Numbered from the stretch's first letter, positions 1 through 64,000 are shown. The stretch: DNA of 64,000 bases from Methylocystaceae bacterium (GCA_014190435.1 BJGJ01000003.1:5552-69551), one strand, 5' to 3'. Numbers and translations: made by a program. Notes: generated by a model not told the origin, from the sequence alone.

Positions 1-598
1 ATTCTTCACAGGAAAAGTCACTTGAGGGGAAGTTAGAGTTGCGTCCATATAGACTAACAATCCGATCGATAAAATTTCTACCCTTAACCCAACTGAGTCG
101 TGCTCCAAGGAGCATGATTGCGCTGTAGCTTGCCATATCGATTAGGTTTGTAGCTTGCGTCATTTGTGCTGCGGTTGCATTGAAAATGAGAGCAGCAATG
201 CTGACAATCGCAATTGCAATGGCACCTTGTAGCAAGGCAGCTAGTCCCACAAGGATCAGCCCCCGCTTCAGGGCTGTTTCATTTGCGATCATGTAAGAAG
301 TTAAAACAGCTTTGCCGTGCCCTGGACCGGCGGCATGAAAGATTCCATAAGCGAAACTAGACACCATTAAAGTTGCCAGGGCGCTGGGATCGTTCTTCAA
401 GGCGCGCGTGGCCTGCTGAAGTTCAGAATTAAATTTATTTTGCCAAGCTAGAATGAGGCCCGCTAGGCTGCCATTGCTTCCAAGCGTCTCTTGTCCACCG
501 ACCGAAAAAGGATGCTGTTGCGCAAGGGCAGGGTCCATTATGGCAATGAGGCTGAGAAACAGCGCAAGCGCGCCCCACGCCGCCTGTTTACATATCAT
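1..598 (-). CDS. Nickel/cobalt transporter, RcnA/NicO family (3' end runs off the window)
   Basis: Not in the ORF track. Manual translation from ATG at 598, which overlaps the DUF1007 stop (ATGA), gives MICKQAAWGALALFLSLIA... and the signature FAYGIFHAAGPGHGKAVLTSY around 290-355. Confidence 0.85.
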   Translation of the reverse strand, partial: MICKQAAWGALALFLSLIAIMDPALAQQHPFSVGGQETLGSNGSLAGLILAWQNKFNSELQQATRALKNDPSALATLMVSSFAYGIFHAAGPGHGKAVLTSYMIANETALKRGLILVGLAALLQGAIAIAIVSIAALIFNATAAQMTQATNLIDMASYSAIMLLGARLSWVKGRNFIDRIVSLYGRNSNFPSSDFSCEE

Positions 599-1257
599 GG
601 ACACGCTACAATCGCTCGAGTAGCCAGCTTTATGCCAAAATCTGCCCCCGGGGACATATTTTGGAAAAAAGCTTCAGAGAGCTTTTGGTTATCTGTGGCA
701 ACCAGCGAGCTCGGTTCCACAAGACTGAGGGAGCAGCCAGCAGGAGCGCGGCTCATCCTAACAGGCTCCTTCTTTTCAAGGCCGAAGGAAACAAAATAGG
801 TGGGATCATAAACCTGAAAAGAAAAGGGCTTTTTCGCTGAGGCGGGAAACTGCAAAGGAAGAAAAAAGTGCATCACCACGCTTTTTCTTTCATTCACCTC
901 CAGGGTAACGTCTTGGGGCGGCTTGAATGCTGGTTTCTCATTGTTTTGTTTAGCAAAAGTGAAATAGTCAAATTCAGCAAGAGACTCGATATTCGTCTTA
1001 GCTAGCGGCGCAAGCTCTTCTTTAGTTGGAGGGGCACCATTTTTGCCCAGTCCCTGCGTGGCGAAGGCAGAATACATTTCGTCAAATTCCCAAGAGTGAC
1101 GCACCCCAACTATCCTGCCATCATTCCCAAAAACCACCTCACTTTGCACCGCAACCCAGACATGGGGGTGGGCCATCACGGAGGTCTCGGCCGTTATTAG
1201 CCCGGTGATCAGCGTAAGCAAGAAGGTGAGAGGCCGCTTTGTCATGATTGCTAACAA
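595..1257 (-). CDS. DUF1007 family periplasmic protein
   Basis: Signal peptide followed by AHPHVWV, W.FDEMYS and YDPTYF motifs; usual partner of RcnA/NicO transporters. Confidence 0.85.
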   Translation of the reverse strand: MLAIMTKRPLTFLLTLITGLITAETSVMAHPHVWVAVQSEVVFGNDGRIVGVRHSWEFDEMYSAFATQGLGKNGAPPTKEELAPLAKTNIESLAEFDYFTFAKQNNEKPAFKPPQDVTLEVNERKSVVMHFFLPLQFPASAKKPFSFQVYDPTYFVSFGLEKKEPVRMSRAPAGCSLSLVEPSSLVATDNQKLSEAFFQNMSPGADFGIKLATRAIVACP

Positions 1258-1556
1258 TAAGAGGGGAAGTCGGCAAAAACAGGGCCGGATCGATGCACCT
1301 ATCTGAAACCTTGTGAAAGACTGGCTTTCTGTTCTTGATCCAGGGAACCGCTCTGGCGTAAACTAAGATATCGTCGCCGAATTGGCTTAAGCTGCTTCTA
1401 AGACAGCTCGGCGGCGCATAGTGAAGTCAAGGCGGCGCTTTGGCGTCACATTAGTTCGACGTCCTTCACTTAAGGACGTGAGTCCTCGTCCCTTAATTAA
1501 AAGGCGTTCACGGCGTTTGTTAAAACACGTCGCCGGTCTGCGCAGGAGAGGTTTGG

Positions 1557-4500
1557 ATGGCGGACACCATCGCCGGCGATCAGCAGACCGGCTCCGCCTA
1601 CGGCGCGGTAGCGCTCTCGGATCGTTTTGATCTTGCTCAGTCTCGCGTGCTGATGACCGGCACGCAAGCCATTGTGCGCCTTTTGCTCATGCAGAAAGAG
1701 TTCGATCGACGGGCGAATTTGATTACCGCGGGGTTTATCACTGGATATCGCGGATCGCCTTTGGGTGGCGTTGATGCGCAAATGCATCGCGCCAAAGAAT
1801 TATTTGACGCAAATAACATAACTTTTATGCCAGGTCTTAATGAGGACCTTGCCGTCACCGCAATTTGGGGCGCGCAGCAAGCAGAAATGCGCGGCGAAGG
1901 GAGTTATGATGGCGTTTTTTCCATTTGGTATGGCAAGGGGCCGGGCGTAGATCGCAGTGGCGATGCTTTGCGTCACGTTAATCTCGCTGGAACGTCAAAA
2001 AATGGCGGCGTGCTAGCGTTAATGGGCGACGATCATACAGCAGAGTCCTCAACAACAGCGCATCAATCCGATTATCATTTTGTTGACGTTATGATGCCGA
2101 TCCTCTCGCCCGCAGGCGTACAGGAAATACTAGATTATGGCGTTTATGGTTTTGCTCTCTCTCGCTATGCTGGCGTTTGGGTCGGGCTAAAACTGCTTAA
2201 AGACACTGTTGAATCGACAGCATCGATTGATGGATCAATCGATCGCGTAAGGCCAATAATTCCGAGTGATTTTATAATGCCGGAAGGCGGCCTCAATATT
2301 CGTGCGCGCGATCCAGTCTTAGCCCAGGAAGAACGTCTGCAAGAAAGTAAGCGCGATGCAATGCTGGCGTTTATTCGCGCTAATAAGCTTAACCGCATAA
2401 TTACTTCAGGAGGGCAGTCTCCTCGCATTGGCGTAATTACTGTAGGTAAATCTTACCTAGATGTACGTCAGGCAATGGATGATCTGGGCATTGATGAAGT
2501 TAAAGCAAATAATCTTGGTTTAAGGCTATACAAAATCGCTGCGCCTTGGCCTTTAGAACCGCAAGGACTACGCGAATTTGCACAAGATCTTGAGCTTATC
2601 ATTGTTGTCGAAGAGAAACGTTCACTCATTGAGGTGCAATTACGTGAGGAGCTTTATGCTTCGCCGCATCAGCCTCAATGCATAGGAAAAAAAGATGAAA
2701 ATGGCGATTGGCTATTTCCTGTAAAAGGCGCGCTTGATGCAAATGATATTGCCATTGCTCTTGGTCGCCGGCTTTTAAAATATCATCGCTCTGATGATCT
2801 TGAAGGACGCGTGCGACGCCTAGAGCGTTTGCAGGATCGTCGTAAAACGATGACGGATGTTTCAGTCCGCGTACCGCATTTTTGTGCAGGATGTCCTCAT
2901 TCTACGTCAACACATGTGCCGGAAGGCGCGCGTGCTTATACAGGCATTGGCTGTCATTATATGGCGCAGTGGATGGATCGATCGACAGAGGGCTATACGC
3001 ACATGGGCGGGGAGGGCGCCAATTGGATAGGCGAGGCCCCTTTTTCTAATCGTAAGCATATGTTTCAAAATCTTGGCGACGGCACCTATAATCATTCTGG
3101 GTCGCTTGCTATTCGTTTTGCGATCGCGACCAATACAAACATAACTTTTAAAATATTGTTTAATGGCGTCGTTGCTATGACGGGCGGCCAAAAGCATGAA
3201 GGTGAATTGACGGTTGAAGCAATCGCTCACCAGGTTGCTGCAGAAGGCGTAAAAAAAATCGCGCTAGTAGCCGATGAACCCAGTAAATACGCATCAACGA
3301 CTGTATGGCCGCCTGGCCTGACAATTTATCATCGTAATATTATTAATGAGGCTCAAAGAGACCTTGCAGAGACCGAAGGTGTGACAGTGTTGATCTATGA
3401 TCAAACCTGCGCAACTGAAAAAAGACGGTTACGCAAGCGCGGACTTTTTCCTGATCCTGATACGCGCGTAATCATCAACTCTCTAGTCTGTGAAGGATGT
3501 GGCGACTGCGGTACAGCGTCAAACTGCGTTGCTGTTCAGCCTTTGGAAACAGAGTTTGGCCGTAAGCGTCGAATTGATCAGTCCGCATGTAATAAAGACT
3601 TTTCATGTCTGGAAGGATTTTGCCCAAGTTTTGTAACGGTGCATGGCGGACGGATGAAAAAGGTGCCTTTGCCATCGGAGGAAGATACCAAAGACCAACC
3701 AGTATTACCGCAACCACACATAGCGCAGTTAGGCGCTATGCCATATGGAATTTTGGTAGCGGGTTTGGGCGGCACCGGTGTTGTCACTGTTTCTGCGATA
3801 CTTGGTATGGCTGCGCATCTTGAGGGTAAGGGTGTTGGCGTTATCGATATGGCTGGGCTCGCTCAAAAGGGCGGGGCTGTTTATTGCCATGTGAAGATAG
3901 GGAGCAATCCTTCGGATGTGCATGCAATTCGGATTGCGGCAGGCGAAGCGAATCTGCTTCTTGGGTGCGATCTTGTTGTTGCAGGAGCCAAGCAAGTTCT
4001 TTCAGCTGTAGAACTTGGAAAAACTGCAGTTATTGTGAATAGCGCCGAGGTTTTTCCCGGCGATATTGAACGAAATCCTGATTTTATGCTTCCTGCAGAT
4101 TCTATACGCCAGGCTATTCGAAAAGCAGCTGGACCGGAATCAACATTTATTGATGTAACTGCTTTGGCTCAGGCCTTGTTGGGTGACTCTATTGCAGCCA
4201 ATATCTTCATTCTTGGCTATGCTTGGCAGAAAGGGTATTTGCCCCTGGGAGAAGCCTCCTTGCTGCGTGCGATAGAATTAAATGGCGAGTCTGTGCCAAT
4301 GAACCTGTCCGCTTTTCTTTGGGGTCGCCGTGCTGCACATGATTTGCGTAGCGTAGAAATTGTTGCTGAATCTCTTCAGTTGCCTTCTGAAGTAAGAAGT
4401 AAGTCTCGCAATCTAGAAGAAATTATCAATCGTCGCTTTGCCTTTCTTACTGATTATCAAGATAAGGCCTACGCACAGAGATACCTTGATCGCGTTAATC

Positions 4501-5072
4501 AAATTATGAAGTTAGAGGTTTCTCAGACTCCAGGCATGCAAGATTTGACAGAGGCAGTGGCGAGATATCTTTTCAAATTAATGGCCGCCAAAGATTATTA
4601 TGAAGTAGCCCGACTTTATACAGACGGAGCCTTTCAGCGGCAGTTGGATGAAACATTTGAGGGTGATCTAAAGTTGGAGTTGCATTTAGCGCCCAATCTA
4701 CCATCCTTGCAGCGTAAAACTGATTTTGGTGGCTCACGCAAAATTACTTTTGGGCCGTGGATGTTTAAAGTATTACGACTTCTAGCTAAGTTTAAGGATG
4801 TTAGAAATACCTGGCTAGATGTTTTCAGATATGACCACGATCGCGTTGTCGAGCGACGACTTCTTGCTGAATATGAAAATTTATTAGCAGAAATTTGTGC
4901 TAATCTGACACGTGATAATCATGCAACTGCTGTTGCTTTAGCGTGTCTGCCAGAGAAAATTCGTGGATTTGGGCACATAAAAGCTCGGCATATAGCGGCT
5001 GCTGATCTAGAGCGCGAGAGGCTGCTTGGTGAGTTTCGTCAACCAGCCTCGGTTAAGCTGGCTGCTGAGTGA
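1557..5072 (+). CDS. Indolepyruvate:ferredoxin oxidoreductase family protein (fused alpha/beta)
   Basis: GYRGSPLGG, FCAGCPH, TPP-binding GDGTYNHSG, ferredoxin CEGCGDC, GLAQKGG; RBS AGGAGAG upstream. Confidence 0.93.
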   Translation: MADTIAGDQQTGSAYGAVALSDRFDLAQSRVLMTGTQAIVRLLLMQKEFDRRANLITAGFITGYRGSPLGGVDAQMHRAKELFDANNITFMPGLNEDLAVTAIWGAQQAEMRGEGSYDGVFSIWYGKGPGVDRSGDALRHVNLAGTSKNGGVLALMGDDHTAESSTTAHQSDYHFVDVMMPILSPAGVQEILDYGVYGFALSRYAGVWVGLKLLKDTVESTASIDGSIDRVRPIIPSDFIMPEGGLNIRARDPVLAQEERLQESKRDAMLAFIRANKLNRIITSGGQSPRIGVITVGKSYLDVRQAMDDLGIDEVKANNLGLRLYKIAAPWPLEPQGLREFAQDLELIIVVEEKRSLIEVQLREELYASPHQPQCIGKKDENGDWLFPVKGALDANDIAIALGRRLLKYHRSDDLEGRVRRLERLQDRRKTMTDVSVRVPHFCAGCPHSTSTHVPEGARAYTGIGCHYMAQWMDRSTEGYTHMGGEGANWIGEAPFSNRKHMFQNLGDGTYNHSGSLAIRFAIATNTNITFKILFNGVVAMTGGQKHEGELTVEAIAHQVAAEGVKKIALVADEPSKYASTTVWPPGLTIYHRNIINEAQRDLAETEGVTVLIYDQTCATEKRRLRKRGLFPDPDTRVIINSLVCEGCGDCGTASNCVAVQPLETEFGRKRRIDQSACNKDFSCLEGFCPSFVTVHGGRMKKVPLPSEEDTKDQPVLPQPHIAQLGAMPYGILVAGLGGTGVVTVSAILGMAAHLEGKGVGVIDMAGLAQKGGAVYCHVKIGSNPSDVHAIRIAAGEANLLLGCDLVVAGAKQVLSAVELGKTAVIVNSAEVFPGDIERNPDFMLPADSIRQAIRKAAGPESTFIDVTALAQALLGDSIAANIFILGYAWQKGYLPLGEASLLRAIELNGESVPMNLSAFLWGRRAAHDLRSVEIVAESLQLPSEVRSKSRNLEEIINRRFAFLTDYQDKAYAQRYLDRVNQIMKLEVSQTPGMQDLTEAVARYLFKLMAAKDYYEVARLYTDGAFQRQLDETFEGDLKLELHLAPNLPSLQRKTDFGGSRKITFGPWMFKVLRLLAKFKDVRNTWLDVFRYDHDRVVERRLLAEYENLLAEICANLTRDNHATAVALACLPEKIRGFGHIKARHIAAADLERERLLGEFRQPASVKLAAE

Positions 5073-5091
5073 GCGTGCTCGGTGAAAGTCA

Positions 5092-5877
5092 TTGTCAGTT
5101 ATAGTTAACCGCCCTTCGTCTTCGCAAGCAAGCTCTTGCTACAAAACGCATGTTCTGTTGTTGGGGGGTACATATGAAGCGCGTATGCTGGCGGTACGGA
5201 TTGCGCGAGAGCCAAGCATGCAGGGGCTCGTTTCGCTTGCAGGACGTACAAATAACCCGCTGCCACATGACTTGCCGCTGCGCATTGGCGGCTTTGGGGG
5301 CGTAGAGGGCCTTGTTCATTATCTCAAAGACGCAACGATAACCCACGTTATTGATGCAACACACCCCTTCGCGGCGACAATCTCTGTAAATGCGCAAAAA
5401 GCCTGTGAGTTACTTGGGCTTCCATTTCTTACTTTTACGCGCCGGCCATGGGGCGCCATTCCTGGCGACCGTTGGATCGAGGTTCAAGATGCTTCTTTAG
5501 CTATAAATGCGCTTGGCGTTGCGCCTCGGCGCGTTTTTCTCGGCGTTGGTCGTCAAGCGGCGATTAATTTTCGAGACGCCCCGCAACATAGCTATCTCTT
5601 GAGAGTTATTGATCCCCCGCAAGATAGAGAATTGCCGCTTGAATGTGAGATAATTATTGGGCGGGGTCCATTTGCGCTTGAGAATGAGCTGGCTCTACTT
5701 CAAGAGCATAAAATCAATGTCGTCGTCAGTAAGAATAGTGGTGGCGTGATTGGCTATACAAAAATAATTGCGGCTCGGCAGCTAGGGTTAGAGGTTATTA
5801 TGATCAGCCCACCAAAATGCAACAGCTCTCTAGTCGCTTATGATTACGATACTGCGATGAAGTTTCTTGCCGCATGA
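5092..5877 (+). CDS. cobK: Precorrin-6A/cobalt-precorrin-6A reductase
   Basis: [27 protein letters not shown] motifs; start position uncertain. Confidence 0.92.
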
Positions 5878-7331
5878 CTCGCGTATTGATGATACAGGGC
5901 ACTGGCTCTGATGTAGGCAAGTCACTTCTTGTCGCAGGATTAGCGCGAGCTTTTGTTAACCGTGGATTGCGTGTAGCGCCTTTTAAACCACAAAATATGT
6001 CTAATAACGCAGCTGTCACTTTAGATGGTGGTGAAATTGGCCGAGCGCAGGCGCTACAGGCCCGGGCTGCGCGTATTATATCAACGATTGACTTAAATCC
6101 GATACTTTTAAAGCCTCAGGGTAAAAATGGTGCCCAGATCATCGTGCGCGGCAAGATTTATGGTCAAGCTGAAGCAAAAGAGTATCAAGGCTGGAAAGCA
6201 AATCTTCTACCAGTAGTGATGGAAAGTTTTAATCGATTAAAGTCTCAATATGATCTAATTATTGTAGAGGGCGCAGGTAGCGCTGCAGAAATTAATTTGC
6301 GCGTCAACGATATTGCAAATATGGGGTTTGCTCAGCAGGCGCAATGTCCCGTCATCCTTGTTGGCGATATTGATCGAGGCGGCGTAATCGCTCAATTGGT
6401 TGGATGCAAGGCTGTTCTTGATGAATGGGATTTGGCTTTAATAAAGGGATTTATTGTCAATAAATTTCGTGGTGACGCCTCTCTTTTTCAAGACGGAATG
6501 GAGTTCATTGCATCAAAAACAGGCTGGAAATCTTTTGGACTGCTTCCGTTCTTTGACGCAGCGTCAAATCTTCCTGCAGAAGATGCTTTTTCATTAAGAA
6601 AATCACAGCCTAGTTCTCAAGACGGTCTTGTCATAGCTGTCCCAATGTTGCCCCATATCGCTAATTTCGATGATTTTGATCCATTAAAAATAGAGCCGGG
6701 CGTCACGTTAGTTTTTGTGCATCCGGGAGAGCCGCTGCCAAATACGGCGAAGTTGATCATTTTGCCAGGTTCTAAGGCTACAATCTCAGATTTAGCAGCA
6801 TTGCGCGCTAATGGGTGGGATATTGATTTATACGCTCATGCGCGTAGAGGCGGAAGGATCTATGGCGTTTGTGGCGGTTATCAGATGCTTGGGCGCGTTA
6901 TAAGCGATCCAAATGGCGTTGAAGGATCCCCCTCTACTGTCGATGGATTAGGACTTCTCGAAATAGAAACTGTTTTAACAGACAATAAAACCTTACTTCA
7001 GTGTTGTGGGCAATGGATAAGTACGGACACGCTAGTCACAGGTTATGAAATGCATGTTGGGGCAACAACCGGAGCTGATTGTTTAAGGCCAGTTATATCT
7101 TATGAGCAGGGTCGCGTGGATGGTGCCAGTGCATCGAGCGGGCGTATCTCTGGAGCGTATCTTCACGGTATTTTCTCAAATGACGCGTTTCGTAGACTGT
7201 TTTTACAAGAGCTTGGTCATCAAGACTTAGGCCTAAATTTTGAAGAAATGATCGAACAAACGCTGGATAATTTGGCTGCCCATTGTGAAGCCTATATTGA
7301 TGTAGATGCGCTTTGGAATATTGCGCGATGA
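5874..7331 (+). CDS. cobQ: Cobyric acid synthase
   Basis: [23 protein letters not shown], glutaminase [14 protein letters not shown]. Confidence 0.96.
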
Positions 7332-8341
7332 CTTCCCATGATGTTTCTCAACAAATTGTGCATGGAGGGCGTATCAATGAGGCCCAGACCTTATTCCCAG
7401 ATGCGCCTTTGCCCTGGATTGATCTCTCTACAGGAGTGAATCCTCGCTCCTATCCAATTCCACAGATCGCGCCGCAGGCATGGTCAAGGCTCCCTGACGA
7501 GGGAGCTTTTAGCAGTATCGAAGAGGCTGCTAGGATGAGATATAATGCACCGCCGCAAGCCCGGGTTGTTGTTGGCGCAGGTGTTCAGTCTTTTATCCAA
7601 ATATTACCGCATTTATTTCCAAGACGCCGCGTTGCGATCCTTGGTTTTACCTATGGCGAATACGCGCTAACCTGGCGGGCTTCTGGGGCAGTAGTCGATG
7701 TGATCGACACAATTGAGCAATTAGACAATAATTTTGATATTGGTATAGTTGTTAATCCAAATAATCCAGATGGTCGATTGATTGATAAGGCGCAAATTGT
7801 CGATTTGGCACAACGCTTCACGCAAAAAAATAAATTACTGATTATTGATGAGTCTTTTGCTGATTTTTATCCGCAATTCAGCGCTGTTGATCTATCTTCA
7901 TTAGATGGCGTTATTATTCTTCGGTCATTTGGTAAGACTTATGGCTTGCCCGGACTAAGGCTGGGATTTGCGCTTTGTAGTAGAGCCAATGAGCGGTTGC
8001 TACGCCATGCTCTAGGTCCATGGGCCGTATCTGGTCCTGCTCTTGCTATTGGTCTAAAGGCTTTGTCGGATCCTAAGTGGGTAACTTGTGCTGCAATCAT
8101 GTGTCAGAGCGATGCAGATCGGCTAGATGATTTACTGAAAAAGAATGGATTTATCGCTATTGGCGGTACGATGCTCTATCGACTTGTTGAGCATAGAGAG
8201 GCGCAGAGACTTTATCATGCGCTCTGTTCTCATGGAATTTTGGTTCGTCGTTTTCCAGAAAAAGTAGCGTGGCTTCGGTTTGGGTTGCCAGATAATTCTA
8301 AAGCCTGGGCTCGGTTAACAAGGGCCTTCGAGGCTACATGA
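7328..8341 (+). CDS. cobD: Threonine-phosphate decarboxylase (CobD; called CobC in the aerobic pathway)
   Basis: [21 protein letters not shown] lysine in [15 protein letters not shown]; ATG at 7328 overlaps the cobQ stop. Confidence 0.88.
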
Positions 8342-9069
8342 ATGATATTCAAATGAAAAAAAATTCAGATCCTGCGCAAGAGGATATATCCCGAGAGCTT
8401 GCGCCAACGCTAAAATTTGATGATTCAGAACGTGAAGCTGTCTATCGGGCGATTTATACGCGTCGGGATGTGCGGAATGAATTTCTTGAAAATAATGTTC
8501 CACATGATGTTTTGATGCGTATTCTTGATGCCGCGCATCACGCTCCTTCCGTCGGTTTGATGCAGCCATGGAATTTTATAGTAATACGCGACCCTAAAAT
8601 ACGTGAGGGCGCTTATTCGGTTTTTCAGCAGGCGGCAAAAAAAGAAGAGGCGCTTCTACCAATAGAGCAGCGCGCGCATTATCGCTCATTAAAGCTCGAG
8701 GGTATTCTAAAGGCTCCATTAAATATTTGTGTTACTTGTGATCGCAATAGAGGTGGAGAAATCGGATTAGGACGCACGCAGCAGCCCGATACCGATCTCT
8801 TAAGTACGGCTTGTGCTGTTCAAAATCTATGGCTTGCGGCCCGCGTAGAGGGTATTGGCGTCGGTTGGGTGAGTATTCTCAGCACTGATGATATTCGTGA
8901 GATATTGAAAATCCCAGATCATATTGTCATCGTAGCTTATCTTTGCGTGGGTTATGTTGATAAAGCTTATCTTCGTCCGGAACTTGAGGTGCGTCGATGG
9001 TCTAGTCGACTTTCCTTGGATGAGCTCGTTTTTGAGGATGGCTGGGGTAAAAAGCCTAAAGTTTTGTAA
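8338..9069 (+). CDS. bluB: 5,6-dimethylbenzimidazole synthase
   Basis: RRDVR, AHHAPSVGLMQPW, LKLEGI, QNLWLAARVEGIGVGWVS. Confidence 0.93.
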   Translation: MNDIQMKKNSDPAQEDISRELAPTLKFDDSEREAVYRAIYTRRDVRNEFLENNVPHDVLMRILDAAHHAPSVGLMQPWNFIVIRDPKIREGAYSVFQQAAKKEEALLPIEQRAHYRSLKLEGILKAPLNICVTCDRNRGGEIGLGRTQQPDTDLLSTACAVQNLWLAARVEGIGVGWVSILSTDDIREILKIPDHIVIVAYLCVGYVDKAYLRPELEVRRWSSRLSLDELVFEDGWGKKPKVL

Positions 9070-9115
9070 AAAGATCGATTCAGAGCCAATAATTTAAAAA
9101 ATAATTTGAAGCTAA

Positions 9116-12100
9116 TTAGCTTCTTGGTGCTAATTTTAATTTTGACTTTCGTTGCAATTTACTCATCAAGAGATAGATAACGGGTGTTGTATAAAGTGTA
9201 AGAACCTGGCTCAGTAATAATCCGCCAATAATTGTTATTCCCAGTGGACGTCGGAGTTCGGCACCAATGCCTGTTGCAAAGGCAAGTGGAATTGCGCCGA
9301 AGATCGCGGCTAAGGTCGTCATTAAAATTGGGCGAAAACGCTCCCGGGCAGCCTCTAGAGCAGCGTCATGAACGGACAGTCCCTCTTCTCTTTCAGCTTG
9401 AAGAGCGAAATCAACAAGCATGATGCCATTTTTTTTAACGATGCCAATCAGCAACAGAATACCGATGAATGCGATAACGGTAAATTCTGCTCCAAAAGCT
9501 TCTAGCGAAAGAAGGGCGCCAAGTCCTGCTGAGGGCAATGTCGATATAATTGTAATTGGATGGATCAAACTTTCATATAGAATACCAAGAATAATATAGA
9601 CAGCTAGGAGTGCGGCAAGAATTAATGTGGCCATACCTGCAGCTACTTTACGGAAATCTGCCGCATCACCAACAAAGGCGGTATGTAAGCCGCCGGGAAG
9701 GTTCATTTCTTCGATCGTTGTCTCAATCGCTTTTGTTGCGCCGTCCAATGTCGCGCCAGGTGCTAAGTTATAAGATATAGTGATTGCAGGTATTACGCCC
9801 TGGTGATTTACAACAAGCGGCATATAGCCGCGTTCTATTCTTGCAAGCGCAGTAAGCGGCACCTGCGCGCCATTTGTTGACGAGACATAAAGCCCAGCAA
9901 GATCTCGAATATCTCTTTGTCGAGATATTGGGGTCTCAAAGATAACGCGATATTGATTACGTTGAGTAAAGATAATTGTATCTTGCCGCTGTCCAAAAGC
10001 GCTGTTGAGCGCAGCGTCAATGGATGAGATTGGCACATTCATTCGAGATGCTGCGTTTCGGTCGATAATAACGGAAGCACGTAATCCGCCACGCTCTTTA
10101 TCCGAGGTAACGTCGGCGAGCTGTGGAAGATGTTTTAATTTCTCAATAATCTTGCCTCGCCATTCTTCAAGTTCCTCTATTGAGGCGTCAGAGAGCGTGA
10201 ATTGATATTGAGCTTTACTGGAGCGTCCGCCATTGCGGAGATCCTGTGAGGGCTGCATGAAGACGCTTAAGCCGGCAATTTTTGCAAATTCTGGGCGAAG
10301 TCGTGCAATAACTTCCCGACTATTTGATTTTCTCTCGCCGGCTGGTTTGAGGGAAACAAACAGGCGACCTTGATTTTGTGAGGACGTTAGTCCCGTAGCG
10401 CCAATGAAAGAGCCGACATCAGCAACATCCGGGTCTAACATTAACGTATCGCTAGCGCTGCGTTGTAATCTCGACATTTCAGCAAAAGATACGTCTGGAG
10501 CGGCTTCAGTGGTGCCGTTAATTAGTCCAATGTCATCTTGAGGCAGATTTCCTTTAGGGATTGTTTTGTATAATTCGACAGTTGCGATAATTGTTAAAAT
10601 TAGAACGGCAAGCGTTTTCCAGGGATGACCGACAACAGGATGGAGGCTGCGGCCATATAAATCACTAATTTTATCTAATGAATTTTCAATGAAATGATCA
10701 AAGCTTGAGCGATTTCTCGATTTAAAATCTGGAAGCCATGCGCAAATCATCGGCGTGACCGTTAGGGAAACAATCATTGATATAATAATAGCGAAGGTAA
10801 GGGTTAGGGAAAACTCTCTGAGAAGCTTTCCCATAACCCCTTCCATGAAAAGAAGAGGAATGAACACGGCGACTAAAGATAGGCTGATTGAAAATACGGT
10901 AAAGGCGATCTGTTTGGCGCCGATCAAAGCCGCGTTCATGCGGCTCATGCCCTGCTCTCGGCAGCTCTCGATATTCTCAATCATAACAATGGCGTCGTCG
11001 ACGACAAATCCAACAGAAATAGTCAAAGCCATGAGAGAGAGATTATCGATGGAAAATCCCGCCACCCACATTGCCGCGCAGGTGCCAACAAGAGAAAGGG
11101 GAACTGTGATGCCGGCAGCGATAACGGGCGTCGCGCGGCGCAGGAAAGCAAAAACAACCATCATGACTAAAGTAACAGAAATCAATAGCGTAGTCTGAAT
11201 ATCATGTATGCTAGCGCGGATTGTTTGCGTGCGATCAGATAGAATATTAATTTTAATGCCAGCTGGTATCCATTGCTGCATCATAGGTAATATCGCTTTA
11301 ATTTGATCAACCGTCTCAATCACATTAGCGTTGGGTTGTTTTGTTACGATGATCAATACTGCAGGTCTTCCATTAAACCAGCCGGCGGACATTCTATTTC
11401 GCACGCCGGGGGCAACTTTCGCCACGTCTCCTAATTTTACAACTGCCCCTGCATGTGTCGCGATTACAATATTGCGATAATCCTCTGGTGTAGTAAGTTG
11501 GTCTGTCGTTGAGAGGGTAATTTCCTGCTTCTCGCCTGAAAGCATCCCTGTCGCCGAATGCGCATTGGCGCTCGCTAGTGCATTCGCTACGACGTCAACG
11601 CTTAAGCCCATTGAGACAAGTCTAGCTGAATCAACTTGGATTCTGATAGCTGGTTGTTCTGCCCCAGTCACGCGCGCCTCAGCGACGCCGGGAACTTGAG
11701 CAATGCGCTGGGCGATGACTGTATCTGTCGCATCAAAAATTACGCTTGTTGGCAGAGTATCCGAAGTCAAAGCAAGGACGAGCACGGGCATGCCCGACTG
11801 GCTAGCCTTTCTCAGTGTCGGAGCCATTGGTAGGTCTGTTGGAAGATCGGGTATGGCGGCGTTGATCGCGGCCTGCACATCGCGCGCGACTGAGTCCAAA
11901 TTTCTAGAGATATCAAATTGAAGGATTATTTGCGATGAGCCAAGAGAATTCGTTGATGTGATCTCGTTCAGTCCGGCGATACCAGCAAGTCTTCTTTCAA
12001 GAGGTGCGGCGACAGAGGCCGCCATTGTTTCAGGATCTGCGCCTGGGCGCATTGCACTGACGCTGATAATTGGAAAATCAATTGCAGGAAGGCTGGCGAC

Positions 12101-12199
12101 GGGCAGAAAATAATAAGCAACAGCTCCAACAAGAAACAAAGCGGCAGCGAGAAGACTTGTTCCAACTGGTCTCTTAATAAAGGGCGCAGAAAGATTCAC
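9116..12199 (-). CDS. mdtC: RND efflux permease, MdtC-like
   Basis: FIKRPVGT, GFVVDDAIV, GIVKKNGIM, RFRPILMTT; second of two tandem RND subunits. Confidence 0.85.
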   Translation of the reverse strand: MNLSAPFIKRPVGTSLLAAALFLVGAVAYYFLPVASLPAIDFPIISVSAMRPGADPETMAASVAAPLERRLAGIAGLNEITSTNSLGSSQIILQFDISRNLDSVARDVQAAINAAIPDLPTDLPMAPTLRKASQSGMPVLVLALTSDTLPTSVIFDATDTVIAQRIAQVPGVAEARVTGAEQPAIRIQVDSARLVSMGLSVDVVANALASANAHSATGMLSGEKQEITLSTTDQLTTPEDYRNIVIATHAGAVVKLGDVAKVAPGVRNRMSAGWFNGRPAVLIIVTKQPNANVIETVDQIKAILPMMQQWIPAGIKINILSDRTQTIRASIHDIQTTLLISVTLVMMVVFAFLRRATPVIAAGITVPLSLVGTCAAMWVAGFSIDNLSLMALTISVGFVVDDAIVMIENIESCREQGMSRMNAALIGAKQIAFTVFSISLSLVAVFIPLLFMEGVMGKLLREFSLTLTFAIIISMIVSLTVTPMICAWLPDFKSRNRSSFDHFIENSLDKISDLYGRSLHPVVGHPWKTLAVLILTIIATVELYKTIPKGNLPQDDIGLINGTTEAAPDVSFAEMSRLQRSASDTLMLDPDVADVGSFIGATGLTSSQNQGRLFVSLKPAGERKSNSREVIARLRPEFAKIAGLSVFMQPSQDLRNGGRSSKAQYQFTLSDASIEELEEWRGKIIEKLKHLPQLADVTSDKERGGLRASVIIDRNAASRMNVPISSIDAALNSAFGQRQDTIIFTQRNQYRVIFETPISRQRDIRDLAGLYVSSTNGAQVPLTALARIERGYMPLVVNHQGVIPAITISYNLAPGATLDGATKAIETTIEEMNLPGGLHTAFVGDAADFRKVAAGMATLILAALLAVYIILGILYESLIHPITIISTLPSAGLGALLSLEAFGAEFTVIAFIGILLLIGIVKKNGIMLVDFALQAEREEGLSVHDAALEAARERFRPILMTTLAAIFGAIPLAFATGIGAELRRPLGITIIGGLLLSQVLTLYTTPVIYLLMSKLQRKSKLKLAPRS

Positions 12200-15100
12200 T
12201 CCGCCCTCTCTAGTGGGAGAGTCTCCACATCTTCCTCAGGCGCGCGTCGACGAAAACGATCGACAGCAAGATAAATCACTGGCGTAGAATAGAGCGTCAA
12301 CGCCTGAGACAAAATTAAGCCGCCAATAATAGACACGCCCAGCGGAATGCGCAGTTCGCTGCCAGCGCCATGGGCGAGTACGAGAGGCAAGGCGCCTAAA
12401 ATAGCAGCCAGAGTTGTCATCATGATGGGACGAAAACGGAGCAAGGCTGCACGTGTAATCGCTTCTTTAGCCGGCGCGCCTTCAAGGCGTTCCGTCTCAA
12501 GTGCAAAGTCAATCATCATAATCGCATTTTTCTTCACAATGCCCATTAATAAGACGATGCCAATTAATGCAACAATTGAAAGCTCTATCCGACAAATCAT
12601 CAATGAGAGCAAAGCGCCTACGCCCGCCGATGGGAGAGTTGTCAGAACGGTAAAAGGATGGGCTAAGCTCTCATAGAGAACCCCGAGTACAACATAGATG
12701 GCGATGATCGCGGCAATAATTAACCAGGGTTCGCTCTCTAATGACTTATTGAATTCTGCAGCATCAGCGCTGAATACCCCGATAATTGAGGTAGGCATGC
12801 CGATACTAGTTTCTGCTTTCTTTAAAATCTTGATTGCATCCCCAAGCGCATAACCATCAGCGAGATCAAAGCTAATGGTGGAGGCTGGGAACTGATCTTG
12901 ATGGGCGACAGAGAGCGGCGCGGCAATTTGTTCAATTTGTACAAAAGAGCCTAATGGTGTTTGCGGACCACCGGCTATTGGAGAAACATATAGTTTTTCT
13001 AGGGCGGCTGCATCTCGATGATATTGGGGCGCGGCTTCTAAAATAACCCGATACTGATTTGATTGAGTATAAATTGTTGAAATCTGACGTTGACCAAAAG
13101 CATCGTTCAGCGCGTCATCAATATTTTGTGCTGATATACCTAAACGACCCATCTTATCGCGATCAATGTGCATTAATGCGCGTAGGCCGCCTTCTTGAGT
13201 TTCAGCAGCAATATTTCTTAAGCCAGATGTATGGCGCAACTGATCAAGAAGTCGGGTTGACCATGTGAGCAGTTCATTACTATCTGCAGAGGTTAGCGTA
13301 TATTGGAATTGTGATCGACTTGGTTTCGTTGTTATCTGGATATCTTGAACAGGTTGGACGAAAAGAGAAGCGCCTGGAACTCGTTCTCCTGCAAGCTTCA
13401 GTCTATTGGCAATTTTTCCAGCACTCATGCGACCTGATGAGCGATCGCGTAATATGACCGTTAATCGTGCGACATTTGTTGTCGCATTTAGCGAGCCTAC
13501 CCCAAGGACAGAGGTGACACCTTTGACATCTGGGTCGTTTTGAAAAATTTGAGAAACTTTTTGTTGAAGCACTTCCATACGTTCAAAAGACGTATCTGGG
13601 GAGGCTTGAAGTACGACGCTAATCAGACCTGTATCTTGAAGTGGTAGAAATCCTTTCGGAATGACCAAGAAGAGTGCGATTGTTAACGCAAAAGCAGCGC
13701 CAGTTAGTTTTAAAATGACGCCATCATTCTTCATCGCCCAATCAAGCGATCGCTCATAAAAGTGATCAATCCAGTCAGAGAACGCGTTAGTTTTGATCTG
13801 CCGATGATCTGCCGTCGCCTTGAGTAAGGTTGCGCATAGCATCGGCGTGAGTGTTAAGGATATTACAGCAGAAAGCACGACAGCAATCGTCAAGGTTAGG
13901 GCAAATTCACGAAACATACGCCCGACCACGCCTGTCATAAACAACAGTGGGATAAATACCGCAATCAATGACACAGTTAATGAAATAACCGTAAAGCCAA
14001 TTTCTTTTGCACCTTTAATAGCAGCGTCATAAGGCGTTTTTCCAGATTCAATATAGCGGACAATATTTTCAATCATGACAATGGCATCATCAACAATAAA
14101 GCCCGTACCGATTGTAAGTGCCATGAGAGAGAGGTTATCGAGAGAAAATCCGGCAAGCCACATAATTGAGAAAGTTGCTATAATAGAAAGTGGAAGACTG
14201 ACGCCTGCAATAATTGTCGCTCGCCAACTCCGTAGAAAAAGAAAAACAACCATAACAACAAGAATTGCAGCGATCACTAATGTAATCTGTACTTCAAAAA
14301 TTGATGCTCTAATCGTATCAGTTCTGTCGCTTACGATCTCAAGAGACATGCCTGCGGGGAGATTCGCCCGTAATTTTGGCAGCCCAGATTTAATGAGTTC
14401 AACAGTATTAATAATATTTGCACCTGGCTGACGTAATACGTCAAGAACAATAGACGGCTCGCCATTATACCATCCACCAACGCGGGCGTTTTCTAGGCCC
14501 TCAACAACTCGCGCAACGTCACGGACCATGACTGGCGCATTGTTGCGCCAGATAACAACGATATTTTCATACTGTTTGGCTTCGAGTATTTGATCATTTG
14601 CATCAAGCGTATAGGCTTGACGCGTTCCATCCAAAGATCCCTTTGCGCCAGCAATATTTGCCGCTGCAATAGCAAGGCGTAAATCCTCCATGCCAATATG
14701 ATTAGCAGCAAGACGCGCTAAATCCGCTTCTATCCGAACAGCGGGCCGTACGCCGCCTTGAACAGATACGCGTCCTACGCCAGATACTTGAGATAATTGC
14801 GGGCCAATCAATGTGTCGGCGGCATCGCTTAACTTACGCAGCGTTGCGCTTTGTGAGCGTAGCGTAAGCGTTAAGATTGGCGTGTCAGCAGGATTAACTT
14901 TCGCATAGACGGGTGGATAGGGAAGGTTGCGTGGTAAGGTAGAGGCGGCGGCATTAATAGCCGATTGCACATCTTGCGCAGCTGCATCAATATCACGATC
15001 GAGATTAAATTGCAGGGTAATTTGCGATAAGCCAAAAGAGCTTTGCGAAGACATGCTCGTAAGGGAGGGGACCTGACCAAATGTGCGTTCTAAAGATGCC

Positions 15101-15291
15101 GTAACGAGAGAGGCGATCGTGTCAGGATTTGCGCCCGGCAACTGGGTCGTTACTTGGATTGTAGGGAAATCAACTTGCGGTAATGGCGAGATTGATAAAC
15201 GCGAATAGCCCAGTATGCCGAATAAAAGGACAGCAAATGCCATAAGCGATGTCGCGACTGGACGTTTGATAAAGGGCGCCGAGACATTCAT
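12196..15291 (-). CDS. mdtB: RND efflux permease, MdtB-like
   Basis: LPQVDFPTIQV, KVNPADTPIL, GFIVDDAIV, GIVKKNAIM. Confidence 0.87.
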   Translation of the reverse strand: MNVSAPFIKRPVATSLMAFAVLLFGILGYSRLSISPLPQVDFPTIQVTTQLPGANPDTIASLVTASLERTFGQVPSLTSMSSQSSFGLSQITLQFNLDRDIDAAAQDVQSAINAAASTLPRNLPYPPVYAKVNPADTPILTLTLRSQSATLRKLSDAADTLIGPQLSQVSGVGRVSVQGGVRPAVRIEADLARLAANHIGMEDLRLAIAAANIAGAKGSLDGTRQAYTLDANDQILEAKQYENIVVIWRNNAPVMVRDVARVVEGLENARVGGWYNGEPSIVLDVLRQPGANIINTVELIKSGLPKLRANLPAGMSLEIVSDRTDTIRASIFEVQITLVIAAILVVMVVFLFLRSWRATIIAGVSLPLSIIATFSIMWLAGFSLDNLSLMALTIGTGFIVDDAIVMIENIVRYIESGKTPYDAAIKGAKEIGFTVISLTVSLIAVFIPLLFMTGVVGRMFREFALTLTIAVVLSAVISLTLTPMLCATLLKATADHRQIKTNAFSDWIDHFYERSLDWAMKNDGVILKLTGAAFALTIALFLVIPKGFLPLQDTGLISVVLQASPDTSFERMEVLQQKVSQIFQNDPDVKGVTSVLGVGSLNATTNVARLTVILRDRSSGRMSAGKIANRLKLAGERVPGASLFVQPVQDIQITTKPSRSQFQYTLTSADSNELLTWSTRLLDQLRHTSGLRNIAAETQEGGLRALMHIDRDKMGRLGISAQNIDDALNDAFGQRQISTIYTQSNQYRVILEAAPQYHRDAAALEKLYVSPIAGGPQTPLGSFVQIEQIAAPLSVAHQDQFPASTISFDLADGYALGDAIKILKKAETSIGMPTSIIGVFSADAAEFNKSLESEPWLIIAAIIAIYVVLGVLYESLAHPFTVLTTLPSAGVGALLSLMICRIELSIVALIGIVLLMGIVKKNAIMMIDFALETERLEGAPAKEAITRAALLRFRPIMMTTLAAILGALPLVLAHGAGSELRIPLGVSIIGGLILSQALTLYSTPVIYLAVDRFRRRAPEEDVETLPLERAE

Positions 15292-15321
15292 GCTGATTTA
15301 TCTTGCCTTTAAGCCAATGGA

Positions 15322-16683
15322 TTATTGTTTGGGCACAGCCTCTTGCTTAGGACTGCTTTTATTAGGAATTTTAGGCGGAATTTCACTTTTGTTTTCAAAA
15401 GATTTTTTCACAGAGCCACCAGATTTTTCTCCGTTTTCTATACTTTCATTATTCATGACACGAACTTTGGCGCCATCAGACAGGCGGGAAAATCCGCTGG
15501 CGATCACAACTTCTCCTGCATTAAGGCCAGAAGTTATAACAACTTGCGACTCATCCTGGCGTCCTGTTGTGACACTTCGCATATGTGCTCGGCCATCCTC
15601 GCCAAGTACATAAACAAATGCGCCATTAGGTCCGCGCTGTACGGCTGGGCTGGGGGTCACAATGGCGTCTTTGATGGTGTCAAGCATCAAGCGAACATTG
15701 ATGAACTGACCAGGCCATAACGAGAGATCAGTATTTGCAAATTGAGCTTTAAGACGTACTGTTCCTGTTAATTGATCAATTTGATTATCGATAACGGCAA
15801 GTTCGCCCTGAGCGATTGGCGATGCGTTATCGGCGCCTAAAGCCAATACGCTTGCGATTCCCACCTTTTGCGCTTTCTGGACAGAAAGCAGCGATTGTTG
15901 CGGTAGCGTAAACATGACGAATATAGGTTTAAGCTGAGTAACGACAACAATACCGTTTTGATCGGTTGTTTTTATAAGGTTACCGACATCAACAAGGCGA
16001 ATGCCTGCGCGGCCGTCAATAGGAGAGCGAATAGTGGCGTAATCGAGGGTAGTTTTTGCGCTATCCAATGCCGCCTGATCGGCTCGGACTTGGGCTTCAA
16101 GTTGTTGAACGAGGGCCTTTTGCGTTGAATATTGCTGATGGGATGCGTATTTAGCCGCTATAAGTTTCTCATATCGCGTCAGATCAATGCGCGCATTAGC
16201 CAGATTGGCTTCTTCCTGCGCTTTTTTTGCTGCCGCTTGTTCATACTGAGCCAGATAGAGGGCGGGATCGATTTCAGCAAGAATGTCATCCTTGTGGACA
16301 TCTTGACCTTCTGAGAAGACAAGGCGCAATAAACGGCCGTCCACTTGGGTTCTGATTGTAACAGTATTTAACGCTTGAACAGTGCCCACGGCGTCGATTG
16401 ATACGGGAACGTCCGTAACAATCGCACGCGTTATCGTTGTTGTAATTGGGCCCTCGCCCTTAAAGTCGTCGGGCCCGCCAGAAAGGTCATTTTTCTTATT
16501 TGCATTACTAGAGAAAAGGCCATTGTGATAAAGGCTGCTGCCCACATAAGCCAGTAAGAGCAGGCTACACGCGAGTGCAATACGCACATAGGGTCGGTGA
16601 AGATTAGCGCGCGAATAACTGAGCAATGTTTGCCCAAGTTTCTTCAAGTCAGCGTTTTTAAGATTAATTCGCTTCATGGCCAT
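15322..16683 (-). CDS. mdtA: RND periplasmic adaptor, MdtA-like
   Basis: N-terminal TM segment, FSEGQDV, IRSPIDGRAG, IDNQID..TGTVRLKA, LWPGQF. Confidence 0.88.
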   Translation of the reverse strand: MAMKRINLKNADLKKLGQTLLSYSRANLHRPYVRIALACSLLLLAYVGSSLYHNGLFSSNANKKNDLSGGPDDFKGEGPITTTITRAIVTDVPVSIDAVGTVQALNTVTIRTQVDGRLLRLVFSEGQDVHKDDILAEIDPALYLAQYEQAAAKKAQEEANLANARIDLTRYEKLIAAKYASHQQYSTQKALVQQLEAQVRADQAALDSAKTTLDYATIRSPIDGRAGIRLVDVGNLIKTTDQNGIVVVTQLKPIFVMFTLPQQSLLSVQKAQKVGIASVLALGADNASPIAQGELAVIDNQIDQLTGTVRLKAQFANTDLSLWPGQFINVRLMLDTIKDAIVTPSPAVQRGPNGAFVYVLGEDGRAHMRSVTTGRQDESQVVITSGLNAGEVVIASGFSRLSDGAKVRVMNNESIENGEKSGGSVKKSFENKSEIPPKIPNKSSPKQEAVPKQ

Positions 16684-18191
16684 GGGCCTTTGTTCGCTTC
16701 ATAGGCGGCATTGGCGCGCGCAAGTTCTGCATTACGTGTTGTGGGTGACCAGCCACCGCCTAGCGCTTGATACAAGGCCGAGGCGGCTTGATAATAGCTT
16801 AATCTAATATTCGCCTCCTGTTGCTGCGTTGTGAATAAAGTATTTTGTGTAACTGAGAGAGTGATAATATCAATCGTGCCTTCTGACAGTTGCATATTTG
16901 ACGCCTCAAATGCCCGTCGCGCCGCTGCAACGGCGACGCCTTGCAGCTTGAGTTGTTTTTCAGTTTCTTTCACAGCGATGAGTGCGTTTTCAGTATCAGT
17001 CAATGCACTAATAATTTGTTTTCGATATAGCGCGGCCAATTCTGCATATCGTCCTTTTTGATTTTCATATTGACCTTGCAGAAACCAGCCATCAAAGACG
17101 GGTTGGGCGAGCTGCGTGGCTGCGCTCCAGGCGAGCGCCTGTGGATTTATGAGATTAGATATAAGCGCTGATTGCGGACCATAAAGGCCCACTAATGTAA
17201 TTGATGGAAAGAATTGCGCGCGCGCATTCAATACCGAAAATTCCTGAGAGGCGAGCTGCGCCTCAACCCGAGCGATGTCAGGGCGACGCAATAAAACTTC
17301 TGAGGGTAAGCCGGTATCAATTTTTGGAAACTTTAATTGTGTTAATGAGCCGCCTTTGAGACTGAAAGCTTCAGGCGTGCGGCCGAGCAGCACGGCCAGA
17401 GTATTGGTAGTTTGACGTCGCGTCATCTCAAGTGGCGGGATGGTCGCGCGTTGTTGAGCGAGCACTGTTTCTTGCTGCGCTGTATCAAACATACTGGCTG
17501 TGCCGACGGTATAGCGACCCTGGATCGCTGCATTAACTTTTTCTGCAATTGCAACATTGGTACGGGCTATTTGGAGTTGATCTTGTGCATTAAGAACTTG
17601 AAAATAGGCATTCATTACTGCTGTGACTGTTGAAATCTCAACAACATCTCGATCAAAACGGCTAGCATTAGCTAAAAGACGCGAGGCAAATGATGCGTCT
17701 TCATTGACGCCCCAAAAATCTACAGTGTAGCTTGCTGCAGCGGCACCCAGTTGAAAAAAACCAAAATTGCGGCCGTTAGGAATGCCTGAAGGCGAGAGAT
17801 TGCTTGTTGATCGCGTATTCGATCTTGTGCTGACATCGCCGGTATTGATACCAGTTGCGGCATTCCCAAGATTAAGCGTTGTACCAGCCACGCGATTGGT
17901 GCGAACAATATCCTGCATTGAGACATTGGGATAAAGCGATGCGCTCGCTGTTCGCGCTTGAGCGTCGGCTTCTAGAATGCGCGCAGCGGCAGCGGCTATA
18001 TCGAGATTGTCGGATAAAGCCAGTTCAACAATGCCAGTGAGTTCTTTAGATCCAAATTTGGAAACAAAATCACGCCCAGAGGGAATAGGGTCAGCACTCT
18101 TAGGCGCAGCTTCTTTAAAGCTCACAGGCGGCGGCGTGGCGATATTTGGTTTTTCCCAATCCAGATTACAACTGCTCAAGGCAGCCGTCAT
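16674..18191 (-). CDS. Outer membrane efflux factor lipoprotein (NodT/OprM family); true start probably upstream
   Basis: Lipobox-like LSSC, NLDIAAAAARI, PSEVLLRRPDI, LYQALGGGW. Confidence 0.88.
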   Translation of the reverse strand: MTAALSSCNLDWEKPNIATPPPVSFKEAAPKSADPIPSGRDFVSKFGSKELTGIVELALSDNLDIAAAAARILEADAQARTASASLYPNVSMQDIVRTNRVAGTTLNLGNAATGINTGDVSTRSNTRSTSNLSPSGIPNGRNFGFFQLGAAAASYTVDFWGVNEDASFASRLLANASRFDRDVVEISTVTAVMNAYFQVLNAQDQLQIARTNVAIAEKVNAAIQGRYTVGTASMFDTAQQETVLAQQRATIPPLEMTRRQTTNTLAVLLGRTPEAFSLKGGSLTQLKFPKIDTGLPSEVLLRRPDIARVEAQLASQEFSVLNARAQFFPSITLVGLYGPQSALISNLINPQALAWSAATQLAQPVFDGWFLQGQYENQKGRYAELAALYRKQIISALTDTENALIAVKETEKQLKLQGVAVAAARRAFEASNMQLSEGTIDIITLSVTQNTLFTTQQQEANIRLSYYQAASALYQALGGGWSPTTRNAELARANAAYEANKGPWP

Positions 18192-18388
18192 TATGCAGAC
18201 AGCGGTCGCTCCTGCCAGGCGCCGAAAACAACTTATTTGAGCCGCGGATAACAGCAGGGATGTAACTCTCCAATTTTCGGCGAGGTCTTTGAGCAGACCA
18301 GATTTTTAACGGTGCCGAGCAGTCGTGGAGCGCGCTTGGGCATGAGCTAGGCATGGGTGTTTAGGGACCCATAACTTAGCAAGATCCG

Positions 18389-18418
18389 CTGACAGCTCGG
18401 TGCCGTCCAGGCTGTCAG
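18389..18418. promoter_or_regulatory. Perfect 8-bp inverted repeat CTGACAGC-N14-GCTGTCAG upstream of the efflux operon (operator or hairpin)
   Basis: Seen directly at 18389-18396 and 18411-18418; function is inferred. Confidence 0.35.
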
Positions 18419-18491
18419 TTTAGATAACAAAAGACTATAACACATCTACACGACATATGGACTAGGCTTCTTTTGCCCAGTTCCGAACAAT

Positions 18492-19253
18492 TTATTGCGT
18501 CGGTTCAGGTTTTAACGCCGGCTTCGCCGGCACGGGGGCCTGTTTGCCACTAGGTGCTCCGGCGGCTGGTTTTGCCGGTGCGATGGACGGCTTCGTCACG
18601 GCGGGAGCGGGGGCTGTCGGCTTTACCGAGGTGGAAGACGGCTTTGGGACATTTGGCACAGCGGGTTTTGGGCCTGAAGTAAGCAATCCACCCGCTGCTG
18701 CAGGCTTAGTTATGCCACTTGCGGGCGTTTTTGAGCCCTCTGACTTAATCTCGGATTTGGCGGGCTGGCCCGCCGACGTCGGCTTGACCACTTCCTTTTC
18801 TTTTAATTCCTTGACGGGCTCTTTTTGGGGTTCCTGAGCCTTGATTTCAGGCGCTGGCTTTTGTGGCGTAGGGACCCGCGTCCAGATTTCGCTTTGACAC
18901 AAAAATCCCATCAAACAACCGGTTAGCGTTAATTTTGTTGGCGTATCGTAACTAATTTCACCGCCATAAGTTTTACCGTCTTCTGGGTTGTAGAGATCGC
19001 CCTTCCATTTATTGGCGCCATTTTTTGCGGCATTCCGCAAGATTTCAGGGGCAGGCGAGCCATCCGGCAACGGCAGCGTGCCCCTAGCGCAGAGTTTTCC
19101 TGCACAATCATAAAATTCAAGCTGATCGTCAGGGTGGCCGTCACGAACCCAAACTCCGTAAACTGGCTCCGCGGCGATCGCCTGCGAGAGTCCATAAGCA
19201 AAAGGGCTTATCAAGGTAGCCGCCGTGGCAAGGCGAAGAAGATTTTTTTTCAT
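18492..19253 (-). CDS. DUF2147 domain protein with a long Pro/Lys/Ala-rich C-terminal tail
   Basis: Signal peptide from MKKNLL; G.W, CAGKLC, WKGDLYNPEDGKTY, LTGC..FLCQSEIWTRV; about 125 aa low-complexity tail. Confidence 0.85.
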   Translation of the reverse strand: MKKNLLRLATAATLISPFAYGLSQAIAAEPVYGVWVRDGHPDDQLEFYDCAGKLCARGTLPLPDGSPAPEILRNAAKNGANKWKGDLYNPEDGKTYGGEISYDTPTKLTLTGCLMGFLCQSEIWTRVPTPQKPAPEIKAQEPQKEPVKELKEKEVVKPTSAGQPAKSEIKSEGSKTPASGITKPAAAGGLLTSGPKPAVPNVPKPSSTSVKPTAPAPAVTKPSIAPAKPAAGAPSGKQAPVPAKPALKPEPTQ

Positions 19254-19318
19254 GAAACGGGGTCCCTGATTCGATCTATTTATAAATGATTTCAGGCAAA
19301 CGTAGAGCATGGAATCCC

Positions 19319-21934
19319 TTAAAGGGCCTTTGATCCGTCTGAACCCTGGTCTCCATTGTGACGAGGAGGACCCAAAAAGGCCGGCACGATGATGAAGGCG
19401 GCTAATAAGGTGAAAAATAGCGAGATAATCAGTAATTCACCCATGCTGGCGGTGCCAGGATGGCTCGAGAGATAGAGGCTGCCAAAGGCGACACCCGTAG
19501 TCAGCGAGCTAAAAAATATGGCGCGGGTCAAGCTAGAGGCGAGCATATCAACCACACCTTTACGCCAAGCGATAACATAATAAATGTGGAAGGCGACGCC
19601 GACGCCAAACATTAAAGGCAGCGCGATCACATTGGCGAAGTTCAAGGACATACCCGCCATATCGGCGGCCTCCAGGCTCATGATTCCCGCCAACACCAAG
19701 GGACCAAGTGTTAAGGCGACGTCTAGCGGATTACGCAGGGCGACAGCGAGGATGATGAAGATAGCAATGAGAGCGTAAAGCCCCGCCTCAAGAAAGGCGC
19801 GTGTGATTGAGCGGCCCGCTTCAGATACAATCACGGGCGGCCCACTGGCGTTTGGGGCCACGACTTGAACAGCTTCCGCAAATTTAGTCATGACAATGCG
19901 ATCATTGCTATCGCCTTTTGGCGTGACTTCTAAACGCACAAGCCCATCAGATGATATCCACTCGGCGCGTAAATCTGCAGCTAAGCTATCAGGCGTGATT
20001 TCTTCAGCGCCCAATGCTTGTTGGAGATCGCCCATCAATTTTTGAAAGTTACTAAATGCCGCAGTGGTTGCTTTTAAGCGAATCTCTGGGGTAGCGGCAG
20101 CAAGAGCATCAAGCGTATTTGCAAAACGCATGAGCGATGGGTCTGGCGTTTTACCGCCCGCGCGTTGCAAGGCTTTACTCGCATTTGTTAGCGCCTTGAC
20201 GATTTCGGCGTCAGAAGGCGGGGGCTTCTTGTGCGGCTCCAAGACACCTTTAAGTGCTGTCTTCGCCCGATCAATTAAAGCAAGCTTGGCTTCCTGGTCG
20301 GTAGGGATGAGCGTATCAATAGAGTGAACGTGATCAACTTCTGGCAAAGCAGCGATTTTTTTAGCAAGAAGGCGCGCTTCATCAATTGAAGGCGTCAAAA
20401 CTTCAATTTTATTGGGCGCTGTTTGAGGATCTTGCGAGAGATCAAGAAAAGTTGCGACAGACTCAATTTTTTGATCGCGCAAATTCATAGGATTCGAGTC
20501 AAAACTCAAATGCATTAAAAATGGTAGACCAGCTACGACAACAACAGCTGTCCCCGCCAGTACAAGCTTACGATGTTCAAGGATCCAGTGGTCAACAGCC
20601 GCAAGCGACGCGGTATAAATTGGCACATGTTCTGGATCTGGGTGCAGCAATTTAATCATCGCCGGCAAAAAGGTTAGCGTGGCGATGTAAGCGATAATCA
20701 TCCCAACGCCGGCAATAAGACCTAGTTCAGAAACACCGAGGAAGGATGTCGGCAGAAAGCAGAAAAATCCAGCAAGCAACGAAACTGCAGCAAGAGTGAG
20801 CGATCCACCAATATTACGTGTGGCGGCTAACAATGCACGTTCAAGATCGTTGTCGCTATGTCTCTCTTCGCGATAGCGCGTCGCAAATTGGATTCCAAAA
20901 TCAACGCCAAGACCGATAAACAATGCGGCAAAGGCGACTGAAATAAGGTTGAAACGACCAATCATGAGCACTCCCGCGCCCGCTGTGAGCACGAGACCAA
21001 CGATCAAGGTGATTAGAACGGCGATAATTAATTTTGGCGAGCGGAGCGCTAGGAATAAAATGAGCGTAACTAAGCCAAGCGTTACGCTCGTATTCAGCGC
21101 CATATTTTCAGAGAGCGTAGAAAATTCATCATCAGCAAGTGGAACTTGGCCAGTCAGGCGAAGATTAACGCCTTTTTCTTTGGTAAGATTAAGCGCTGTC
21201 GCTGTCTTGCGGACCAAATCAATTGCTTCTGCGCCTGGAGCGAGCGCAGAGAAATCGATTACAGGTTTGATGAGAACGAGTCTGCGTTTCTGGTTCAAGG
21301 GATTATCAGCTTGCGGTTCAGAACTATTTGATCCGCCAGCAAGTAACTTTTCCCAATCAACTTTTGTTGTTTCGCCTTTAAGAGTTTCTTCAAAAGCGCG
21401 CGAGAATTCATTCAAGCCGGCGAGATACATTGCCGTTGCGCGCGCGCTTGGCGCAGAGCGTTTTTGGTTATCAATCATCACCGCGGATAGGCCGCGTAAT
21501 GTTGGATCTTCTGCCAGAGGTCGCAGCACGTCTGCTTTACCAATCAGCATGCCAATATGATGTTCGACTTCAGCTTGGCTGAGATACAAGAGCCCATTTT
21601 TACGAAAGAATGGGTTATCATCGGGTTGCCAAACGCGCGACATGAGCGGCTGCCCGCTAAGCGCTTTAGTGAGTTCTTTGGCTGCGGCATCAGCTTTTTC
21701 AGGCGTATCGGCGTCAATAACGGCGACGATTAAATCGACGGTTTCTGGAAAAGTTTTATAGAGCTTATTCTCGTTCTGCCGCCAGGGAAGACTGGATGAG
21801 AAGAGATTGACGGTGTCTGTATCAATTGCAAATTTCTCAACGGTAAGATATCCGCCCGCTCCAGAAAGAGCCAAGGTTAAGAGAACTATCGCCCAGGGCC
21901 AACGAAGACAGAAAGCAACAATTTTTTCCAGCAT
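19319..21934 (-). CDS. hpnN: MMPL/RND transporter, hopanoid transporter HpnN-like
   Basis: FAIDTDT..LFS..LPWRQ, NLISVAFAALFIGLGVDFGIQF, GVSELGLIAGVGM, LSSHPGTASMG. Confidence 0.85.
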   Translation of the reverse strand: MLEKIVAFCLRWPWAIVLLTLALSGAGGYLTVEKFAIDTDTVNLFSSSLPWRQNENKLYKTFPETVDLIVAVIDADTPEKADAAAKELTKALSGQPLMSRVWQPDDNPFFRKNGLLYLSQAEVEHHIGMLIGKADVLRPLAEDPTLRGLSAVMIDNQKRSAPSARATAMYLAGLNEFSRAFEETLKGETTKVDWEKLLAGGSNSSEPQADNPLNQKRRLVLIKPVIDFSALAPGAEAIDLVRKTATALNLTKEKGVNLRLTGQVPLADDEFSTLSENMALNTSVTLGLVTLILFLALRSPKLIIAVLITLIVGLVLTAGAGVLMIGRFNLISVAFAALFIGLGVDFGIQFATRYREERHSDNDLERALLAATRNIGGSLTLAAVSLLAGFFCFLPTSFLGVSELGLIAGVGMIIAYIATLTFLPAMIKLLHPDPEHVPIYTASLAAVDHWILEHRKLVLAGTAVVVVAGLPFLMHLSFDSNPMNLRDQKIESVATFLDLSQDPQTAPNKIEVLTPSIDEARLLAKKIAALPEVDHVHSIDTLIPTDQEAKLALIDRAKTALKGVLEPHKKPPPSDAEIVKALTNASKALQRAGGKTPDPSLMRFANTLDALAAATPEIRLKATTAAFSNFQKLMGDLQQALGAEEITPDSLAADLRAEWISSDGLVRLEVTPKGDSNDRIVMTKFAEAVQVVAPNASGPPVIVSEAGRSITRAFLEAGLYALIAIFIILAVALRNPLDVALTLGPLVLAGIMSLEAADMAGMSLNFANVIALPLMFGVGVAFHIYYVIAWRKGVVDMLASSLTRAIFFSSLTTGVAFGSLYLSSHPGTASMGELLIISLFFTLLAAFIIVPAFLGPPRHNGDQGSDGSKAL

Positions 21935-22126
21935 TCCGTTCCCTTTGCCCCTTATTATTCAACTCATGATTTTGCATGCCGCACTTCCTATAGCCTTGGG
22001 TTGCGACCTGACCAAGGCGACGCCGCAATCTTCAGCGCCCGCGGCAATGTGACGCACTTTATCAGAAATCTATTAGAAACAAATAGTTGGCGCTTAGTTG
22101 TGTATCAGCTGTGTGATTAGTGGCCA

Positions 22127-22858
22127 TCATCCAAGGGATCCCAAATTGGGAAAAAGCTCTAACAGCCAAAAAGACATTTCCTGAATGCCGCCTGTCAAGA
22201 AGGAGATTCCGGTGAGGATCAACATAAAGCCAACAAGCTTCTCAACTTTGCCGAAGTGTTTGCGAAAGCGCGCGACAAAATTCAAGAAGCGTCCAAGCGC
22301 CATGCCGGCGATGATAAAGGGGAGGCCGAGCCCCAGTGAATAAGTGGCGAGCAGTAAAGCGCCGCGCGTCACCGTATCTTGAGCGCTCGCAACAGCGAGG
22401 ATCGCCGCTAAGATCGGTCCGATACAAGGGGTCCAGCCAAAGGCAAAAGCAAGTCCCATGACATAGGCCCCTAAGAGACCCATTGGTTTTGTGATTTCTG
22501 CGCGTTTTTCTCGGTAAAGTAGGTCGACCTTCAACAAGCCAACAAAATGTAGGCCCATCAGAATAATTGCGCCGCCAGCAAGCCAGGATAAAAGATGAAG
22601 ATTGCTGCGAATGAGTGAGCCAAAGATGCTGGCGGTTGCGCCCAAGGCAACAAATACTGTGGAAAAACCAAAGACGAAGAGAATTGCCGAGCGGGTTATG
22701 TCGCGGCGCGCTTCCGAGCGCGTTTCAATCTCGAGATCCTCGATGCTCACGCCAGCGAGATAGGTCAAATAAGGCGGCACCAGCGGCAGAACGCAAGGCG
22801 AGAGAAAAGACAAAATACCCGCAACCGCTGCTGCGGGAAATGTAACGTCAGCCGCCAT
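22127..22858 (-). CDS. ccdA: Cytochrome c biogenesis protein CcdA (DsbD TM domain)
   Basis: LSFLSPCVLPLVP and FGWTPCIGPIL; start re-called at ATG 22858. Confidence 0.92.
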   Translation of the reverse strand: MAADVTFPAAAVAGILSFLSPCVLPLVPPYLTYLAGVSIEDLEIETRSEARRDITRSAILFVFGFSTVFVALGATASIFGSLIRSNLHLLSWLAGGAIILMGLHFVGLLKVDLLYREKRAEITKPMGLLGAYVMGLAFAFGWTPCIGPILAAILAVASAQDTVTRGALLLATYSLGLGLPFIIAGMALGRFLNFVARFRKHFGKVEKLVGFMLILTGISFLTGGIQEMSFWLLELFPNLGSLG

Positions 22859-22937
22859 TTTTGCCTCAACAATGATTTCAGCATTTCTGCCACAGGCGCG
22901 AGCGCGACGCAAAGCGCTTTAACCGAGCCGCCCGGGT

Positions 22938-24179
22938 TTAGAAACGGTCGGCGCGATAGGGTCTTGGATCGATAAAGGGACTTTCGCCTGTCATGATTTC
23001 CGCAAGCAGTCGCCCAGTTACAGGACCTAACGTTAAGCCGTGGTGAGCGTGGCCGAAGTTAAACCATAAGCCTTTATGTTTTGGCGCTGGCCCGATTACG
23101 GGCAACATATCCGGCAAACAGGGTCGAGCGCCCATCCAGGGCGCTGGATCGAGCCTGTCGCCTAACGGCGCAAGGTTATGGGCGAGGGGTTCGCAGCGAT
23201 CAATTTGAATAGGTGTTGGCGGCGCATCTCGATTGGCGAATTCGGCGCCGGTAGTAAGACGAACGCCGCGTGTCATAGGCGCGAGAAGAAATCCATGATC
23301 TGCATCTAGAATAGGATGAAATAATTGACGATCTTTCTGCAACGCATAATGCATATGATAGCCGCGTTTGACGCCAAGAGGAATCTGATAGCCAAGGGGG
23401 CGATAGATTTGATCAGACCATGGTCCTAAAGCAACAACGATATCATAGGCGAAGAGATGACCTTGCGTCATTTCTAACCGCCAGCCCCGCGCATATTGCT
23501 CAAGCGTACGCGCGTCCCCCGCGATAAAGTGACCGCCGCGCGCTAGAAAAAGATCTAAATAGGCCTGAGACAATGCTGCCGGATCAGTGACTGAAGCCGT
23601 ATCAAGAAAATGCAATGCGCCATGGGGAGGCGTCAGATGGGGCTCACGTTTGAGCACGTCTCGCGCATCTAAGATATCAACAGAAAGTCCGAAGCTTTTG
23701 AGTTTTTCTGCATCGCGCGCGCCAGCGTCAAAGCTTGATGCAGCATGAAAAATTTTTAGCCATCCTGAAGGACGAATGAGGCCTTGGGCGCCCGCGGCCG
23801 CTGACAGAGGCGCGTGTTCTGCAAGGCACTGTTCGATTAAAGGTCTAAAAGCAGCAAAGCTTCTGGCCGCGCCCGATGGGCCGCTTTCGCGAAAATATCG
23901 CCACAGCCAGGGAAATATGGTTGGTAGCGCTGAGGGGTGATAATGCGCCTCTGGCGCTAAGTTAAAAGCATAACGGATAAGTTTGTTTGCTGAATGAGGA
24001 AAGAAATAAGGAAAGATGGATGAGCGTTCAATAAGCCCGGCGTTGCCGAAACTTGTCTCTTGTCCAGGCGCGGCGTGACGATCAAGAATAACAACCTCGC
24101 GTCCGCGCGCTTGCAGATGCAGCGCGGCGCTGAGACCAACGATGCCAGCTCCCAAGACTGCCACATCAGCTTTTTGCAT
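22938..24179 (-). CDS. FAD-dependent oxidoreductase, D-amino acid dehydrogenase family
   Basis: GAGIVG, TSFGNAG, KRGYH, WMGARP, GHAHHGLTLGP. Confidence 0.88.
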   Translation of the reverse strand: MQKADVAVLGAGIVGLSAALHLQARGREVVILDRHAAPGQETSFGNAGLIERSSIFPYFFPHSANKLIRYAFNLAPEAHYHPSALPTIFPWLWRYFRESGPSGAARSFAAFRPLIEQCLAEHAPLSAAAGAQGLIRPSGWLKIFHAASSFDAGARDAEKLKSFGLSVDILDARDVLKREPHLTPPHGALHFLDTASVTDPAALSQAYLDLFLARGGHFIAGDARTLEQYARGWRLEMTQGHLFAYDIVVALGPWSDQIYRPLGYQIPLGVKRGYHMHYALQKDRQLFHPILDADHGFLLAPMTRGVRLTTGAEFANRDAPPTPIQIDRCEPLAHNLAPLGDRLDPAPWMGARPCLPDMLPVIGPAPKHKGLWFNFGHAHHGLTLGPVTGRLLAEIMTGESPFIDPRPYRADRF

Positions 24180-24518
24180 CCTCTTCTCCAATTATACCCA
24201 CGCCCGCCAATAATTATGCAATCAATATGCTAGCAGTCGAAACTGCGTGGTTAGGAAAGATACGCTATTGACTGTCCTAATGCGCAGATTTCTCTATTTT
24301 GACTTATAAGTGCTTGATCTTCAAAGAGGCTATTGAGAAAGTTCAGCCAGAACATCGCCCTTGGCTTATTTTGGCGTGTCTTTGGGGTTAAGAAGGGCGT
24401 GCATTGACCCCGCTCTCTGAATTTGCGAACCGAAAGTTTCGGGCGTTGGGGTCAGGGCTGAATCGTTTTTGACCGATGCTTGTTCCTTTCAGCTTTTTCA
24501 ATCGCTTCATGAGGTTAC

Positions 24519-25853
24519 ATGATTCCTCGTTATTCTCGCCCAGAAATGACGCTCATTTGGGAGCCTCAAACAAGATTTCGGATCTGGTTTGAAATTGAAG
24601 CGCATGCTTGTGACGCTTTGGCGGAACTTGGAGTCATTCCCAAAGAGAGCGCGCAGAATATTTGGGACAAAGCAAATAATGTTATTTTTGATGTCGCTAG
24701 AATTGACGAAATAGAGCGTGAAACAAAGCATGATGTTATTGCTTTTTTGACCCATCTTGCAGAATTTATCGGTCCCGACTCACGCTTTGTCCATCAAGGC
24801 ATGACCAGTTCAGATGTGATCGATACATGCCTCTCTGTGCAGCTGACGCGCGCGGCTGACCTGCTCATTGCTGATCTAGACGGCCTGCTAAGTGCGCTAA
24901 AAAAGCGTGCTTATGAACACAAGTTAACTCCAACAATTGGTCGCTCTCACGGCATTCATGCCGAGCCGGTGACGTTTGGTTTAAAATTAGCTCAAGCCTA
25001 TGCAGAGTTCTGTCGTAACCGCGAGCGTCTCATTCAAGCACGCAAAGAAATTGCGGTATGTGCAATTTCAGGCGCTGTAGGCACATTTGCAAATATTGAT
25101 CCGGATGTTGAGTCTTATGTCGCGTCCAAAATGGGTCTCACGGCAGAGCCCATCTCGACACAAGTCATACCCCGTGATCGGCACGCAGCATTCTTTGCCA
25201 CGCTTGCTATAGTCGCATCATCTATCGAAAGAGTCGCGATTGAGGTGCGTCATCTTCAGCGTACAGAAGTGTTAGAAGTAGAGGAATATTTCTCTGCAGG
25301 CCAGAAGGGCTCTTCGGCAATGCCGCACAAGCGCAATCCTGTGCTCACTGAGAATCTTACAGGACTTGCGCGTCTGGTTCGGGGAATGGCGTTGCCAGCA
25401 ATGGAAAATGTAGCTTTATGGCACGAGCGCGATATTTCTCATTCCTCGGTTGAGCGAATGATTGCTCCGGACGCAACAATTACGTTAGATTTTGCCTTAG
25501 TCCGGCTAACGAATGTGATAGAGAATCTTTTAGTTTATCCAGATAATATGCAAAAGAATTTAGACAAACTTGGAGGCTTGGTTCATTCTCAGCGCATATT
25601 GCTGGCTTTAACGCAAAAAGGCGTATCGCGAGAAGAGGCCTATGCTTTGGTGCAACGTAACGCCATGAAAGTATGGAAAAGAGCGTTTGAGGGCGGCGTA
25701 TTGTCCGAGGGAGAAGGCGATTTCCGCGCGTTGCTTGGCGCAGATGCGGAAGTAAGCGCTAAGCTCACAGCTGCGGAGCTCGACGCGCTGTTTGATCTTA
25801 CGTATCATTTTAAACATGTAGATGATATTTTTAAAAGAGTTTTTAGTTCATAG
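24519..25853 (+). CDS. purB: Adenylosuccinate lyase
   Basis: MIPRYSR, GRSHGIHAEP, GSSAMPHKRNP, WHERDISHSSVER. Confidence 0.97.
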   Translation: MIPRYSRPEMTLIWEPQTRFRIWFEIEAHACDALAELGVIPKESAQNIWDKANNVIFDVARIDEIERETKHDVIAFLTHLAEFIGPDSRFVHQGMTSSDVIDTCLSVQLTRAADLLIADLDGLLSALKKRAYEHKLTPTIGRSHGIHAEPVTFGLKLAQAYAEFCRNRERLIQARKEIAVCAISGAVGTFANIDPDVESYVASKMGLTAEPISTQVIPRDRHAAFFATLAIVASSIERVAIEVRHLQRTEVLEVEEYFSAGQKGSSAMPHKRNPVLTENLTGLARLVRGMALPAMENVALWHERDISHSSVERMIAPDATITLDFALVRLTNVIENLLVYPDNMQKNLDKLGGLVHSQRILLALTQKGVSREEAYALVQRNAMKVWKRAFEGGVLSEGEGDFRALLGADAEVSAKLTAAELDALFDLTYHFKHVDDIFKRVFSS

Positions 25854-25901
25854 ATTGCTATTTGTTCTCTAAGAAAAATATGAGGTCTTAAGTCACGCGT
25901 C

Positions 25902-26984
25902 ATGATCTGGATTTTTTTTGCTCTTCTGTCTGGCGCGGCTGTGATGGCGATCTTAACGCCCTTGGCTCGAAGTAATGTCGCGCGGGATGAAAAGACAGCC
26001 GATCTCGCATTTTTTGAAAATCAAATTTCCGAAATTAATCACGATCTTACGCAAGGGCGTTTGCTTCCAGAAGAAGCGGAGACAGCGCGCGCTGAGGCAG
26101 CGCGAAGATTATTGCGCCAGCAGTTGCAACCTGGAACGCAAGTCGCGCAGTCGCGTATGCTTTCATTGGCGGCGGCGCTTCTCGCGATCATCTTTATTCC
26201 CGCCACAGCTATTGGTTTTTATCTCTTTCTTGGCAACGCCAAATTAGAGGATATGCCACTAGCGGAGCGATTAAAGGCTGCGCCAAATCCAGCTGATCTT
26301 GCGGGAGCTGTTGCGCGGATTGAACGACATTTAATTGAACATCCTGATGATGGACGTGGATATGAAGTTGTTGCGCCATATTTGTTGCGCACAGGTCGAG
26401 GCGAGGACGCGATACGCGCTTATGCAGAAGCATTAAGGCTGCTTGGGCCAACAGCTGCGCGTCATGCTGCGTTAGGTGAAGCGCGAACAATTGTTGCGCA
26501 AGGTCGCGTAACGCCGCTTGCTCAGCAAGACTTTGAGGCCGCGCTTAATCTCGACCCAAATTTTGCCATGGCAACTTATTATCTCGGTCTTTCGGCGATG
26601 CAGTCGGGATCAAGAGATCAGGCAATAGAGATATTTACAAAATTAATAGCCCAAGCCCCACCTAATGCGCCCTATTTTGAGGCGGTAAAATCACAACTAG
26701 ACATTTTACGTAGCGGCGAACCCGCAGATGAACGCAGCCAGGCGATTGCACAGTTGCCAGACCAAGAGCGCCTTAAGGTAATTCGGCAGATGGTTGACCG
26801 TTTGGCGACGCGTTTGTCAGTAAAAGGCAATGATGCGGAGGGTTGGTTGAAACTCATACGCGCCTATCGCGTATTATCGGAAACTGAAAAAGCGCAGCAA
26901 GCAATAAAGGATGCGCGAAAAGCCTTTGCAGGCGATAAAGCGGCGCTGATGCGCATTGACGCTTTAGCAAAAGACGCCAATTGA
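25902..26984 (+). CDS. ccmI: Cytochrome c biogenesis factor CcmI/CycH (TPR)
   Basis: Two TM segments, EAARRLL, TPR-like repeats, MVDRLA.RL C-terminal domain; directly upstream of ccmE. Confidence 0.88.
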   Translation: MIWIFFALLSGAAVMAILTPLARSNVARDEKTADLAFFENQISEINHDLTQGRLLPEEAETARAEAARRLLRQQLQPGTQVAQSRMLSLAAALLAIIFIPATAIGFYLFLGNAKLEDMPLAERLKAAPNPADLAGAVARIERHLIEHPDDGRGYEVVAPYLLRTGRGEDAIRAYAEALRLLGPTAARHAALGEARTIVAQGRVTPLAQQDFEAALNLDPNFAMATYYLGLSAMQSGSRDQAIEIFTKLIAQAPPNAPYFEAVKSQLDILRSGEPADERSQAIAQLPDQERLKVIRQMVDRLATRLSVKGNDAEGWLKLIRAYRVLSETEKAQQAIKDARKAFAGDKAALMRIDALAKDAN

Positions 26985-27002
26985 GATGATGAGAGGTCAA
27001 AG

Positions 27003-27443
27003 ATGACGCGTAAAAGCAAAAGGCTGACGCTGATTGTCGGGGCGCTGGCGATGCTGGGCGTTGCTGCAGGGCTCATCTTATTTGCCTTACGCGATAATAT
27101 CGTTTTTTTTTATACCCCATCAGAACTGGCTCAAAAAACTCTCAAGCCCGGCGTGAGATTAAGAATTGGGGGTCTGGTGAAGCAAGGCAGCGTTGTTAAA
27201 AGCGGTGCTCAGGACGTGGTTTTCATAATTACGGATAAAACTGCAGATCTTGCCGTATCCTACACAGGCCTTCTGCCAGATTTATTTCGGGAGGCGCAGG
27301 GAGTCGTCGCTGATGGCGTCTTGCTTCAAGATGGCTCCTTCCGGGCTGATAGCGTGCTTGCTAAACATGACGAAAAATATATGCCGCGCGATGTCGCGGA
27401 CGCGTTAAAAAAACAAGGCGTATGGCAAGGCGAAAAAAAGTGA
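27003..27443 (+). CDS. ccmE: Heme chaperone CcmE/CycJ
   Basis: RIGGLV, LPDLFRE, heme-binding LAKHDEKY. Confidence 0.96.
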
Positions 27444-27450
27444 GCTCTCA

Positions 27451-29427
27451 ATGATTGTTGAGTCCGGACATTTTGCGCTGGCGTTAGCCTTGGCGCTAGC
27501 GCTCGCGCAAAGCATTATTCCGTTCGTTGGCGCACGATTAAATGATGTCGCCTTAATGCGGGTGGCTCGTCCGTCGGCGCTTGCGCAATTTCTACTCGTC
27601 GCTTTTTCCTATAGCGCGCTCACTTATGCCCATATCGTATCAGATTTTTCACTTGTAAATGTGATTGAAAATTCACATTCGATGAAGCCTTTTATATATA
27701 AAATTTCTGGGGTCTGGGGCAATCACGAAGGCTCTATGTTGCTTTGGGTTCTCGTACTTTCTTTTTGTGGCGCGCTTGTTGCGCTATTTTCAGCAACAAT
27801 GTCAGACAAGTTACGCGCCGACGCCTTGAGCGTTCAAGGATTGATCAGCGCTGCCTTTTTGCTATTTATTCTACTCACCTCAAACCCCTTTACGCGGGTC
27901 TCGCCTGCGCCTTGGGAGGGGAGAGATCTCAATCCAATCTTGCAAGATCCCGGATTAGCAATTCACCCTCCCTTGCTCTACCTCGGATATGTCGGTTTCT
28001 CGATTGTTTTTTCATTTGCCGCAGCAGCGCTCATCAGTGGACGCATAGATGCCGCATGGGCGCGCGTCGTGCGGCCCTGGACCCTTTTGGCTTGGATCGC
28101 GCTGACGCTTGGGATCGCGATGGGATCTTATTGGGCTTATTACACCTTGGGTTGGGGCGGATTTTGGTTTTGGGATCCAGTTGAAAACGCCTCGCTCATG
28201 CCATGGCTGGCGGGTACGGCGCTGCTTCACAGCGCAGCAGTAATGGAAAAGCGCGAAGCGCTTAAAATTTGGACTCTCTTTCTATCTATCTTGGCGTTTT
28301 CACTTTCTCTTTTGGGCACATTTCTCGTACGGTCTGGCGTCCTGACTTCTGTGCATAGTTTCGCCAGTGATCCAGAGCGAGGCGTTTTTATTCTTGCTAT
28401 TTTAATCTTCTTTATTGGCGGTGCGTTGGCGCTTTTCGCCTTGCGCGCCGGCGCGTTGCCGGTTGGAGGACTTTTTGCGCCTATTTCTCGCGAAGGCGCA
28501 TTAGTAATTAATAATCTTCTACTGTCGGTAATTTGCGCTACAGTTGTCATTGGCACGCTGTACCCCTTAGCGCTTGAAGCGTTAACAGGCGAAAAGATTT
28601 CAGTGGGCGCGCCGTTCTTTAATGGTGTGTTGATGCCAATCGCATTGCCGTTGGCTTTGTTAATGCCGATCGGTCAAATGCTGCCTTGGAAGCGGGGTGA
28701 TCTTTCCGCAGCGCTCTCTCGATTGCGCGTAGCCTTTTTAATTGGCATTGCCGCCCTCGCTGTTTTTTTGGCTTCCTATGGTGCGCCTTATCTGTCCGTA
28801 ATTACAGCCTCAATCGCTCTTTATCTTATTGTGGGAGGTTTAAGCGATCTCTTTCAGCGAGTAACTGTTCGTAACGATGGCGCGCGGGCAACTTTAACGC
28901 GCTTAAGTCATGTGCCGCTTTCTGCTTTGGGCGCTTCAATTGCTCACGCAGGCGTTGGCCTCACCTTACTGGGGCTTGCTGCAACGGGATGGGGCGTGGA
29001 AAGCGTCATCGCAATGGCTCCTCTAAAAGCTTATGAGGTTGGGCCCTATCAACTTATGATTGAAGAAATAACCCCGCGCCAGGGTCCCAATTATTCCGAA
29101 ATCTACGCCCAGATGACTGTTCAAAAGCAAGGCGTGACTCTTGGTCGTATCGAACCTGCTAAACGTTTTTATCAGACACGTAAAATGGCGCGCTCTGAGG
29201 CGGGAATCCTAACCATTGGGTTAGGTCAGGTCTATGTGGCTATTGGCGAATCTCATCCAGATGGAACCTTAGATGCGCGCCTCTATTACAAGCCGCTAGT
29301 GACCTTAATATGGGTTGGTGCTTTGATTATGGCTTTGGGCGGCGCTTGCTCTTTAGCCGACAGGCGGTTGCGAATTGGCGTTGCGCGTCGATCGATCGCA
29401 TTGCGGGGGGGGGAGGCTCCGACGTGA
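27451..29427 (+). CDS. ccmF: Heme lyase CcmF/CycK
   Basis: WGNHEGS, HPPLLYLGY, WGGFWFWDPVENAS, SVHSFA. Confidence 0.97.
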   Translation: MIVESGHFALALALALALAQSIIPFVGARLNDVALMRVARPSALAQFLLVAFSYSALTYAHIVSDFSLVNVIENSHSMKPFIYKISGVWGNHEGSMLLWVLVLSFCGALVALFSATMSDKLRADALSVQGLISAAFLLFILLTSNPFTRVSPAPWEGRDLNPILQDPGLAIHPPLLYLGYVGFSIVFSFAAAALISGRIDAAWARVVRPWTLLAWIALTLGIAMGSYWAYYTLGWGGFWFWDPVENASLMPWLAGTALLHSAAVMEKREALKIWTLFLSILAFSLSLLGTFLVRSGVLTSVHSFASDPERGVFILAILIFFIGGALALFALRAGALPVGGLFAPISREGALVINNLLLSVICATVVIGTLYPLALEALTGEKISVGAPFFNGVLMPIALPLALLMPIGQMLPWKRGDLSAALSRLRVAFLIGIAALAVFLASYGAPYLSVITASIALYLIVGGLSDLFQRVTVRNDGARATLTRLSHVPLSALGASIAHAGVGLTLLGLAATGWGVESVIAMAPLKAYEVGPYQLMIEEITPRQGPNYSEIYAQMTVQKQGVTLGRIEPAKRFYQTRKMARSEAGILTIGLGQVYVAIGESHPDGTLDARLYYKPLVTLIWVGALIMALGGACSLADRRLRIGVARRSIALRGGEAPT

Positions 29428-29921
29428 GCAAAATTTATAAGCTCATGCTTGGCGCTTTTTTTGTCCTATCTGCGTCAGCTTCATTTGCCGTGACCCCTGA
29501 AGAAATGCTCAGGGATCCAAAGCTCGAAACGCGCGCGCGCGCGATCGCTGCTCAATTAAGATGTCTGGTTTGTCAAAACCAATCGATTGACGATTCAGAT
29601 GCATCGCTAGCTAAAGATCTACGTTTACTTGTTCGGGAAAAACTTAACGAGGGCCTGAGCGACGCGCAGGTGCTTGACTATATCCATGCGCGCTACGGCG
29701 ATTTTGTCCTGTTACGTCCACCCTTCAAGCTCGGCACCTTTTTGCTGTGGGCTTCGCCAGCCCTGGCGCTCATTGGCGGAGGCGGGGCTGTTTGGTGGAA
29801 TTTGCGTCGCCGCCGGGCGGAGATGTCGGCTGGAACAACGTTGACAGAAGAGGAGCGCCATCAGCTCTCAGCATTGGGAGCCAAGGTTTGGGACCAGGAT
29901 CACCCCCCCTTAGCGGACTAG
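29424..29921 (+). CDS. ccmH: Cytochrome c biogenesis protein CcmH/CycL
   Basis: LRCLVCQNQSIDDS, RYGDFVL; GTG at 29424 overlaps the ccmF stop. Confidence 0.93.
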   Translation: MSKIYKLMLGAFFVLSASASFAVTPEEMLRDPKLETRARAIAAQLRCLVCQNQSIDDSDASLAKDLRLLVREKLNEGLSDAQVLDYIHARYGDFVLLRPPFKLGTFLLWASPALALIGGGGAVWWNLRRRRAEMSAGTTLTEEERHQLSALGAKVWDQDHPPLAD

Positions 29922-30014
29922 CCCCTATCCAAGTCTGGCGCGCTGCAATATAGGGGTACCGATCGATATCGCGCCGCCTTTGTCTGCGGCCCACTCGAAG
30001 CGAGTACAAAGACT

Positions 30015-30269
30015 ATGGCCCAACATTCCACGCCCCACTATCACAACCAGCCAGGCGTCGCCCGCGTTCTCGTTGGGGCTAAGGAATTTATGTGCATTGG
30101 CGCTTTGCCGCCCTTCGATCATCCGCATGTCTATATTGATATGGGTGCGGCAAATGAAACCGTGTGTCCCTATTGTTCAACCCTATACGTCTATGACGCG
30201 AGCTTACATGGTGGCGCTCATCCTGCTGAATGTGTCTATGAACATGAAAAATTGGTCAGTGCTGAGTGA
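30015..30269 (+). CDS. zf-CHCC zinc-finger protein (NDUFS6-like)
   Basis: CIGALPPFDHPHVYIDMG...CPYC. Confidence 0.88.
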   Translation: MAQHSTPHYHNQPGVARVLVGAKEFMCIGALPPFDHPHVYIDMGAANETVCPYCSTLYVYDASLHGGAHPAECVYEHEKLVSAE

Positions 30270-30308
30270 GGTCGATTTGCGCTTTGACGACATCTAAGTG
30301 AGGTCGTT

Positions 30309-31484
30309 TTGAACGCGCCAATTGTGATTGCTGGCGCTGGCGTTGGGGGACTTACTGCAGCGCTTGCTTTGGCTCAGGCTGGCAAAAAAATCCTGCTTTT
30401 AGAGCGTGCAGCTAAAATTGAGGAAATTGGCGCGGGTCTTCAAATTGCACCTAACGCCGGACGCATATTAGCGCAACTTGGTCTCGAGCCAGAATTAAAT
30501 GAACTGGGTCTCGAGCCGCAAGCAATCAATATTCGAGATAACAATGCGCGCCTCCTTGCGCGCCTCGACCTTACGGTTGCGCGTGAACGTTGGGGCGCGC
30601 CGTTTCGACTATTTCACCGCGCTGATCTACAACAGCTCCTTTTGAATAAGGTCTCCAGCCATCCAAGCGTCACGATTCAGACTAACGCGCGTTTAGACAT
30701 TTTCGAAGCCATAAAGAATGGGGTAAATCTTCAGTATAAAGGCACCGCGGGCACTGTAACGCTTACCAGCGCTGGATTAGTAGGCGCAGATGGCCTGCGG
30801 TCAATTGTGCGGGATAGAATGGTGAACGCGCCAAGGGATGCGCTGTCTTACGCAGGTTCAGTTGCGTGGCGCGCATTGGTGCCAGCTGATGAAGTCTTTG
30901 AAGTTTTTCGTCGTAGAGAAAGCAATCTTTGGCTGCTGCCAGGCGGACATGTTGTGCATTATCCATTACGTGACGGGAAAATAATCAATATTGTTGTAAT
31001 TCTTGATGCGCCGTTAGGTGAGGACGCAGAACAAGAAATTGATGGCGATACGCTAAGGAAACGCATTATTTCTCATGGTGCTTCTGACGGGCTGGCTGAG
31101 CTTATTTCCGCTGCTCCCTTATGGCGTCGATGGCCTTTCTTCGTGCGTCCATCATTAAAGAATTGGACGCAGGATTGCGTAACTTTACTGGGCGATGCGG
31201 CGCATCCGATGCTGCCATTTCTTGCACAAGGTGCAGCGCAGGCTATTGAAGACGCCTTTGTGCTGGGACAAGCGTTTACCGCATCTGATATTAGCGCAGA
31301 GCGCGCCTTTCAAGCTTATGAAGAAATCAGAAAGAAACGCGCCCAAAAGGTGGTCGCCGCCTCCCGTCAACAAGGCCGTTATTTCCATCAAGCAGGGATA
31401 TTGGCGTTAGCGCGCAATGTCGCTATCGGCGCATTAGGCGGCAAAGGTATGCTGGCGCGTAATGCTTGGCTGTATCGTCGGTAG
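30309..31484 (+). CDS. FAD-dependent monooxygenase (salicylate hydroxylase-like)
   Basis: GAGVGGL, GADG, LLGDAAHPMLPFLAQGAAQAIEDA. Confidence 0.88.
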   Translation: MNAPIVIAGAGVGGLTAALALAQAGKKILLLERAAKIEEIGAGLQIAPNAGRILAQLGLEPELNELGLEPQAINIRDNNARLLARLDLTVARERWGAPFRLFHRADLQQLLLNKVSSHPSVTIQTNARLDIFEAIKNGVNLQYKGTAGTVTLTSAGLVGADGLRSIVRDRMVNAPRDALSYAGSVAWRALVPADEVFEVFRRRESNLWLLPGGHVVHYPLRDGKIINIVVILDAPLGEDAEQEIDGDTLRKRIISHGASDGLAELISAAPLWRRWPFFVRPSLKNWTQDCVTLLGDAAHPMLPFLAQGAAQAIEDAFVLGQAFTASDISAERAFQAYEEIRKKRAQKVVAASRQQGRYFHQAGILALARNVAIGALGGKGMLARNAWLYRR

Positions 31485-31787
31485 CAAAGAATTTGGATGC
31501 GTGCGGGTTAAATTAACCAAAAGGGCCGCCTTATTCTTTACCTTCATGAAGAGAAAGTAAATTTTATGGCTGCAAGGTCAGGCGCGGATCAGTGGGTTAA
31601 TATTAAATAATTCAGCGGGAACAAGTGATTAAGCAAGGCATGCCTTGGCGGATAGGCAGGATAAGTAAAAATTAATCTTACCCCCAGTCAACGCAAATCT
31701 AAACGACATTGCATAAAATGCGTTGGAATTCGTTTTCATAAAAGAAAACCATCCACGCTAATCTCTCTCCATCAAAGGGAGCGAGAG

Positions 31788-32411
31788 ATGCGTGGTTTTT
31801 TTGCTAAGAAGGTTTTTGTTTTGACCGTTGCTGCGGCTGCGCTCCTGACGCAAACCAATAGCGGCTTAGCTGCGATTGATCCTGCAGCAATCACCCCTCT
31901 TGGCCTAGAGACGAGTATTCCATTTGGTTGGGTTGAGTTATGCCAGCGTTACCCGGAAGAGTGCCAAGAAAATGATCAGACCGCTCAGGATATTAATTTA
32001 ACGCCGGCGGCGCTGCGGAAGATTTTTCAAATTAATTTACAGGTAAATAAATCAATTGAACCCGTTACGGATCAGGATCAATGGGGCGTTATCGATCAGT
32101 GGGACTTTCCAACTCAAGGGCGGGGAGACTGCGAGGATTATGCTCTTTTGAAACGTCAAAAGCTCATAGAGTCGGGCTTTCCAAAATCAGCATTGTTGCT
32201 CACCGTCGTAAAGGAACCAAATGGCGATGGTCATTCCGTTCTGACGCTTAAGACGGATCGCGGAGATTATGTGTTAGATAATCTCAACAATCAGGTTAAG
32301 CCCTGGAATAAAGCAAATTATCGTTTCGTAAAACGTCAATCGCAGATTAATCCGAATGTTTGGCTTGCAATCGAGACTGGGTCAACTGTTGCTCTTTATG
32401 GTGCTAATTAA
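31788..32411 (+). CDS. Periplasmic transglutaminase-like cysteine peptidase (BTLCP, C93)
   Basis: Signal peptide; triad motifs GDCEDYA, GH.VL and VLDN. Confidence 0.92.
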   Translation: MRGFFAKKVFVLTVAAAALLTQTNSGLAAIDPAAITPLGLETSIPFGWVELCQRYPEECQENDQTAQDINLTPAALRKIFQINLQVNKSIEPVTDQDQWGVIDQWDFPTQGRGDCEDYALLKRQKLIESGFPKSALLLTVVKEPNGDGHSVLTLKTDRGDYVLDNLNNQVKPWNKANYRFVKRQSQINPNVWLAIETGSTVALYGAN

Positions 32412-32956
32412 TTTTTATTTTGTTCTTCGGGAAGCTTCTTGAGCTCCTGGGTATATCGGCGGCCATTCTCTACATAATGTTTTGCAGATTCTAAATGACG
32501 CATCCGCGCCTCATCCCCGAGAGAGCGAATAACTTTTGCTGGCGCACCAACAATGAGGGAATAGTCAGGAAATTCTTTTCCCTCAGTCACCAGTGCGTTA
32601 GCGCCAACGAGAGAATTTTTACCAATTTTAGCGCCATTTAAGATGGTTGCGCCCATGCCGATGAGGCTATTGTCATCGATCGTGCAGCCATGAAGAATGA
32701 CATTATGTCCAATCGTGCAGTCAGCCCCGATCGTTAATGGAAACCCCATATCAGTATGAAGAATGCTGTTATCTTGAATGTTCGTGCGTGGGCCAATTGT
32801 GATCCATTCATTATCGCCGCGTAAAACGCAATTAAACCAAATATTGGCGTCTTCGAGGAGCTCGACGCGACCGATCAAATGGGCTCCCGGAGCAATGAAG
32901 TATTGGCCGTTGTTAGGCAGGCGCGGGCTTATATTTTCTAACGAATAAAGAGGCAT
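32408..32956 (-). CDS. Gamma-carbonic anhydrase family protein
   Basis: LRGDNE, NIQDNSILH, IGHNVILHGC hexapeptide repeats. Confidence 0.93.
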   Translation of the reverse strand: MPLYSLENISPRLPNNGQYFIAPGAHLIGRVELLEDANIWFNCVLRGDNEWITIGPRTNIQDNSILHTDMGFPLTIGADCTIGHNVILHGCTIDDNSLIGMGATILNGAKIGKNSLVGANALVTEGKEFPDYSLIVGAPAKVIRSLGDEARMRHLESAKHYVENGRRYTQELKKLPEEQNKN

Positions 32957-33174
32957 AAGTATTAAACCCTCAAGTCAAAAATTTTTTAGACCGAGCTTCG
33001 CACGCTACTCCAGTGTGCTTGCCCGTTAGGCTCTAGTGTAGGCCTGCTTGCAGCCAGGAACCGAAACGATTAGAGCAAGATAGGACTTTTTTGCTGGACT
33101 TTTTCCTACAGGCTGAACAATAAAGCTTTAAATGAGGCGGGCTTTTGCATGAATGAGCCTGCGCGCCTCTCGAG

Positions 33175-34866
33175 TTGGAGACTAGTTCCCTGAACGGCGA
33201 GAATGCACGCAATTATCCGATCGCTAGCCGCGCTCTCAAAACCCGGCTCTTGCGACGCCTGAGAGCTTTATATCATTCTCTTCGCGCGCGCGCGATATCA
33301 ACGCCAAAGCGCTTATGGGTCGCCCCACCCCAGATCCGCGCAATCGACCCAACGATCGCTAATGAAATCCGAGCGGGTTATTTTTCTTTTGAGGGGAAAA
33401 CTCTACGATTGAGAGATGAGGGATCTATCTTTCGCCAGCCGGGGCCAGGCCCAGGGTGGCGGCGGGCGCTATTTGGATTTTCCTGGATCCGTCACCTGCG
33501 AGAGAATGACGCGGCAGCCAGTCAAAAATTCGTCAATGATTACTTAAATCTGATGCGTGTTGATTCAGTCGACTCGGCCTATGAGCCCGCTGTTGTCGCG
33601 TGCAGGCTATTGTCATTTCTTTCACAATCCCCGGTAATTTTAAATGGATGTGACGCTGGATTTTATGACGCATTCATGCAGACGCTGACACAAGACGTTC
33701 GCTTTTTATGGTGTGCGCTCTTCGCCTATCAAACTCACGGTTTAGAAAGGATTGTATGCGCTATTGCTTTGCTTGAATTTTCTGTTTGCGCTGATACCGG
33801 CGCAGCAATAGTTCCGCGTGCACAACAACTGCTTTCAGATGAACTTAATCAACAAATCACCAGTGACGGGGCTCATATTAGTCGGCATACTCAGGCGACA
33901 GTTGAGTTACTACTTGATCTCTTGCCGTTACGACAGCTATTTGCCGCGCGCGGCTTGCCTCTGGGGGAAACAATATCGCGCGCTATAGACCGAATGATGC
34001 CATTCTTGCGCATGATGCAGCACGGCGATGGTTCTATGGCGTTATTTAACGGCGCTGGTGAAACTGCTTTAGGCCAGTTAGCGAGTGTTCTTTCCTATGA
34101 GGATACGCGCGGCGTTTCTCCACTCAATGCGCCTTACGCAGGCTACCAAAGATTAGAAGCAAATGATGCGTTAATTCTAATTGACGCTGGCGCGCCGCCG
34201 CCAGTGGCGTTTTCAGCCAATGCCCATGCAGGATGCTTGTCTTTTGAATTTTCTTTGGGCGTCGAGCGGGTTATCGTTAATAGTGGCGCACCCTCTGCGC
34301 AACAAAGTAATTTACGCAATCTAGCTCGCGAAACATCAGCGCATTCCACGCTTATGCTAGATAATAGATCTTCTGCGCGTATTGATTTTAATACTCATCT
34401 TCTCAATGGTGAAAAATATCTTCTTGATGGCCCAGGCATCGTCACCGTTGAAAGGACAAAATTAGAAGATCGAGTGGCGATTGCTTTGACGCATGATGGA
34501 TATGTTAGAGAGCTTGGCCTAATCCATTCTCGGACGTTAACTCTTCAAAAAGATGGGGCGCTTTTTTCAGGAAGAGACTGTTTGTTCCCCGCACATAGCG
34601 AATTAATCCGGCGAAAATGTGATTTTATTATTCGGTTTATTTTTCATCCTCGTATCAATCTTGACGCTTGCGAATGGGGTGTTGTTATTATGTTAGCAAG
34701 CGGACAAAAATTATTATTCGAGGTTATCGGGGCGTCGCTCAATGTTGAAGAGAGCGTGTTTCTCGCCAGTCCCGCAGGAGCGCGTAGATGCCAGCAAATA
34801 TTATTAAAAGGTGAGGCCACGGAAAAGACGGATGTATCTTGGTCTTTCCGGCGACTTGAGCCCTAG
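33175..34866 (+). CDS. Heparinase II/III family protein; start uncertain
   Basis: [35 protein letters not shown]; upstream of purH as in many Alphaproteobacteria. Confidence 0.85.
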
Positions 34867-34930
34867 CTTAGAATTCCATAAAGCTGGGGGGCAGCGTCTT
34901 GCTCAATCTATTTCACGGGAAGGTATTAGA

Positions 34931-36523
34931 ATGTCGATAGATCAGCGTAAAATCTCTCGAGCCCTACTATCAGTCTCTGATAAAACTGGGGTGATAGAAT
35001 TTGCGCGCGCGCTAGCGAAAATTGGCATTGAGCTTGTATCAACGGGTGGTACGCGGAAAGCTTTAGCAGAGGCGGGTCTGAGCGTTCGTGATATTTCAGA
35101 TCTGACGCACTTTCCAGAAATGATGGATGGGCGGATAAAAACGCTGCATCCGAAAGTTCACGGCGGGCTTCTTGCGGTTAGAGAGAATCCTGAGCATGAA
35201 GCGGCTATGCTCGCTCATGATATTCAGCCAATCGATTTACTGGTTGTGAATCTTTATCCCTTTGAGGAGACGCTCGCAAAAAAAGCAAGCTTTGAGGAGT
35301 GCGTCGAGAATATTGATATTGGCGGGCCGGCGATGATCCGCGGAGCTGCAAAAAATCATCAGGATGTTGCAGTTATTGTCGATCCTGGCGATTATCAATG
35401 CATTATTGAAGAACTGCAAGAAACAGGCGGTACGACTCGGCTCGCGACTCGCTGCAAGTTGGCGCAGAAAGCATATGCGCGAACTGCCGCCTATGACGCC
35501 GCTATTTCTAATTGGCTGGCGGAGCAAATCAATGAGGAGCAACCCCCCGTAAGAGCTTTTGGCGGCCGTTTGGCGCAAGTGATACGTTATGGAGAAAATC
35601 CGCATCAGAAAGCAGGTTTTTATCTTACGACTGAAGCGCGTAAGGGCGTCGCAAGTGCTAAGCAAATACAAGGAAAACAGCTCTCCTATAATAATATTAA
35701 TGACACAAACGCCGCTTTTGAATGTGTCGCTGAATTTGATCCAGCGCGAACGGCTGCTGTGGCGATCATCAAGCACGCCAATCCCTGTGGCGTGGCTGAA
35801 GGAACAACGCTCGTTGAGGCTTATGAAAAGGCCTTGCGGTGTGATCCAGTTTCAGCCTTTGGCGGTATTGTCGCTCTAAATCGCAAGATTGATGTAGCGA
35901 CTGCTGAGGAAATTATAAAAATTTTTACAGAAGTGATTATTGCGCCAGATACAGACAGTGAAGCAATTAAAATCATCGGTATGAAAAAAAATTTACGCTT
36001 ACTTGTAACGGGTGGGTTACCAGATCCACGAGCTCCCGGCCAAGCTTTTCATAGCGTCGCCGGGGGATTTTTGGTTCAAACACGCGATCGCGCCGTTGTT
36101 GATGATATGGCGTTAACAGTAGTCACAAAGCGCGCGCCCACGGCGCATGAGCTCAACGATCTCAAATTTGCTTATCGTGTCGCGAAACATGTCAAATCTA
36201 ACGCTATTGTCTATGCAAAAGATTGCGCAACCGTAGGCATCGGCGCAGGTCAGATGTCACGAATAGACTCATCGCGCATAGCCGCGCATAAGGCGCAGGA
36301 GGCGGCAGAGGCGGCTCAGATCAGCGTAAGTCTTGCGCAGGGCTCAGTTGTTGCTTCGGATGCTTTCTTTCCATTCGCTGATGGATTGCTGGCTGCTGCT
36401 GCGGCCGGCGCAAGCGCGATTATTCAACCTGGCGGATCGATTAATGATAAAGATGTTATAGCTGCAGCTGATGCCCATAATCTCGCTATGGTCTTTACTG
36501 GAGTGCGTCATTTCAGACATTAG
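34931..36523 (+). CDS. purH: Bifunctional AICAR transformylase/IMP cyclohydrolase
   Basis: [35 protein letters not shown]; start re-called at ATG 34931. Confidence 0.97.
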
Positions 36524-36591
36524 GAATTAATTTGAGCAATGAGTTAAGTCAACAAAGGCGTGTCGATAAGAGATTATAGTTAGAATTGAAT

Positions 36592-36610
36592 AAGGCGGTT
36601 TAACCGTCTT
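36592..36610. terminator. Hairpin between convergent purH and prfA (possible bidirectional terminator)
   Basis: AAGGCGGTT-T-AACCGTCTT with one G-U pair. Confidence 0.45.
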
Positions 36611-36674
36611 GTCAGATTTTGACTAAAGCAACGCAAATATTTAAAAATTAAATATTCTCGTCATCGTGCAATTA

Positions 36675-37745
36675 TCAATCAGCGTTATTGGCTAAGAGTT
36701 TTTGTTGATGATCTGTAATTAAAGCATCAATAATTTCATCCATTTCCCCTTCCATGACTCTATCGAGTTTATAGAGCGTGAGATTGATGCGGTGGTCGGT
36801 GACGCGGCCTTGGGGGAAATTATAAGTGCGGATTCTTTCGGATCGATCCCCTGAGCCTACTTGCTGTTTGCGGTCATCAGAGCGTTCTTTGTCTAATCTT
36901 TGGCGTTCCGCATCATAAAGTCGTGAACGTAGAATAGCCATTGCCTTTGCTCGGTTGCGATGTTGTGATCGTTCTTCTTGCATCATAACAACAATGCCGC
37001 TTGGGATATGTGTGATGCGGATAGCAGACTCTGTCTTATTAACGTGCTGTCCGCCTGCGCCGCCTGCGCGCATGGTTTCAATATTTAGGTCCTTGTCATC
37101 AATAGCGATATCGACATCTTCTGCTTGCGGCAAAACAGCCACAGTTGATGCAGAGGTGTGGATTCGTCCTTGTGTTTCTGTATCTGGGACGCGTTGAACG
37201 CGATGGACGCCAGATTCAAATTTTAGTTTTCCATAGACGCCGCGTCCTAATATTTCAGCGACGATTTCCTTAAATCCGCCGAGTGCGCCAGGACTTTCAG
37301 AAACCAGTTCCATACGCCAGCCCTGCAATGCGGCGTATTTTTGATAAGCGCGGAAAAGGTCGCCGGTAAAAAGAGCAGCCTCATCGCCGCCTGTGCCAGC
37401 GCGTAGTTCAAGAATAACGCCTTTTTCATCTGCCTCATCTTTTGGTAAAAGGGCGACTTGTAATGCTTGTTGTGCTCTTTCCAAATTTACTGCGGCAATT
37501 TGTTTTTCGCTTTCGATCAGTGAGTACATCTCACTATCAGTTGAAGGATCGCTGAGCATTGCATCAAGATCATTGATCTCTTGTTGTGATATGCGCCAGC
37601 TTTCTATTGCTTCAACAACGCTTTCCAAAGTGGCGCGTTCCCGGGAGAGGGCGACATAGCTCTGCCCCTCAGCGCCTGCGGAAAGCTTCGCACTGATTTC
37701 ATCAAAACGACGCATGATAAGATTAAGCTTGTCTGGTGAGAACAT
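36675..37745 (-). CDS. prfA: Peptide chain release factor 1
   Basis: GGQ motif, RVPDTE (PxT), RTYNFPQ. Confidence 0.97.
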
Positions 37746-37794
37746 GGATTTTCAGTTCAGGCGAGGAGAAGGGGAGTAATTGAGAGATCAGAAG

Positions 37795-40062
37795 CTAGAC
37801 TGGGATATCTCGCATAAGTGCGAACTCTCTTAGTCTTTCTCTCACAGAGGGGGCACCATCATCAGAGGCGAGCAATGTCGCGAGATAGATCTGAGCCTCA
37901 TCAAGATTTAAATTTAAAATCATAGATTTTACAGGACCGATTGCTGCGGGCGACATGGAGAGCGACCGATAGCCCAGGGCGATAAGTGCAAGCGCCTCAA
38001 GCGGACGACCGCCCATTTCTCCGCAGAGCGTAACTGGCGTGTCAGCGCGCAAACCTGCATGCACGACCCGTTCTAAAGCTCGGAGTACGGGAGGCGATAA
38101 ATTGTCATAACGCTTAGAAACGCGCGTGTTATCCCGATCGGCTGCATACATATATTGAACAAGGTCATTAGATCCCACTGAGAGGAAATCCACGCGTTGT
38201 GCGATGAGATCAATTTCCCAAAGGATGGAGGGAACCTCTATCATGGCTCCTAATTGTAGGGAGTGCGGCGGGGCGTATTTCCACCTTTTTATGTGATCGA
38301 GTTCGCCAAGCGCAATTTTTTTTGCCTCTTCAAATTCTGCAACATTTGCGATCATTGGAAACATAATACGCAAGTCTCTACCTGCGCCGGCTTTGAGGAT
38401 GGCGCGGATCTGCATTCTCAACAGGGCGGGACGATCGAGGCCAATTCGAATGGCGCGCCAACCCAGCGCTGGATTTTCTTCCTCAATCTTAATCATATAG
38501 GGAAGAATTTTATCTGAGCCGATGTCCAATGTACGAAATGTTACGGGCTGATCAAACGCAGCGTCTAAAACATCTTTATAAAACCGACGCTGTTCTTCCA
38601 TTCGTGGAAAACGAGGCGCAAGCATAAATTGCAGTTCAGTGCGAAACAGGCCAATCGAGTCAGCCCCAGTTTCCGCAAGATGCGGCATGTCGATCGCAAG
38701 ACCCGCATTCATATGAAGTTTAATCTCGACGCCGTCTTTCGTGATAGCGGGGACATCACGCAATCGCGCATATTGTTCCTGTCGACGCGCTCTCAGTCGG
38801 GCTTTTTCAGCATAGGCGCTTTGTACGTCAGGTTGAGGACGAACATGCGCTTCCCCCGTTGATCCGTCAATGATAATTGGATCGCCCGTATCGACAATAT
38901 CGATGATGCCAGACACTGGCCCAACTGCAGGAATGCCGAGCGCGCGTGCAACAATTGCGACATGACTCGTTGGTCCGCCCTCTTCAAGAACGAGACCGCG
39001 CAAGCGTTTAGGGTCATAGTCCAGCAAGGCGGCTGGCCCCATAGTGCGTGCGACAATAATGGCGTTATCCGACATGCTGCTGCGATCAGCCACATAACTT
39101 TGACCAGTTAATTGATGCAAAAGCCGATTAGCGATGTCGTCAAGATCATGTAGTCGATCGCGAAGATAAGGGTCTGTTTGACGTTGCATACGGGCCCGCG
39201 CGTCATTTTGCACGCGTTCGACAGCTGCTTCCGCTGTTAGGCCAGACATGACTGCTTCTTGGAGGCGACGCACCCATCCGCGGTCATTGGCCACCATCCG
39301 AACGGTTTCTAGTACATCGCGATGCTCACCTGCGCCCATGCGATCGCCATGGGCGACGAGTTCATCAATTGTAACGCGCATCGCGTCAATCGCTTGTTCA
39401 AGACGTGCGAGCTCACCTGAAATATCCTCAGCAATAAGTTGTTTTATAATAACGCGAGGTTCATGAAGCAGCACATGTCCAAGCCCGATCCCCTCAACGA
39501 TAGGCGCGCCTTTAATCGATACTGGTCGATAAAGCGCAAGATCTCGAGGATCTTGGATTGCTTGGAGCTCTCCGGAAGCGATGAGTTCCGCGAGCAACAT
39601 CGCCGTTGTTTGAAGCGCTTCTATTTCTTCTTCAGAGTAAACGCGTCGGACCTTATTTTGCACGACCAATACGCCCAGCGTATTGCCACCCCGCAAGATC
39701 GGCACGCCAAGGAAGGAATGATACGCCTCCTCGCCTGTCTCTGGTTTGTAAGAAAAGGCCGGGTGATCCTGTGCTTCTGAAAGCGCAAGCGGCTCAGCGC
39801 TTTTGGCGATTAAGCCGACAAGGCCCTCGCCTGTGAGCATGGTTGTCAGATGGACGGCTTCACGATTGAGGCCTTCGGTTGCATATAATTCCAATCGTTG
39901 ATCTGCACGTAGAACATATACAGAACAGACTTCCGCCACCATATTCGTGGCGATTTGAATAACGATCTTGTCCAGGCGCGTTTGTGCGCTAACCGACTCT
40001 GCGCTGATTTCGCGCAGGCGGCGCAACAAAAGGCGGGGGCCGCCAAGAGCGCTACGCATCAA
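37795..40062 (-). CDS. ptsP: PTS enzyme I-Ntr (GAF-PtsI)
   Basis: N-terminal GAF (AEVCSVY), phospho-His TSHVAI, GLFRTE, NDLVQY, CGEM. Confidence 0.96.
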   Translation of the reverse strand: MMRSALGGPRLLLRRLREISAESVSAQTRLDKIVIQIATNMVAEVCSVYVLRADQRLELYATEGLNREAVHLTTMLTGEGLVGLIAKSAEPLALSEAQDHPAFSYKPETGEEAYHSFLGVPILRGGNTLGVLVVQNKVRRVYSEEEIEALQTTAMLLAELIASGELQAIQDPRDLALYRPVSIKGAPIVEGIGLGHVLLHEPRVIIKQLIAEDISGELARLEQAIDAMRVTIDELVAHGDRMGAGEHRDVLETVRMVANDRGWVRRLQEAVMSGLTAEAAVERVQNDARARMQRQTDPYLRDRLHDLDDIANRLLHQLTGQSYVADRSSMSDNAIIVARTMGPAALLDYDPKRLRGLVLEEGGPTSHVAIVARALGIPAVGPVSGIIDIVDTGDPIIIDGSTGEAHVRPQPDVQSAYAEKARLRARRQEQYARLRDVPAITKDGVEIKLHMNAGLAIDMPHLAETGADSIGLFRTELQFMLAPRFPRMEEQRRFYKDVLDAAFDQPVTFRTLDIGSDKILPYMIKIEEENPALGWRAIRIGLDRPALLRMQIRAILKAGAGRDLRIMFPMIANVAEFEEAKKIALGELDHIKRWKYAPPHSLQLGAMIEVPSILWEIDLIAQRVDFLSVGSNDLVQYMYAADRDNTRVSKRYDNLSPPVLRALERVVHAGLRADTPVTLCGEMGGRPLEALALIALGYRSLSMSPAAIGPVKSMILNLNLDEAQIYLATLLASDDGAPSVRERLREFALMRDIPV

Positions 40063-40658
40063 CTCTGTTCCTGTTTCTCTATGTCAGTTATACTTCGTGT
40101 TCTTATGAGGCTCCCTAGGGCCGTTAGGTCAAGACCTATCGCGGATCTAGAAATTGTGAGGATCGATATGATTATCTCACAATCTCATGATATTAATGTT
40201 GGAAATATAGAAGAAATAAAACTAAAAAAACGAAATCGACGCTGGCTACGTCGGGACCAAGATGTCGATTTCAAGACGCCCAGGCGATGTCAAAGGGTAG
40301 ATATTAGTCAACAACAAATTATTTGATAAGAATCAAAGAATCCTAGTTGGTTCACATCTGTTCTCCTCACGTGCGCCCCTTTCACCCGCGCTCCTTTCGC
40401 CCGCCGACGCTTAGGGCCACAACATGTTCTGGCAAAGTCCATACCGTATTTTACCAAGAATTGATTCAACTTGCGGATCTAACCTGAAGCCACTAGTGAA
40501 AAAGCCGTATTCCCGGCTTAGTTGAAGCTTGCCGGGGCGCGAGGAGGGCGAGGCTTGGGCCGTAACTTTAACGGCTTAAGGATTACGGGTTCGTGACCCT
40601 CCATGACCGTCGCATCGCGGCGCGCATTCGAAGAAGAGTCTTTAGCCGAGAAGAGAAT

Positions 40659-45634
<4,976 letters not shown>

Positions 45635-45644
45635 CCATAAGCTG

Positions 45645-46301
45645 TTAAACAGCTTTCGCTCCTGGTGTCTCATTATTTCGATAGGCCGTGCCAAATACGT
45701 AATCCCACCAAATAGCATGCACGCCAAATCCTTTTTCAGCATCCCGAAAATGATGCAGCATATGAAGTCTTTTTACTAATTTTCCAAGCTCTGAAGTTGG
45801 TTGACTATGATGCGTCCAATAGTGAACGCAATCATAAATCACATAGCCTATGATGAATCCTGCAAGGGCTGACCACATAAATGGCGCACCGAAAATAAGA
45901 TAAATAATCGACATCGCTATCACCATAATTGGCCCAGAGAGTAAGGGCGGCATAACAAGTCGAAGGGGGTCATTCGGGTAAACGTGATGAACGCCATGAA
46001 TAAGAAATTGGAATTGCGGTCCTAGACCAAATGGCAGAGAGAAGATGGTATGAAAAAGAAATCGATGGCCAAAATATTCTGTGAGCGTCCATCCAATATA
46101 GCCAAGAAAGACGCCAAGCAGCGTCAACGGCAAGCTGACGAGCGTTAGAGAATAAAAGATAAGTCCTAAAAAGATTGGCGTATAGATAATCACTGGCGTG
46201 AGATGGTGAACGCGCGAGAGTTTATCGAGCAGATTATTTTGAAACAGGCGGGGAGACGCCTCAAGAGATTCTGTCGGATTCTGATTATGTTGGTCAGACA
46301 T
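45645..46301 (-). CDS. Sphingolipid fatty acid 2-hydroxylase-like diiron enzyme (Scs7/FA2H family, no cytochrome b5 domain)
   Basis: WTLTEY..HRFLFH, HGVHH..P.D..RLVMPP, YD..HY.THH, HMLHH, WD.VFGT. Confidence 0.85.
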   Translation of the reverse strand: MSDQHNQNPTESLEASPRLFQNNLLDKLSRVHHLTPVIIYTPIFLGLIFYSLTLVSLPLTLLGVFLGYIGWTLTEYFGHRFLFHTIFSLPFGLGPQFQFLIHGVHHVYPNDPLRLVMPPLLSGPIMVIAMSIIYLIFGAPFMWSALAGFIIGYVIYDCVHYWTHHSQPTSELGKLVKRLHMLHHFRDAEKGFGVHAIWWDYVFGTAYRNNETPGAKAV

Positions 46302-46304
46302 TGA

Positions 46305-47300
46305 TTACTCCGCTGGCGATATAGAGATCGCCGAACGATCGGCGGCTTGCGTCACATTTTCAGAACGCGTGCCGAGCGAATAGCTTGGGTCAAAAATAAA
46401 GGTAACGAGTAAGGCGAACCAAGAGCGATGGCAGGTTAGGGTGTTATAAAACTCCGGCGCAATTAGCGTTAATTGAGGCAACCGGGTCCAAGGAATTTCA
46501 TGAAAGTCATGATGCTCATTGTGAAATCCAATATTTAACGCCAGCGTATTGAGCGAGCCATAATAATCAAATGTTCCTTGATTCGGCGCAAAGGCAAAAT
46601 GCTCTTGTAGCCATCTTGCGCTCAAGGGATGGAGTCCGCCAACCGAAAACCAAAAAGAGAAAAATAGATAAAGCAGGGCATTAGGTCCCAAAGCAATTAA
46701 AACAAAGAGATCAAAAAGGATAATGACCGCTGCGTTAATATAGGTCCACTGCCCCCAAATCGGCACAGTCCCTTTTAATCGGTTTAATCGGGCCAACTGG
46801 ATGGCGGGAAAGGCGAAAAGCCATAACGCCTTGCGCCATGTGCTGTTGCCAACCCAGTCAACTTCCCACTGACTAGGAATATCTGCATCATAGTCATAAG
46901 CAGAAAGGTGGGAATGATGTTTGATATGATAACAGCGAAATCCCATAGCTGTTGGGAAAGCATTCGACAGATCAGCAAGGATCGCTGTCCACTTATTGGC
47001 AAGCGGACTGTCAAAAACGCAGTTATGAATGGCATCGTGGATGATCACAAAATTAGCATGATTTGCGAAAGCGCCAACGCCAATGGCTAAGATCAGTGAG
47101 AACCACCAATAGTCTAGCCCCAGATATCCCATCATAGCAGCAAGCGTTAGCTGTAGGATAAAGATGCCGAGCGCAATTTTGAATGTGAGCGGATCTTTTC
47201 CAAAAAGATCCTGCACCTGGGGGTATTTTTCTAAGATCATGCGGCGACGCTCAACATGGGAGCGATCTGCGCCAGTAGAAGTTACCGAAATGCCGCTCAT
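46305..47300 (-). CDS. Sphingolipid delta-4 desaturase/C4-hydroxylase (DEGS/DES family)
   Basis: N-terminal Lipid_DES-like HVERRRMILEKYPQVQDLFGKDP; His boxes HDAIH, HIKHH, HNEHH; YYGSLN..ALNIGFHNEHHDF..IP...LP....IAPEFY; ATG 47300 overlaps the upstream stop. Confidence 0.85.
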   Translation of the reverse strand: MSGISVTSTGADRSHVERRRMILEKYPQVQDLFGKDPLTFKIALGIFILQLTLAAMMGYLGLDYWWFSLILAIGVGAFANHANFVIIHDAIHNCVFDSPLANKWTAILADLSNAFPTAMGFRCYHIKHHSHLSAYDYDADIPSQWEVDWVGNSTWRKALWLFAFPAIQLARLNRLKGTVPIWGQWTYINAAVIILFDLFVLIALGPNALLYLFFSFWFSVGGLHPLSARWLQEHFAFAPNQGTFDYYGSLNTLALNIGFHNEHHDFHEIPWTRLPQLTLIAPEFYNTLTCHRSWFALLVTFIFDPSYSLGTRSENVTQAADRSAISISPAE

Positions 47301-48493
47301 GCCCATGCATCCTGTATCTTTGATTGATCGACACTGCCGTCGTCTAATTTATTGACAAGAAACTTATCGTAGATGCGGTGAATTTTATCTATTTTTCCGC
47401 CAAACATTTCTATCGGCCGTCGCATCGACATATTGTCTTCCAAAACCCAGCCTGCCTCAAGATGCTGGATCGACAGAGAAGCGCCGCGTCGCTTCATTTC
47501 TTCAAACATTGACATCAAAATAGCCCCGCCCGTAGCGCTATTTTGCAAGGCTTTTCTCGTACCAAGAAGCACAATCCGGGCGGATTTGAATTTATGCTTA
47601 CGCATACTGGAAATAATGCGCACCAGGCCAAAAGGGAAGAGATGGCCCTGGAGATCTGAAAAGATTTCAAACAGATTAGGCAGGGCGATGACAAACGACT
47701 GAGGTTTACCATCCAGCTCTGCGACGATGCCAAAGTCAGGAGGCATGACAAATTTTAGTGCATCCGCGGTTGAGTCAAATTCTGCTTTTGTGAAGGGAAC
47801 ATAGCCCCAATTCCCACGCCAGCTATCGTTAAATAATTCTTCTAAAATTGGCGTTTCTTTAGTTTTGATCTCGGCCATATTCAAAGGGCGTAGGGTTAAG
47901 CGCTCACGCCATTCTTTTCGGCTAGAAACTCTGGGTTTTTCATCCAGATCATGCTCGGCGACAGTAATTTTATATGAAATGAGGTCGCGCGCTTTGGCGT
48001 ATCCCAGCGCATCCAAATGTTGTGAGAGATAGGGCGGGTGCCAGGGCATAAAAATCATCGGGGTGGCGTCAAATCCTTGGACAAGCACGCCGCATTCTCC
48101 GTTGATCGAGGGGGAAAAAGGCCCAGTAACGCGATCAGCCCCTTTTTCTCGCAGCCAGTTTTCGGCCGCCGTCAATAAAGCATGCGTAACATCGATATCG
48201 TCAATGACGTCTAATGCGCCAAATTGACACGGACTAGCTCCAATTGGCGAAATTCCTGATTTATAAACTTGCGCGCTAATGCGGCCGACCCATTGGCTAT
48301 TGCTACGCGCTAGAAACTTTTGCTCTTCAACGAGTTTGTAATGCGGATTTAATCGGTGTGAAAATAGCGTCCAGCGCTCAAGATCAATTGGAGGTGAAAA
48401 TCCCCGCATATCTTTGTAGAGCTGGCGAGGAAGTCTGCAGAAGGTTGCAAAGCGTCGAAGGCCATTAACGGGAAGAATGTCTATTTGCGCCAT
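47297..48493 (-). CDS. Bacterial ceramide synthase-like GNAT protein (bCerS family)
   Basis: VGRISAQ, AENWLR.KG...V.GPF..SINGECG.LV.GFD..PM..M.W.PPY, FNDSW..NWGYVP, WVLEDN..M, HRIYDK. Confidence 0.82.
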   Translation of the reverse strand: MAQIDILPVNGLRRFATFCRLPRQLYKDMRGFSPPIDLERWTLFSHRLNPHYKLVEEQKFLARSNSQWVGRISAQVYKSGISPIGASPCQFGALDVIDDIDVTHALLTAAENWLREKGADRVTGPFSPSINGECGVLVQGFDATPMIFMPWHPPYLSQHLDALGYAKARDLISYKITVAEHDLDEKPRVSSRKEWRERLTLRPLNMAEIKTKETPILEELFNDSWRGNWGYVPFTKAEFDSTADALKFVMPPDFGIVAELDGKPQSFVIALPNLFEIFSDLQGHLFPFGLVRIISSMRKHKFKSARIVLLGTRKALQNSATGGAILMSMFEEMKRRGASLSIQHLEAGWVLEDNMSMRRPIEMFGGKIDKIHRIYDKFLVNKLDDGSVDQSKIQDAWA

Positions 48494-48532
48494 ATTTTTA
48501 GTCCTAGCGGGCCTGAGCCATTGCTAAAATCC

Positions 48533-49819
48533 CTAAAGCGACGCGGAAGTTGTTTCGATATCAGGCGTGGCTGATTTTCTGACTGATCCAGCCATTGCAG
48601 CGGCGACAATTCTTTGCGCTTCTTCGCTAACAGGCGGAATCTGTTTCAAACACTGAATAACGCCGCGGATTTCAGCTTCGGTGTGATTTGCTGAAAAGAA
48701 GAAGCGCAGACGCGGTCCATCTTTAGGAACGCCAATTCTAACAACCGGCGGGACATAATAGCCGTCTTCGAGAAGATGCTGAGCCGCCCACATCGTTTCG
48801 ATATCGCTATCAAAAAGTATTGGCACAACGCCGCGGCCAATCGCTGGTCCGGTAGAAAATCCATATTCATGCGCAACAGTACGAAACAGTTCGGCATTGG
48901 CGGCAAGTTTTTCAATGCGCCAGGTTTCTTCTTGCATCAATCTTAACGCTGTGCGCGCTGCTGTGAGGATGACGGGTGATAGGCCTACGCTATAGACGAA
49001 GCCAGGTAGGGTAAAACGAAGGTAATCAATGACACTTTTTTTCGCACAAACATAACCACCGCAAGTTGCCAGTGATTTTGATAACGTGCCAACCACAAGA
49101 TCAATGCGCCCAGCGTCGACGCCTTGATGCTCTGCAAGGCCTCTCCCTGTTGCGCCAAGCACGCCAAGAGAATGCGCTTCATCGACAAGCAACCAAACGC
49201 CGTAGCGATCGCGAATATCTAGCAGCCTTGGGAGATCAGCGGTGTCGCCATCCATGCTGTAGACACCTTCAACAACGATCAAAACATTGCGATAGTCTTC
49301 ACGTTTTTTGTGTAAGAGATGCTCCAGATGATCAAGGTCGTTATGTCGAAATTTAATAACCTCTGCAACTGCGCCATCCGTTCCAGCAACAATACTGTTG
49401 TGCGCGAGTTCATCAATAAAAATGGCGTCCTTTTTGCCATTCATCAGCCAAGCGATTGTCGTGACATTTGCAAGATAGCCTGAAACAAGCGTCAGCGCGC
49501 TTTCCATGCCGATAAATTTAGCGATCTCTGCTTCAAATTTCTTGTGCGTTGAGCGTTCACCGCCAACAAGTCTTGAGGCCAGGGCGCCGATCCCAAGATC
49601 ATCGATCTCGCGTTTTGCTTCCGCTTTAATCAAGGGATGGGTGGCAAGACCGAGATAATCATAATTGGCGAAGCTAACGAGATTTTTACCCTGCATAGCA
49701 AGTTCAGCGCGCAATTTATCAAGCTGAGCAAAAAAAGGATCGTTCAGTTCTAAAAGGGCACTGCCAGCAAAACGGAACCGTCGCGTGGTAAAATCAGAAA
49801 GGCTCTTATGTCTCGTCAC
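48533..49819 (-). CDS. PLP-dependent alpha-oxoamine synthase, putative serine palmitoyltransferase
   Basis: FANYDYLGL, ASRLVGG, AHNS, EGVYSMDGD, DEAHSLG, PLP lysine in GTLSKS; probable GTG start at 49819 with GGGGA upstream. Confidence 0.8.
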   Translation of the reverse strand: MTRHKSLSDFTTRRFRFAGSALLELNDPFFAQLDKLRAELAMQGKNLVSFANYDYLGLATHPLIKAEAKREIDDLGIGALASRLVGGERSTHKKFEAEIAKFIGMESALTLVSGYLANVTTIAWLMNGKKDAIFIDELAHNSIVAGTDGAVAEVIKFRHNDLDHLEHLLHKKREDYRNVLIVVEGVYSMDGDTADLPRLLDIRDRYGVWLLVDEAHSLGVLGATGRGLAEHQGVDAGRIDLVVGTLSKSLATCGGYVCAKKSVIDYLRFTLPGFVYSVGLSPVILTAARTALRLMQEETWRIEKLAANAELFRTVAHEYGFSTGPAIGRGVVPILFDSDIETMWAAQHLLEDGYYVPPVVRIGVPKDGPRLRFFFSANHTEAEIRGVIQCLKQIPPVSEEAQRIVAAAMAGSVRKSATPDIETTSASL

Positions 49820-50006
49820 GGAATGTGTAATCCCCGCTTGGTCGAACGCTGCTTGGCGTCCGCAATAAGATAAACCGCGCCACGATATAGCGGCACCCAA
49901 GGAATCATCGTGTTGCTTACCATCCTCGCAGCAGGGATGCCAGTATGAGACAGTCCTTTCGGAGGGCTATGGCGCTTAGTCCCAGCATTCTCTATTGGGT
50001 TTTTAT

Positions 50007-50666
50007 ATGAACATTTCGTTTTCAACGCCATATGACGCCTCCAAAGACTGCTCGCAGCCCCTGCGCCTTTGCGTGGAGGGTCTCTCCGTGCAGCGCGCGG
50101 GGCGGCGAATAATAGATAATATTGGCTTCATGCTTGCGGAAGGCGAGGCCTTGGTGGTGAGTGGGCGGAATGGAGCTGGAAAATCAACTCTTTTACGCGC
50201 TCTTGCCGGGCTGCTTCCTCCGTCAAAGGGCGCAATCAGCCTCACCAGCGGGGCCTCAGAGGTCGAGTTAGCGCAAAATACGCATTACCTCGCGCATGCG
50301 GATGGAATGAAATTAGCCCTGAGCGTCGAAGAAAACTTAAATTTTTGGGCCAATTATCTAGTCGGCGCGCCAGATCCGCGCAGCCTATCCATTCCTCAGG
50401 CGCTTTCCATCGTGGGATTAACGCATGCCCTGCGCGCCCCATTTGGCGCGCTTTCGGCAGGTCAAAAACGTCGCGCTGCCTTAGCGCGTCTCCTCGTCGT
50501 TTATCGTCCGCTTTGGCTGCTCGACGAGCCAATGACCGCTTTGGATCAGGCTTCTCGCGCGCGCTTTGCTCAAGCAATGCGCGCGTATGGCGCTCAAGGC
50601 GGACTGATCGTCGTCGCAACGCATGAGCCGTTAGGTTTTAATACGGCTCAGGAACTCGTACTATGA
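50007..50666 (+). CDS. ccmA: Heme ABC exporter ATP-binding protein
   Basis: GRNGAGKS, LSAGQKRR, PLWLLDEP; start uncertain. Confidence 0.93.
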   Translation: MNISFSTPYDASKDCSQPLRLCVEGLSVQRAGRRIIDNIGFMLAEGEALVVSGRNGAGKSTLLRALAGLLPPSKGAISLTSGASEVELAQNTHYLAHADGMKLALSVEENLNFWANYLVGAPDPRSLSIPQALSIVGLTHALRAPFGALSAGQKRRAALARLLVVYRPLWLLDEPMTALDQASRARFAQAMRAYGAQGGLIVVATHEPLGFNTAQELVL

Positions 50667-51346
50667 CGCGCCGATCGATCGCGCCGCTCTGGTCTCTTTT
50701 TCTTCGCGAGTGGCGTGTAGCGCGGCGTATCGGCGGCTCAGGAGCAATGGGCGTCGTTTTTTTTCTAACATTTGTAACACTGGTGCCTTTTGCGATTGGC
50801 CCAGATCCCAATATGCTTGCGCGCATCGGTCCAGCAATTTTATGGATTGCCGCCTTAATGGCGTGTTTGCTGTCGTTTGATCGCTTGTTCCAAGCAGATG
50901 CAGAAGATGGTTCTCTCGATTTACTGCATCTGGGCAGCTCTCCTTTGGAGCTCGTTGTAATAATTAAATGTCTTGCGCATTGGGCGGCGAGTGGGTTGCC
51001 GCTCATTATTGCAGCGCCCTTTTTAGGTCTCATGCTGCAGCAAGAGCCGATTGCGCTTGGCGGCGTTGTTGCGACACTTTTGGTAGGCACGCCAGCCTTA
51101 ACGCTGATTGGCGGTATTGGTGCCGCAGCGACGGTGACGGTTCGTCGAGGCGGATTATTGATGGCGTTGCTTGTACTACCTTTGACAATTCCGATTTTGA
51201 TTTTTGGCGTATCCGCCGCGGAAGCAGCAAGCGGCGGCAGTATTCCGTTCCTGTCGCCTTTTCTTATTCTGTGCGCAATGACCCTCGCTGCTTTTGCGCT
51301 CTGTCCTTTTGCCGCTGCTGCTGCGCTGCGTTACCTTGGCGAGTAA
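50663..51346 (+). CDS. ccmB: Heme exporter membrane protein
   Basis: PFAIGPD, DAEDGSLD, LVLPL.IPILIFG. Confidence 0.94.
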   Translation: MTRRSIAPLWSLFLREWRVARRIGGSGAMGVVFFLTFVTLVPFAIGPDPNMLARIGPAILWIAALMACLLSFDRLFQADAEDGSLDLLHLGSSPLELVVIIKCLAHWAASGLPLIIAAPFLGLMLQQEPIALGGVVATLLVGTPALTLIGGIGAAATVTVRRGGLLMALLVLPLTIPILIFGVSAAEAASGGSIPFLSPFLILCAMTLAAFALCPFAAAAALRYLGE

Positions 51347-51391
51347 CGCATTGGCGTCACCAGAGATTAATTCTTAACGCTCAACGTAGGA

Positions 51392-53800
51392 TCAATAAAG
51401 TCCGCCTGTTCCGCTGCCAACTTGCTGGTCAACATCATGGGGCGTATCGAGTTCACGCGGTCCGCTCTGGCCTTCTGAGATGGCGTCAGGCGGCGCGGTG
51501 CCAGGTTTAAAGGCTTCTAGAATTGATCCTGGTCCCGATGAGCGCAAGCCAGAGTGCGCATCAACAGAAATGAGTTTGATGCCTGGAGGAACGCGGAAAG
51601 GCGTATCGGCTTTATCTTTTAGCGCAACAGTCATGAAGTCACGGAAAATAGGTGCCGTGTAAAGCGCAGCTTGCGCATGACTGCCTAGTGAACGCGGACG
51701 ATCATAGCCAATATAAACGCCAACGCATAAATCCGGTGAATAACCAACAAACCACAAATCTTTTGCCTCATTGGTTGTACCAGTTTTGCCAGCAAGATGT
51801 TTGCCCACAGCTTTGATGGATACGCCTGTGCCGCGCTGAATCACGCCTTCCATAATTGAAGTGATTTGATAGGCGGTCAGCGGATCTAAAACTTGTTCGC
51901 GCTTATCAATGAGTTTTGGTTCAAGCTGGTTGTCCCATTTTTCCGCATCGCAGCCTAGACATTCGCGCTCGTCGTGACGAAAGGTCGTCTTGCCGTAACG
52001 ATCTTGTATGCGATCAATCAATGTTGATTTTACGCGTTTGCCGCCATTAGCCAGCATGGAATATCCCGTAACCATCTTCATCAAGGTTGTTTCGCCTGCG
52101 CCAAGCGCCATGGAAAGATAAGGCGTCATGTTGTCGTAAATGCCAAATCTTTTGGCATATTCAGCAATGAGTGGCATACCGACATCATTGGCAAGACGAA
52201 CTGTCATCATGTTTTTTGAATGTTCGACGCCATGACGTAAAGGATGTGCGCCCGTCCCCTGTCCGCCCTCAAAGTTTTCCGGGGTCCAATATGTGCCGTC
52301 AGACTGCTGAATGGATATTGGCTCATCAAGGATAGACGAAGAGGGTGTGTAGCCATTGTCGAGCGCTGTTGCGTAAACGAAGGGCTTGAAAGAAGATCCA
52401 GGCTGACGGAGCGCTTGAGTTGCGCGATTAAAGGATGATTGGTCGAAAGAAAATCCGCCAACCATAGAAAACACGCGGCCGGTGTAGGGGTCCATCGCCA
52501 CCATTGCGCCAGAGATCTCTGGGATCTGACGCAAGCGATAGTTTCCCGCACGCGTTGCGAGCGGTTCAACATAAATAACATCGCCAACTGTAAAGGCGCT
52601 TTTGGGATTGCGGCCTGTCCAGCGCATGCCTTCTGCGCTTAACACGCCTGTTTCTCGATCAGGAGAAACGTCACCAGATTTTTCGCGGCCAGGTTGCAGG
52701 CCAATACGCGCGCCAGAGTCGTTTAGCTCGAGAATAACAGCGAGGCGCCATGGGCGAACATCGCCAAGCGCAGGAACAGCGGCAAGCGCTACACCCCAAT
52801 CAGACGAGATATCGACGTGATAAACAGCGCCGCGAAAACCATGTGCTTCATCGAAACGAACAAGACCATCTGCCAGCGCTTTGCGTGTGAATGCTTGAAT
52901 TTTTGGATCAAGCGTCGTTCTGACTGTTAGGCCGCCCTCGTATAAATTTTTCTCACCGAAACGTTCTGATAATTCTCGACGTACTTCTTCAGCAAAATAA
53001 CCAGCGACATAGGTATTAGGCGATAACACGCGCGGATTAACGCCAAGCGGTTCGCTTTTCGCTTTTGCTGCTTCTGCCGCCATTACGAAGCCATCAGCTT
53101 CCATCCGGTCAATCACATAGTTGCGTCTTTCAGTTGCGCGTTCGCGCTGTTGAAAGGGATGATAATTATTTGGACCTTTTGGCAGAGCGGCAAGATAGGC
53201 AGCCTCCGCAAGCGTTAATTCATTAACGGATTTATTGAAATAATTGAGCGCTGCAGCAGCTACTCCGTAGTTTCCAAGCCCTAGATAAATCTCGTTTAAA
53301 TAGAGTTCGAGAATATGCTCTTTCGTGTAAGCACCTTCTATGCGTAACGAGATAAGCGCTTCACGAATTTTACGATCAAAAGAGCGTTCATTACCGACGA
53401 GAAAGTTTTTTGCCACTTGTTGCGTGATCGTTGACGCACCTTGAACATGGCGACTGCCTTCCGCCAGGACCATGACAGCGCGCAGCACGCCTTCTGGATC
53501 AATGCCGGTATGTGAGTAGAAATTTTTATCTTCTGCTGAAATGAACGCTTGTTTTACAAGCTGGGGGATTGCAGAGTTTGGTAAAAACAAACGGCGTTCA
53601 TGTGAATATTCTGCAAGAATCGAGCCGTCGCTGGCGTGTAAGCGCGTTGTGACAGGCGGCTCATATTTTTGAAGCGTGGCTGTGTCAGGCAGATCCTTAG
53701 AATAGTAAAAGATCAATCCGGCAACGCCAACGGCGGCGATCAAAAATAGGATCGCGCCGGTTGCAAAGATAAAGCCAATAAACCTTGCCAGCATCCGCAT
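51392..53800 (-). CDS. mrcA: Penicillin-binding protein 1A
   Basis: EDKNF, GASTITQQVAKN, LYLNEIY; transpeptidase SSFK, SKN, GKTGT. Confidence 0.95.
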   Translation of the reverse strand: MRMLARFIGFIFATGAILFLIAAVGVAGLIFYYSKDLPDTATLQKYEPPVTTRLHASDGSILAEYSHERRLFLPNSAIPQLVKQAFISAEDKNFYSHTGIDPEGVLRAVMVLAEGSRHVQGASTITQQVAKNFLVGNERSFDRKIREALISLRIEGAYTKEHILELYLNEIYLGLGNYGVAAAALNYFNKSVNELTLAEAAYLAALPKGPNNYHPFQQRERATERRNYVIDRMEADGFVMAAEAAKAKSEPLGVNPRVLSPNTYVAGYFAEEVRRELSERFGEKNLYEGGLTVRTTLDPKIQAFTRKALADGLVRFDEAHGFRGAVYHVDISSDWGVALAAVPALGDVRPWRLAVILELNDSGARIGLQPGREKSGDVSPDRETGVLSAEGMRWTGRNPKSAFTVGDVIYVEPLATRAGNYRLRQIPEISGAMVAMDPYTGRVFSMVGGFSFDQSSFNRATQALRQPGSSFKPFVYATALDNGYTPSSSILDEPISIQQSDGTYWTPENFEGGQGTGAHPLRHGVEHSKNMMTVRLANDVGMPLIAEYAKRFGIYDNMTPYLSMALGAGETTLMKMVTGYSMLANGGKRVKSTLIDRIQDRYGKTTFRHDERECLGCDAEKWDNQLEPKLIDKREQVLDPLTAYQITSIMEGVIQRGTGVSIKAVGKHLAGKTGTTNEAKDLWFVGYSPDLCVGVYIGYDRPRSLGSHAQAALYTAPIFRDFMTVALKDKADTPFRVPPGIKLISVDAHSGLRSSGPGSILEAFKPGTAPPDAISEGQSGPRELDTPHDVDQQVGSGTGGLY

Positions 53801-53949
53801 GAAGCTTCTTCCTCATCGCTTTGGACTCACTCCGCGCCCGCCGCTGATATGGGGTGTGATCCTCCAGTATTTTTAGGTTCGGGAGGAATTTAACGCGTCT
53901 AGCCAGTTGATCTGGCTTTGTCGTTAACCAATTGGCGGCATTTTGTGTT

Positions 53950-55281
53950 TTATTCGGGGCGCGGGACTTTAGCGCGCTCGCCCTCGCCAGGCTGACTGGC
54001 GTTTGAGCGAGTTTGGAAAAATACTTTTATGGCCTCCGCGAGCTTCGTGGCAGCCTGTTCGCGCCATTGCGGCGAGGTCAATCGAGATAAATCTTTTTCA
54101 CTAGAAAGATAGCCTAGCTCTAGTAAAACAGAAGGCACGTCTTGCGCCTTCAACACAACAAATCCAGCGGAGCGGGTAGGATTCTTGTTAAGACTTCCAG
54201 CATCTTTCCATTTAGAAATCAGTGTTTTAGAAAACTCTCGGCTATAGGCGTGGGTCTCTCTTCTTGTTAGTTCCAACAGGATGTCGTCGACTTCTTCCGC
54301 CTCCGCCTTACCCTCTAGACCTGCAGCTTGATCTGCGAGATTTTCCTTTTCGGCAATACGAGCGGCTTCGGCGTCTGAGGCCCGGGCAGATAGAGTGTAC
54401 ACAGTCGCGCCCTCGACACTTGGGGCGCCCAGCGTGTCTGCGTGAATAGAGAGAAACAATGCCGCGTTGTTCTCTCGCGCGCGTCGAACTCTCTCAGCAA
54501 GAGGTAGGAAAATATCCCCCTCGCGCGTCAACACCGCGTGAAACAGGCCTTCCGCTTCAATTTTTGTCTGTAGAACGCGAGCAAATTCAAAGACAATCGT
54601 CTTCTCCTGCTCGCCATGCTTGCCTAAGGCGCCAATATCGACCCCGCCATGACCAGGATCGATGACGATAACAGCCTTACCGGCTGCACGAAGTGAGGCG
54701 GGATTACTCGAGAGGGGAGGCGGAGTATCAGGCGGACTATCAGGCGGCGTGGCTGCAGCGGTGGAGGCGGCCGACGCAAAATGAGCCGCATCCGTTGGCG
54801 CGAGTTCAATAATTAGTCGCGATCCGTCTTTTGTGCGGTCAACCCGCGTCGCAACAATGGCTGCTGGTCGAGCCAGATCAATAATAATCCGTGAACGCCC
54901 GGGAGCAAAAAGCCCAAAGCGAAATGATTTGATTAATTTAGAAAAATTTATGCTGCGCCCTGCGGAAGGGTCAAGGCGAAACTCTAAGTCTGCAATGTCT
55001 ACAACAATACGATCTGGATCTAAGAGGGGGCGTGCAGAGATTTTTACCGGCGCTGTAAGGTCAAAGATCAGCCGTTCTTGTCCATTTTCAGACTCTATTC
55101 GGCTTCCCAGCGCGATCGCTGGCTTCGCCAGCGCACTGGAGAATAAGCCAAGATCTAAGGCCAAGGACACCGCGGCCATCGCGCAGAGCAAAGCGCATGT
55201 GTAGAATCGCCTTGCGGCGCTGTTGAGCAGAGGAAGTGAATCAACGGACATTCCTCTAACTCTTAGCCTGTTTTCAGACAT
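53950..55281 (-). CDS. amiC: N-acetylmuramoyl-L-alanine amidase (AMIN + Amidase_3); start approximate
   Basis: IDPGHGG.D.GA, LSIHAD, SAGFVVLK, SVLLELGY. Confidence 0.88.
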   Translation of the reverse strand: MSENRLRVRGMSVDSLPLLNSAARRFYTCALLCAMAAVSLALDLGLFSSALAKPAIALGSRIESENGQERLIFDLTAPVKISARPLLDPDRIVVDIADLEFRLDPSAGRSINFSKLIKSFRFGLFAPGRSRIIIDLARPAAIVATRVDRTKDGSRLIIELAPTDAAHFASAASTAAATPPDSPPDTPPPLSSNPASLRAAGKAVIVIDPGHGGVDIGALGKHGEQEKTIVFEFARVLQTKIEAEGLFHAVLTREGDIFLPLAERVRRARENNAALFLSIHADTLGAPSVEGATVYTLSARASDAEAARIAEKENLADQAAGLEGKAEAEEVDDILLELTRRETHAYSREFSKTLISKWKDAGSLNKNPTRSAGFVVLKAQDVPSVLLELGYLSSEKDLSRLTSPQWREQAATKLAEAIKVFFQTRSNASQPGEGERAKVPRPE

Positions 55282-55900
55282 TTTAATGTCTGGGCGTGGT
55301 GGCCTTCTGACGGGGCGCGCTTGCGCCCTCGGCGCAGGCTCGTTACAAATATTATGCGCTTTATGGAATTGCGCGCGATTTGCGGCTTGATAATCTAGAT
55401 TATTGAGTTGAAACAGTGCAATAGCTCTGCGGAACAAATCAAAGCAATCCAAAATGATTGGGCGCGTATCATGATTAGCCTCGGCTAAACACGATATGAG
55501 GGTAGTGCGAATATGCGCTGCAGAAGGTTATTTGACGATCTCATGGCCATGACCATGAAAAGTTGTGTGGCGGTATTGGAATCCCGGCGCGGAGCGCGCG
55601 GGAGTTCAACAGGCCGCGTGCGCATACTTGGTCGTCTTTTCCTGAGGATGTGCCGGTTTCCGACCAAACCTCAGCCTGCCTGCTCAGCCCCGTGCCCTTT
55701 ATGGACGCAAGACCAAAGAAATTTATTCGCTGGCGGCCCTGCTGCTGGCTCTCCGCATCAAGGCTCTCAGCCTGTTACCTTTCCTCTGACAATAAGCGCC
55801 CGCCGCGTCAGCTCGCGCCGTCTCGTGTTCATTGCGTCCCTTAGGGGACGACGGACCGCTTGGCCGCCGCCGACCCCAGCCGCGCTGCAAAGAGTTATCC

Positions 55901-58762
55901 ATGGCCAACAAAATGCTTATCGACGCCTCCCACCCCGAGGAAACTCGGGTTGTGGTGTTGCGCGGAAATCGTGTTCAAGAATTTGACTTTGAAGCCGCTG
56001 ACAAGAAACCCCTAAGGGGCAATATTTATCTTGCGAAGGTAACGCGGGTAGAGCCCTCTCTGCAGGCAGCCTTTGTCGATTACGGCGGAAACCGTCATGG
56101 GTTTCTGGCCTTTGCAGAAATCCATCCAGATTATTATCAAATCCCGGTTGCGGATCGTCAGGCCTTGCTTGAGGAGGAAAGTCGCGCCCATCTCCAGGAT
56201 GAAGAGGAAGAACGAGACCGCGCTCCCGCATTTGGCCTCGGGCGTCGTTCGCGACGTCGTCAATATGATAGTGCGGAGAAACGCGCTGACTTTGATGAGG
56301 CTGTGACTGGCGAGCTATCTGAGTTTGAGCCCGGGCTTGAAGTGGATGGGCGTTTTGATGTCCAGCCTGAAGATCTCCCGGGCGAGGTGCAGGAAACATC
56401 AGAAAACGAGGCTGTGGCCGCCCTTCCAGGTGCCTTCTTCCCACCTCCTGAGGAAATCTCAAATTCTGCAGATGAAGCCACCCAACCGCATACGATCTCT
56501 GTTGATCCTTCTGGTTTCGGGTCGGTCCAAGAAGGCACAGCGGAAGAATACACGCGCACTTCGCCTGCATTAGATCATGAAGAAAAGGCTCGCTTGCAGG
56601 ATGAGCGGGACGAAGCGCGGGAACGTGCGAAAGAAAATCTCCTGCCTGAAGGCGTCGATGAAGCTTCAGGCGCTGAGGCAAAAAGCTTTGAAGATGAGCA
56701 TGACGACGACGAGCATGAGGAAGAGGACGCTGTTGAACACATTGGCGGTGACGCCATGGACGAGGCACCTTATCGCGCGTCGCGGCCACGCCGCCAATAT
56801 AAGATCCAGGAAGTCATTAAGCGTCGCCAGGTATTATTAGTGCAGGTTGTCAAAGAAGAAAGAGGCAACAAAGGCGCAGCGCTAACAACCTATTTATCTT
56901 TGGCTGGGCGCTATTCTGTATTGATGCCAAACACAGCGCGCGGCGGCGGCATTTCACGAAAAATTACCGACGGCGCTGATCGCAAACGACTGAAAGAAAT
57001 CGTTCATGATCTTGAAGTGCCGGAGGGTATGGGCGTTATTTTACGCACGGCAGGCGCGTCACGAACAAAAGCTGAGGTCAAAAGAGATTTTGAATATTTG
57101 CTTCGGCTTTGGGAGAGCGTACGCGAACTGACATTGCGTTCAAGCGCTCCTATGCTTGTCTATGAAGAAGGATCGTTAATCAAACGCGCTATTCGCGATC
57201 TCTATGGGCGCGACGTAGAAGAAATTGTCGTGTCTGGCGATGATGCGTATCGCGAAGCAAAAGATTTCATGCGCATGTTGATGCCAAGCCATGCAAAAAA
57301 TGTCAGGCAGCATCGTGAAGCGTTTCCAATATTTGCGGACAGTGGCGTTGAAGCGCAGCTTGATGCTATGTTTTCTAATCATGTCACGCTCAAGTCTGGC
57401 GGTTATTTAGTTATCAATCAGACTGAAGCGCTGGTTGCGATAGATGTTAATTCGGGTCGTTCAACGCGCGAACATAATATCGAGGATACAGCGCTTCGAA
57501 CAAATTTAGAGGCCGCTGACGAAGTCGCTCGTCAGCTGCGCTTGCGTGATCTTGCAGGACTCATTGTTGTCGATTTCATCGACATGGAGGAAGGCAGAAA
57601 TAACCGAGCTGTAGAACGACGAGTTAAAGAAGCCCTCAAGAATGATCGTGCGCGCATTCAAGTTGGCCGGATTTCTCATTTTGGACTTCTTGAGATGTCA
57701 CGCCAACGCATCCGTGCCGGCGTTATCGAAGGATCAACGGTTCCCTGCTCACATTGTCTCGGCGCAGGCCATGTGCGCTCAACCGCGTCAATCGCTTTGC
57801 ACGTTTTGCGTGTCCTTGAAGAGGCGTTGGTGAAGAGCGCGGCGCATGATGTCACATTGAGAACGCGCGCCGTTGTCGCGCTTTATATTCTCAATCAGAA
57901 ACGCGCGCATTTGCATGAATTAGAGCGTCGCTTTGGCGTGCATATCACGGTAGCAGCAGATGATACGCTGACGGGAGCAATCTATCATGCGCTCGAACGC
58001 GGTGCCTTAGCGTCAGGACCGCGCTTGCCGCCTATTCCGTCACCGCTTCGCGTTGATTCCTTACGCGCTGAAGCGCCTGAGGAAGAGTCCTCCGATGACA
58101 CCTTCGTTGAAGATCTTTCATCTGAAGGCGGAGAGGCGGAAGAGGAGTTTGCAAGGTCGTCGACTGGTGAAGATCGCGCCCCGGGACGTTTCTCGTCTGA
58201 CGATGGCGAAGAGGGAGCTGGTCGAGGACGCCGACGTCGGCGCCGTCGCGGTCGGGGTGGGATCAACCAAAATTCAGAGCATATGGCCCTCGAAGCAGAG
58301 CAGCCTTCAGATGAGGGATTAGCTTTTATGGCTGGGATCGACAGTGCTCCAGTCGCCCCCAGAGAGCCTCGTTCCGACCGAAATCCCTATCAGCGTAACC
58401 CGCGTCATGCAGAACGCGGAGCTGGCCGCTGGCGGCGTTCGGCGACAATGTCAGATCAGTTTCTCAATCCAGGTGCTGATCTGACCCAAGACCAGAGCCT
58501 TGCTTCTTCGCAAGAAGTCGCGCCCGCGCCACAAGAAAATCTTTCCCAGCATGCTGAGGAAAGCTTCTATGCGCAACGGCGTCAGGAAGAGACGGCGGCT
58601 TTCGAACCAAGTAAAGCAGCTGAAGTGGAAAGCGCTCATCAGTCCGAATGTGAAATTTCACCACAACGTGAAACAACAGAAGTCGTGATAACTGAGGCCG
58701 ATCCCAATCGTCCTAAGAGGGGTGGTTGGTGGCAGCGCGTGCGGACGCCTTTTGGCGGTTAA
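55901..58762 (+). CDS. rne: Ribonuclease E
   Basis: MANKMLIDA, EPSLQAAF, acidic S1 insertion, DVNSG, DFIDM, Arg-rich tail, terminal GWW; start re-called at ATG 55901. Confidence 0.97.
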   Translation: MANKMLIDASHPEETRVVVLRGNRVQEFDFEAADKKPLRGNIYLAKVTRVEPSLQAAFVDYGGNRHGFLAFAEIHPDYYQIPVADRQALLEEESRAHLQDEEEERDRAPAFGLGRRSRRRQYDSAEKRADFDEAVTGELSEFEPGLEVDGRFDVQPEDLPGEVQETSENEAVAALPGAFFPPPEEISNSADEATQPHTISVDPSGFGSVQEGTAEEYTRTSPALDHEEKARLQDERDEARERAKENLLPEGVDEASGAEAKSFEDEHDDDEHEEEDAVEHIGGDAMDEAPYRASRPRRQYKIQEVIKRRQVLLVQVVKEERGNKGAALTTYLSLAGRYSVLMPNTARGGGISRKITDGADRKRLKEIVHDLEVPEGMGVILRTAGASRTKAEVKRDFEYLLRLWESVRELTLRSSAPMLVYEEGSLIKRAIRDLYGRDVEEIVVSGDDAYREAKDFMRMLMPSHAKNVRQHREAFPIFADSGVEAQLDAMFSNHVTLKSGGYLVINQTEALVAIDVNSGRSTREHNIEDTALRTNLEAADEVARQLRLRDLAGLIVVDFIDMEEGRNNRAVERRVKEALKNDRARIQVGRISHFGLLEMSRQRIRAGVIEGSTVPCSHCLGAGHVRSTASIALHVLRVLEEALVKSAAHDVTLRTRAVVALYILNQKRAHLHELERRFGVHITVAADDTLTGAIYHALERGALASGPRLPPIPSPLRVDSLRAEAPEEESSDDTFVEDLSSEGGEAEEEFARSSTGEDRAPGRFSSDDGEEGAGRGRRRRRRRGRGGINQNSEHMALEAEQPSDEGLAFMAGIDSAPVAPREPRSDRNPYQRNPRHAERGAGRWRRSATMSDQFLNPGADLTQDQSLASSQEVAPAPQENLSQHAEESFYAQRRQEETAAFEPSKAAEVESAHQSECEISPQRETTEVVITEADPNRPKRGGWWQRVRTPFGG

Positions 58763-58792
58763 GCAGGTTAAAGATGAATTGGCTTGCTACTT

Positions 58793-59983
58793 TTATTGTG
58801 GGGCAAGCCAGTCTGCCAATCGGGCTACGCCTTCGGCTATCTCCGCCTCTGGCCCGGCATAAGAGAGGCGTATCCAACTGCCGCCCTTTTGCGGATCGAA
58901 ATCGACGCCCGGGGTTACACCAAGCCCAGCCTCCAGCAACAGACGGCGGGAAAAAGATAAAGAATCCGTCGTCAGATGAGAAACGTCTACGTAAAAATAA
59001 AACGCCCCATCAGGCGGAGCAAAGCGCGTTAGGCCCATTGCAGGCAGGCGCTCCAGCAGCAATTGTCGATTGCGCGCATAAATGAGACGATTATCTTCAA
59101 CTTCTTCACTGGCGCTGAATGCAGCTAGCGCTGCCGTTTGAGAGAGCGTTGGGGGACAAATCGCAAGCGATTGTTGTAATCGTTCAAGCGCGCGCACCCA
59201 AGTCAAAGGCGCAATGATCCAGCCCAAGCGCCAGCCCGTCATGGCGTAAAGTTTAGAAAAAGAATTTATAACAATTGCGTTTTTTGAGAAACATAAAGCA
59301 CTTTGTGCGTGTTTTTCATATTCAAGGCCATGATAAATTTCATCAGAAATAAACGTAATATTTTCTAATTCGCAAAAACGACAAATATTTTCTAGCTCTC
59401 TATTGGAAATCATGGTCCCAGTTGGATTAGCGGGATTCATGAATAACGCACCTTGAAGTTTTTCTTTTTGATGTGAGGCGGCCAGCATCGCTGCGGTTGG
59501 GGTAAAATTATTTTCAAAATCAAGGGACAGCGGCGCTGTTTCTAGACCAAGAGCGGTAAGGATATTTATATAGGCTGGATAACCAGGCTGCGTGACTGCT
59601 ATCCGCGCGCCCCCGTCAAATCCAGCGATGAGCGCAAGAAGAAAAGCCCCAGAGGAACCTGTCGTGATCACAACGCGCTCAGAGGTGATTTTAACATGGT
59701 ATTTTTGTTCGTAAAAAGCTGCGATCTGTTCGCGCAAGGCAAGGTTGCCTAGGGACTCTCCATAACCAAGTTGGCCTTGCGATAGAGCGGCGGCCGCAGC
59801 TTGACGAATTGCGCGGGGCGTTGGGGCTCCGGGCTCCCCCAGCTCCATATGGATAATTTGGCGTCCCGCGCGCTCCAATTCCTTTGCTTCACGCAAAGCG
59901 TCCATGGCGAGAAAGGGTGAGATATCTGAGCGGCGCGACAATTTGGGCGATTTCGTCATTATTTTCTCGCTCAGAATGGTCAA
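58793..59983 (-). CDS. PLP-dependent aminotransferase class I/II
   Basis: ELGEPG, NPANPTG, DEIYHG, NSFSKLYAMTGWRLGW. Confidence 0.92.
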   Translation of the reverse strand: MTILSEKIMTKSPKLSRRSDISPFLAMDALREAKELERAGRQIIHMELGEPGAPTPRAIRQAAAAALSQGQLGYGESLGNLALREQIAAFYEQKYHVKITSERVVITTGSSGAFLLALIAGFDGGARIAVTQPGYPAYINILTALGLETAPLSLDFENNFTPTAAMLAASHQKEKLQGALFMNPANPTGTMISNRELENICRFCELENITFISDEIYHGLEYEKHAQSALCFSKNAIVINSFSKLYAMTGWRLGWIIAPLTWVRALERLQQSLAICPPTLSQTAALAAFSASEEVEDNRLIYARNRQLLLERLPAMGLTRFAPPDGAFYFYVDVSHLTTDSLSFSRRLLLEAGLGVTPGVDFDPQKGGSWIRLSYAGPEAEIAEGVARLADWLAPQ

Positions 59984-60097
59984 GATTTAAAGCATTAGAA
60001 GTGAAAGTCATGCAGCGCCTTTACAAACTGCGTCAAGCGTTGAAAGTGAGTCATTTTTAAGTTTCTCGTGCGATAAGCCTTCAAAAGGTTTGCGTAA

Positions 60098-61388
60098 ATG
60101 TATGAGTTGAGCGTTGAGGCATTAATCTGGCGATTGTCTGTTGCATTCGCGATCGGCCTGCTGATTGGCCTAGAGCGCGGTTGGCAGGCGCGCGGCGAGG
60201 CTGAGGGAGAGCGCGCTGCAGGCTTACGCACCTTTGCGTTGACGGCGCTACTGGGCGGTGTTTGGGGCGCAATTGTTCTTCCGTTTGGCGGCTTTGCTGC
60301 TGTTGGTCTGGCGATAATTTTTATAGGTGTATGCGCTGTTATCGCTTTTTTAGACTTCGTCAGATTGAGCATGATCATACCTATGGCGCGACAACGATTG
60401 TTGCGATCATGCTTGCTTTTTCTCTTGGAGTCATGGCGGTTATTGGACATGAAACGCCGGCAGTCGCCGCTGCTGTTGCAACAACAGCGATGCTGGCGTC
60501 CAAAAACGCCCTGCATAATTGGTTACAAAAATTAACTTGGCCAGAGTTGCGTTCAGCATTGGCGCTCTTGGTGATGAGTTTTATTCTACTGCTAATATTG
60601 CCAAATCATCCAGTTGACGGCTTTGGCGCGATTAATCCTTTTGCATTATGGTTGATGACAGTTTTAACCGCGGTGATCTCATTTGCCGGTTATATAGCGG
60701 TACGTGTGATTGGCTACCAAAGAGGCTTAGCTGTTGCAGGTTTGGCGGGGGGCTTGCCTCATCAACGGCGACAACGGCTGCAATGGCACGATTGGCTGTA
60801 AAATATCCACTGCATGGGAAGGCGTTAGCCGGCGCGGCGGCGTTAGCAAATGCGATTATGGCTTTCCGTGTTTTGATCATTCTTGCAATCGTTAATTTTA
60901 CACTTGCCCTTCAACTTGCAGCTCCACTTATTGTTATTGGCCTCGTCTATGGTGCCAGCGGTATGCTGCTAACACGTTATCCAATAACTGATGAGGATGC
61001 GGTGGACGAAAGATTTATTTTTGAAAATCCTTTAGACATTGTAGCGGTTTTGAAATTTGGCGCATTGCTTTCTGTTGTGATGATCGTGTTAAAACTTGCA
61101 ATCAGTCTCGCAGGTAAGACTGGCGTGTTGGTTGTTGCATTTTTATCAGGACTTGTGGATCTCGACGCTATTGCCTTAGCGATGGGGCGCCACGGTCAAG
61201 AAGAGGTAGGCCTTGGTGTTGCTGCAACGGCTGTTTTATTAGCGCTTGGTGCAAATACAATTGTGAAAATGATAATTGGATGGGGAATGGGTGGCCGAGA
61301 AATGGGCGGTCGCTTTGCTTTTGTTTCGCTTCTTGCTCTGGCTTCTGGCGTCGCCGTTTTATGGGCGGCGCCAAAATTTATTGGATAA
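60098..61388 (+). pseudogene. MgtC/SapB + DUF4010 membrane protein split by two frameshifts (pseudogene, phase-variable gene or assembly error)
   Basis: Frame 1 GLLIGLER..AGLRTF; frame 2 GATT, ELRSAL, INPF.LW, ISFAGY; frame 3 GGLASSTA, NPL....LKFG, SGLVDLDA. Breaks lie at a T6 run (60346-60351) and a G6 run (60747-60752). Confidence 0.8.
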
Positions 61389-61412
61389 GGACTTGCCTAT
61401 ATTCGTGCGGTT

Positions 61413-61733
61413 TTAAAGCGCTGCAGCAATCCATTTTGATAACTCGCCTTTTGGCGCGGCACCAACTTTCTGCGCTGCGGCGACGCCGCCTTTGAAAATA
61501 ATTAAAGTAGGAATTGAGCGAATGCCAAGCTTGCTGGCCACGCCAGGATTTTCATCAATATTTAATTTAACAATTTTTACTTTCCCTTGCATCTCCTGAG
61601 CAATTTCTTCAAGCGCAGGAGCGATCATTCTGCAGGGTCCACACCATTCCGCCCAGAAATCAACAACAACAGGTTCTGCAGATTTGAGTACTTCTTGCTC
61701 AAAATTTGCGTCTGTAATTTTGTGCATGGTCAT
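61413..61733 (-). CDS. trxA: Thioredoxin
   Basis: [17 protein letters not shown]. Confidence 0.97.
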
Positions 61734-61934
61734 ATCGCGGTCCTTTCATTGTAGGCTATCAAAGCCGTGTATCGGCAGTTGGGCCGCTTCCAATTATTGA
61801 CTCTAGCAAGATTTTCCCCTGGCGCGAAAGCCTAGGGACAGGCTCTTCTAATTCTCTTACATGACCCTATGAAGAGGGTTTTTCAGCGTCAAGTCTTATG
61901 GGACGGCTTATTAACTGAGTTCAATTACGGCTAT

Positions 61935-63470
61935 TTATAGAGGAATATTATCGTGTTTCTTCCAAGGATTTTCCAATTCCTTGTGTCGAAGCAAGGCAAG
62001 AGCGCGGGCTATTCTTTTGCGCGTGCTGTTTGGCGAGATTACTTCATCAATATAGCCGCGTTCAGCCGCAACAAAAGGAGAAAGGAAGCGGTCTTCATAT
62101 TCCTTTGTGCGCTGGGCAATTTTGTCTGCATCCCCAATATCAGCTCTAAAAATAATTTCGACAGCGCCCTTTGCGCCCATTACGGCGATTTGTGCTGATG
62201 GCCAGGCATAGTTCACATCGCCGCGCAAATGTTTTGATGACATAACGTCATAGGCTCCGCCAAAAGCCTTGCGTGTAATCAGGGTTACTTTTGGAACGGT
62301 GGCTTCAGCGTAAGCAAAGAGAAGCTTGGCGCCGTGTTTAATTAAGCCGCCATATTCTTGCGCAGTGCCGGGAAGAAACCCGGGAACGTCGACAAGCGTT
62401 ACAATCGGAATATTGAAGCAATCGCAGAAACGAACAAAGCGTGCGGCTTTCTTGGAGGCGTCAATATCAAGAACGCCCGCAAGAACCATTGGCTGATTTG
62501 CGACAATACCAATTGTTCGGCCCTCGACGCGGCCAAAGCCAATAATGATATTTTTTGCGTGAGCTTCTTGTAATTCAAAGAAATCACCCTCATCGATGAT
62601 TTTATGAATGAGCTCCTTAATATCATAAGGCTTATTTGGATTGTCTGGAATAAGCGTATCGAGAGAATAGTCGAGACGCTCAGCGTCATCAAAGCTAGAC
62701 CATTCAGGCGGTTCTTCTGTGTTAGAGGATGGCAGAAAATCGATTAAGCGCCGCATTTGTAGCAATGCTTCAAGGTCATTGTCGTAGCCTCGATCTGCAA
62801 TGGAGCTTTTGGTTGTATGAACGGAAGCGCCGCCGAGCTCTTCTGCGGTTACTGTTTCATTTGTGACGGTTTTTACGACTTCTGGTCCGGTAACAAACAT
62901 ATAGCTTGTGTCGCGCACCATGAAGATAAAATCGGTCATAGCCGGGGAATAAACATCGCCGCCTGCGCAGGGGCCCATGATCAGCGAGATTTGAGGAATG
63001 ACGCCAGATGCAAGCACATTGCGTTGAAAGACTTCGCCATAACCGCCAAGCGCGGCGACTCCTTCTTGAATACGCGCACCGCCAGCGTCAAAAAGACCAA
63101 TAATTGGCGCGCGATTTTTTAGCGCCATATCCTGGAGTTTAGTAATTTTTTGCGCATGAGTTTCTGACAAAGAGCCGCCAAATACGGTGAAGTCTTTAGC
63201 AAAAACAAAAATCGCCCGACCGTTGACGGTTCCCCATCCCGTCACGACGCCGTCTCCAGAGGTTTTCTCTCCTTGATCCATGCCAAAGTCGGCGCAGCGA
63301 TGCGTCACGAACATATCGAATTCTTCGAAGGATCCTTGATCAAGCAAGAGATCGATGCGTTCTCGTGCGGTGAGCTTGCCGCGCGCATGTTGAGCATCAA
63401 TGCGCTTTTGTCCACCGCCAAGACGCGCTGATGCACGACGATTTTCAAGACCTTCGACAATATGTTTCAT
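61935..63470 (-). CDS. pccB: Propionyl-CoA carboxylase beta subunit
   Basis: [38 protein letters not shown]. Confidence 0.93.
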
Positions 63471-63512
63471 CGTCTAACCTATTTTGGTGTCCCAGCTTCT
63501 GCTGGTTGTTTG

Positions 63513-64000
63513 TTAAAGTTTGCGTGAAGCAAGACGCCAGCGCGCAATATCATTACCAGTAAGCATATAGAGTTGATCAGGAGATGTGCGTTCAGCAAGA
63601 TTAACAAGATCAACACTTACACCCATGGCGCGTGCATAATTAGAAAGCGTTAACCGCATGCCGCCATCATCAAGATTGCGCTCTTGTACGATGCCGCCTT
63701 CGGAAAAATCAAAATTTGTTGAATAGTTAAACATGCGATGCACGCCAACGCGGCTTTCAGGCGGTATAATGCGTTTTCTTCCACCCATAAGCGCATAGAC
63801 GCACGCCGAATAGCAGCGACCAGAGATCATCGATACGCTGCGCGTGGCTGTTTCAGCGCCAGGGCGCGCAATAATTACCGCCATCCCCAGGCGACGAATG
63901 GCGCGTCCCAACTCCATTGACGCGACAACTTTCCCTCCAGGAGAATCAAGTAAGACGATGCCATGTAAATTATTCTGGCCGACTTGCTCTTGAACAAAGC
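63513..64000 (-). CDS. Hypothetical protein with ClpP/crotonase-like motifs (5' end runs off the window)
   Basis: Frame is open to the window edge: FVQEQVGQNNLHGIVLLDSPGGKVVASMELG...CYSACVYALMGG..R.....SRVGVH. Confidence 0.7.
   Translation of the reverse strand, partial: FVQEQVGQNNLHGIVLLDSPGGKVVASMELGRAIRRLGMAVIIARPGAETATRSVSMISGRCYSACVYALMGGRKRIIPPESRVGVHRMFNYSTNFDFSEGGIVQERNLDDGGMRLTLSNYARAMGVSVDLVNLAERTSPDQLYMLTGNDIARWRLASRKL

Follow-up and report, generated by a model that had tools for sequence, protein, structure and literature searches.

A four-gene operon of Methylocystis, together with a second gene block that is linked to it in relatives, probably directs the synthesis of a 2-hydroxyacyl, likely 4-unsaturated glucosylceramide, a reading that we hold with moderate confidence. 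Every substrate and product is inferred here, from genes, families, folds, linkage and co-occurrence that were observed directly. All components belong to known families. The ceramide-type product of the original prediction is still the best reading of the operon; with the second block included, the predicted final product becomes a glucosylceramide.

Organization and conservation of the operon

The window analysed here comprises 64,000 nucleotides (GCA_014190435.1, BJGJ01000003.1:5552-69551), and the host genus is Methylocystis. Four intact open reading frames lie on its minus strand. In order of transcription they encode an alpha-oxoamine synthase, predicted to be a serine palmitoyltransferase (48533..49819, 428 aa, GTG start), a tandem-GNAT N-acyltransferase of the bCerS/YghO family, predicted to be a ceramide synthase (47297..48493, 398 aa), a membrane di-iron enzyme of the DEGS/DES family, predicted to be a dihydroceramide delta-4 desaturase or C4-hydroxylase (46305..47300, 331 aa), and an Scs7/FA2H-type hydroxylase without cytochrome b5 domain, predicted to be a ceramide acyl 2-hydroxylase (45645..46301, 218 aa). 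A longer TTG start of the synthase at 49900 is unneeded, because the start of orthologues corresponds to 49819. The first two genes are 39 nt apart, the second and third share an ATGA (47300-47297), and 3 nt precede the fourth. Thus, the co-directional arrangement that had been noticed was confirmed by the coordinates, and the calls of synthase, GNAT protein, His-box desaturase and His-box hydroxylase by family and fold matches.

The base composition of the operon is near that of its flanks (0.45-0.50 versus 0.47-0.55). A scan for promoters and terminators stayed at chance level (3 versus 6.8 expected and 7 versus 5.8 expected). In RNA runs the operon of a relative is present solely in contigs that also span the flanks, and these are therefore uninformative on expression or co-transcription.

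The order bCerS-DEGS-FA2H is kept in all 19 other loci of the genus that were examined; the short flanks show the synthase as well in 16 of the 19. The complete four-gene order occurs in 22 genomes of four genera. Hence, the arrangement is not due to chance. Of the 201 family genomes, 44 carry DEGS and precisely these carry FA2H; among them are also found bCerS (43), the synthase (43) and, from the second block, the ketosynthase (43), the SDR (41) and the GT21 glycosyltransferase (43). Since the carrier genera are kin, this co-occurrence does not constitute independent evidence. Exceptions are one genome (G307, 94% complete) without bcerS between synthase and DEGS, and three (G217, G269 and G287) without a close SDR. 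Outside the family, a synthase or bCerS was found in only 4 of 70 DEGS loci, within the flanking sequence examined.

The DEGS- and FA2H-type enzymes

The third gene product matches Lipid_DES (PF08557) and FA_desaturase (PF00487), both above the Pfam cut-off, and has His boxes at positions 88, 125 and 260 and three hydrophobic segments. No match was found in the PDB. Its identity to eukaryote-like DES references is 29-36%, about equally distant from all of them, and 29-35% to four named eukaryotic DES-family proteins. The protein belongs to the DEGS family, for which PMC11765627 describes both desaturase and C4-hydroxylase activities; these are not separable by sequence. JGI annotation names many orthologues 'sphingolipid delta-4 desaturase' and several 'sphingolipid 4-desaturase/C4-monooxygenase', so that, contrary to what had been supposed, the operon is not fully hidden by automated annotation. 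DEGS orthologues are also present in the cultured Methylocystis parvus, M. heyeri, Methylocella silvestris and Methylocapsa aurea. The same pathway with a DEGS2-like C4-hydroxylase, yielding a phyto-type (t18:0) glucosylceramide, is compatible with this double naming and with the equal distances, but we regard it as rather unlikely. For its hydroxylase activity mouse DES2 needs a short motif that follows the first His box, a requirement that may not transfer to bacteria. This motif is absent from the Methylocystis protein (HDAIHNCVFD), which speaks against the C4-hydroxylase.

The fourth gene product matches FA_hydroxylase (PF04116), and in the PDB it matches yeast Scs7 alone (E 6e-25), aligning to residues 184-374 of Scs7 only. 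Four His boxes, at positions 79, 102, 160 and 180, align with Scs7. A cytochrome b5 domain is absent, with no b5 match in Pfam. By its similarity to Scs7 and FA2H, the protein is a predicted ceramide acyl 2-hydroxylase.

Both family assignments of the original prediction were thus right, and its wording 'eukaryote-type' holds for the families; a recent import from eukaryotes does not follow. The DEGS of the operon nests within a wide bacterial clade, which together with the flank-like base composition rules out a recent transfer from a eukaryote to Methylocystis. Ceramide hydroxylation is moreover already known from bacteria, namely for Caulobacter CC_0202 (PMC11324152).

The linked second gene block

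The operon is only part of a system. A second block, located outside the window, encodes an ACP, a ketosynthase, two MaoC-type dehydratases, a KDSR-like SDR, a GT21 relative of ceramide glucosyltransferase and a GT2. By these families it likely supplies the reductase, the acyl carrier and the glucosyltransferase. A sister genus has the second block fused to the operon, and in G308 all eleven genes form one block. No more than 10 kb separate block and operon in 17 of 49 relatives, belonging to nine genera.

Searched against the Methylocystis genome, the SDR of a Pseudomonas PKS-AOS cluster has its best match in the second-block SDR (36%, 2e-46), and so has S. meliloti RkpH; the Pseudomonas reference is syntenic with the sga cluster and does not contain the tested PfSgaB itself. 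At E 1e-22 the second-block SDR had no PDB match. The GT21 belongs to PF13506 (5e-45 for the Methylocystis copy), and for the G308 copy the sole PDB match is ceramide glucosyltransferase (UGCG, 26qf/26qs; E 2e-30). Against the HpnI model the GT21 copies reach 146-175 bits (146 for the Methylocystis copy) with a cut-off of 310. The Methylocystis genome has another GT21 paralogue, located next to plcP and a GT4 gene and 24% identical to the GT21 of the second block. This paralogue is 36-50% identical to three plcP-linked copies of rhizobial type, to which the second-block enzyme shows 28-30% identity; it presumably takes the glycerolipid role under phosphate starvation. The HpnI score, the rhizobial distance and the plcP-linked paralogue rule out HpnI or Pgt as the identity of the second-block GT21.

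It is improbable that the operon yields a free tailored ceramide or 3-keto-ceramide and that the second block serves another lipid, such as a lipid A acyl chain, a glycosylated diacylglycerol or a hopanoid. In Methylocystis a distance of 45-61 kb or more separates the two blocks, and the ketosynthase occurs also in a genus without DEGS (g213). ACP, ketosynthase, dehydratases and SDR would also form a complete elongation cassette, with the SDR as its ketoacyl-ACP reductase. Furthermore, the bacterial GT21 enzymes tested so far glycosylate diacylglycerol (PMC8231724), and for Methylosinus trichosporium OB3b the MGDG synthase is unassigned in a lipidomics paper that never mentions ceramide. However, the blocks are repeatedly linked in different arrangements, and the SDR directly follows the synthase in G282. 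FA2H adjoins DEGS in 23 of the 44 genomes, and in 17 of the other 21 it lies at most 2.1 kb from GT21. The low HpnI score and the divergent paralogue also speak against such a separate role.

The synthase and the acyltransferase

The synthase matches Aminotran_1_2 (PF00155, 3.5e-48) and contains the PLP motifs AHNS, DEAH and GTLSK and the arginine of PRLRF. Its best PDB match is the S. multivorum-type SPT 3a2b with 219 bits; the cysteate enzyme reaches 148 bits. The score falls below every NCBIfam cut-off tested, with 222 bits where the alphaproteobacterial Spt model (NF047603) requires 670, 345 of 426 for BioF, 285 of 460 for Kbl and 239 of 339 for HemA. Identity to canonical Spts is 30-34%. 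In a quick tree of 52 rows, calculated without bootstrap, its clade is the sister of the PKS-linked synthases RkpG/WcbT/SgaB (SH-aLRT 99), with which it has the motifs ASRL, HNS, GTLSK and RLRFF in common. BioF, Kbl and HemA are ruled out by the scores, by their separate clades and by the genome's own BioF, which sits apart in a bioF-bioD-bioA operon. Alphaproteobacterial-type Spt was found in 0 of 201 family genomes at E 1e-100, with positive Caulobacter and E. coli controls. The enzyme is consequently a predicted serine palmitoyltransferase of an RkpG/WcbT/SgaB-related clade, not of Caulobacter type.

A synthase that uses alanine, glycine or cysteate, or a capsule anchor as product as suggested for rkp/wcb clusters, and thus no classical ceramide, is still less probable: the nearest relatives outside the family are RkpG/WcbT-type genes amid capsule-export genes or FAAL-ACP-AOS and PKS-AOS fusions, and an Acidisoma orthologue (50%) adjoins capsule genes, but capsule and LTA-synthase genes are absent from the Beijerinckiaceae blocks examined, serine supplies the C1 hydroxyl that a GT21 requires, and the cysteate enzyme ranks below SPT in the PDB search.

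The second gene product is 36% identical over 373 aa to YghO of E. coli BL21 (E 5e-80), the orthologue of Caulobacter CC_1154 as listed in PMC9386255; the assignment comes from the comparison with YghO. No Pfam or NCBIfam match was found, and PDB sequence searches gave at most E 0.15-0.19. A model built from a 22-row alignment (pLDDT 87; 32 for a single-sequence fold) matches the tandem GNATs 2wpw, 7q3a and MshD. The protein is a bCerS/YghO-family orthologue and, by homology and modelled fold, a predicted ceramide synthase. Of the Caulobacter-type core that had been proposed, the bCerS part is therefore borne out and the Spt part is not.

Proposed pathway and comparison with known systems

In the pathway that we favour, the acyl chain would be made or lengthened by the dedicated ACP, the ketosynthase and the two MaoC-type dehydratases, a stand-alone set corresponding to the RkpA/SgaA polyketide synthase. 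Condensation of this chain with serine by the synthase would give a 3-keto base, and the SDR would reduce this base in place of CerR, so that reduction likely precedes acylation as in eukaryotes. bCerS would then N-acylate the reduced base, DEGS introduce the 4,5 double bond and FA2H 2-hydroxylate the amide-linked chain. The last steps would be glucosylation at C1 by GT21 and possibly the attachment of a second sugar by GT2.

With the pathway of Caulobacter crescentus and E. coli BL21(DE3) (Spt, AcpR, AasR, CerR/epi, bCerS/aca) this scheme has in common the bCerS orthologue and an AOS fed from a dedicated ACP. It differs in the synthase clade, the presence of DEGS and FA2H in the operon, a head group that is predicted to be a sugar and not phosphoglycerate, and an FA2H-type instead of a DesA-type (CC_0202) hydroxylase. 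No orthologue of CerR, AcpR or AasR was found either. The best matches of one CerR-type query in five of five complete genomes are 26-29% identical (E 2e-19 to 2e-14; 26% in the Methylocystis genome) and fall short of the 1e-30 used in PMC11334938. In the Methylocystis genome, which is 66% complete, AcpR had no match and AasR at best 21%, and neither occurs in the operon neighbourhoods examined.

Pseudomonas fluorescens MYb115 sga (SgaA PKS, SgaB SPT, SgaC proposed KDSR), S. meliloti rkp and Burkholderia wcb have the same synthase clade (40-44%) and the same type of SDR (32-36%). According to PMC12134224, PfSgaB has been proven to be an SPT specific for serine, and the SDR of its cluster is a proposed KDSR. 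Unlike these clusters, the Beijerinckiaceae neighbourhoods examined contain no type I PKS beside the synthase; they have the stand-alone ACP-ketosynthase-dehydratase set, additional bCerS, DEGS, FA2H and GT21, and no capsule genes.

The predicted reaction series equals that of the eukaryotic glucosylceramide pathway (SPT, KDSR, CerS, DEGS1/DES1, FA2H/Scs7, UGCG), and DEGS, FA2H and GT21 are true homologues of the eukaryotic enzymes. Differences are the GNAT-type acyltransferase instead of CerS, FA2H without b5, a DEGS of a bacterial clade and the arrangement in operons. The myxobacterial fatty acid alpha-hydroxylase Fah, a bacterial FA2H-type enzyme from a different phylum, was reportedly tied to sphingolipid formation by Ring, Schwaer and Bode in 2009; we liken it by description. 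Likewise by description, KDSR BT_0972 of Bacteroides thetaiotaomicron (PMC9278070) is a bacterial SDR that performs 3-keto reduction.

Biological implications

Sphingolipids had been thought unrecognised in this lineage. PMC10411912 does credit Methylocystaceae with SPT, and its tree covers Caulobacter-type enzymes. For the present pathway the supposition stands in so far as our literature search, part of which returned mostly taxonomy and is thus weak, found no paper; it found no characterised bacterial DEGS, and nothing relevant in PMC11789144 and PMC12583986.

More tentatively, and with slightly more doubt than belief, we propose that type II methanotrophs and acid-soil relatives run a full cerebroside pathway in eukaryotic order (reduce, acylate, 4-desaturate, 2-hydroxylate, glucosylate) with a non-canonical SPT and a stand-alone ACP-ketosynthase module. 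They would make a true sphingosine-based glucosylceramide alongside hopanoids, and the 'eukaryotic' cerebrosides of wetlands and soils would have in them a hidden bacterial source. If so, culturable, genetically tractable and well-studied methane oxidisers would make a lipid class not reported for them in the literature searched, and they would provide the first bacterial DEGS that can be tested, along with a GT21 of bacterial origin that uses ceramide as acceptor. As to tractability, marker exchange works in Methylosinus trichosporium OB3b (PMC9239053). Genome surveys based on Spt and CerR would overlook a whole clade, since the synthase matches alphaproteobacterial Spts at E 1e-51 to 1e-60, weaker than the cut-off of 5e-68 in PMC10411912. 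The role of ceramide in intracytoplasmic membranes proposed there would become testable by deletion. Furthermore, 4-ene, 2-hydroxy glucosylceramides of peat and sediment would not necessarily be fungal or plant, and those derived from methane should be 13C-depleted.

Organization and conservation of the operon

The four minus-strand genes encoding an alpha-oxoamine synthase (gene 1, 49819-48533), bCerS (gene 2, 48493-47297), DEGS (gene 3, 47300-46305) and FA2H (gene 4, 46301-45645) were confirmed with the spacing originally described (39 nt, an ATGA overlap and 3 nt), and their broad families are those originally named. On one side, a convergent NAD-dependent DNA ligase gene (ligA, 43439-45634) ends only 10 nt away from the stop codon of the hydroxylase; on the other, an ABC ATPase gene diverges from the operon. 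From its sequence we take the latter to be ccmA, in a heme-exporter-like ccmA/ccmB pair (49995-51346). The same setting was seen at other Methylocystis loci.

The closest named relatives of DEGS are Methylocystis proteins (74-86%). It was matched in 34 of 36 same-genus genomes, 33 times at 76-94% over most of its length and once partially; no match was found in the other two, which are 62% and 77% complete (our own genome: 66%). The order bCerS-DEGS-FA2H is intact at all 19 other same-genus loci. One of the 33 longer DEGS matches (G035 C139:6469-7378) is interrupted by two TGA codons in frame and has its C-terminal part shifted, representing either a broken copy or an assembly error. A small-genome Methylocystis lineage retains the operon, since it is present in a close relative (G021, L002; DEGS 94%) whose 2.1 Mb genome is rated 98% complete.

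A second gene block

The operon of the original prediction is real and clade-wide, but the system is larger than first described. Neighbourhoods in sister genera revealed a recurrent block of ACP, ketosynthase (KS), two MaoC-type dehydratases, SDR, GT21 and GT2. In our genome it lies outside the window on two contigs, C40:30-3142 (L181; ACP, KS, two dehydratases, SDR) and C18:26309-29964 (L180; dehydratase, SDR, GT21, GT2). Since the two contigs share 1357 bp at their ends with 95% identity, the bin seems to contain two strain variants.

DEGS and FA2H were found in the same 44 of 201 family genomes (DEGS at E 1e-40; FA2H with one match at 6e-16 dropped), and 43 of these genomes belong to nine genera. 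With the count restricted to close orthologues, the 44 contain bCerS (43), synthase (43), KS (43), SDR (41) and GT21 (43; scores cleanly bimodal, >=43% vs <=35%). Because the genera are kin, these counts are not independent, and the shifting adjacencies are stronger evidence. Synthase, bCerS and DEGS are contiguous in 39 genomes from 8 genera, and all four operon genes in 22 genomes from 4 genera; in 17/49 genomes no more than 10 kb separates the operon from KS or SDR. FA2H adjoins DEGS in 23/44 genomes and GT21 in 17 of the remaining 21. In one genome (G308) the eleven genes all stand together in a single block, and in another (G282) the SDR immediately follows the synthase. Exceptions are G217, G269 and G287 without a close SDR, genus g213 with KS but no DEGS, and G307, whose operon (L173 6067-9214) lacks bcerS and runs straight from the synthase to DEGS and FA2H.

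The block KS occurs twice in many Methylocystis and g181 genomes, with the additional copy standing alone (e.g. G011, L178 7819-9033). G282 contains a related set without DEGS (L145 3953-14944; synthase-SDR, ACP-KS-MaoC and bCerS) adjoining genes for myo-inositol-1-phosphate synthase and a CDP-alcohol phosphotransferase, possibly an inositol-phosphoceramide variant.

The acyltransferase and the synthase

Sequence searches of Pfam, NCBIfam and PDB gave no match for gene 2, and its GNAT label therefore needed testing. The protein shares 36% identity with E. coli BL21 YghO across 373 aa, and YghO in turn is listed as orthologous to CC_1154, the ceramide acyltransferase of Caulobacter (PMC9386255). 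Its fold, modelled from an alignment (pLDDT 87), resembles tandem GNAT structures (E 3e-13, TM about 0.6). The protein belongs to the bCerS family. Plasmid homologues are labeled yghO, N-acetyltransferase or dATP pyrophosphohydrolase.

Gene 1 carries PLP motifs. In PDB it matches a bacterial SPT best (219 bits; Kbl 200, BioF and HemA about 165), but it scores below every curated cut-off, those for Spt included. An identity as BioF, Kbl or HemA was rejected: the scores are too low, these enzymes form separate clades, and the genome encodes its own BioF in a bioF-bioD-bioA operon close to the window but not within it. Orthologues of gene 1 form, in a quick 52-row tree, a clade joining PKS-linked and fused synthases (SH-aLRT 99), separate also from canonical Spt (30-34%). 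Identities are 44% to the S. meliloti RkpG-type, 42% to a Caballeronia WcbT-like (Rkp/Wcb names assigned from gene order) and 40% to a Pseudomonas PKS-adjacent synthase. PfSgaB, a PKS-adjacent synthase, has been shown to be a serine-specific SPT, and the SDR of its cluster is proposed as KDSR (PMC12134224). In our Pseudomonas reference cluster PKS, synthase and SDR have the same locus-tag spacing, although the strain differs from the tested one. The second-block SDR is the best own-genome match of this cluster's SDR and of RkpH; an SDR-type KDSR is also described from Bacteroides (PMC9278070).

The original prediction placed gene 1 in the Caulobacter ceramide pathway, which has been defined together with a DesA-type ceramide hydroxylase (PMC11087976, PMC11324152). 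This part did not hold. As gene 1 groups with the PKS-linked synthases, with no Caulobacter-type Spt found in the 201 family genomes and no CerR orthologue in five complete ones, it is not a member of that pathway; most likely it nevertheless acts as an SPT. Methylocystaceae have been stated to possess SPT, tied to intracytoplasmic membranes, on a branch among Caulobacter-type enzymes (PMC10411912). Given the 201-genome result, that statement probably concerns different taxa or different copies.

Five complete relatives have one gene 1 orthologue each plus distant paralogues (31-35%). Several sister genera have an additional, distant pair of synthase and bCerS (about 41% and 28%), present in G298 (L174 6749-9120) and in G215, G258, G368, G303, G307 and G391. 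An Acidisoma plasmid (NZ_CP126995.1, L151 6882-19185) combines bCerS, SDR, synthase (50%), an FA2H-like gene (34%) and glycosyltransferases with capsule and LTA-synthase genes, bridging the Methylocystis-type system and rkp-type clusters. In a canonical alphaproteobacterial Spt-AcpR-CerR-AasR cluster (L103 377-2091) an FA2H-like gene (30%) directly precedes bCerS.

Predicted tailoring enzymes and glycosyltransferases

DEGS contains Lipid_DES and FA_desaturase domains with three His boxes, and it shares 29-35% identity with four named DES-family proteins from animals and fungi (for DEGS1/2 see PMC11765627). In a quick midpoint-rooted tree of 62 hand-chosen rows it is nested within homologues from Bacteroidota, Acidobacteriota, Gemmatimonadota, Verrucomicrobiota and other bacteria. 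A synthase or bCerS lies near just 4/70 more distant DEGS loci; all five tested genomes with a distant DEGS have an Spt-like gene elsewhere, three above cut-off. One Rhizobiales locus (L077 3077-11264) shows synthase-DEGS-GT4-GT4 beside an SDR and transporter genes that we read as LptF/G/B-like. For FA2H the only PDB match is yeast Scs7, over the catalytic domain; no b5 domain was found.

Ceramide glucosyltransferase is the only PDB match of the second-block GT21, and HpnI was rejected since the score is far below its cut-off. Tested rhizobial GT21s glycosylate diacylglycerol (PMC8231724). In our genome this role is predicted to fall to a second GT21 (C79:1-4001, L179), because it stands in a row with a GT4 glycosyltransferase, a plcP-like gene and a sugar epimerase, and is 36-50% identical to rhizobial-type copies but 24% to the block GT21. 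C79 is likely a phosphate-starvation glycolipid cluster and a candidate source of the MGDG synthase of type II methanotrophs.

Proposed pathway

From the observed gene identities, folds, linkage and distribution we infer a pathway in which the KS module would make an acyl-ACP that is condensed with serine, reduced by the SDR and N-acylated by bCerS. DEGS would then modify C4, FA2H would 2-hydroxylate and GT21 glucosylate the product, which GT2 possibly extends.

No description of the operon or of sphingolipids in Methylocystis was found in the open-access literature. The available sections of a Spt/bCerS/CerR survey name neither desaturases nor the Methylocystis-related genera considered here (PMC11334938), and those of a report on OB3b lipids list glycolipids and ornithine lipid, leaving ceramide unmentioned (PMC9239053). 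Each component belongs to a known family. We consider it very likely that the product is some form of ceramide-type lipid, and slightly favor a full 4-ene, 2-hydroxy glucosylceramide.
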